Position numbers and translations under genes: made by a program. From the IMG/VR virus record IMGVR_UViG_3300016484_000628, positions 1 through 37,110 of that record: a DNA stretch of 37,110 nucleotides. One strand, given 5' to 3'. Below the pieces are notes generated by a model, which made no database searches, was not told the DNA's origin, and worked only from the letters and a program-made list of their open reading frames with translations. Of the stretch, positions 1 to 37,110 are shown piece by piece; position 1 is the stretch's first letter; each line of letters begins with the position of its first letter. This DNA comes from a virus. Lineage: Duplodnaviria; Caudoviricetes.

Positions 1-25
1 AGCCCGCGCAGGGCGAGGGGGAGAA

Positions 26-193
26 GTGAGCGACGCCAAGCAGAAAACGGACGCAGAGATTCTTGCTGAAATTGAGCGTTCCGGCGCGCTTGATGACTTC
101 ATGAACTTCGTGGACAGCAACCCAGCGTTCACGCGGGATGGTTGGATCGAGGCAATCGAAGCCGAGCGCAAGCGGCAGCAGGGGGAAGCATGA
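26..193 (+). CDS. small hypothetical protein (55 aa, MSDAKQKTDAEILAEIERSG...)
   Basis: GTG after GAGGGGGAG; the GTGA overlaps an upstream stop; ends in an ATGA overlap with the next gene. Read by eye; not in the ORF track. Confidence 0.6.
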   Translation: MSDAKQKTDAEILAEIERSGALDDFMNFVDSNPAFTRDGWIEAIEAERKRQQGEA

Positions 194-546
194 GCTGGCA
201 GGCATACGCCGCCTACGCCGTTGGTTTGGTTGCATCCACCGCTGCCCGAAGGAGGCCAGGAATGACACGTACAGCGATTGTGCCGGTGCAGGCCACCATT
301 TTCATGCAGGACGTAGCCGCGACAACCTGCCTTTACATGTCTCCGCATGAGGCCGGAGAGGCTTGGGGCGCGATGGTATACGCCCGCCCCGCCGTGCCCG
401 ACGAGCTTATCGAGGAAGCGGCGAAGGCGATGCAGGCGGCTGATAGCCCGCATTCGTGGGACGAGATTCCAGAGTACGAGCGTGACGAGTATCGCAACAT
501 GGCCCGCGCAGCCGCGCGAGTGTTCAACGGAGGGAAGGATGAGTAA
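190..546 (+). CDS. hypothetical phage accessory protein
   Basis: ATG 190 in an ATGA overlap after GGGGGA; part of a tightly coupled gene chain. Confidence 0.65.
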   Translation: MSWQAYAAYAVGLVASTAARRRPGMTRTAIVPVQATIFMQDVAATTCLYMSPHEAGEAWGAMVYARPAVPDELIEEAAKAMQAADSPHSWDEIPEYERDEYRNMARAAARVFNGGKDE

Positions 547-745
547 CGCCGAAAGCAATGACGGAGAGGCGGGCTCAAATGTGCGGATTGCGATGGAGCG
601 CGAACTACTTAGGGCGTGCCTTGAATCCATTACTGCGGAAGCGGACGCATGTGTTTCGCTCCTTCGCCCAAACTATGACGGACATGCGAACTTCCTTTCT
701 AAAGCAGTGTCACGGTCAATCGAAATCCTAGAGGCGACAAGATGA
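539..745 (+). CDS. hypothetical protein (MSNAESNDG...)
   Basis: ATG 539 after GGAGGGAAGG; stop overlaps the next ATG. Confidence 0.6.
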   Translation: MSNAESNDGEAGSNVRIAMERELLRACLESITAEADACVSLLRPNYDGHANFLSKAVSRSIEILEATR

Positions 746-1023
746 AAAAGTTTGACAGCATTCCTTATGCAATTGAGGCAGCAGGAAACGCGCTTAAATA
801 TGCCGGAGCAAAAAGGCAGGGCATCGACATGCTTTTAGAAGCAAGACACAATGCCGTATTGCTCCTAAAGCAGCGCGACGAGTTGCTGGCTGCGGCCAAA
901 ATGTCGCTTCAGTGCATGGTGCTGACGGTTGACAGCGGAGGGATTGCGGAAGCCTCCATTGACGATTGCATTGCCGCACTTCGCGCCGCCATCGCCAAAG
1001 CAGAGGGAGGCCAGGATGAGTGA
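742..1023 (+). CDS. hypothetical protein ending in ...LRAAIAKAEG
   Basis: GAGG RBS, ATGA overlap; 'RDELLAA...AAIAKAEG' is a common phage small-gene motif. Confidence 0.7.
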   Translation: MKKFDSIPYAIEAAGNALKYAGAKRQGIDMLLEARHNAVLLLKQRDELLAAAKMSLQCMVLTVDSGGIAEASIDDCIAALRAAIAKAEGGQDE

Positions 1024-1312
1024 CCACAAGATGGTGCCGGTGGTGGCGACGGAGGAAATGGTGAAGGCCATTTTCGATATGCAGGTCGCTTGCGACCACT
1101 GTTTCGAGGATACCTACATTAGTGACGATGAATGCCGTGATTTGTACGCCGCCATGCTCGCCAAAGCCCCGCCGTTCGTGGTGACGGATGATTTTGTCAT
1201 CCGCATGTGCAACGCATACGACAAGGCGCGCGGCAACGCTGCATTGTCCGACCCGGCCGAATTTCCAGCCATGTACGCCGCGATTGAGGCCGTGCTAGGG
1301 GGTGGGGCGTGA
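1016..1312 (+). CDS. hypothetical protein (MSDHKMVPVVATEEMV...)
   Basis: GGGAGG RBS; 'VP..TEEM...Y.AML..AP' motif typical of phage accessory proteins. Confidence 0.7.
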   Translation: MSDHKMVPVVATEEMVKAIFDMQVACDHCFEDTYISDDECRDLYAAMLAKAPPFVVTDDFVIRMCNAYDKARGNAALSDPAEFPAMYAAIEAVLGGGA

Positions 1313-1500
1313 GAGTGCGAGTCATCGAGTCCTGCGACAGCTACGGCGCCCGATGCCTAAAGGTGCAAAAGCGCCGCCTGTGGTGGTGGCACACCGTCCG
1401 CGAGTTTCCGCCAGTGGGCGAGCTGGCAGCGATGCGAATGGCAGAGCAGATCATGAATCCGCGCGTGCTGTTCGATTCCGATCAGGAGGCCGGCAAGTGA
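1309..1500 (+). CDS. hypothetical protein
   Basis: GTGA overlaps at both ends; 'VQKRRLWWW' motif. Confidence 0.6.
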   Translation: MRVRVIESCDSYGARCLKVQKRRLWWWHTVREFPPVGELAAMRMAEQIMNPRVLFDSDQEAGK

Positions 1501-1625
1501 CCATCAAGCGCAGACACATCCGCACGGCAAGGGCGGCGTGGCGGAACATCCCGCGACACGGCAGGCAGACCGCAAGCAATGGCGCAATCCGCTGGCACCG
1601 CGCCGCGAATGGGAGGAAGGCATGA
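1497..1625 (+). CDS. small basic hypothetical protein (42 aa)
   Basis: AGGAGG RBS, GTG in a GTGA overlap, ATGA overlap with the next gene. Confidence 0.55.
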   Translation: MTIKRRHIRTARAAWRNIPRHGRQTASNGAIRWHRAANGRKA

Positions 1626-1756
1626 CAATCGAACACATCCTTGGCATCTTCGCCGCCGTCTACATCGGCTGGCACATCGGCGAGCCGATCGGGCACCTGA
1701 TGCTGCGCGTGCGCGCGTGGCGAATCGAGCGAGCCAGCAGAAGGAAGCAGATGTGA
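1622..1756 (+). CDS. small membrane protein (44 aa)
   Basis: GGGAGG RBS; hydrophobic ILGIFAAVYIGW followed by a basic tail. Confidence 0.6.
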   Translation: MTIEHILGIFAAVYIGWHIGEPIGHLMLRVRAWRIERASRRKQM

Positions 1757-1980
1757 CCGCCACCCGCTACCCGTTCGACGGCGAGATGCTGACCGTGGCC
1801 GAGATACACAAGCGCATTCCTGGCCTGTCGGTCGAGACGCTGCGCCGACGCGTGCGCATGGGCCAGTCGAGCACCGCGCAGGTGTTGACTTGGTACCCGC
1901 CCAAGCACAAGCCGACGCGCGCGCAAAACTTCGTCATCAACGAGCGCCGACGTGCGCATTACATGGGGATTCGAGCATGA
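1753..1980 (+). CDS. small putative DNA-binding protein
   Basis: GTG in a GTGA overlap; 'YPFDGEMLTVAEI...LSVETLRRRV' is an HTH-like pattern. Confidence 0.6.
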   Translation: MTATRYPFDGEMLTVAEIHKRIPGLSVETLRRRVRMGQSSTAQVLTWYPPKHKPTRAQNFVINERRRAHYMGIRA

Positions 1981-2279
1981 AGATGGACTGGGGAACGATG
2001 ATGACCGCGCTGCACCCGCCGCGCGCGCAGGAACCCGAGACTGGCGTGGTGGTCAACGTGGACAGCATGCTCGCGCAGGCGCAGGCATGCTCGAGGACGC
2101 ATCGCGTCCGTGACAAGTACGCTGACGCGCGCCGAGCTCTGGACGCGTTGCTGGCTGAGGTCGACCGCCTGTGCCAGGACGAGGACACCGCCGGGACCTA
2201 CTGCCTCGAGCTCGCGGCGGACCGCGTGCGCGGTCTGCGGCCGCTCCCGCCGGCCCCGGAAAAAGAAAGCCCGGCCTGA
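1977..2279 (+). CDS. hypothetical protein
   Basis: ATGA overlap; last gene of the accessory chain; its stop lies in a terminator loop. Confidence 0.6.
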   Translation: MKMDWGTMMTALHPPRAQEPETGVVVNVDSMLAQAQACSRTHRVRDKYADARRALDALLAEVDRLCQDEDTAGTYCLELAADRVRGLRPLPPAPEKESPA

Positions 2280-2287
2280 GCCGGGCT
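2260..2287 (-). terminator. intrinsic terminator (minus strand; possibly bidirectional)
   Basis: Stem AGCCCGGC/GCCGGGCT (2268-2275/2280-2287) with an A-tract on the left, giving a U-tract on the minus strand. Confidence 0.75.
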
Positions 2288-2355
2288 ATTCGATCAACGC
2301 AAGCGCGAAGGGGAGGCGCGCCGGCAGGCTGGGGAGGACCCGCGCTGACCGAACG
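2260..2355 (-). ncRNA. candidate antisense sRNA with two CCUCCCC loops
   Basis: 12-bp stem UUCGGUCAGCGC/GCGUUGAUCGAA (its two G-U pairs form only on the minus strand) enclosing two C-rich loops; followed by the terminator; upstream TTGCGG-N16-CATACT. Confidence 0.6.
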
Positions 2356-2372
2356 CCCCTAGTATGCACGCC

Positions 2373-2389
2373 GTTGCGCCAACCGCAAC
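2373..2389. promoter_or_regulatory. operator palindrome O1 GTTGCG-ccaac-CGCAAC
   Basis: One of six GTTGCG-N5-CGCAAC copies; overlaps the -35 of the candidate sRNA promoter. Confidence 0.8.
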
Positions 2390-2402
2390 ACTAGATATGC
2401 GG

Positions 2403-2419
2403 GTTGCGTTTCCCGCAAC
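2403..2419. promoter_or_regulatory. operator O2 GTTGCG-tttcc-CGCAAC over the putative primase promoter
   Basis: Palindrome; TTGCGT (2404)-N17-CATCAT (2427). Confidence 0.8.
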
Positions 2420-2457
2420 GCCGAGCCATCATCACCGTCCGCACCAAGGGGCTAACC

Positions 2458-5034
2458 GTGACACCGCAGGGGATTGACTTCGCATCCATCCGATCGGCCA
2501 ACCCGATCGACGCCGTGGTCGGGAGGTACGTCGACCTCCGCCGCCGCGGCGGTGAATACGTGGGCCTGTGCCCATTCCACGCTGACCGCAACCCGTCGTT
2601 CGCCGTCGTGCCGCGCAAGGAAAAGGCGTTCTGCAACGCCTGTGGCTGGCACGGCGACGTGATCGACTTCGTGGCCGAGATCGAGGAGGTGGACACCGCC
2701 GAAGCTGCGCGCCGGCTGACCGGTGGCCAGCTTCCCAACGACCGGCCGCCGCCGCGCCAGCTCCCGCCTGACGAGTCCGCCGAGTGGCAACCCGTCATGC
2801 CGGTCCCCGATGACGCGCCGCGGTACGACCCCGCGCGGACCTACAACCCGCGCCGGTGCCGCGTCGTGGACTGGTCGCGCATCAAGACCCGCCAGGACGA
2901 GTACCGCGACGCCGCCGGCCGCCTGCTGGGATACGTCATGCGCCTCGAGATCGACGGCGAGAAGCTGACGCCGGTGGTCACGTTCGCGCAGCATGCCGAC
3001 GGGCGCCGGTGCTGGGCGTCGGTGAAGTTCCCCGAGCCGCGGCCGCTGCAGGGGCTCGACGCGCTGGCTGCGCGACCTGACGCCGCCGTGCTGGTCGTGT
3101 CTGGCGAGAAGTGCCGGGACGCCGCGTCGCGCGCGCTCCCAGGGTTCGTGGCGGTCACTTGGCCGGGCGGCGACCAGGCCGTTGGCAAGGCCGACTGGGC
3201 GCCGCTGGCGGGCCGCAAGGTGACGCTGTGGCCGGACGCCGACGACTCGGGCCGGGACGCGATGGAGCGGCTGGCGCGGCGCCTGCATGGGCAGGCGAGC
3301 GTGATCCGCATGCTGGACACCACGGGCGAGCGCAAGGGCTGGGACATCGCGGACGCGATGGATACGGACGGCTGGGACACGTCTGTGCTCAAGGCGTGGG
3401 CATCCGAGCGGGTGCGCACCTGGGCGCCGCCCGAGCCCGGGCCTGACCCGGGCCACGCCCCGCGCGACGAGGAGCTGCCCGTGAGCGATGCGCCTGAGCC
3501 CGCGGCCGAGCCGCGCAGTGACCGCGACCTGTGGCCGGACCCGCTGAACCTGCTGGGCGCGTTCGAGCCGCCCGAGATCCGGGCCGACTGGCTCCCGCCG
3601 CAGCTGGTGGCCTACGTGTTCGACCAGGCGGACCTGCTGGGCGCGGACCCGTCGACGCTGGCGCTGTCCTGCATCGTCGCGTGCGCGGCCGCCATCCATG
3701 ACGGCATCGAGATCCAGCCGAAGCGCCACGACCCCACCTGGACCGAGCAGGCGCGACTGTGGGGCGCCATCGTCGGTGACCCGTCCATCCGCAAGACCCC
3801 GGCGATCAAGAAGGCCATCGGCCACCTGCGGAAGATCGACATGCAGCTGGCCGAGGAGTCCGGCGCGCGCCTGGCCGACTACGAGCGCGAGCTCAAGATC
3901 CACAAAAAGCGCGAGGCGGCGCACATCAACGGCGAGGCCAAGGGCGAGGTGATGGGCGACCTGGGCGAGCCGCCTGCGCCGCCGCTGCTCGAGCGGCTGA
4001 TGGCCGAGGACATCACGATCGAGGCCATGAGCAACGTGCTCAAGGACAACCCGCGCGGCGTGCTGGTGATCAACGACGAGCTGTCCGGCTGGTTCGGTTC
4101 GATGGACGCGTACAAGGGCGGTGGTGGTGGCAAGGACCGCGGCCTGTGGCTTGAGATCTACAACGGGGGGCCGAAGCGCGTGGACCGGGTGATGCGCGGC
4201 ACCATCTTCGTGCCCAACTGGTCGGCCAGCATCCTCGGGGGCATCCAGCCGGAGTCCATCCGGCGCATCTCGGGGCAGATGTACGACGACGGCCTGCTGC
4301 AGCGCTTCATGGTGGTGTGCGGCAAGCCCGTGCCGGCCGGCGCGCAGGACCGGTCACCGGACATGGACGCGATCAAGGCGTACCGCGCGCTGCTGGACGA
4401 GCTGTTCGCCACGGCGCCGAGCGATACCCCGGTCCGGCTGTCCGAGGGCGCGCACACCTGGCGCGAGCGCGTGTCGGCGTTTTCGCACGGCCTGGCGCAG
4501 GCGGACATGCTGACGACCTCGTTCCGTTCGCACCTGGGCAAGTGGGACGGCCTGTTCGCCCGGCTGCTGCTGGTGTTTCACTGCATCGAGGCGCGCACCT
4601 CGGGCAAGTACCCGTCGGCCATCCCGGTCAGCGAGGCCACGGCGCGGCGCGTGCACGACTTCATGCGGTACTTTCTGTTCCCGCACGCGGCGGCGTTCTA
4701 CATGGGCGTGATGGCGCGCTCCGAGCGCGACACCGCGGCCGAGTGGCTGGCCGACTGGATTCTGGCTGATCGCCGCGACACCGTGACGCTGCGCGACGTG
4801 ATGCAGGCGTACAAGCGCTGGCGCGCGCTCCCGGACTGGCAGCAGCGGAACGTCATGCGCGCGCTCGAGGACGCCGCCTGGCTGCTCCCTGCGGGCGAGA
4901 CGACCGACAGGCGGACAAACCGATGGGAGGTGAACCCGAAGGTGCACACCCTGTTCGGGGAGCAGGCGGCGATCGCGAAGGCGCGGAAGGCCGACGCCCG
5001 GGAGCGGGTGAGGGACGCGTTCAAGCTGGCGTGA
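2458..5034 (+). CDS. fused primase-helicase (CHC2 zinc finger + TOPRIM + DUF3987/YfjI-like P-loop domain)
   Basis: CPFH..CNAC zinc finger; TOPRIM 'VVSGEKC...WPDAD...GWDIAD'; Walker A GDPSIRKT, Walker B LVINDE; GTG 2458 after AAGGGG. Confidence 0.9.
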   Translation: MTPQGIDFASIRSANPIDAVVGRYVDLRRRGGEYVGLCPFHADRNPSFAVVPRKEKAFCNACGWHGDVIDFVAEIEEVDTAEAARRLTGGQLPNDRPPPRQLPPDESAEWQPVMPVPDDAPRYDPARTYNPRRCRVVDWSRIKTRQDEYRDAAGRLLGYVMRLEIDGEKLTPVVTFAQHADGRRCWASVKFPEPRPLQGLDALAARPDAAVLVVSGEKCRDAASRALPGFVAVTWPGGDQAVGKADWAPLAGRKVTLWPDADDSGRDAMERLARRLHGQASVIRMLDTTGERKGWDIADAMDTDGWDTSVLKAWASERVRTWAPPEPGPDPGHAPRDEELPVSDAPEPAAEPRSDRDLWPDPLNLLGAFEPPEIRADWLPPQLVAYVFDQADLLGADPSTLALSCIVACAAAIHDGIEIQPKRHDPTWTEQARLWGAIVGDPSIRKTPAIKKAIGHLRKIDMQLAEESGARLADYERELKIHKKREAAHINGEAKGEVMGDLGEPPAPPLLERLMAEDITIEAMSNVLKDNPRGVLVINDELSGWFGSMDAYKGGGGGKDRGLWLEIYNGGPKRVDRVMRGTIFVPNWSASILGGIQPESIRRISGQMYDDGLLQRFMVVCGKPVPAGAQDRSPDMDAIKAYRALLDELFATAPSDTPVRLSEGAHTWRERVSAFSHGLAQADMLTTSFRSHLGKWDGLFARLLLVFHCIEARTSGKYPSAIPVSEATARRVHDFMRYFLFPHAAAFYMGVMARSERDTAAEWLADWILADRRDTVTLRDVMQAYKRWRALPDWQQRNVMRALEDAAWLLPAGETTDRRTNRWEVNPKVHTLFGEQAAIAKARKADARERVRDAFKLA

Positions 5035-5227
5035 TGTTGACGATGTTGTCCGAAACTTGCTGAACGGCATTTCCGGACAACAATGGCAACAACTGTGGAT
5101 AACCGGGGTGAAATGTTGACTTTGTTGTATGTGTGTACGCAACGCATTTTTTCGAGTTTTCGTTAACTTTCTGTAATTTCCATCCATTTTCATTCCCCTT
5201 GTACGCGCACATACAACAAAGGCAACA
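5035..5227. other. probable replication origin (iterons, DnaA box, AT-rich tract)
   Basis: TGTTG-N4-TGTTG at 5035 and 5114; CAACA-N4-CAACA at 5078 and 5214; TGTGGATAA at 5094-5102; T-rich tract about 5146-5200; immediately after the primase-helicase. Confidence 0.7.
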
Positions 5228-5257
5228 ACGCGCTGGGTGCATCGGGGAGCGTCTAGC

Positions 5258-5274
5258 GTTGCGTTCCCCGCAAC
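5258..5274. promoter_or_regulatory. operator O3 GTTGCG-ttccc-CGCAAC over the putative terS promoter
   Basis: Palindrome; TTGCGT-N16-TAGGAT just upstream of the terS ATG. Confidence 0.8.
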
Positions 5275-5293
5275 GACGAGTAGGATTCGAGCC

Positions 5294-5755
5294 ATGACCG
5301 GACGACCCACAATCCGAACCGAGGCGATGGTGGACGAGATCATCCGTCGACTGGCCGAGGGTGAGTTCCTGGCCGCCATCTGCCGCGACGAGGGCATGCC
5401 GCACCCGTCGACGTTCCGCAGGTGGGCAGACGAGGACGATGAGCTTTCGCGGCGGTTCGCGCGCGCGCGTGAGGACGGCGAGGAGGCCATCCTGGCGGAG
5501 ACGCTGGCCATCGCGGACGACGCGAGCGGGGACTTCGTGCCGAGCAAGAAAGGCCCCGTATTCGATGCCGAGCACGTGCAGCGCTCCAAGCTGCGCATCG
5601 AGACGCGGATCAAGGCGCTGGCGAAGTTCAACCCGAAGCGCTGGGGCGACAAGGTGGAGCACACGGGACCGGGCGGCGGTCCGGTGCAGTTCGCGGTAGT
5701 CACGTCGGTGCCCGAGGCTGAGCCTGCGGCGCCGCAGGGAGACGACGATGCTTGA
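5294..5755 (+). CDS. terS: terminase small subunit (Sf6 gp1-like)
   Basis: 'GRPT...EII.RLAEGE.L.AIC.DEGMP...T..RW', 'RSKLRIETR...K..PK.WGDK.EHTGPGGGP'. Confidence 0.9.
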   Translation: MTGRPTIRTEAMVDEIIRRLAEGEFLAAICRDEGMPHPSTFRRWADEDDELSRRFARAREDGEEAILAETLAIADDASGDFVPSKKGPVFDAEHVQRSKLRIETRIKALAKFNPKRWGDKVEHTGPGGGPVQFAVVTSVPEAEPAAPQGDDDA

Positions 5756-5960
5756 GCATGCGAAGCGGTGGCAGTGGTGGGTGGCGCTGGTGGCGCGCGG
5801 GCTGGTGACGGTGGTGTGGGCCGTCTACGTCGCGGTGATGGTGGTGGCGTGCGCGTTCCTGGACGCTGCAGGCCGGGCGAACGACAAGATCGCCGCGTTC
5901 GTCCACAAGCGCTGGCCGGCCGGCGTGCGCGAGGCGCTGCGCCAGTGGGGGGAGGGATGA
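5748..5960 (+). CDS. small membrane protein
   Basis: Long hydrophobic stretch; overlaps the terS stop. Confidence 0.6.
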   Translation: MLEHAKRWQWWVALVARGLVTVVWAVYVAVMVVACAFLDAAGRANDKIAAFVHKRWPAGVREALRQWGEG

Positions 5961-6190
5961 TCAGCGTGATGGACGACTTGGTGCGCCACCGTGAGCAGAA
6001 AGCAGCTGCGCGGATCAAGGCCGAGCGCAAATTCCGCCAGGCGCAGTACGACGAGGCGGTGCGGACAGCGCAGGCGCGGTGCGACGCCGCGCAGGCAGAC
6101 CTGCTCAAGCCGCTGGTGCGCCGCATCGAGCAACTGCGCGTGCAACCTGCGATGCGCACCAACGGCGAGATGTGGTGGATCGAGGCATGA
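5957..6190 (+). CDS. hypothetical coiled-coil protein
   Basis: GGGGAGG RBS; ATGA overlaps at both ends. Confidence 0.6.
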   Translation: MISVMDDLVRHREQKAAARIKAERKFRQAQYDEAVRTAQARCDAAQADLLKPLVRRIEQLRVQPAMRTNGEMWWIEA

Positions 6191-6387
6191 AACCGATGCC
6201 CGCGCGCCTGTATTGTCCTGGGTGCGGGCGCGAGACGCCGCGCCGCGAGCTCGAGATGTACGGTGGAGCATGCGAAGCCTGCGAGCAGGCATGGTCAGAG
6301 CGCGTTGACGCGTGGCGCCACGGAAACCACGACGCGGAGCTCGACCTTCTGTTCGGGGCTGCGCAGGAAAAGCCGAGGGTGAATTGA
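6187..6387 (+). CDS. small zinc-finger protein
   Basis: CPGC...CEAC; ATGA overlap. Confidence 0.65.
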   Translation: MKPMPARLYCPGCGRETPRRELEMYGGACEACEQAWSERVDAWRHGNHDAELDLLFGAAQEKPRVN

Positions 6388-6623
6388 TGGCCGCGACGAT
6401 CCGCGTCCTCGAGTCTGCCGCGCTCCAAGACATACCGGCGATGCTGCGTCGCATGGCCGACGACATCGAGTCCGGCCAGTACGGAGGCGTGATCGAGGCG
6501 GCCGTGGTGCTGTCCGGCGACGAGCTCAATGTGTTCGGGCTCGGTCGCGCAGACGGCACGGTGACCCACTACCTGCTCGGCTGCGGCATGGCCAAGCTGC
6601 AGTATCCGAGGTTGCGCCGATGA
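6387..6623 (+). CDS. hypothetical protein (DIPAMLRRMADDIE.G.YG)
   Basis: GAGG RBS; TGATG coupling; overlaps the terL start. Confidence 0.7.
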   Translation: MAATIRVLESAALQDIPAMLRRMADDIESGQYGGVIEAAVVLSGDELNVFGLGRADGTVTHYLLGCGMAKLQYPRLRR

Positions 6624-7969
6624 CAGCCCGCACCGAGACGATCGACCTGGGCTTCCGGCCGCGGCCGTGGCAGTCCGAGGCGTTCCGGCGTCGGCGCAGG
6701 TTCAACGTGCGCGTGGTGCACCGCCGTGCCGGCAAGACCGTCATGGCGGTCATGCGCCTGATCGATGACGCGCTGCGCTGCACCAAGGTCAACCCGCGGT
6801 ACGGCTACATCGCGCCGCTGCTCAAGCAGGCCAAGGCGATCGCGTGGGAGTACCTGAAACAGTACGCCGCGAAGGTCCCGGGCACGAAGATCAACGAGTC
6901 CGAGCTGTACGTCGAGTTCCCGAACGGCGCGCGCGTGCGCATCTTCGGCGGCGACAACCCGGACAGCCTGCGCGGCCTGTACTTCGATGGCGTGGTCCTG
7001 GACGAGGTGGCGGACCTCAAGCCCGAGGTGTGGACCACGATCATCTTGCCCGCGCTGCTGGACCGCACCGGCTGGGCCGACTTCATCGGCACGCCCAAGG
7101 GCGTCAACCTGTTCTCGGAGATCTACTACCGCGCGGTGAAGGAGCAGCAGGCGAACCCGAACGGCGAGTGGTCCGCGATGCTGTACGGGTGGCGCGATAC
7201 CGACGCGCTCCCGGCGGAGGAGATCGAGCGCGCCAAGGCCACCATGCCGGAGGCGCTGTTCCGCCAGGAGCTCGAGTGCGACTTCACAGCGGCGGCCGTG
7301 AACGCGCTAATCCCGATCGACGTGGTGAACGAGGCGGCCGGGCGCCACCTGCGCCAGGACGTGTACGACTTCGCGCCGATCATCCTCGGCGTCGACGTGG
7401 CCCGGCAGGGCGACGATCGCTCGGTCATCTACCGCCGGCAGGGGCTCGCGTCGTGGGCGCCCCTGGTCATGCAGCTGGCGGACAGCATGGCCGTGGCCGA
7501 CGCCGTGGCGCAGCAGATCGCGCTGCACGGGCCGGACGCCGTGTTCGTGGACGGCACCGGTGGCTACGGCGCCGGCGTCATCGACCGGCTGCGGCAGATG
7601 GGCTACGACCCGATCGAGGTGCAGTTCGGCGGAAAGCCTGGTGACCCGCGGTTCGCCAACAAGCGCGCGGAGATGTACTGGGGCCTGGCCGACTGGCTGC
7701 GCGCCGGCGGCGCCATCCCGGACCGGCCGTCGCTCAAGACCGAGCTCACGGCGCCGACGTACTCGCACGACAACGCGCGCGGCGTGCTGCAGCTGGAATC
7801 CAAGGAGGACATCAAGTCCAGGCTTGGTTTCTCGCCGGACGAGGCCGACGCGCTGGCGCTGACGTTCGCCTTCCCGGTGGCCAAGCGCTCGCTGTTCGAC
7901 CGGCCGCCAGGCCAGCGTGGCGCGTCCGACTACGACTCCGAGGCGCGCTGGCTAGGTCAGGGCGTCTAG
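6620..7969 (+). CDS. terL: terminase large subunit
   Basis: Walker A HRRAGKT, Walker B VVLDE, coupling motif GTP, nuclease GVDVARQGDD and SPDEADAL. Confidence 0.95.
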   Translation: MTARTETIDLGFRPRPWQSEAFRRRRRFNVRVVHRRAGKTVMAVMRLIDDALRCTKVNPRYGYIAPLLKQAKAIAWEYLKQYAAKVPGTKINESELYVEFPNGARVRIFGGDNPDSLRGLYFDGVVLDEVADLKPEVWTTIILPALLDRTGWADFIGTPKGVNLFSEIYYRAVKEQQANPNGEWSAMLYGWRDTDALPAEEIERAKATMPEALFRQELECDFTAAAVNALIPIDVVNEAAGRHLRQDVYDFAPIILGVDVARQGDDRSVIYRRQGLASWAPLVMQLADSMAVADAVAQQIALHGPDAVFVDGTGGYGAGVIDRLRQMGYDPIEVQFGGKPGDPRFANKRAEMYWGLADWLRAGGAIPDRPSLKTELTAPTYSHDNARGVLQLESKEDIKSRLGFSPDEADALALTFAFPVAKRSLFDRPPGQRGASDYDSEARWLGQGV

Positions 7970-7970
7970 T

Positions 7971-7987
7971 GTTGCGGGCATCGCAAC
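7971..7987. promoter_or_regulatory. operator O4 GTTGCG-ggcat-CGCAAC at the head-operon promoter
   Basis: Palindrome immediately after the terL stop; TTGCGG-N17-GATTGT. Confidence 0.8.
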
Positions 7988-8064
7988 GCTGTGCGATTGT
8001 TCGCGTCGCGTAAGGGGTGCAAGGCCGGGCTGGGGAGCGCGGCCGCGACGTGAGGCCATCTGCC

Positions 8065-8262
8065 GTGTGCACCAGCAAGCCCAAGCCGCCGCCGCCGGTC
8101 AATCCGCCGCCCCCGCCCCAGTCCGCCGAGGTCGACAAGCAGGTGATCGACGCGCGTGATCGCGAGCGGCGCCGCGCGCAGGGCCGCAACGGCCGCCAGT
8201 CGACCATGCTCGCCGGGGATTCGACGCCCACGGCGCAGTCCAAGACCCTGCTGGGAAGCTGA
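8065..8262 (+). CDS. small pre-portal virion protein (MCTSKPKPPPP...KTLLG)
   Basis: GTG after GAGG; 'MC..P..P' start and 'KTLLG' end typical of the gene preceding podophage portals. Confidence 0.8.
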   Translation: MCTSKPKPPPPVNPPPPPQSAEVDKQVIDARDRERRRAQGRNGRQSTMLAGDSTPTAQSKTLLGS

Positions 8263-8264
8263 CC

Positions 8265-8324
8265 ATGCGCCGCACCCCGCTGTTCGTCGCCATCCGCCTG
8301 GCCCTGTTCGGCCACTACCGCTGA
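8265..8324 (+). CDS. candidate 19-aa micropeptide MRRTPLFVAIRLALFGHYR
   Basis: TGACCATG junction; exactly fills the gap before the portal. Confidence 0.4.
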   Translation: MRRTPLFVAIRLALFGHYR

Positions 8325-8328
8325 GCTC

Positions 8329-10101
8329 ATGCCGATGGCTGACAGCCGCGCCCCAGACAAGATGCCCGAGATGACCGAATCGCGCCGGAAGCGGTGCGAG
8401 CGGCGCCTGGTGCAGCTGCAGAACGAGCGCGACGGCGGCGGCTGGATCACGCACTGGCGCGAGCTGGCGGACTTCTTCATGCCGCGCCGCGGCCGGCTCA
8501 CGCTGTCCGGCCAGGGTGCCTCGCAGCAGATGAACCGCGGCGAGAAGCGGCACAACAAGATCATCGACGGCACGCCCATCAGCGCGCGCGAGACGCTGAG
8601 CGCGGGCATGATGGCCGGCATCACCTCGCCGGCGCGGCCGTGGTTCCGCAACACCGTGGCGGACCCCGAGCTGCGCGAGCTGCAGGACGTGAAGGAATGG
8701 CTCGCCGACGTGGACCGCAACATGCGGGACGTGCTGGCGAGGTCCAACTTCTACGAGTCGGCGCACGCGTTCTACGACGAGATCGGCACGTTCGGCACGG
8801 CCGTCATGCTGGCCGACGAGGACCCCGACGACGTGGTGGTGTTCCGCACGCTGACGGTGGGCGAGTACCTGCTGGGCCTGGACTCCAAGAGCCGCGTGGA
8901 CACGCTGTACCGCGAGTTCCGCATGACGGTGCGCCAGCTGGTGCAGGAGTTCGGCTGGGACGCTGTGTCGGATGCGGTCCGCAATCAGTACGGCAACGGC
9001 AACGTCGAGGCGTGGATTGACGTGGTGCACGTCATCGAGCCCAACGAGGAGCGCGACGTGCGCCGCGCAGACTACCGCGGCATGGCCTACCGGTCGACGT
9101 ACTACGAGCGCGGCAAGTCCGAGGTCAACAAGGACGCGCTGCTGCGCGAGTCCGGGTTCCGCGAGTGCCCGATCCTTGCCGCGCGCTGGTCCGTGCTGGG
9201 TGGCGACACCTACGGCACCTCGCCGGCGATGAACGCGCTGGGCGATGCCAAGGCGCTGCAGATCCAGGAGCGGCGCAAGGCGCTGGCCATCGACAAGTTC
9301 GTGGACCCGCCGCTGAACGTGCCGGTCGAGATGCGCACGTGGGGCGTCTCGTCCATCCCGGGCGGCGTCAACTACTACTCGCAGGCGACGGGAACGCGGC
9401 CGGGGATCACGCCGGCGTACGAGGGCAACCCGACGATGCTGACGCCGCTGCTCGAGGACGAAGGGCAGCTGCGCGACCGTATCAACCGGTTCATGTACGC
9501 GGACCTGTTCCTGATGCTGGCCAACTCGGACCGCCGCCAGATCACGGCGCGCGAGATCGAGGAGCGGCACGAGGAGAAGCTGCTGATGCTCGGCCCGGTG
9601 CTGGAACGGCTCAATTCGGAGTTCCTGAACCGGCTGATCGACCGCCTGTTCGGCATCATGCTGCGCCGCGGCCTGATCCCGCCGGCGCCAGAGGCGCTGC
9701 AGGGCGTCGCGCTCAAGACCGAGTACATCTCGGTGCTGGCCCAGGCGCAGAAGCAGGTCGCGCTGGCCGGCGTCGACGCGTTCCTGGGGCGCGTTGGCCA
9801 GATGGCCGAAGCCTGGCCGCGCGTGCTGGACAAGGTGGACCCGGATCAGGTGGTGGACGAGGTGGCCGACATGCTCGGCGTGTCCCCGCGCATCGTGGTG
9901 CCGGACGACACCGTGGCCGCGAAGCGCGAGGCCGATGCGCAGCAGACGCAGATGCAGCAGGCCGCGGCGATGGCCAAACCGGTCGCCGACATCGCCGGCG
10001 CCATGACCAAGGCCGCGGGCACGCCGGCGGCTGAGGGCTCGGTGCTCGAGCGCATCGCGCCGGCGCTGGGCGCCGCGGGTGCGCAGCAGGGGGCCGCATG
10101 A
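8329..10101 (+). CDS. portal (head-to-tail connector)
   Basis: 590 aa; 'GITSPARPWF', 'YGTSPAM.ALGD', 'TA.EI.ER.EEKL.MLGPVLERL' motifs of T7/BPP-1-like portals. Confidence 0.95.
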   Translation: MPMADSRAPDKMPEMTESRRKRCERRLVQLQNERDGGGWITHWRELADFFMPRRGRLTLSGQGASQQMNRGEKRHNKIIDGTPISARETLSAGMMAGITSPARPWFRNTVADPELRELQDVKEWLADVDRNMRDVLARSNFYESAHAFYDEIGTFGTAVMLADEDPDDVVVFRTLTVGEYLLGLDSKSRVDTLYREFRMTVRQLVQEFGWDAVSDAVRNQYGNGNVEAWIDVVHVIEPNEERDVRRADYRGMAYRSTYYERGKSEVNKDALLRESGFRECPILAARWSVLGGDTYGTSPAMNALGDAKALQIQERRKALAIDKFVDPPLNVPVEMRTWGVSSIPGGVNYYSQATGTRPGITPAYEGNPTMLTPLLEDEGQLRDRINRFMYADLFLMLANSDRRQITAREIEERHEEKLLMLGPVLERLNSEFLNRLIDRLFGIMLRRGLIPPAPEALQGVALKTEYISVLAQAQKQVALAGVDAFLGRVGQMAEAWPRVLDKVDPDQVVDEVADMLGVSPRIVVPDDTVAAKREADAQQTQMQQAAAMAKPVADIAGAMTKAAGTPAAEGSVLERIAPALGAAGAQQGAA

Positions 10102-10418
10102 AAGAGCCGGTCCTGACCGAGCAGCAGAAGCAGCGGCTCGAGCAGCGGGCGAACGACCTGCGCGCGGTGATGGCCACCGCCGAGGGTCGCCGGTTCGTGT
10201 GGGACCTGCTGGGCGAGTGCGGCACGTTCCAACTGGGGTGGTCGCCGAGCGCGGAGATCCACCTGCGCGCCGGCATGCGGTCCGTCGGGCTGAGCCTGCT
10301 GGCCCGCGTGCACGTCGACTGCTTCAACGAGTATCAGGCGATGGAACGCGAAGCGCGCGATGCTGCTGAGCTCGAGCGTTTGAAGAACCTGACCAACAAC
10401 GAGCAAGAGGAATCCTGA
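10098..10418 (+). CDS. Bbp19-like conserved phage protein
   Basis: 'DLRAVM.T.EGRRFVW.LL'; located between portal and scaffold. Confidence 0.8.
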   Translation: MKEPVLTEQQKQRLEQRANDLRAVMATAEGRRFVWDLLGECGTFQLGWSPSAEIHLRAGMRSVGLSLLARVHVDCFNEYQAMEREARDAAELERLKNLTNNEQEES

Positions 10419-10419
10419 C

Positions 10420-11097
10420 ATGGCTGGCGAGAACGATGGCGCGCAGACCAACACCGAAGCGCCGGGCAGCTCCACGCAGCCGGTCGAGACTCCCGCGCAG
10501 GGCAGCGGCACCACGCTGCTGACCGGCGAGGGGAGCAAACCGGAAGGCGACAACACCGCAAACGACAAGGCCGGTGGCGAAGGCGACACGTCGAACGAGA
10601 ACGCGGGCAACGAAGGTGACGGCAAGGCCGATGCCGACAAGCCCGAGATCGAGTACGGCGAGTTCGCGTTGCCCGAAGGCATCACGCTGGACGAGCAGGC
10701 GCTTGGCCGGTTCACCCCGATCGCGAAAGAGCTCAGGCTGAATCAGGACCAGGCGCAGAAGTTCGTCTCGCTGTATGCCGAGATGCAGGCCGAGTCGCAG
10801 CAGCAGTTCGCCGACCAAGTAGCGCAGTGGGGCGAGGAGTCGCGCAATGACCAGGAGTTCGGTGGCGCCAAGTTCGATGAGAACCTGGCCGTGGCCGTGA
10901 CTGCGGTCAAGGCGTTCGGCACTCCCCAGCTGCTCGACCTGCTGACCAGTACCGGGCTCGGGAATCACCCCGAGATGATCCGCTTCTGTCGGCGCGTCGG
11001 GATGGCGCTCGGCGAGGATAAGACTGTCGCACCCGGCAATGGCGCCGGCCGCCAGCTGTCCCTCGAGGAGCGTCTGTACCCCAATCACAAGCCTTAA
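10420..11097 (+). CDS. capsid scaffolding/assembly protein
   Basis: Acidic disordered N-terminus; 'L.QDQAQK', 'GLGNHPE', C-terminal 'LYP'; precedes the capsid gene. Confidence 0.8.
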   Translation: MAGENDGAQTNTEAPGSSTQPVETPAQGSGTTLLTGEGSKPEGDNTANDKAGGEGDTSNENAGNEGDGKADADKPEIEYGEFALPEGITLDEQALGRFTPIAKELRLNQDQAQKFVSLYAEMQAESQQQFADQVAQWGEESRNDQEFGGAKFDENLAVAVTAVKAFGTPQLLDLLTSTGLGNHPEMIRFCRRVGMALGEDKTVAPGNGAGRQLSLEERLYPNHKP

Positions 11098-11109
11098 GGA
11101 GGCACGACA

Positions 11110-12108
11110 ATGGCAACTCTCGCCACCAACAACCCCACGCTCCTGGACGTGGCCAAGCGCATGGACCCGGATGGCAACATCTCGGCGATCGCCGAGCTGC
11201 TGTCCGAGGAGAACGAGATCCTGTACGACATGCCGTGGATCGAGGGCAACCTGCCCACCGGCCACCGTGTCACCGTCCGCACCGGCCTGCCGGAGGTCGC
11301 GTGGCGCAAGCTGAACAAGGGCGTCCCGCAGTCCAAGTCGACCACCGCGCAGATGGACGAGGCGTGTGGCATGCTCGAGGCGTTCGGTCAGGTCGACAAG
11401 GACCTCGCCGAGCTGAACGGCAACACCGCCGCGTTCCGCCTGTCGGAGAACATGGCGTTCATCGAGGCCATGAACAACAACATGGCGTCGACCCTGTTCT
11501 ACGGCGACACCGCCGTGAACCCGGAGCGCTTCCTGGGCCTGGCGCCGCGCTTCGCCGACGGCAACGGCCCGGCCAACGCGATCAACGTCATCGACGGCGG
11601 CGGCTCGAGCAACTGCACGTCGATCTGGCTGGTCGGCTGGGGCGCCAACACGGTGCACGGCATCTACCCGAAGGGCACCCGCGCCGGCCTGATCCACGAG
11701 GACCTGGGCCTGGACACCGTGTCGGACAGCGAGGGCAACAAGTACCGCGCGTACCAGGACCACTACCAGTGGAAGTGCGGCATGGCCGTGCGCGACTGGC
11801 GCTACATCGTGCGCATCGCCAACATCGACGTGACCGCGCTGACCAAGGGTGCGACCGCTGGCGCGGATCTGATCGACCTGCTGACCCGCGCGCTCGAGCG
11901 CATCCAGTCGCTCAACGGCGTGCGCCCGGCGTTCTACTGCAACCGCACCATCCGCTCGTTCCTCCGTCGCCAGACGGTGAACAAGACGGTCAACTCCACC
12001 CTCGAGTACGACACCGTGGCCGGCAAGCCGGCGCTGCGTTTCGCCGAGGTCCCGGTCCGCCGCGTCGATGCTCTGCTGAGCACCGAGTCGGCCGTGTCCT
12101 TCGCCTGA
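11110..12108 (+). CDS. major capsid protein
   Basis: 332 aa; strong AAGGAGG RBS; BPP-1-like motifs 'RTGLP...WR.LN.GV', 'DWRY..RIANID'. Confidence 0.92.
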   Translation: MATLATNNPTLLDVAKRMDPDGNISAIAELLSEENEILYDMPWIEGNLPTGHRVTVRTGLPEVAWRKLNKGVPQSKSTTAQMDEACGMLEAFGQVDKDLAELNGNTAAFRLSENMAFIEAMNNNMASTLFYGDTAVNPERFLGLAPRFADGNGPANAINVIDGGGSSNCTSIWLVGWGANTVHGIYPKGTRAGLIHEDLGLDTVSDSEGNKYRAYQDHYQWKCGMAVRDWRYIVRIANIDVTALTKGATAGADLIDLLTRALERIQSLNGVRPAFYCNRTIRSFLRRQTVNKTVNSTLEYDTVAGKPALRFAEVPVRRVDALLSTESAVSFA

Positions 12109-12126
12109 TCATAGGAGACAGCCAAC

Positions 12127-12591
12127 ATGATCATCGACGCTTTCAACGAGTTCTCGGCGGCGCAGGCCGTCACCTCGACCGCCATCTCGACCAACGTCAT
12201 CGACCTCGGCCCGGTCACCGACAACACCCTGCGCGACATCGGCACGGGCGAGGAGGTGTACCTGGTGGTCCAGACCAAGACGGCGGCCACCGACACCAGC
12301 TCGGACGCGACCCTCACGGTCACGCTCGAGTCGGATTCGACCGCGAACCTCGCCACCTCGGCCACGGTGCACTACTCGACCGGCGCGCTCGCCTTCGCGG
12401 CGTTCTCGCCGGCGGGCACCACGCTGGCGTGCATCCGTCTGCCGGCCGGCAATTACGAGCGGTACCTGGGCGTCCGCTACACCGTCGCCTCGGGTCCGCT
12501 CACTGCCGGCACCTTCGACGCGTTCCTGACCAAGGACGTGCAGAAGTGGCAGTCGTACGCCCGCCGCGGCAACCCGGCCACGACCGCCTGA
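12127..12591 (+). CDS. capsid cement/decoration protein (Bbp16-like)
   Basis: 'MIID...FS..QAVT.TA.STNVIDLG', 'RYLGVRYTV..GP.TAG'. Confidence 0.85.
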   Translation: MIIDAFNEFSAAQAVTSTAISTNVIDLGPVTDNTLRDIGTGEEVYLVVQTKTAATDTSSDATLTVTLESDSTANLATSATVHYSTGALAFAAFSPAGTTLACIRLPAGNYERYLGVRYTVASGPLTAGTFDAFLTKDVQKWQSYARRGNPATTA

Positions 12592-12605
12592 CGGGAGCCT
12601 GAGCC

Positions 12606-12866
12606 ATGACCATCAAGACCTACAGGCTCAAGCCGAACGCCCCCGAGCACTACGTCCAGGGCTACGGGATCATCCGTGCTGGCGCGACCTTCCAGCACGC
12701 CGGCCCGCCGATCTCTGGCTGGTGCGAGGAGGTGCAGGCGCCGGCCGAGGTCGAGAAGGCCAAGCCCGAGCGCAAGCGCAAGGACGAGCCCAAGCAGGCC
12801 GAGGACAAGGTGGAGGCGGCCCCGGCCGCCGACACCGAGCCCAAGGCCGACGATGGCGAGTTCTGA
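12606..12866 (+). CDS. hypothetical virion-module protein
   Basis: GGAG RBS; charged low-complexity C-terminus. Confidence 0.7.
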   Translation: MTIKTYRLKPNAPEHYVQGYGIIRAGATFQHAGPPISGWCEEVQAPAEVEKAKPERKRKDEPKQAEDKVEAAPAADTEPKADDGEF

Positions 12867-12870
12867 CCAC

Positions 12871-12900
12871 GACGGGGCTGGGTAACCAGCCCCGTCTCTA
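12871..12900 (+). terminator. strong hairpin (weak terminator or processing site) after the capsid genes
   Basis: 11-bp stem GACGGGGCTGG-gtaa-CCAGCCCCGTC; poor U-tract. Confidence 0.5.
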
Positions 12901-12912
12901 CGAGAGGCAAAC

Positions 12913-13188
12913 ATGGCCACCATCACCCTTTCCAACTTCAGCAACGACTCGGCGATCATCCCGTCCTTCCCGGGCGCCGCGGTCGCGATCACCCCGTCGG
13001 ATGCCGACTCGTTCTCGGTACCGGTGTCGGTGTACGTCGGTGTGACCGGCAACGTGGCAGTGCGCCCGGCAAACGGCGGAAGCGCGGTCACCTTCGTCGG
13101 CGTCCCCGCCGGCGCGGTCCTGCCGGTTCGTGTCATCGGCGTCAACTCGACCAGCACGACCGCCACCAACCTCGTCGCGGTGTACTGA
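12913..13188 (+). CDS. head-spike base protein (RcGTA Rcc01079-like)
   Basis: 'A.TPSD......VYVG..G.VAV.......VTF..VPAG..LPVRV..V....TTAT.LVA.Y' signature. Confidence 0.8.
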   Translation: MATITLSNFSNDSAIIPSFPGAAVAITPSDADSFSVPVSVYVGVTGNVAVRPANGGSAVTFVGVPAGAVLPVRVIGVNSTSTTATNLVAVY

Positions 13189-13190
13189 CC

Positions 13191-13868
13191 ATGCGCCTTG
13201 GGCTCGGGAACGCGTTGGCGGTCAAGCGGGCCGGAGGCGCTGTTTCCGGCGCCGGTGTGACCATCGTGGACAGCACGAAGGTCAACGCGATCAACACCAG
13301 CTTCGTGGTCAACAAGCCGGCTGGCGTACTGTCCGGCGACCTGTTGGTGTTCTTCATCTACTTCTCCAATCACACGCGAACGATCGGGTCTGTTCCTTCC
13401 GGGGCCGCGCAGTACCTTGCAAGCGTAGGCGCTAGCCTGGACACGATCTACGTGTACACGAAGGTCGCAGGCGGTTCCGAGCCGGCGAGCTACACGTTCA
13501 ACAACGACGGAATCAGCGACCGCGGCGCAGTGGTGTGCGTTGCGCTGCGCGGCGCTGTGTCGATCAACTCGGCATCGTCGGTTACCCGTAGCGCTGGCAC
13601 CGGTGCGACAACCACCTCGGCGTTTTCCGCGACGAAGGGCGGTGTGCAATTGGTCATGTTCTGCAGCGACGACTCGCGTGCCGCGCCCGTGGTGTCGTCC
13701 GCGCCGTCCGGATTTACCGAGCTCGAGTCGAACCTGGCTGCGTTCAATCATATGTGGGTAGGAGGGAAGGAGGGCGCAATCTCTGGCACCATCGCGAGCA
13801 CGTCTCTGACGTGGGACAACGGCGCGTCCGTAAACCGCACCAACGTGTGCCTGATCGCGAGCGCATGA
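13191..13868 (+). CDS. head-spike/fibre protein 1
   Basis: N-terminal MRLGLGNAL resembles the Rcc01080 anchor peptide; beta-rich body ('P.G...GDLLV', 'VYTKVA..SEP.SYTF'). Confidence 0.65.
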   Translation: MRLGLGNALAVKRAGGAVSGAGVTIVDSTKVNAINTSFVVNKPAGVLSGDLLVFFIYFSNHTRTIGSVPSGAAQYLASVGASLDTIYVYTKVAGGSEPASYTFNNDGISDRGAVVCVALRGAVSINSASSVTRSAGTGATTTSAFSATKGGVQLVMFCSDDSRAAPVVSSAPSGFTELESNLAAFNHMWVGGKEGAISGTIASTSLTWDNGASVNRTNVCLIASA

Positions 13869-13881
13869 GGGCGTGATCGTC

Positions 13882-14304
13882 ATGACGGCACTTGGCACCA
13901 GGTTGTGCTTGGGTTTTTTTGGCGCCAATGGCGCTGGATCTCCCGAGCTGATCATCAACGGCGGCTTCGCCACTGATACTGTGTGGACTAAGGGGGCGTC
14001 TTGGAGCATAAGCGGTGGTCGCGCAATACGTTCGGCCGACGTTGCTTCTGGAATTATTTTTCAGCCAATTGCCTTCGTGGCGGGGGCGACGTATCGGGTC
14101 GAGTTCACGGTTTTGAATTACGTGTCCGGCCTGTTCGCGGTTCGCTTCACAGGTGGAACAACGCGAACCGGAACCACGCGCACGGCCAATGGCACGTACT
14201 CGCAGGATCTTGTTGCCAATACTGGAAACGTAAATTTCGAGATCATCGCGGGCGGCGGAACGCAGGGCGATATTGATAACGTATCGATGAGGAGAATGTC
14301 GTGA
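13882..14304 (+). CDS. head-spike/fibre protein 2 with a carbohydrate-binding-like fold
   Basis: 'ALGTRLCLG' N-terminus; 'ELI.NG.F...W', 'G.TYRV.F', 'IDNVS' CBM4/9-like pattern; alternative start GTG 13873. Confidence 0.6.
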   Translation: MTALGTRLCLGFFGANGAGSPELIINGGFATDTVWTKGASWSISGGRAIRSADVASGIIFQPIAFVAGATYRVEFTVLNYVSGLFAVRFTGGTTRTGTTRTANGTYSQDLVANTGNVNFEIIAGGGTQGDIDNVSMRRMS

Positions 14305-14936
14305 CCAGTCAAGTGACGATCTGCAACATGGCGCTGGGCAACATCGGCATCACGCAGACGATCGAGAACATCAACGACAACAACGAGCGCGCGCGGGTGT
14401 GCAAGCTGTACTACGACACCATGCTGGCGCAGTTGCTTCGGAAGCACCGTCCGAATTTCGCGCAGTCAGTGGTGGCGCTGGCGCTGGTGAGCGGCGACGC
14501 GCCGCCTGGCTGGGCGTACCAGTACCGCTACCCGACCGACTGCCTGTTCGCGGACGAGCTGACCGACGAGGACGGCGCGCGGATCCGCACCGAGAATTAC
14601 GACCCGTCCGCCGTGGTCATCGAGCCGCGCATCCCGTTCGAGGTGCGCGCCGACCCCACGTCGACCGGCCGAATCATCGTGACTGACCTCGAGGACGCAT
14701 ACCTGTGGTACACGAAGCGGATCACCGACCCCAATCAGTTCGACCCCGAGTTCGTCATGGGCTTCTCGTGGGCGCTGGCCGCGGCGATTGCCATGCCGCT
14801 CAAGGTCGCCCCGAACGTGGCCAACTACGCGCGCAACATGGCGCAGGCGATGGCGGGCGAGGCGCAGACCGGCTCGCTGTCCGAGGCCGAGCGGCTGGAC
14901 GACCGCATGTCGCCGTCGATCAGCGGGAGGGCCTGA
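14301..14936 (+). CDS. tail tubular protein A / adaptor
   Basis: 'ICNMAL..IG', 'W.YQYRYP.DCL', 'FDP.F.......LA'. Confidence 0.85.
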   Translation: MTSQVTICNMALGNIGITQTIENINDNNERARVCKLYYDTMLAQLLRKHRPNFAQSVVALALVSGDAPPGWAYQYRYPTDCLFADELTDEDGARIRTENYDPSAVVIEPRIPFEVRADPTSTGRIIVTDLEDAYLWYTKRITDPNQFDPEFVMGFSWALAAAIAMPLKVAPNVANYARNMAQAMAGEAQTGSLSEAERLDDRMSPSISGRA

Positions 14937-14938
14937 CC

Positions 14939-15019
14939 ATGCTCGAGGTGGCCCTGTGGACGGTGGTTATCGCGATCGCCTGGGCGATCATCGCGATGCC
15001 GCGCAGCCGGAAGCACTGA
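14939..15019 (+). CDS. 26-aa single-TM micropeptide MLEVALWTVVIAIAWAIIAMPRSRKH
   Basis: GGGAGG RBS, TGACCATG junction, hydrophobic core with a basic tail. Confidence 0.55.
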   Translation: MLEVALWTVVIAIAWAIIAMPRSRKH

Positions 15020-15020
15020 C

Positions 15021-16178
15021 ATGCCGAACCTGATCCAGCCAAGTTTCGCTGGCGGTGAAATCTCGCCGTCCCTGTACGGTCGCGTCGACATCGCGCGCTA
15101 CGGCACGTCGCTCAAGCGCTGCAAGAATTTCATCGTGCGCCCGTACGGCGGCGTCGACAACCGGCCGGGCCTGCGGTTCGTGGTGGAGTCCAAGGATTCG
15201 ACCAAGCCGGCCCGGCTGATCCCGTTCGAGGTATCCTCGGAAATCAGCTACGTCATCGAGCTTGGCCACCTGTACATGCGGTTCATCTTCCGCGGCGCGC
15301 AGGTGGAGTCCGGCGGCACGCCGGTCGAGGTGACGAGCCCGTGGACCGAGGACGAGATTTGGGACGTGAAGTTCACCCAGTCCGCCGACGTGATGTACCT
15401 GGTGCACGGAAGTCACGCGCCGCGCGAGCTGCGCCGCCTGACGGCCACATCGTTCGAGCTGCGCGAGTTCACGCCGCGCAACGGGCCGTTCCGCGCGATC
15501 AACGCGGACGAGGCGTTGAAGGTCACCGCGAGCGCGGTCGAGGGCGAGGTCACCGTTGAGGCCAATTTCGACTTGTTCACGGCGAATATGGTTGGCACGC
15601 TGATCTACATGGAGGCGAAGGACCTGACGCAGACGCGGCCGTGGGAGCCTGGCGAGCGCAACATCGTGCTGAGCATCCAGCGGCGGTCCGACGGGAAGAC
15701 CTACCGAGTGAGCGCGATCCCGTCGGGTACGCCCACGTGGAAGCAGACCGGCGCGAGCAAGCCCGTGCATGAGTTCGGCAAGGTTTGGGACGGCCCGGGG
15801 GACACGCGCTCGTCGGGCACCGACACGTACACGACCGGCGTCGAATGGGAGTACCTGCACTCGGGCTACGGCATCGTGCAGATCACCGAGTACGTGAGCC
15901 CGACCGAGGTTGTCGGCATCGTGACTAAGCGGCTCCCGGATTCGGTGGTGGGCGGCACGGTCGCGCCGACGACGACGTGGAATTTCGTGGGCGACGGCAC
16001 GACCAAGCAGTTCACCATCACGGGGGCAACGTCGCTCAGCCAGTCGGATTACGCTGTCACGATCGATGGCGTGCCGATCCAGCCCAACCCGTTCTACGAG
16101 AGCCCGCCCGGCACCGGCGGCGGCGAGCGGCCCGGTGGCGGATGGACCGGTGGCGGCGGCGGCAGTTACGTACCATAA
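15021..16178 (+). CDS. tail tubular protein B / nozzle, N-terminal part
   Basis: 'QPSFAGGEISP.LYGR.D...Y', 'NRPG', 'TQSADV', 'WEYLHSGYG'. Confidence 0.85.
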   Translation: MPNLIQPSFAGGEISPSLYGRVDIARYGTSLKRCKNFIVRPYGGVDNRPGLRFVVESKDSTKPARLIPFEVSSEISYVIELGHLYMRFIFRGAQVESGGTPVEVTSPWTEDEIWDVKFTQSADVMYLVHGSHAPRELRRLTATSFELREFTPRNGPFRAINADEALKVTASAVEGEVTVEANFDLFTANMVGTLIYMEAKDLTQTRPWEPGERNIVLSIQRRSDGKTYRVSAIPSGTPTWKQTGASKPVHEFGKVWDGPGDTRSSGTDTYTTGVEWEYLHSGYGIVQITEYVSPTEVVGIVTKRLPDSVVGGTVAPTTTWNFVGDGTTKQFTITGATSLSQSDYAVTIDGVPIQPNPFYESPPGTGGGERPGGGWTGGGGGSYVP

Positions 16179-16187
16179 GGAGGAGCC

Positions 16188-17831
16188 ATGCCGCAGGGCT
16201 GGACCACAAACGCGACGACCGACAAGATCGACTTCTACGAGGCGCCGGCGAACCTGGCCGCCATCCAGGTTGTCGAGTACGCGTCGGGCACGGCCGGAAC
16301 GACTGACATCTTCGCGCTGTCGGCGTGGAACCCGGAGTACGGCTGGCCGCAGGAGGTGGAGTTCTTCGCGGACCGCCTGATCTTCGGTCGCACCGCGTCG
16401 CAGCCGCAGACCGCGTGGTTCTCGCAGACCGGCGACTATTCCAACTTTGGCAAGTCGACGCCGATCGTGGACTCGGACGCCATCACCGCGACGCTGAACG
16501 CGCGCCAGGTCAACGCGATCCAGGACTTCGTTCCGCTGGACAAGCTGATCATGCTGACGACAGGCGGCGAGTGGAAAACGTCGGGCGGGCAGGACGACGT
16601 GCTGACGCCGGAGACGCTGGGCTGGAAGCCGCAGTCCTACTGGGGGTCGAGCCGCCTGCCCGCGCTGGTCATCGGCAACACCGCGCTGTTCACCCAGGCG
16701 CGCGGCTACATCATCCGCGACATCGGGTACAACTTCGAGAACGATGGATACGTCGGTTCTGACCTGACCATCTTCGCGTCGCACCTCGTCCTCGGCTACA
16801 CGCTGGCCGACTGGGATTTCCAGACCATCCCGTACTCGGCGGCGTGGGCCGTCCGCGACGACGGCAAGGCGCTGTCGATCACCTACATGCGCGAGCAGCA
16901 GGTGAACGGCTGGTCGTGGCATGAGACGCAGGGCACGTTCGAGTCCGTCACCGTGGTCCCCGAGGACGGCGAGGACGTGGCGTACTTCGTGGTCAATCGC
17001 ACGATCAACGGCGTGACCAAGCGCTACATCGAGCGGCTGAACACGCGCCTGTTCGAGCACCCGCGCGACTGGTTCTTCGTGGACTCGGGCCTGACGTACG
17101 ACGGCCGCAACACCTCGGCGACGACGATGACGCTGACCGGCTCGGGCTGGTCGACCGAGGACGAGCTGACGCTGACGGCATCGACCAACGTGTTCACGGG
17201 CGTGAGTGACGTGGGCGACTGGATCGTGTTCGGCTACGAGGGCGACAACCCGCTGCGCCTGGTCATCACCGAGTACACGTCGGCGACGGTGGTGAAGGTC
17301 CGCCCGCTGCGCGCGGTGGAAGCCGCGTGGCAGGCCACGGCGACGACCGACTGGGCGTTCGGGCGCAACACCCTGTCCGGGCTTGGCCACCTGACCGGGG
17401 AGACGGTGGCGATCCTGGCCGACGCGTTCGTGATGGCGCCGCGCGAGGTGGTGGCAGGCGCGATCACGCTGGACGACCCGGCCGTGGTGGTGCACGCGGG
17501 CCTGGCGTACGAGTCGGACTTCGAGACGTTGGAGGTGACGGTCCCGGGCAGTGAGTCCGTCAGGTCGCGCGCCAAGGTCATCACCGAGGTCAGCCTGCTT
17601 GTGCAGGATGGCCGCAACATCAAGATCGGACCGGACTTCGATAGCCTCGAGGAGTACGAGTCGCGCGACGCCGAGGACCTGCAGGCGCCCCCGGCCAACA
17701 TCGAGGGCATGGTGCAGGTCTACCCGGCGAAGTCGTGGCAGCAGGACGGCCGAGTGTGCGTCCGGCAGGATGGCCCGCTGGCGCTGTCCATCGTCGGCAT
17801 CATCCCCAAGGTGGAGTTCGGCGAGTCGTGA
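16188..17831 (+). CDS. tail tubular protein B / nozzle, C-terminal part
   Basis: 'GWP..V.FF.DRL.F', 'EQQV.GW..H.T.G', 'RYIERL', 'FVDSG'; has its own AAGGAGG RBS. Confidence 0.85.
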   Translation: MPQGWTTNATTDKIDFYEAPANLAAIQVVEYASGTAGTTDIFALSAWNPEYGWPQEVEFFADRLIFGRTASQPQTAWFSQTGDYSNFGKSTPIVDSDAITATLNARQVNAIQDFVPLDKLIMLTTGGEWKTSGGQDDVLTPETLGWKPQSYWGSSRLPALVIGNTALFTQARGYIIRDIGYNFENDGYVGSDLTIFASHLVLGYTLADWDFQTIPYSAAWAVRDDGKALSITYMREQQVNGWSWHETQGTFESVTVVPEDGEDVAYFVVNRTINGVTKRYIERLNTRLFEHPRDWFFVDSGLTYDGRNTSATTMTLTGSGWSTEDELTLTASTNVFTGVSDVGDWIVFGYEGDNPLRLVITEYTSATVVKVRPLRAVEAAWQATATTDWAFGRNTLSGLGHLTGETVAILADAFVMAPREVVAGAITLDDPAVVVHAGLAYESDFETLEVTVPGSESVRSRAKVITEVSLLVQDGRNIKIGPDFDSLEEYESRDAEDLQAPPANIEGMVQVYPAKSWQQDGRVCVRQDGPLALSIVGIIPKVEFGES

Positions 17832-18286
17832 CGGCCATCCTGCGACCGGCGGTGCCGGAGGACGTGGCCATCATCGCCGCGCGCGCGCGCGCGGAGGACG
17901 TGGCCGAGCTGTGGGCGTCGTGCCGGGTCACCCCGGAACGGTGCATGGCCGACGGCATGCGGTTCGAGACGATCACCGCCGAGCTCGACGGGGTGCCGGT
18001 CTGCATGTTCGGGATCGTCCCGATGTCCTGGCTGGGCGGCGTGGGCGTCCCGTGGATGGTGGGGACCGACGGCATGCGGGCATTCCGGGCGCAGCGCGAG
18101 CTGCTGAGGCTGTCCAGGCCGGCGCTGGAAGTGCTCGCAGCGCGGTATCATCACCTCGTCAACTGGGTGGACGCGCGCAACACCGCGTCGATCCGGTGGC
18201 TGGGGTGGCTGGGGTTTGAGATCCATGCGGCGGAACCGTTCGGTCCTGACCGCATCCCGTTCCACCGATTCGATAGGAGGGCGTGA
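17828..18286 (+). CDS. GNAT-fold protein, T7 gp13-like (internal virion protein A)
   Basis: 'NWVDARNTASIRWL.WLGF'; position after the nozzle; GTGA overlap. Confidence 0.8.
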   Translation: MTAILRPAVPEDVAIIAARARAEDVAELWASCRVTPERCMADGMRFETITAELDGVPVCMFGIVPMSWLGGVGVPWMVGTDGMRAFRAQRELLRLSRPALEVLAARYHHLVNWVDARNTASIRWLGWLGFEIHAAEPFGPDRIPFHRFDRRA

Positions 18287-18288
18287 CC

Positions 18289-18768
18289 ATGTGCAGCTGG
18301 GGTGCAGCCATCGCTGCTGTGTTCGCCGTTGCCGCCGGATACCAGCAGGCGGAGTCGCAGAAAGCCGCGGCGCGGTACGAGAACGCCGTGGCCAAGCAGA
18401 ACGCCGACGTGGCCGAGACGCAGGCCAAGTACGCGCAGCAGCTTGGCAACATCGAGGAGGAGCGCCAGCGTGCGCGCGTCCGCCAGATGCTCGGCAAGCA
18501 GCGCGCGACGTTCGCGGCCAACAACGTCGACGCGTCGCAGGGCACCGCGGTCGACATCATGGGCGAGACGGCCATGTTCGGCGAGGAGGACGCGCTGGCA
18601 ATCCGCGCGAACGCCGCCCGCCAGGCGTGGGGCTTCAAGGTCGACGCGAACAACTCCCGCGCCCGCGGCAAGCTGGCGCTGGCGACGGGCAAGAACCAGG
18701 CCACCGGCACCTACCTGTCGACGGCCGCCAGCGTGTTCAATTCGAGCTACCAGTACGCCGGAGGCTAA
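18289..18768 (+). CDS. internal virion (ejection) protein, gp14-like
   Basis: MC start, hydrophobic N-terminus, Ala/Gln coiled coil, 'G.QRA..AAN.VD...G'. Confidence 0.8.
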   Translation: MCSWGAAIAAVFAVAAGYQQAESQKAAARYENAVAKQNADVAETQAKYAQQLGNIEEERQRARVRQMLGKQRATFAANNVDASQGTAVDIMGETAMFGEEDALAIRANAARQAWGFKVDANNSRARGKLALATGKNQATGTYLSTAASVFNSSYQYAGG

Positions 18769-18771
18769 GCC

Positions 18772-21006
18772 ATGCCTGTCGTCCCCCGTTACCAGCAAGG
18801 GCAGGTCCAGCAGACCAACCTGCCGAACGCGCGCTACTCGGCCGACGGCGCCAGCCCGGAGGCGTTCGGCGCCGGGATCGCGCGTGGGCTGGCGGCGACT
18901 GGCGAGGTGTTCGAGCGAATCGCGCAGCAGGAGCGCGACAAGGTGGACACCGCGGCGGTGATGGAGGCCGAGGCGCGGCTGCGCGAGCAGCAGAACGAGA
19001 TGCTGTTCGGCGAGGCCGGCGCGTTCCGGGCGAAGGGCAAGGACGCGTTCGGCCTGCCCGAGCGTGTCCTACCTGACTTCGAGAAGCGGCGCGGCGAGAT
19101 CGCGGCGGGCCTGCGCGGCCGCCAGCGTCAGCTGTTCGAGCAGCGGACCGGCATGTGGCAGACCGACATGCAGGGCGACCTGCTGCGGCACGTCGCGCGC
19201 GAGTCGGACGAGTACACCAGGCAGACGACCGCGGCCTATATCAAGTCCTCGGCCGACACGGCGCTGCTGTTCTACAACGACCCCAAGCGCGTCGCGGCCG
19301 AGATCGAGCGCGCGCAGCAGGCGTACATCGTCGGCAATCCTGGCGAACCGGCCGAGGCCACGAAGCTGGGGCTCGAGGAGATCGAGTCTGGCATCCATGC
19401 GTCCATCGTGTCGCGCATCGCGAACGATGACCCGGTGGCTGCGCAGTCGTACTACGACCAGCACCGCGACAAGTTCACCGGCGGGCAGCAGGCGGAGATC
19501 GAGCGCGTGCTGCAGCCGATGGTCGAGGCGAACGAGGCCGACAACCTGGCGGAGGCGCTGCTGACCCGCGGCGTGCCCGATGGCGGGGCGGCGACCAGCC
19601 CTGACCTCGCCGATTACCCGACGTTCCGCCGCGACCTCGAGTCCGGCGGCCGCGCCGATGCGCGCAACCCGGACAGCAGCGCGACCGGCGCGGACCAGTT
19701 CGTTGACGACACCTGGCTGCGCATGGTGGCCAAGGAGCGCCCGGCCTGGGCGCGCGGCCTGTCGCGCCAGCAGATCCTTGCGGCGCGGACCGACCCCGAG
19801 AAGTCCGGCGAGATGGCCGCCGCGCTGGACCGGGACAACGCCGCCGCGCTGCGCCGCGCGGGCCAGCCGGTCAACCGGCACACCCTGTATGCCGCGCACC
19901 ATTTCGGTGAGGACAAGGGCGTGGCGTTCGCGCGCGCGTCGGCCGACACCCCGATGGAGCGCATCCTGAGCCCGCAGCAGATGGCCGCGAACGGCTACCT
20001 GCGGGGCATGACCAAGGCGCAGGCGATCGCCAACTGGGACGCGCGCGCGGCCAAGGCAGCGGCGCGGCGCGGCGGCGGCGCCCCGGGTTCGGAGGCGACG
20101 CCGGCGACCGGCGCGCCCCTGTCGTTCGCCCAGGCGAAGCAGTGGGCGCTGGACAACATCGAGGACCCGAAGCGGCGCCGCGCGGTGCTGGCCAGCATCG
20201 AGCAGCGCGAGGCCGTCGACAACGCGCGCCAGGCCGAGATCGAGCGGGGCATGATCCAGGCCATCAACGCGAAGGTCGAGCAGGCGGACCCGTCCACCCC
20301 GCTGGCGCGCATCCTGACCCCGCAGGAGATCGCCTGGGCCAACGAGAACGGCCGGACCGCGGCGTGGGAGGCTCGCTTGAAGGCGCGCGTCGTGGGCGGT
20401 GACGTGGACACCCCGCGCGACCAGCTGCTCGCCTACCGGACCGTGGTGTACAAGGCCGCCCGAGGCGATCAGACGGCGCGCGCCGAGCTGGCGAAGTACA
20501 ACCCGTACGACCCCAAGCTGCAGATGTCCCAGCAGGACCGCGACTGGCTGGCAAGCGCGCAGTCGAACGTGCTGTCGGACGACCCGGCAAAGCGGGCCAA
20601 GGCGGTCACCGAGGGCGAGTTCGATCAGGTGGTGACCAGCTACACCCTGAACAACCTGGGCGTCTCCAAGCCGGCGATGGCCAAGAGCGAAAAGGCCATC
20701 ACCTTCGACCGCGATATGCGGACCTGGCGCGACCAGTTCGTGCGCCAGTCCGGCCGCGAGCCGACCTACACCGAGACGATCCAGCAGGCGGACCTGCTGA
20801 CGCTGCGGCAGGCGACGTTCTCGTACGAGGTTCCGGGTATGCTGTGGGGGACCAACACCGAGACGGCGACCATCGCGGAACTGGGCATCCCGCAGACCGA
20901 CCTGCGGTTGATTGTCGAGGCGCTGACCGCCGAGGGTAAGCCGGTGAACGGTGACACCGTGGCCGCCAAGTGGCGGGCTCGCATGCAAAGGGCGAACGCG
21001 CAATGA
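18772..21006 (+). CDS. internal virion (ejection) protein with a lytic transglycosylase domain
   Basis: 'MP.VP.Y' N-terminus; 'ESGG...ARNP.SSATG..QF...TW ... LYAAHHFG' lysozyme-like motifs at about 19630-19920. Confidence 0.85.
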   Translation: MPVVPRYQQGQVQQTNLPNARYSADGASPEAFGAGIARGLAATGEVFERIAQQERDKVDTAAVMEAEARLREQQNEMLFGEAGAFRAKGKDAFGLPERVLPDFEKRRGEIAAGLRGRQRQLFEQRTGMWQTDMQGDLLRHVARESDEYTRQTTAAYIKSSADTALLFYNDPKRVAAEIERAQQAYIVGNPGEPAEATKLGLEEIESGIHASIVSRIANDDPVAAQSYYDQHRDKFTGGQQAEIERVLQPMVEANEADNLAEALLTRGVPDGGAATSPDLADYPTFRRDLESGGRADARNPDSSATGADQFVDDTWLRMVAKERPAWARGLSRQQILAARTDPEKSGEMAAALDRDNAAALRRAGQPVNRHTLYAAHHFGEDKGVAFARASADTPMERILSPQQMAANGYLRGMTKAQAIANWDARAAKAAARRGGGAPGSEATPATGAPLSFAQAKQWALDNIEDPKRRRAVLASIEQREAVDNARQAEIERGMIQAINAKVEQADPSTPLARILTPQEIAWANENGRTAAWEARLKARVVGGDVDTPRDQLLAYRTVVYKAARGDQTARAELAKYNPYDPKLQMSQQDRDWLASAQSNVLSDDPAKRAKAVTEGEFDQVVTSYTLNNLGVSKPAMAKSEKAITFDRDMRTWRDQFVRQSGREPTYTETIQQADLLTLRQATFSYEVPGMLWGTNTETATIAELGIPQTDLRLIVEALTAEGKPVNGDTVAAKWRARMQRANAQ

Positions 21007-24000
21007 CCAACCCGTACCTCGAGAACCCGCAGGCCGCCGGCACCGCCCCGGCCGCGGGCGCGCCGTCGCGCGAGCAGAATCCGTACCTCGGCCTGGACGA
21101 CGGCATCGAGCCGATCGCCACCGGCCCGGCGGCGCTGGCGGCGCAGCAGCACAACCCGGACCAGTACGCGCGCGCGCAGCAGGCGAGCCGGCAGCTGGGC
21201 GTGCCGGCCGACGTGCTGGCGCGCAACCCGGAGGAGATGCGCAAACTCGAGGTGCAGCGCACGTTCGAGATGACCCGGCAGCGCAACCCCGAGCTGGCCT
21301 CGTGGCTGGCCGGCGACGCCGCGAACGCGACGCTGGCGCAGGACGACATCCCCGTGCTGCAGCGCATCGCGGACGTGATTTCGGCGCCAACGCGAGGCGT
21401 CAATCAGTTCACGGGCGGCGCTGTAGCGGGCCTCGGCGAGCTGTGGGACGCCGGCGCCTACGGGCTCGCCAACCTGTTCGGCGGCGAGGAGTACGCGCGC
21501 ACGCAGGTCAAGCCTGGCGCCAACCCGCTGATCCGCGCGGGCGACTGGATCAAGCGCGGCGGCATCCAGCAGTACCTCCCCGATCGTGACCCGGTGCTGG
21601 GGCTGGACATGAACATGGCCGACCCACTTCCGGAGGGGCGGACCAACATCCTGACCGACGTGGGCGAGGGGCTTGGCTCGCTGGCCGGCGGCGCCGCGCT
21701 GTCGTTCATCAACCCGGGGTTGGGCCTGGCCAGCTTCGCCGGCGCCGGCGCGGACCAGCAGGCGCAGATGGCGAAGGATGCCGGCCAGTACGGCACGGGC
21801 GAAGCCTACGCCGCGATCGCCATCTCGGCGCCCATCGCCGCGGCGCTGGAAAAGACCGGCCTGGACAAGCTGCTGGACCGGGCTCCTCCGGGGATCAAGA
21901 ACAAGGTGGTCCGGTACATCACCGACAAGCTGGTGGCCGCGGGCATCGAGGGCACGCAGGAGGCCGCCGAGCAGCTGGCCTACAACGCCATCGCGCAGCT
22001 GACCTACAACCCCGACCAGGATCTCGTGGAGGGGCTTGGCGACAACTTCACCGTGGGCAGCGCGGTGGGCGCGCTGGCGCGCACGCTGCTGGGCGCCCGC
22101 TACGCGCGCACGCGGTCCGAGCGCGACGCGGAGACGCTGGACGTGATGGAGCAGGCCGCGGCGGCGTCGCAGCTGCGGCAGCGCGACCCTGCGCGGTTCG
22201 AGGCGCTGGTGAAGCAGCTGGCCGCCTCCGGCGCCGACACCGTGTTCGTCAATGCCGAGCAGGCGCAGACCTACTTCCAGTCCGCGGCGCTGGACCCGGC
22301 GTCGGTGGGCATCGACACCGAGCAGCTGTCCGAGGCCGTGGCGCTGGGTGGCGACATCGCCATCCCGATGGAGACGTGGCTGACCCGCGTCGCGCCGGAC
22401 CACGGCGCTGCGCTGCGCGACTGGCGCCGGATCGGCCAGGCCGGCTACGCGCCGGGTGAGCTGGCCGCGGCCGAGGGCGAGGTGGACGAGGCGGTGGAGC
22501 GCTTCCTGGCGTCCGTCGAGGAGGGCGGCACGTCGGACAACCGCGTGTACCAGGACGTGGTGGGCCAGCTGCTCGGCACGGGGATGGACCAGCCGACGGC
22601 CGAGAAGAACGCCGCGCTGATGCAGTCCGTGTTCCGGTCGCTGGCCAGCCGGTCCGGCCGCGACGCGTGGCAGCTGTACGAGCAGTACGGGCTGCGCATC
22701 ATCCGCCAGCGGCCCGAGGCCGCGGCCGTGCTGCAGCGTGTCCCGAACATCGACGCGACGATGGACGCGCTGCTGGACCGGCTCGAGGCCGGCGACATCC
22801 CGACCGAGGCGCAGGTGTTCGGCCCGACCATCTCCGAGTTCCTGTCGGCGAAGGGCGGCATCCGCGACGACGTGATGACCGGCGAGCTGGCGCGCCTGAA
22901 CGAGAACGATCGCGCGACGCGCCGCGGCCGGCCGCGACTGGTGCGCCAGGACTCGCCTGACGCGCTGACGCTGGACTACGCGCGCGAGGCCGCGGTCGAG
23001 GCCGGCTACCTGCCGGAGGGGGCCGACATCAACGACCTGCTGGACGCGCTCGAGCTGGACCGCCGGCCGGACGTGCCGGCCGATTCCGCGCTCGCCAACT
23101 TGCGCGATGCGCTGCTGTCGCTGGACGACGAGCTGCGCGCGCTGGGGCTGGACCCGACGAGCGATCGCGACGAGATCCGGCGCCGGCTGTTCCCGGCGGG
23201 TGAGATGGATCAGTCTCGCGCGCTGGATCAGACCGAGACGCCGGAGTTCAAGGCGTGGTTCGGCGATTCCAAGGTTGTGGACGAGAACGGGCGGCCGTTG
23301 GTGGTGTATCACGGGACGAGCGCATGGGGCGGTTTCGATAAGTTCAAGGTTTCGGCGCGTGGCGAGCTTGGTCCTGGTGTCTACTTCACCAACGATCCAG
23401 CCCGTGCATCCAGTTACGCAAAAAAAGGTGGCGACGGGGCGCAGGTGGTCCCTGTATTTTTGAGCATCCAGAACCCGATTGTTGTGTCAGGGTACGATGC
23501 GCAAAAGCAAATCCTCCGCACCCTCTATGGTTCCGACAGCGTTTACAACCGTCGAAGCGCGAAGCAGGCTTTTAGCTCTCGCCTGATCACTCGATATGAC
23601 ATCAACAAGGCCATCTCGCTTGGATATGACGGAATCGCTCACACGACCGGATACGAAACTGAGTACACGGCATTCCGCCCCGAGCAGATCAAATCCGCAA
23701 CCGCCAACCGCGGCACGTTCGACGCGAGCAACCCGAACATCCTGTACCAGTCCGCGTTCCACGGCACGCACGCGAAGGGCCTGACCAAGTTCGACCTGAG
23801 CAAGATCGGCTCGGGCGCCGGCAATCAGAATTACGGCTGGGGCATGTACTTCGCGTCTAAGCGCGAGGTCGCGGAGTTCTACCGGCAGACCACGGCGGCG
23901 TCGGCGACGGACGTGGTGCGCGTGGCGCGCGCGATGGGCATGGACGGCGTGTCGGCGCAGGATGGCCCGGCGATCTTCAACGCCGCGATTGGCAATGGCA

Positions 24001-27000
24001 CCGCGGCTGAGGCAGCGCGGCGCATGCAGGCGCGCTCGTCGGCCATGCGTGTTTACGAGATCGGCGCGCTGACGCGCCTGATCGCGCGCGTGCGCGAGCT
24101 CAATACAGGGCAGACCTACCAGGTCGAGATCCCGGAGGACTCGGACCTTGCGGACTGGGACGCGACGCTGGACCAGCAGTCGCCGAAGGTGCGCGAGGCG
24201 CTGGAATCGCTGATCCAGATGCTGGACGCGTCGAGCCTGGAATCGTGGAACCGGAAGATCCCGGAGGCCAAGACCGCGGGCACGCTGTACACGCTGCTGG
24301 CATCCTCGGTCGAGATCCAGCCTGGGCAGGACCCGAACAAGGTAGCGTCCGAGATGCTGCTGGCCAAGGGCATCCCGGGCCTGCGCTACCGCGACGGAAC
24401 GACCAACACCGACGCCGCGCGCGGCTCGTACAACTACGTTATATGGGACGATGGCGCGATCGACATCGTGCGGACGTTCTACCAGTCCGAGCAAGACTAC
24501 CGCATCCAGCACCGCGCCCCGACCAGCGAAAGTGGCGCTCCGCTGCACAGCTTGACGGACAACGGGTACTACCCAGATGACGTTTACAGTCGCAACGGTC
24601 CGCGATTCTACGGGACCGGAGATGCCTCCAAGGACGCAAAGGCGTTCCGGATTGTCAACGCCTACAAGGGTGAGCCTGATGCGCCAGTGACCATCTATCG
24701 TGCTGTCCCGAGCGATGTTGACGCCGGCATCAATCCTGGCGATTGGGTCACGATTGTCCGCGAGTACGCCGAGGACCACGGGAACTCCGTCTTTGATGGC
24801 GACTACAAGATCATCACCAAGCAGGTCAAGGCGTCGCAGATTTTCACCAACGGAGACAGCATCCAGGAGTGGGGCTACGACGACGGTTCTGCCACGCTTA
24901 GCCAGCGTACCGAGGACGCCATCCGCCGCGGCTTCATCCAGTACACGTCGGACCGCAAGTTCACCATCGGCCTGACCGAGAACGCGGACCTGTCGACGTT
25001 CCTGCATGAGTCCGCGCACTTCTATCTCGAGGTGATGGGCGACATCGCCAGCGATTCGCTGAACGCGCCGCAGGACCTCGTGGATGACTACATGGCCATC
25101 CTGCGGTGGCTTGGCGTGGACAGCCGGGCGGACATCGGCACCGAGCAGCACGAGCAGTTCGCGCGCGGGTTCGAGGCGTACCTGGGCGAGGGCCGTCCGC
25201 CGTCGGCTGAGCTGGCCGCGCCGTTCGCGCGGTTCAAGGCGTGGATCAAGGCCATCTACAAGACCCTGACCTCGCTGAACGTCACGCTGACCGACGAGGT
25301 GCGCGGCGTGTTCGACCGCATGATCGCCGGCGACGACGCGATCGCGCGCGCCGAGCAGGCCATGAGTGTCGAGCCGCTGTTCAAGGAGGCCGCGGCTGCG
25401 GGCATGAGCCCGACCCGGTTCCGCGAGTACCTGCGGCTGCAGCAGGCCGCGCACGACGAGGCCGAGGCCCGGGTGACCGCCCAGGCCATGCGCGAGGTGC
25501 GCCGCGAGGCGGAGGCGTGGTGGCGCGAGGAGCGGGCCAAGGTGCAAGGCGAGGTGGAGGCCGAGACGTACGCGCTGCCGGTCTACCAGGCGTGGGCCGC
25601 GTTGTCACGGAACCGCACGCCGGCGGGCGAGGACCTGCCGACCCCGCCGGTCAAGCTGGACAAGGGCTGGCTCGTGCGCAAGTACGGGCAGGCGTTCCTG
25701 AACAAGAACCTGCTGCGCAAGTCGGTCTACGCGGTGGAGGGCGGCATCGACGGCGACATGGCGGCGGCGCTGTTCGGGTTCGCCTCGGGCGACGACCTGG
25801 TGACCGCGCTGGCCAACGCCGCGCCGATGAAGGCCGCCATCAAGGCCGAGACGGACGCGCGCATGCGCGAGCGCTACGGCGACATGCGGCTGGACGGTTC
25901 GCTCCCGCAGCGCGCGATGAACGCGGTGCACAACTCCAAGCGCATGAAGGCCATCGCGGCGGACATTGCGCTGCTCGAGGGGCTGGCCGGCGAACCCGCG
26001 ATGAATCCGGCGCAGGTGCGCGCGTGGGCCGAGCAGAAGATCGCCGGCACGAAGATTCGCATGCTGACCCCGTATGCCTACCTGCGGGCCGAGCGCAAGT
26101 TCGCGCGCGAGGCACTGCGGCAGGCCGCGGCCGGCAACTGGAAAGAGGCGCTGCTGGCGCAGCGGCGCCGGCTGGCGCACGCGCACCTGTACGACGTGGC
26201 CATCAAGGCGCGCGAGCAGTTCGAGAAGCGGACGAAGTGGCTGGCCAAGCAGGGCAAGCCCAAGGTGCAGGAGCGGCTGGCCAAGGCCGGCAAGGGCTAC
26301 CGCGAGCAGATCAACGCAGTGCTGGCGGCCGTCGGCCTGCGCCGGCAGGACCCGACGGCCGAGCGCTCGCCGCTGCGCGCGTTCCTGGACGAGCTGCAGG
26401 AGGCCGGCGACGAGACGGCCGTCAGCGACCGCGTGGTGGCGATGGTCGACGGTGGCACGGTGACCGAGCTGCGTGAGATGTCGGTGGCCACGTTCCGCGA
26501 GGTGTACGAGGCCGCGCGCAACCTGGTGCACCTGGCCGGCCAGCGCAACCGGCTGCTGGCCGACGAGGACCGCACCCGGTTCAAGGACGCGGTGGACCAG
26601 CTGGTGCAGCGCGCCGAGGAGATGAACCCGGACCGCCTGCCGGAGGAGCTGTCGCGCCGTGACCTTGGCGCGGTGGACCGCGCGGCCGATCGCGTGCGCC
26701 GGTTCGCGTCCGAGCTGGACCGGCCGGAGAACATCATCGAGGCGCTGGACGGCGGCGAGTCCGGCCCGTGGCACCGGCTGTTCTGGCAGGCGCTCAACCG
26801 GGCCGAGGACAAGGCCATCGAGCTGCGCCGGCGCGTGGGCTCGCAGCTGAAAGCGCTGCGCAAGTCCATGCCGTCGGGGTTCATGGCGTCGCTGGACGAG
26901 CGCGTGGACCTGCCGTTCGGCGCCACCGTGTCGCGCGGCACGCTGCTCGGGATCGTGCTCAACACCGGTAACGCGGGCAACCTGCAGCGGCTCCGTGACG

Positions 27001-28733
27001 GCGGCGTGCACGTCAACGGCGCCCCAGTGCAGCTGACCGACGCGCAGATCCAGCAGATGCGCGACATGCTGACGCCGGACGAGGCGCGGTACGTGCAGGG
27101 CTTGTGGGATGCGGTCAATTCCCTGTGGCCTGAAATTGCTGCGCTGCAGCGCGAGATGTCGGGCATCGTTCCGCCGAAGGTCGAGGCGGTGGCGTTTACT
27201 GTCAACGCGGCCAAGATCCGCGTCAACGGCGAGGCCGACGCTGCTGCGGGCACCGTCGCGGTGGAGATGCGCGGCGGCTACTGGCCGCTGGCCTACGACC
27301 ATTCGAAGTCCGAGATCGGCGAGCGGCAGGCCGACGACGACGCGCTGCGCGTCATGATGGGCGCCGGCTACACCCGGGCCACGACCCCGAAGGGGTACAC
27401 GAAGGAGCGCGTCGAGAAGGTGAACGCCCCGCTGCAGATGGATTTCGGCGCGGTGATGGCAAAGCACCTGGACAACGTGATGACGGACCTGGCGTACCGG
27501 AGGGCGGTCAAGGACACCGTGCGCCTGCTGCGCAACGCGCAGGTCAAGGACGCCATCATCTCGCGGCTGGGCAAGGGCGCCTACGACACCCTCAAGGGCG
27601 CGGTGGCCTATGCCGTGTCATCGGGCGAGATGGCCGGGCAGGCGGCGACGACCGCGCGCCGGATCGTCTCCACCGTGGTGGCCAATTCGGCGGTGTCGGC
27701 CCTGGCCATCCGGCCGGACATCGCGCTGGGCAACTACTCGTCGGCGCTGCTGCAGGCGCTCGACCGCGTGGGCGTGCGGTCGCTGATGCGCGGCTGGTGG
27801 ACCCTGCAGCGTGGCCGCGGTGACCTGACCGAGAAGATCACCTCGCTGTCCCCGTTCATGGCCCAGCGGCTTGCCGACATCGACTTCGAGTACCAGCAGG
27901 AGATCACCAAGGCGCAGGGCAAGCGCGGCTACGGCGAGGCGTACCGGCGCGTGGTAATGACCCTGCACCGGTGGGCGGACCATGACGTGACCCGGGCCGC
28001 GTGGTGGGGCCGCTACCAGGAGGCGCTGGCGGCCGGCGAGACGAGCGCGGAGGCCGTGCGCTTGGCCGACAAGCTGGTGCGCCAGACGCAGACCTCGAGC
28101 GCGCGCAAGGACGTGGCGGCGCTGGAACGCGACCCGGCGTTCCGCGAGTCCCGCATCTTCATGGGGCCGATGTTCGTCATCCTCGGCCGCCTGCGGGCCG
28201 CGGCGAAGGGCGAGGGCGCGACCCGCACCGTGGGCGCGCGCGCCGCGTCGCTCATGCTGCAGATGTTCCTGGCGCCGTCGGTGTTCATGCTGGCGGCCGG
28301 GCGCTGGCCGGAGGATGGCGACGACGATGACGAGGAGATCGGCCCGGGCGAGTGGGCGGCGTGGCTGGCCCGCAACACCCTGCTGTTCCCGCTGCAGGCC
28401 ATCCCGGTCGCGCGCGAGGTGGCCGGCGCCGTGGAGGCGTGGGCTACCGACCGGCCTATCAACCCGCGCGCGGCGCCGACCGCGCAGGCGATGGCCGGGC
28501 TGGTCAAGGCGTCCAAGTCCATCTCCGAGAACGTCGAGGACTACCAGGACACCGGCGAGCTGGACTGGTACGACATGACCCGGGACCTGGCGGCCGGCGC
28601 TGGTCCCCTGACCGGCATCCCCGCTGGCCAGATCCGGATCACCACCAAGACCATCCAGGCCATCCAGGACGACCCGGAGGCGGGCGCTGTGGACCTGACC
28701 CGCATGGCCATCTACGGCCCCCCGAAGCAGTAA
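21003..28733 (+). CDS. giant internal virion / polyvalent protein (2576 aa) with three ART-like modules and a zincin HExxH domain
   Basis: ATGA overlap with the previous gene; 'VYHGT..G.YFT', 'FHGT..YGWGMYFA', 'TIYRAVP..INPGDWVT..EWGY'; 'STFLHESAH' with HESAH at 25005-25019. Confidence 0.85.
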   Translation: MTNPYLENPQAAGTAPAAGAPSREQNPYLGLDDGIEPIATGPAALAAQQHNPDQYARAQQASRQLGVPADVLARNPEEMRKLEVQRTFEMTRQRNPELASWLAGDAANATLAQDDIPVLQRIADVISAPTRGVNQFTGGAVAGLGELWDAGAYGLANLFGGEEYARTQVKPGANPLIRAGDWIKRGGIQQYLPDRDPVLGLDMNMADPLPEGRTNILTDVGEGLGSLAGGAALSFINPGLGLASFAGAGADQQAQMAKDAGQYGTGEAYAAIAISAPIAAALEKTGLDKLLDRAPPGIKNKVVRYITDKLVAAGIEGTQEAAEQLAYNAIAQLTYNPDQDLVEGLGDNFTVGSAVGALARTLLGARYARTRSERDAETLDVMEQAAAASQLRQRDPARFEALVKQLAASGADTVFVNAEQAQTYFQSAALDPASVGIDTEQLSEAVALGGDIAIPMETWLTRVAPDHGAALRDWRRIGQAGYAPGELAAAEGEVDEAVERFLASVEEGGTSDNRVYQDVVGQLLGTGMDQPTAEKNAALMQSVFRSLASRSGRDAWQLYEQYGLRIIRQRPEAAAVLQRVPNIDATMDALLDRLEAGDIPTEAQVFGPTISEFLSAKGGIRDDVMTGELARLNENDRATRRGRPRLVRQDSPDALTLDYAREAAVEAGYLPEGADINDLLDALELDRRPDVPADSALANLRDALLSLDDELRALGLDPTSDRDEIRRRLFPAGEMDQSRALDQTETPEFKAWFGDSKVVDENGRPLVVYHGTSAWGGFDKFKVSARGELGPGVYFTNDPARASSYAKKGGDGAQVVPVFLSIQNPIVVSGYDAQKQILRTLYGSDSVYNRRSAKQAFSSRLITRYDINKAISLGYDGIAHTTGYETEYTAFRPEQIKSATANRGTFDASNPNILYQSAFHGTHAKGLTKFDLSKIGSGAGNQNYGWGMYFASKREVAEFYRQTTAASATDVVRVARAMGMDGVSAQDGPAIFNAAIGNGTAAEAARRMQARSSAMRVYEIGALTRLIARVRELNTGQTYQVEIPEDSDLADWDATLDQQSPKVREALESLIQMLDASSLESWNRKIPEAKTAGTLYTLLASSVEIQPGQDPNKVASEMLLAKGIPGLRYRDGTTNTDAARGSYNYVIWDDGAIDIVRTFYQSEQDYRIQHRAPTSESGAPLHSLTDNGYYPDDVYSRNGPRFYGTGDASKDAKAFRIVNAYKGEPDAPVTIYRAVPSDVDAGINPGDWVTIVREYAEDHGNSVFDGDYKIITKQVKASQIFTNGDSIQEWGYDDGSATLSQRTEDAIRRGFIQYTSDRKFTIGLTENADLSTFLHESAHFYLEVMGDIASDSLNAPQDLVDDYMAILRWLGVDSRADIGTEQHEQFARGFEAYLGEGRPPSAELAAPFARFKAWIKAIYKTLTSLNVTLTDEVRGVFDRMIAGDDAIARAEQAMSVEPLFKEAAAAGMSPTRFREYLRLQQAAHDEAEARVTAQAMREVRREAEAWWREERAKVQGEVEAETYALPVYQAWAALSRNRTPAGEDLPTPPVKLDKGWLVRKYGQAFLNKNLLRKSVYAVEGGIDGDMAAALFGFASGDDLVTALANAAPMKAAIKAETDARMRERYGDMRLDGSLPQRAMNAVHNSKRMKAIAADIALLEGLAGEPAMNPAQVRAWAEQKIAGTKIRMLTPYAYLRAERKFAREALRQAAAGNWKEALLAQRRRLAHAHLYDVAIKAREQFEKRTKWLAKQGKPKVQERLAKAGKGYREQINAVLAAVGLRRQDPTAERSPLRAFLDELQEAGDETAVSDRVVAMVDGGTVTELREMSVATFREVYEAARNLVHLAGQRNRLLADEDRTRFKDAVDQLVQRAEEMNPDRLPEELSRRDLGAVDRAADRVRRFASELDRPENIIEALDGGESGPWHRLFWQALNRAEDKAIELRRRVGSQLKALRKSMPSGFMASLDERVDLPFGATVSRGTLLGIVLNTGNAGNLQRLRDGGVHVNGAPVQLTDAQIQQMRDMLTPDEARYVQGLWDAVNSLWPEIAALQREMSGIVPPKVEAVAFTVNAAKIRVNGEADAAAGTVAVEMRGGYWPLAYDHSKSEIGERQADDDALRVMMGAGYTRATTPKGYTKERVEKVNAPLQMDFGAVMAKHLDNVMTDLAYRRAVKDTVRLLRNAQVKDAIISRLGKGAYDTLKGAVAYAVSSGEMAGQAATTARRIVSTVVANSAVSALAIRPDIALGNYSSALLQALDRVGVRSLMRGWWTLQRGRGDLTEKITSLSPFMAQRLADIDFEYQQEITKAQGKRGYGEAYRRVVMTLHRWADHDVTRAAWWGRYQEALAAGETSAEAVRLADKLVRQTQTSSARKDVAALERDPAFRESRIFMGPMFVILGRLRAAAKGEGATRTVGARAASLMLQMFLAPSVFMLAAGRWPEDGDDDDEEIGPGEWAAWLARNTLLFPLQAIPVAREVAGAVEAWATDRPINPRAAPTAQAMAGLVKASKSISENVEDYQDTGELDWYDMTRDLAAGAGPLTGIPAGQIRITTKTIQAIQDDPEAGAVDLTRMAIYGPPKQ

Positions 28734-28763
28734 ACTCCCGCCATCCCCAGGAGCCACCGTGCC

Positions 28764-30539
28764 ATGACCATCAACACCGACCTCGCGAAGGAAATCTACG
28801 ACGGCAACGGCGTCACTACCGCGTTCCCGTTCGGGTTCAAGGTGTTCGTCGATTCCGACCTCGAGGTGACGCTGATCGACGCAAACGGCGTGGAGACGCT
28901 GCAGGTGCTCAACACCGACTACACCGTGGACAACGCCGGGTTCGAGGCTGGCGGCTCGGTCACGTTCACGGACGCGCCTGCCGATGGCGTCACGGTGCTG
29001 ATCAAGTCGGCCGTGCCGTACACACAGCCGGCCGACTACAAGAACCAGGGCCGGTTCTTCCCGGAGACGCACGAGGACAGTTTCGATCGCGCGACGCGGC
29101 AGATCCTCCAGCTGAAAGAGCAGGCGGACCGATCGTTTTCAATCCCTGCCTACATCGAGGGCGTGTCGACGGACCTTCCGGCGCCTGAGGCGGGGACCGT
29201 CGTCGGCTGGGATGGCGACGGCACCGGGCTGCGCAACTACACTGCGTCGACCTTCGTGACCTCGGCGGCGTTCTCGAATTTCAAGGCGGATGTGTTCAAC
29301 CCGTCGGCCGCACAGACGCAGCTAACGCTCAGCGACGACGCAGGGGTGACGGCGAACCTGGACGTTTCGATTGACGGCATCGTGCAGGTCCCGGGTATCG
29401 ACTACACGCTGTCCGGCGCCACGGTGACGTTCACCACGCCGTTTGCAGGCACCGAGCGCGTTCTGATCCGCTATGGAACCGCGATCGCTCAGTCGATCAA
29501 CGCTGCCAGCGGGATTGAGTACACGCCTGTCGTCGGTTCCGGCACGACGGTGGAAGATGCGCTTGATCGTGTCGTCTACATGGATGGCGCGCAGACGATC
29601 ACTGGCGACAAGACGTTCGTGTTCAACCCGGCAACGGCTGGGTCGAGGCTGGAAATCCAGAAGGACGCATCGCCCGTCAACTACGCCGGCACGCGCGCCT
29701 CGCTGGTGTTCCAGCATCGCGACACCGCCGACGGCGGCAACAACGAGGGCATCCCTGCTGCCGTGTTCCTCAGCACGTGGGACGGTGACGGCGTGGTGAC
29801 GGCGTTGCCGAATTTCTCGGCGACCGTTGGCCAGGGCGTGCTGTTCGCTGCCGAAAAGTACGGCGACGGCTCCATGCACTCGGCAAGCTTCAAGGGCCAG
29901 CTGTGGGCTGGCGGCGCTGTGGGATACAACGAGCTTGCCTTGCAGTCCGGTGATGTCACCAACCGCGCGTCCATGAACGGCTATATCGCTGGCACCGAAT
30001 GGCTGCTCAAGGACGGCACTGGTGCTGGCACCTCTGGCGTGGACAATTTCCCGACGGCGCTTCAGGGCTTCGTCTCCCGCATCGCCAAGTGGAACTCTGC
30101 CGCCGCTCCGAATTATCCGTCCATCAACTTCCTCGCTTCGTCCGAGGGCACCGTCGCGCCGGATTCGATCCTCGGAATCAACAACGGCGGCCTCAAGCAG
30201 TGGAAGGTCGGTGTAGACCTGCGAAACGGCACGTACACGACCGGAGCTGCGATCGCCCTCCCGAACGCCGGATACCTGTTTACCAACGACACAGGCGGAA
30301 CCTCGCGCCTGTTCCTAGGCACCAACGCAGCCAACAGTAACGTCATCTACGCCAACGGTAACAGTGGGTACTTCCAGGTCGTGAACGGGCCTGGCACCAT
30401 CACGATGATCGAGTGCAACGACGTGATAGACGCGACCAACCCGATCCTGCTGTACGTCAACGGCGCGCTCAAGCGCGTCACCGTCGGCGCTGCTGATTCT
30501 GGCGGCGCTGGTTTCCGTTATCTCCGAGTCCCCAACTGA
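28764..30539 (+). CDS. tail fibre/tailspike with a T7 gp17-like N-terminal anchor
   Basis: 'Y.GNGVTT.FPF.FKV....L.V', 'YTQ......QG.FFPE.HE..FDR'; beta-rich, lower-GC C-terminal region. Confidence 0.85.
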   Translation: MTINTDLAKEIYDGNGVTTAFPFGFKVFVDSDLEVTLIDANGVETLQVLNTDYTVDNAGFEAGGSVTFTDAPADGVTVLIKSAVPYTQPADYKNQGRFFPETHEDSFDRATRQILQLKEQADRSFSIPAYIEGVSTDLPAPEAGTVVGWDGDGTGLRNYTASTFVTSAAFSNFKADVFNPSAAQTQLTLSDDAGVTANLDVSIDGIVQVPGIDYTLSGATVTFTTPFAGTERVLIRYGTAIAQSINAASGIEYTPVVGSGTTVEDALDRVVYMDGAQTITGDKTFVFNPATAGSRLEIQKDASPVNYAGTRASLVFQHRDTADGGNNEGIPAAVFLSTWDGDGVVTALPNFSATVGQGVLFAAEKYGDGSMHSASFKGQLWAGGAVGYNELALQSGDVTNRASMNGYIAGTEWLLKDGTGAGTSGVDNFPTALQGFVSRIAKWNSAAAPNYPSINFLASSEGTVAPDSILGINNGGLKQWKVGVDLRNGTYTTGAAIALPNAGYLFTNDTGGTSRLFLGTNAANSNVIYANGNSGYFQVVNGPGTITMIECNDVIDATNPILLYVNGALKRVTVGAADSGGAGFRYLRVPN

Positions 30540-30549
30540 GGATACTGCC

Positions 30550-30735
30550 GTGACCCCTGTCGCAGCCCGAAACGCACTTGCCTTCCTGCAGCGCATCAAT
30601 CTGACGCCGGCCGAGATCGGCCCATTCCTCGAGGTGCAGGTCGCACTGCAGGAGATTGCGAGCCCCAAGCCCAAGCCGGTGCAGGTTGATCCGATGCCGC
30701 GCGACGCGCAGCCCGAAACCGAATCCAACACCTAA
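30550..30735 (+). CDS. small protein, possible tail-fibre chaperone
   Basis: GAGGA RBS; directly follows the fibre gene. Confidence 0.55.
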   Translation: MTPVAARNALAFLQRINLTPAEIGPFLEVQVALQEIASPKPKPVQVDPMPRDAQPETESNT

Positions 30736-30754
30736 CGCCGGAGGTCGGCAATGT

Positions 30755-31285
30755 ATGGTCACGAAGGTCAAGCAAACGGGAATCACGGATCTGGCCGTTG
30801 GCCAGGCGCAGCTTGCGGCGAATAGCGTCACCGCCGCCAAGATCGTGGATGGCGCTGTTGGGGCGGCGGAGATCGACGCTGGCGCTGTCGGCGCGAGTGA
30901 AATTGCCGACGGTTCGATCGGCCTTGCGGACCTTTCCGCCGCGGCGACGCCTGCGTTCACCAAGGCATACACGTCGACCGGACAGGCCATCACTAGCGGC
31001 GGTACGCTGACGCTTGCCCACGGGCTTGCGGCCGCGCCGGCGCTCCTGCAGATCAGGCTCAAGTGCACGACTGGCGAGCACGGGTACAGCGTCAACGACG
31101 AGGTAATCGTCGCAGCTGGCGAGCAGCCATCGAACCGTGGCATGTCCGTGGTGTCGGACGCGACCAACGTGGTTATCCGCTACGGCAGCAATGCCAACGC
31201 GCTCAACATCAACGACAAGTCGTCTGGCGCGTCGGCGGCGATCACGAATGCAAACTGGCAGATGATCGTCCGCGCCTGGGCATGA
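30755..31285 (+). CDS. second tail-fibre-like protein with decapeptide repeats
   Basis: GGAGG RBS; repeated I/L-x-D/A-x-A/S-V-x-x-x-K/E units; C-terminal 'HGL...P', 'W....RAWA'. Confidence 0.7.
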   Translation: MVTKVKQTGITDLAVGQAQLAANSVTAAKIVDGAVGAAEIDAGAVGASEIADGSIGLADLSAAATPAFTKAYTSTGQAITSGGTLTLAHGLAAAPALLQIRLKCTTGEHGYSVNDEVIVAAGEQPSNRGMSVVSDATNVVIRYGSNANALNINDKSSGASAAITNANWQMIVRAWA

Positions 31286-31289
31286 ATCG

Positions 31290-31313
31290 CCGGGGCTAGG
31301 CGCCCCGGTTTTT
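31290..31313 (+). terminator. intrinsic terminator ending the late operon
   Basis: CCGGGGC-taggc-GCCCCGG-TTTTT at the convergence point. Confidence 0.75.
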
Positions 31314-31478
31314 CTCACGGCGCGCGCGCGCCTTCTGCACGATCTGGTGGATTCGCTGCGGGCATAGCCCGTGACGATCCCCGAGCTCGCGCAGACTCGG
31401 GGCATCGTCGGACTCGTATTCCGCGAGGATGCGCTCGTCGCGCGCGTTGTTGCGGGACTCCCAGTCTCGTCGGTTCAC
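31296..31478 (-). CDS. small HTH protein (sigma70 region-4-like)
   Basis: GTG after GAGGTG; 'RDERI......SLRELGDRHGLCPQRIHQIV'. Confidence 0.75.
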   Translation of the reverse strand: MNRRDWESRNNARDERILAEYESDDAPSLRELGDRHGLCPQRIHQIVQKARARREKNRGA

Positions 31479-31485
31479 GGGCACC

Positions 31486-32010
31486 TCACTTGCCGTTGGT
31501 GGCGTACTTCTTCTGTAGCCAGTCGATTGCGTCACCGGCGTCGGCAAGATTGCAGTCCGTGTTATCCAGGAAGTGAGCCACCACGTAGTCCAACGCGGCA
31601 AGCAGGGCCACGTCGGCCGGGGCGTCCACGAGCGTGATCGTCATGCTGAGCGGGTATGGGCGGCGCTCGTAGCCGGGCACGGGCGGCGTGCTGACGCCGA
31701 TGGATGCCGTGAAGTCGGGCGACACGGTGGCAGCCTGCTCGCGAAGGATGGTGTTCGGGAACTCCTCCTTCCGCGCGTGGGCGGCCGTCGTCGGAACCTC
31801 GCCGACTAGGTTCCATGCGTGCCCCTCGTTGAACCGGTCCCAGCGGCCGTCGCTCGTCCACCACTGGTCGATGAATTCATCCCCGTCCTTGTCGGTCAGT
31901 GTGCCGCCGAACGGGTAGCCTTCGGGCTGATTCGGGTTGAGCATGTTGATCACCACGGTCCCGCCGCTGGCAGTCCGGTACATCTTGCCCACTTCGATCT
32001 TGATGGTCAT
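31486..32010 (-). CDS. hypothetical protein
   Basis: GAGGA RBS; 'IEVGK.YRT..G..V.I....YP..G....W...G' phage domain. Confidence 0.75.
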   Translation of the reverse strand: MTIKIEVGKMYRTASGGTVVINMLNPNQPEGYPFGGTLTDKDGDEFIDQWWTSDGRWDRFNEGHAWNLVGEVPTTAAHARKEEFPNTILREQAATVSPDFTASIGVSTPPVPGYERRPYPLSMTITLVDAPADVALLAALDYVVAHFLDNTDCNLADAGDAIDWLQKKYATNGK

Positions 32011-32024
32011 GGTCGTGTCCTCGG

Positions 32025-32972
32025 TCAGAAGTCAGGGCCGTCGCCCACGGTGGCGGGCGAGGGGTCGTTCTCGGGCGCGGGGTCGGGCGCCGGCGCGGGC
32101 TTCTCGGCCGTGGCCGGCTTCGCCTTCACCGCCTCGTTGACCTTGCTGGCCACGCTCGACACCGGCTTCGCCTCGTCGCCGAACCAGTCGCTCGGCTTGG
32201 TCATGCCATCGCGCAGGGACTTGTAGATGCCGCGCAGGTCCACCAGCTCCTCGCCGGTCACCTCGTCCAGCTTCTTGCCCAAGCGCTTCTCGATCAGCTT
32301 GCCCGGCACGTCCAGCTTGGCGAACGCGGCCACCAGCGCGCGCACACGGTCGGCCAGCGGCACCTCGCTCTCGCCGCGCAGGGTGGCGCGGCAGCGCTCC
32401 ACGGCGGCGTCCACGAGGTCGCCGGGCAGGATGGCCAGGATGCGCGCGCGCATGCGCCTGGCGCCCATGTTGGCGCCGATCTCGTAGATGTCGCGCTCGT
32501 CGGTGAGGACCTGCTGGCCGCCGTTGCTGGCTTTCTTGTCGCGCAGGTGCTTCACCGTGAATTTCTGCGACGACACCGTGTTCGTCTCGAGGTCCCACGC
32601 GTAGGCGTCCATCTCGGACTCGCCGTCGCGGCGGGACAGTTCGCGCAGGCCGTAGTCGATGTTACCCCAGCAGCGGGCCAGCTCCTCGGCCATGCGGATG
32701 GACGGGCCGCTGACGGTCTGGCCGCCGCGCGGGTACGAGTAGATCGCCTCCTCGGCGAACGACGGGCGCGAGCAGGCGTCCATGACGCGCTGGAACGCCG
32801 CGGCCTGGTCGCGCGGGAAGCGCTTGGCGATCACCAGCTTGCCCTGAGCCTCGGCGACGGCGCGCTCCTGTTCGATGGCGACGGCGCCGGCGGAGACGTG
32901 CTGCGCCAGCGCGGTGCGCGCGAACGGGTTGGCCGACGGGCCGGCGGTGGTGGCGGGAAGGTTCGTGGTCAT
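32025..32972 (-). CDS. putative recombination partner (single-strand annealing-like) protein
   Basis: 'AKRFPRD', 'YSYPRGG..V.GPSIR.AE..AR.WGN'; acidic ...PDF tail; co-operonic with the RecE-like nuclease. Function inferred. Confidence 0.6.
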   Translation of the reverse strand: MTTNLPATTAGPSANPFARTALAQHVSAGAVAIEQERAVAEAQGKLVIAKRFPRDQAAAFQRVMDACSRPSFAEEAIYSYPRGGQTVSGPSIRMAEELARCWGNIDYGLRELSRRDGESEMDAYAWDLETNTVSSQKFTVKHLRDKKASNGGQQVLTDERDIYEIGANMGARRMRARILAILPGDLVDAAVERCRATLRGESEVPLADRVRALVAAFAKLDVPGKLIEKRLGKKLDEVTGEELVDLRGIYKSLRDGMTKPSDWFGDEAKPVSSVASKVNEAVKAKPATAEKPAPAPDPAPENDPSPATVGDGPDF

Positions 32973-32975
32973 GGG

Positions 32976-33245
32976 TCAGTTCCTTGCGATGATGTTGATG
33001 ATGGTGGTCACGACCATGTACGCCGCGAAGGCGAATCCGGAGATGGTGACGATGGCGAGCGGGATGATGTCGGCGAGGTGGAAGTTCCGCTCCTCCTTGC
33101 GGCTGCGCACGATCGCGACGATGCCGGGCAACCCGACGACGACCTTGGGGTATTCGGGAAATTCACCGGTGCGGCGGAAGATCTCCATCCGCTCCTCGGC
33201 GCACCTGCGGAAGATGCTCGCCTGCATGCTGGCCATCGAGCGCAT
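32976..33245 (-). CDS. small membrane protein
   Basis: GAGGAG RBS; C-terminal hydrophobic helix. Confidence 0.6.
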   Translation of the reverse strand: MRSMASMQASIFRRCAEERMEIFRRTGEFPEYPKVVVGLPGIVAIVRSRKEERNFHLADIIPLAIVTISGFAFAAYMVVTTIINIIARN

Positions 33246-33248
33246 GGA

Positions 33249-33482
33249 TTACTCCTCGTCGGTGGTCGGCGGGTTGGTGGGCTCGCCCTGCTGGGCGCCG
33301 GGCAGGCCCATGATGGCGACGCCGCGACGCCCAGCGTCGTAGATGTCGTCGGCGCTGGCGATGACGGCATCCGTCTCGTCGGCGAGGTGGCGGGTCACGA
33401 TGCGGCACGCGCCAGCCTTGGTCTTGGCCAGCACGTAGAACGTCAGGCCCAGCACGGTGACCTTGTGGATCTTGGACTTCAT
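33249..33482 (-). CDS. hypothetical protein
   Basis: AAGGAGG RBS; 'VLAKTKAGA..V..H' small phage protein. Confidence 0.7.
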   Translation of the reverse strand: MKSKIHKVTVLGLTFYVLAKTKAGACRIVTRHLADETDAVIASADDIYDAGRRGVAIMGLPGAQQGEPTNPPTTDEE

Positions 33483-33507
33483 GGGTTGTCCTCCTTCGGA
33501 CGATGGG

Positions 33508-34410
33508 TTAAGCCGCCCACTTGGGCAGCGAGAGGGGGGTGACGGTTTCGGGGTAGCAGGGCCATCTGTTGGTGGCCAGGCACTCGGCGTAAGTGTTGAG
33601 CGGGCGACGGTAGCGCGCGCGGCCGATGGCGCGGAAGTCGGCGTCGGGCTCGTACACCATGACGCCGTGCGGGTTGTCGCGCTCGAACGGGATCAGGAAC
33701 GTGGCATCCGGGCGGCCGACGCCAGACCATTCCAGCGCGTCCTCGCCCAGCGCGACCTGCCGGTTGTAGCCGTAGTTGTGGCACGAGCGCGCGAACGCGT
33801 CAGGGCGCGCGTCGTCGGTGGACTTGAAGTCCAGGTACACCGTCGCGCTGTCGACCTTGGCAAGGTAGTCGGGGCGCGTTTTCACGATGACGCCCGTCTC
33901 CGGGTCGACCGCAAAAACGGACTGCTCGGCGACACCCTTGCCGATCAGGTACGCGATGGTCGGGTGCGCGTGCACCGCGGCGGCGCAGCGCATGAACCGT
34001 TCGTACTCGTCGGCGGTGATGATCTCGCGGCCGGCGTTCTCGGCATCGAAGTGCGCCCACCAGTTGATCGCGAATACCGTGTCGGCCGACGGGTTCTTAG
34101 CGTTGAGCTGCGTGACGGACGGACGGCGCGGCGCGTCCTGGGGAACGACGACGTACCGCACGGCGAAGGTGTCGGGCTCGAGGATGGCCGTGTGCAGGGC
34201 CGTGCCGGCGCGCATGGCCGGTGTGGGCTCCTCGGGCTCGCGGTTTGGGTCCAGGTACTTGGCGTAGTAGTGCGCCGGGCTGCGCTCGACTAGGCCGAGG
34301 CCGGAGTTCGAGACGCCCGGGGCGGCGTGGTACTGCTCGTTGGAAAGGCCCGGGATGATGCCGGTAAGCAAGGGCTGGCAGGGCTCCTGCTCGGGCAAGT
34401 GTTCGGTCAT
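33508..34410 (-). CDS. PD-(D/E)XK exonuclease VIII (RecE C-terminal / DUF3799-like)
   Basis: 'SNEQYHA..GVS.SGL', 'GTALH..ILEP', 'K.RPD', 'DFKST', 'Y..Q.A'; ATG 34410 after AAGGGGA. Confidence 0.9.
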   Translation of the reverse strand: MTEHLPEQEPCQPLLTGIIPGLSNEQYHAAPGVSNSGLGLVERSPAHYYAKYLDPNREPEEPTPAMRAGTALHTAILEPDTFAVRYVVVPQDAPRRPSVTQLNAKNPSADTVFAINWWAHFDAENAGREIITADEYERFMRCAAAVHAHPTIAYLIGKGVAEQSVFAVDPETGVIVKTRPDYLAKVDSATVYLDFKSTDDARPDAFARSCHNYGYNRQVALGEDALEWSGVGRPDATFLIPFERDNPHGVMVYEPDADFRAIGRARYRRPLNTYAECLATNRWPCYPETVTPLSLPKWAA

Positions 34411-34442
34411 GGTGTTTCCCCTTGGTCCGCCGGCGGGGTGCC

Positions 34443-34486
34443 GTTGCGGTAACCGCAACACTAGACGGGCGGACGTGGGTTGTCAA
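34443..34486 (-). promoter_or_regulatory. leftward sigma70 promoter with operator O5
   Basis: TTGACA (34486-34481)-N17-TAGTGT (34463-34458); operator GTTGCG-gtaac-CGCAAC at 34443-34459 covers the -10/+1. Confidence 0.85.
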
Positions 34487-34508
34487 GGGGGGCGCTCGTG
34501 GGCATCAT
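34480..34508 (+). promoter_or_regulatory. putative rightward promoter overlapping the -35 of the leftward promoter
   Basis: TTGTCA-N17-CATCAT. Confidence 0.5.
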
Positions 34509-34514
34509 CGGGGC

Positions 34515-34680
34515 GCGTGCTGAGCAGGGCGCGCGACACCCAGCCGCAGGTGGTGGCTTCAAAAGTTCGGGGCGAACGGCGGCAGGCCCGGGCCGAGATC
34601 CTGCGTTGCAGGCGGGGATCAATGGGCTCCGATCGAATCGGCTGACGGGCTAGGGCCAGGGCGACCTGGCCCTTTCTTTT
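34515..34680 (+). ncRNA. candidate structured ~165-nt RNA (or leaderless 42-aa ORF 34517-34645)
   Basis: Lies between a putative promoter and a strong terminator; contains several hairpins. Confidence 0.45.
34652..34680 (+). terminator. intrinsic terminator
   Basis: AGGGCCAGG-gcga-CCTGGCCCT-TTCTTTT. Confidence 0.85.
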
Positions 34681-34685
34681 GGGGG

Positions 34686-34715
34686 TTGACACTCCGTTGC
34701 GTTTACCGCAACACT
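34686..34715 (+). promoter_or_regulatory. rightward promoter with operator O6
   Basis: TTGACA 34686-34691; operator GTTGCG-tttac-CGCAAC at 34696-34712 in the spacer; -10-like AACACT at 18 bp. Confidence 0.75.
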
Positions 34716-34743
34716 TGTGGTCGCCCACCCTGATAACCCCAAC

Positions 34744-34983
34744 ATGAAGCGCAACGAAATGTCCCCCGCCGAGGTCGTGATCAAGGAGCTCGGCATTCCC
34801 ACGATCGCGGACGCGCTGGGCGTGAACCGGTCGACCATCCATCGCTGGCGCTACCCGCGCCCGCGCGGCAGTGGCGGCCGAGTCCCGAGTTGGTATCATC
34901 CGGACCTGTTGCAGCTGGCGCAGCGCGAAGGGCGCACGCTGTCGGCTGAGGACCTGGTGCTGGGACGAGCGAGGGCCGCCTGA
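34744..34983 (+). CDS. Cro-like HTH regulator
   Basis: 'VIKELG...IADALGVNRSTIHRW....GG.VP' Cro/YdaS-type HTH; first gene of the divergent operon. Confidence 0.85.
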   Translation: MKRNEMSPAEVVIKELGIPTIADALGVNRSTIHRWRYPRPRGSGGRVPSWYHPDLLQLAQREGRTLSAEDLVLGRARAA

Positions 34984-35571
34984 GTGAAGCAGCTGACTGA
35001 GCAGGACTACGCAAAGGCCGCCGCGCGCCTCGGGTGCGAGGTCGCCGCTATCAAGGCGGTGGCCGCGGTGGAATCGAGGGTGTCGGGGTTCCTCGTTGAC
35101 GGGCGCCCAGTCATCCTTTTCGAGCGGCACATCTTCCGCCGGCAGCTGGTCCAGAACCGCGTCGACCCCGCGCCGCACGAGCGCGCGCGACCTGACATCG
35201 TGAACCGCCGGCCTGGCGGATACGTCGGTGGCGCGGCTGAGCATGAACGACTCGCCGACGCGGTGGCCATCAACCGCGATGCCGCGCTCAAGTCCTGCTC
35301 GTGGGGCAAGTTCCAGATCATGGGGTTTAACTGGCGCGCGACTGGCCACGCGTCGCTGCAGGACTTCGTGAACGCGATGTACCGCGACGAGGCCGCGCAG
35401 CTGGATGCGTTCGTCGCGTTCCTGTACGCGGAGGGACTGGACGACGAGCTGGTGCGCCGCGACTGGGCGGCATTCGCCGAACGGTACAATGGCCCGGCGT
35501 ACCGCAAGAACCGCTACGACGCGAAGCTGGCCACCGCGTACAAGCGGTTCGCGATGAGGGCCGCTGCATGA
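34984..35571 (+). CDS. endolysin, N-acetylmuramidase (DUF3380) family
   Basis: 'A.IKAV..VES', 'ILFERH.F', 'SWG.FQIMGFN', 'FA..YNGP.Y..N.YD.KL'. Confidence 0.92.
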   Translation: MKQLTEQDYAKAAARLGCEVAAIKAVAAVESRVSGFLVDGRPVILFERHIFRRQLVQNRVDPAPHERARPDIVNRRPGGYVGGAAEHERLADAVAINRDAALKSCSWGKFQIMGFNWRATGHASLQDFVNAMYRDEAAQLDAFVAFLYAEGLDDELVRRDWAAFAERYNGPAYRKNRYDAKLATAYKRFAMRAAA

Positions 35572-35873
35572 GTGTTGGCATGACGCTACCGCAGCTGATG
35601 GAGATCGTGTTCGTCGGCGTGGTCGGATTCATGGCCATGCGAATCATGTCGCAGGGCAAGGAAATCGACGCGCTGAAACTTGAAATTGAGCGCGATTTCC
35701 AACGCAAGGACGGGCTCAAGGAGATGATTCGCGAGGCCGTCAGTAGCGCCATCGAGCCGCTTAAGGTGAAGATCGAGCACGCGATTGACGAGATCGACGC
35801 CGGGCGTCGTGACACCAACACGATTCTCGACAAGCTGGAATGGCCGGCGGTACGTCGCGATGACAAGCGCTGA
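35568..35873 (+). CDS. membrane-anchored coiled-coil protein of the lysis region
   Basis: N-terminal TM helix followed by a coiled coil; ATGA overlap. Confidence 0.65.
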   Translation: MSVGMTLPQLMEIVFVGVVGFMAMRIMSQGKEIDALKLEIERDFQRKDGLKEMIREAVSSAIEPLKVKIEHAIDEIDAGRRDTNTILDKLEWPAVRRDDKR

Positions 35874-36174
35874 TGATCCGCAGGACCTTATCGAAGCGCT
35901 GCGAGCCCGTCAGGTCAAGACAGACGAGCAACTGCGCGAGCTGCGCGGGCTGGTCGCGCAGGTATCAAACCCGCCGCAGGTGGTCAGTGCCAACGTCCAC
36001 CAATCGCCTGGGAGCGGGCTGGTCATCGCGTGCGCCGTGATGTTCGGCATGAACGTGATGCTGGCGGCGCTGGTGGTGGTGATGGGGATTCGACTGTTCG
36101 ACCTGGATGACAAGCTGAGCGCGATCTACATGCTGGCCCCGCATCTCAAGCCCGAGGAGGGCGCACGAAAATGA
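35860..36174 (+). CDS. membrane protein of the lysis region
   Basis: Coiled coil followed by a long hydrophobic helix. Confidence 0.65.
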   Translation: MTSADDPQDLIEALRARQVKTDEQLRELRGLVAQVSNPPQVVSANVHQSPGSGLVIACAVMFGMNVMLAALVVVMGIRLFDLDDKLSAIYMLAPHLKPEEGARK

Positions 36175-36365
36175 GCACCGTCATCATCCTGACCCCGCCG
36201 CCCCCGCCCCCGCCCCCGCGCGACCCGAAGCTGGCTGACCCCGATGGGTTCGCGCAGCAGGTCCGCCTGGTGGGCTCGGATGATGCGGGCGAAGAAGCCA
36301 AGCGCATGATCGATGATGCCGTCGCCGCAGGCTGGACCGTCCGCGTGGTGAGGGCTGACGAATGA
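36171..36365 (+). CDS. small Pro-rich hypothetical protein
   Basis: GAGGAGG RBS; ATGA overlaps at both ends. Confidence 0.65.
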   Translation: MSTVIILTPPPPPPPPRDPKLADPDGFAQQVRLVGSDDAGEEAKRMIDDAVAAGWTVRVVRADE

Positions 36366-36778
36366 ACGGCGTGCTCAAGTCCGCGGCTTGGTCGCTGCTG
36401 GCCGGCATCGTGTACCTGTTCGCCGCGCACGGCAAGGCGTTCTTCGAGGCCATGCACGCGGGCTGGCTGTTCTTCGTGAAGGTGACGAGCGACGCGCCGC
36501 TGGGCCTGTCCTCGTTCCTGCTCGCGCTCGCGCTGGCCACCGCGTCGCAGCCGTTCCTGACAAGGTGGATGCCGGCGCTCAAGTGCCCGCTGTCGCGCGA
36601 GTTCCTGATCGAATCCGCGGCGCTGGTGATCGGGCTCGGCGTCATGTGGGCGCAGCTGCGCACGCTGCCCGCGCTGATGCTGGGCACGCTGGCCGGGCTG
36701 CTGGCGCCGTATCTGCACAAGGGCCTGCATGCGCTGGTGTCGCTGACCGCGCGCGCTATCCGGGGCGGTGCGCCGTGA
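36362..36778 (+). CDS. multi-TM protein, holin candidate
   Basis: Three to four hydrophobic helices; lies upstream of the spanin. Confidence 0.55.
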   Translation: MNGVLKSAAWSLLAGIVYLFAAHGKAFFEAMHAGWLFFVKVTSDAPLGLSSFLLALALATASQPFLTRWMPALKCPLSREFLIESAALVIGLGVMWAQLRTLPALMLGTLAGLLAPYLHKGLHALVSLTARAIRGGAP

Positions 36779-37110
36779 CCTGGGCCGCGCTGGTCAAGCT
36801 GCTCGGCGGCATGCGCGCCACGGTGTTCGCCGGGCTCGCGCTGGTGCTGGCGATCGTGGCCGGCGTGCAGACGTACCGCGTTGACGACCGTGGCGACACC
36901 ATCGACGGCCTGCGCGCCGCCGCCGTGAATTGGGAGCAGGCCAACCGCGACAACGTGAAGGCGATCGAGGACCTGCGCAAGGCGAACGCCGCGTGGGCCG
37001 CTGCTGCCGACAACCGAACAAGGGAGGCGATCGAAGCGGTCGCCGCCGCCCAGGCCGAACGCGACCGGCTGCGGGCGGAACTTGACTCTCGTCGTCGCGA
37101 ACGCAAGGGG
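36775..37110 (+). CDS. Rz-like i-spanin (truncated by window end)
   Basis: GTGA overlap; N-terminal TM (VFAGLALVLAIVAGVQ) followed by an Ala-rich coiled coil; open to the window edge. Confidence 0.7.
   Translation, partial: MTWAALVKLLGGMRATVFAGLALVLAIVAGVQTYRVDDRGDTIDGLRAAAVNWEQANRDNVKAIEDLRKANAAWAAAADNRTREAIEAVAAAQAERDRLRAELDSRRRERKG

Follow-up and report, generated by a model that had tools for sequence, protein, structure and literature searches.

A predicted operator-covered small RNA beside the primase gene of an uncultured freshwater phage, with the head-operon leader as a candidate target

The gap that precedes the primase gene in the genome of an uncultured freshwater phage raises the question of whether a regulatory RNA is encoded there on the strand opposite the primase and, if so, on which transcripts it acts. 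The DNA analysed, henceforth the window, is a virus record of 37,110 bases that codes for a primase-helicase, a RecE-like exonuclease, a muramidase and terminases alongside head, connector and tail genes of podovirus type. It had been proposed from inspection of the letters alone (the sequence-only reading) that a minus-strand RNA with two CCUCCCC loops serves here as master regulator of replication, recombination and head genes in a phage with no visible CI protein. The closest primase in a named record (L132, 69-73% identity) lies on a contig binned as Lysobacteraceae, and the terminator stem of the predicted RNA also ends genes in Lysobacteraceae genomes; given these two observations a host of the Lysobacteraceae group is likely. 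In ten Lysobacteraceae prophages the primase gene stands directly behind other genes, with neither operator nor leader. The window stretch was matched in one freshwater run, from which it may originate, and, at 93% identity, in one wastewater run, whose version is termed X2 below. The coordinates of all features are collected in Table 1.

Table 1. Features of the predicted RNA unit, its operators and candidate targets (window coordinates), and leader structures of related phages (coordinates of their own records)
Feature	Position	Strand	Evidence or remark
Predicted sRNA gene of ~95 nt (two C-rich tracts within a closing stem, then an intrinsic terminator)	2260..2355	-	fold z; X2 conservation
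Closing stem, 5' arm	2342..2353	-	fold
Closing stem, 3' arm; 2297 altered in X2 (G.U to mismatch)	2289..2300	-	X2 comparison
5' C-rich tract (CCUCCCC), weakly structured; 12 bp with 8026-8037 when extended by the following bases	2331..2337	-	accessibility
3' C-rich hairpin loop CUCCCCUUC, fully open	2307..2315	-	accessibility
Intrinsic terminator, 8-bp stem (2287-2268) and U-tract	2260..2287	-	U-tract on minus strand only
Predicted RNA promoter, TTGCGG (2388-2383)-N16-CATACT (2366-2361)	2361..2388	-	layout shared with relatives' promoters
Operator O1, GTTGCG-N5-CGCAAC, overlapped by RNA promoter	2373..2389		perfect copy
Operator O2, overlaps divergent primase promoter (-10 CATCAT at 2427-2432)	2403..2419		
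Operator O3, terS promoter	5258..5274		
Operator O4, before head operon	7971..7987		
Operator O5, RecE operon	34443..34459		
Operator O6, HTH and lysis operon	34696..34712		
79-aa Cro-like HTH protein	34744..34983	+	Pfam HTH_23, E 3e-5
Head-operon leader, three-way junction, AGGGG and GGGG in its two loops	8000..8055	+	z -3.15
Candidate target site for 3' loop	8007..8017	+	two-seed search
Candidate 12-bp target site for 5' tract (seed first proposed at 8028-8037)	8026..8037	+	accessibility-corrected ranking
Primase SD AAGGGG, weak 6-bp candidate	2446..2451	+	rank 432 of 1,082; 13th of 47 starts
RecE SD AAGGGGA, weak 7-bp candidate	34417..34423	-	rank 101 of 1,082; 5th of 47 starts
G-rich SD of gene 5957 (seed 5949-5955), 9-bp anti-SD-type candidate	5947..5955	+	rank 5 of 1,082; 2nd of 47 starts
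Primase-leader cloverleaf, L001	1219-1273	+	
Primase-leader cloverleaf, L213	596-650	+	
Primase-leader cloverleaf, L132	1251-1309	+	
Primase-leader cloverleaf, L214	1605-1663	+	
Primase-leader cloverleaf, L215	5960-6018	+	
Primase-leader cloverleaf, L212	1039-1096	+	
Primase-leader cloverleaf, L004	5332-5390	+	

The positions first given for stem, terminator, promoter, operator and seeds all agree with the sequence, and folding of both strands bears out the preference for the minus strand: the minus-strand segment 2355-2260 folds at -49.9 kcal/mol with a z-score of -4.81, none of 200 shuffles being equally stable, as against a z-score of -2.37 for the plus strand. With the terminator removed the corresponding values are -2.79 and -0.64. 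The closing stem includes G.U pairs at 2349.2293 and 2345.2297, and the terminator has its U-tract on the minus strand only, as had been claimed; there is no minus-strand gene for it to end. Of the two C-rich tracts in the predicted branched fold, the one in the 3' loop is fully accessible (0.0 kcal/mol to open), while the 5' CCUCCCC costs about 2.5 kcal/mol. The branched fold depends on where transcription begins: with a 5' end no higher than 2358 the 3' C-loop is free, any start from 2359 upward brings in a G-run that pairs with it, and a transcript starting at 2381 would shut that loop by 5.2 kcal/mol. The predicted start near 2355 falls in the range in which the loop stays open. A terminated minus-strand small RNA is thus likely, and a functional RNA of some kind, summed across the explanations weighed below, is probable. 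A 27-codon minus-strand frame across the RNA (GTG at 2369) was rejected as a coding alternative, as it begins upstream of the -10 box and has no Shine-Dalgarno sequence (SD).

The predicted promoter belongs to a wider control layer. The palindrome GTTGCG-N5-CGCAAC occurs in six perfect copies in the window, against 0.41 expected, and each heads an operon; the layer also covers the promoter of the RNA itself. In the primase and terS promoters of four relatives (L001, L054, L212 and L213) the -35 element lies in the left arm of the operator and the -10 box follows six or seven nucleotides past it, and the RNA promoter shows this same layout; its -10 hexamer recurs in an antisense unit of another relative, L053 (see below). 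The proposal of a promoter over O1 therefore stands as to its coordinates and by comparison with relatives, but not by a strict sigma-70 scan, which reports no promoter for the RNA, so that the support is comparative. An alternative with TAGTGT as -10 was set aside, as it has a 19-nt spacer and its transcript would have a closed loop. The protein likely to bind the six operators is the 79-aa helix-turn-helix (HTH) protein, which has homologues in seven distinct related phage records; a distant one is annotated as Cro-like in phiLM21, and in G403, G405 and L004 the homologous gene is divergent from a CI-like repressor gene, the repressor having 196 aa in G403 and L004. The operator that covers the RNA promoter is shared with the lytic promoters, and the RNA would accordingly be expressed along with the lytic genes, unlike the c4 and CI RNAs.

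Several features of these control regions were observed alongside. A CI-like gene beside the same Cro-like gene and operators is present in G403, G405 and L004 and absent from the window, G404 and G406; among these closely related phages the repressor appears, from gene content, to have been repeatedly lost or gained. The motif TCTAG(T/C) precedes four of the six operators (2391-2396, 5252-5257, 7965-7970 and 34461-34466), and X2 changes position 2396 towards the GTCTAG form seen at the other three of these sites; the motif may be part of the protein site or, at RecE, a -10 box (TTGACA-N17-TAGTGT). Both terS (region 5258-5296) and the HTH gene (region 34696-34746) seem leaderless, with no SD before either; the terS start codon lies about 7 nt past the -10 box, and likewise in L001, L054, L212 and L213.

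Comparison with X2, which differs from the window at 104 of 1,548 positions, reveals only two changes in 2260-2395, at 2297 and 2325 (P 0.0025). For the RNA alone (2260-2355) the two changes compare with 6.7 expected (P 0.03), whereas conservation does not reach significance for the body taken without its terminator (2289-2353; P 0.17). Both C-rich tracts and the terminator are unaltered, and the change at 2325 falls in a small loop. The stem shows no covariation: X2 has no compensatory change, and the sole stem change, at 2297, replaces one of the closing stem's G.U pairs by a mismatch, with the fold persisting at -48.2 against -49.9 kcal/mol. As the changes in X2 are few and one of them breaks a stem pair, the alignment suggests purifying selection on the region without covariation.

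Direct searches for homologues of the RNA gave none beyond X2. A blastn search against phages returned seven records matching in primase fragments only, and pattern scans of viral contigs gave no match in one case and a single unrelated match in the other. A scan for the operator pattern hit 15 loci, all of which lacked both additional operators and the RNA, and a RecE scan yielded no matches. A single-sequence model of the window RNA (R2) found no homologue over 88 loci (best non-self E 1); in 150 Lysobacteraceae genomes it gave weak matches in 78, the best scoring 37.6 bits against 124.6 for the RNA itself, and these were rejected as homologues, the ten best being driven by the shared terminator. 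Across the whole window no Rfam family attains its cut-off, and searches of the literature outside subscription papers listed no report of this RNA or of a small RNA inside a phage primase linker. As a side observation, four Lysobacteraceae loci (L251, L254, L255 and L256) have a conserved host gene (C-terminus WFVGPR..) whose 3' region carries a CU-rich loop followed by the terminator stem of the phage RNA, possibly a small RNA of the host 3'-UTR.

Units of comparable design are nevertheless present in relatives, antisense within the coding region of the primase linker. In L001 (2381-2267, minus strand) the unit comprises operator, promoter, terminator and an RNA of 70 nt in which two loops are C-rich (z -3.8), and in L053 (about 490-329, minus strand) a unit with three C-rich tracts and a terminator-like hairpin. 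Seven relatives' primase linkers were read, and the complete antisense unit is absent from the other five; the window's own linker retains at most half an operator. In the homologous primases the linker carries the operator-spelled peptide DA..AT in 18 of 120 cases (among proteins P0004-P0071), against 0-2 in four control windows. The L001 and L053 units are best regarded as analogues: they share the design of the window RNA, but a sequence relationship to it is unsupported. We infer that the window unit was derived from such primase-linker units.

A second kind of RNA structure, on the sense strand, is found in the primase leaders of relatives, where seven loci display a cloverleaf of five types (L001; L213; L132/L214/L215; L212; L004). 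Its stems covary, with five of 14 pairs changed on both sides among five sequences, three of which are near-identical. In all seven rows the longest complementary stretch of the last loop (6-7 nt) lies in the start region of its own primase, although ranking by duplex energy puts the cognate pair first in just one of the seven. Three cloverleafs tested by E-value had no Rfam match. A model of the structure built here (R1) finds L212 at its primase leader (E 0.044). The primase leader of the window is about 20 nt long and lacks the cloverleaf, and the window RNA was rejected as a homologue of it, as R1 has no match at 2260-2355 with filters off at E<=10; three matches of R1 in 151 genomes comprised one training sequence and two sites inside host genes, the latter two being discarded. 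Separately, L243 (12732-12866, plus strand) and L069 (8434-8569, plus strand) combine an operator and a strong TTGACA..TAGATT promoter with a terminated RNA of 70 nt that has GGGG in a loop (z -4.4 and -4.8), and a GGGG-loop unit of this kind is also seen in L061, L063, L064 and L067.

The most distinctive candidate target of the window RNA is the head-operon leader. Its closing stem extends to the SD of the gene at 8065, from which its G-runs are distinct; G403 and G404 have a homologue of this gene whose start corresponds to 8065. Opening the loops that hold the G-rich sites costs 0.0-1.5 kcal/mol if the leader starts at or before 8001; a transcript start at 8007-8008 would leave them less open. 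When 1,082 sites are ordered with the accessibility of both partners taken into account, 8026-8037 comes out on top outside the RNA's own locus, and its 12-bp helix takes in four bases beyond the C-run. Only two co-linear two-seed pairs exist in the window, at -33.0 (head leader) and -20.3, and the value of -33.0 was reached in 22, 15, 14 and 27 of 600 simulated genomes for Markov orders 2-5, corresponding to a chance of 2-5% genome-wide under a null that is conservative, as the training text contains the head site. In SD-rich simulated stretches of 500 nt it was reached in 35 and 46 of 20,000.

Other measures are less favorable. Plain local alignment scores the leader at 30-33, compared with 34-42 for the best chance match genome-wide, and when the shuffle test by such alignment was limited to five operator-downstream stretches, 236 and 424 of 5,000 shuffles were as good. 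By raw duplex energy the leader is seventh among the trans sites, and by cofolding gain the start region of gene 5957 (-16.1 kcal/mol) exceeds it (-9.7 and -10.1 kcal/mol). The claim that the leader carries both seeds in the same order is accordingly upheld by its rank as the best accessible site and the only strong two-seed pair, whereas plain alignment and raw duplex energy do not single it out, and the seed matches exceed chance by the two-seed nulls but not by plain alignment. An 11-bp match inside the HTH gene (34922), which outscores the leader in plain alignment, was rejected: it involves no G-runs and drops to 35th with accessibility. The leader was absent from the 25 terL relatives inspected. 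Specific action on the head-operon leader is the best single reading of these data, at a probability of roughly 0.45.

The foremost rival interprets the RNA as a general agent against SDs and G-runs of phage early and host mRNAs, in the manner of sX13 or of a toxic-sRNA-like takeover, for which the head match would be incidental. The pairing of its loops with many start regions is in keeping with this: among 47 curated starts (two of them set one base off) the best loop pairing falls on the genes at 26, 5957, 1622 and 1016, eight of the 13 top regions are those of small, functionally uncharacterised genes (26-1977 and 5957), and several small early genes pair as well as or better than primase and RecE. 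The L001 and L053 analogues, moreover, keep C-rich tracts of differing sequence, and the best sub-threshold Rfam matches to the RNA are CU-rich small RNAs, headed by RF02278. The 9-bp site at the SD of gene 5957, proposed earlier as a target, survives by length, rank and cofolding, but it is of this anti-SD type. Weaker, unspecific pairing with G-rich ribosome-binding sites (RBSs), namely those of 5957, the small early genes, RecE, primase and host mRNAs, is indeed likely from the pairing models. That such pairing is the whole of the RNA's function is nonetheless doubtful, if a serious contender, given that the 12-bp helix with the head leader reaches four bases past the C-run and that the two-seed geometry is rare.

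It could alternatively be argued that no trans-acting RNA exists, the terminator merely stopping a divergent transcript from the operator promoter or guarding the convergent early operon, with stems and C-runs as by-products. Palindromic operators whose left arm serves as -35 can fire both ways, and the broken stem pair in X2 and the non-significant conservation of the RNA body accord with such a view. It is rendered rather improbable by the body's capacity to fold by itself, which is confined to the minus strand (z -2.8, the plus strand giving -0.6), and by the recurrence of the unit design inside the coding region of L001 and L053.

The sequence-only reading itself, a CI-replacing RNA in command of the replication, recombination and head operons, fares poorly. 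The absence of a visible CI was confirmed insofar as the two CI proteins of relatives have no tblastn match in the window at E<=1, but the Cro-like HTH protein and the six operators form a protein-based control layer, and therefore the notion of a master regulator replacing CI is not supported. The same CI proteins have no match in the fetched stretches of G404 and G406, and in those stretches these CI-less phages show no such RNA unit, G406 having instead an RNA with a terminator and a loop rich in G. For primase and RecE, specific control was not borne out: the 6-bp and 7-bp matches hold only ranks 432 and 101, the cofold gain for primase is only -1.2 kcal/mol, and both appear, on these models, to be ordinary anti-SD pairings. 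The operator shared between the RNA promoter and lytic promoters tells against such a regulator as well. On its side, AAGGGG has nine copies on both strands, one in the RNA locus and three in operator-controlled leaders, and the match of the relatives' leader RNA loop to the primase start region makes RNA control of this primase a theme of the family; the rarity of the motif and its placement in three such leaders therefore leave the three-operon model a small chance, and we regard it as unlikely. Least credible is a reversal of roles in which the head leader would act late in infection as a sponge that frees the RNA's other targets, as the leader, though it shows both G-runs in loops and neither is its SD, gives no independent sign of being a stable separate RNA and is followed by no terminator.

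With respect to known systems, a close likeness is to sX13, of which Rfam holds a model. The sX13 RNA of Xanthomonas is described as a trans-acting RNA of about 100 nt whose C-rich loops repress mRNAs through G-rich motifs near their starts, some of them not at the RBS itself, independently of Hfq; it is chromosomal, lies downstream of polA and forms three separate stem-loops (PMC3771888). The window RNA resembles it as a structured RNA of about 100 nt with C-rich loops (one fully open, one partly) facing G-rich motifs in the same likely host group, and predicted pairing would allow repression through such motifs as in sX13. It differs in being phage-encoded, in enclosing its C tracts in one closing stem and in standing under a phage operator, and it has no Rfam match to the sX13 family. 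The 6C RNA of mycobacteria likewise binds directly by C-rich loops, its targets including the replication gene dnaB according to the cited account (PMC6486639). Such loops are shared with both 6C and the toxic small RNA of Betaproteobacteria (RF02278), two host-encoded families, the latter reaching 17.6 of the 50 bits required (E 0.29), a score owed mostly to the terminator.

Membership in the c4 or P4 CI class, suggested by the two-loop design, finds no support in Rfam matches, terminator position or flanking targets. The c4 RNA of P1/P7 is described as a three-stem RNA cut from a longer transcript by RNase P, whose two loops act on two target sites near the RBS of the ant mRNA and thereby keep lysogeny (PMC5320573; PMC12197685). 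The window RNA would resemble it in using two loops on two target sites, and its predicted fold is branched, though only one of the two C tracts is a fully open loop; unlike the described c4 precursor it has its own terminator directly after the closing stem, and its best target lies 5.7 kb away, before the head genes. The c4 model RF01695 has no match at its gathering score or at E<=10, and no antirepressor was found among the proteins scanned against PHROGs (52, plus seven window proteins). The CI RNA of P4, according to the source cited, pairs with seqA and seqC, which flank it on the same transcript, and causes termination (PMC4825925). Both it and the window RNA are small structured RNAs beside replication genes, but the latter is on the strand opposite the primase; no flanking sites occur downstream, where the terminator follows, and the upstream G-run would pair with the loop only if transcription began at 2359 or further upstream. 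The P4 CI layout is closer to the relatives' primase-leader cloverleafs (L001, L213, L132, L212, L004) than to the window RNA.

Returning to the head-operon leader as the preferred target, what the locus exhibits is a promoter-like layout, a strand-specific fold and a terminator, and these make likely a free-standing terminated RNA encoded at 2355-2260 on the minus strand, its operator-covered promoter being divergent from that of the primase. Its transcription, and its control by the Cro-like protein jointly with the lytic promoters, would make it a lytic-phase modulator rather than an immunity factor of the lysogen. Predicted loop-loop contacts at 8012-8017 and 8032-8035, extending to the 12-bp helix, would open the leader hairpin, and the pairing would probably dampen or delay translation of the head genes. 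The direction of the effect is the least certain step, repression being assumed by analogy with sX13 and c4: simulated binding of the RNA lifts the opening cost of the SD from 1.4-4.1 to 6.0-6.8 kcal/mol but leaves that of a 30-nt RBS window unraised (10.7-13.7 as against 10.8-11.6 kcal/mol).

A more sweeping and less probable proposition is that widespread proteobacterial podoviruses hide a complete operator-controlled small RNA gene antisense in the primase linker, and that the free-standing unit of the window opens a mirror-image cloverleaf in the head leader by double loop-loop contact, timing capsid synthesis without CI. The two-loop RNAs known from phages (c4, CI) act on their own operon to maintain lysogeny; if the proposition were true, a phage small RNA under a lytic operator, acting at a distance on a head leader folded for the purpose, would represent a different use of the two-loop principle. 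An RNA gene overprinted on the primase linker would explain the odd conserved peptide in this variable region, and its footprint would make many further members recognizable from protein sequences alone.

Other features of the window came to light in the course of the analysis. Between the RecE and HTH operons lies a second unit of promoter, RNA and terminator (34480-34680, plus strand), with an RNA of about 165 nt and a terminator at 34652-34680; its promoter, TTGTCA-N17-CATCAT, is the only one reported by a strict scan of 30000-37110. The first domain of this RNA is kept in G403 and G404 with three pairs changed on both sides; a pattern scan found only the G403 and G404 records, and no Rfam family reaches its cut-off. 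A small ORF at 31299-31601 on the minus strand, whose start codon is uncertain, weakly resembles late activators of the Mor family (Pfam E 0.016; PHROG 532, E 0.003). Finally, the stretch after the primase (5035-5230) is non-coding and AT-richer, with ACAAC/GTTG repeats and a TGTGGATAA box; it is conserved in L001 (82% over 60 nt) and is likely to be a replication origin.
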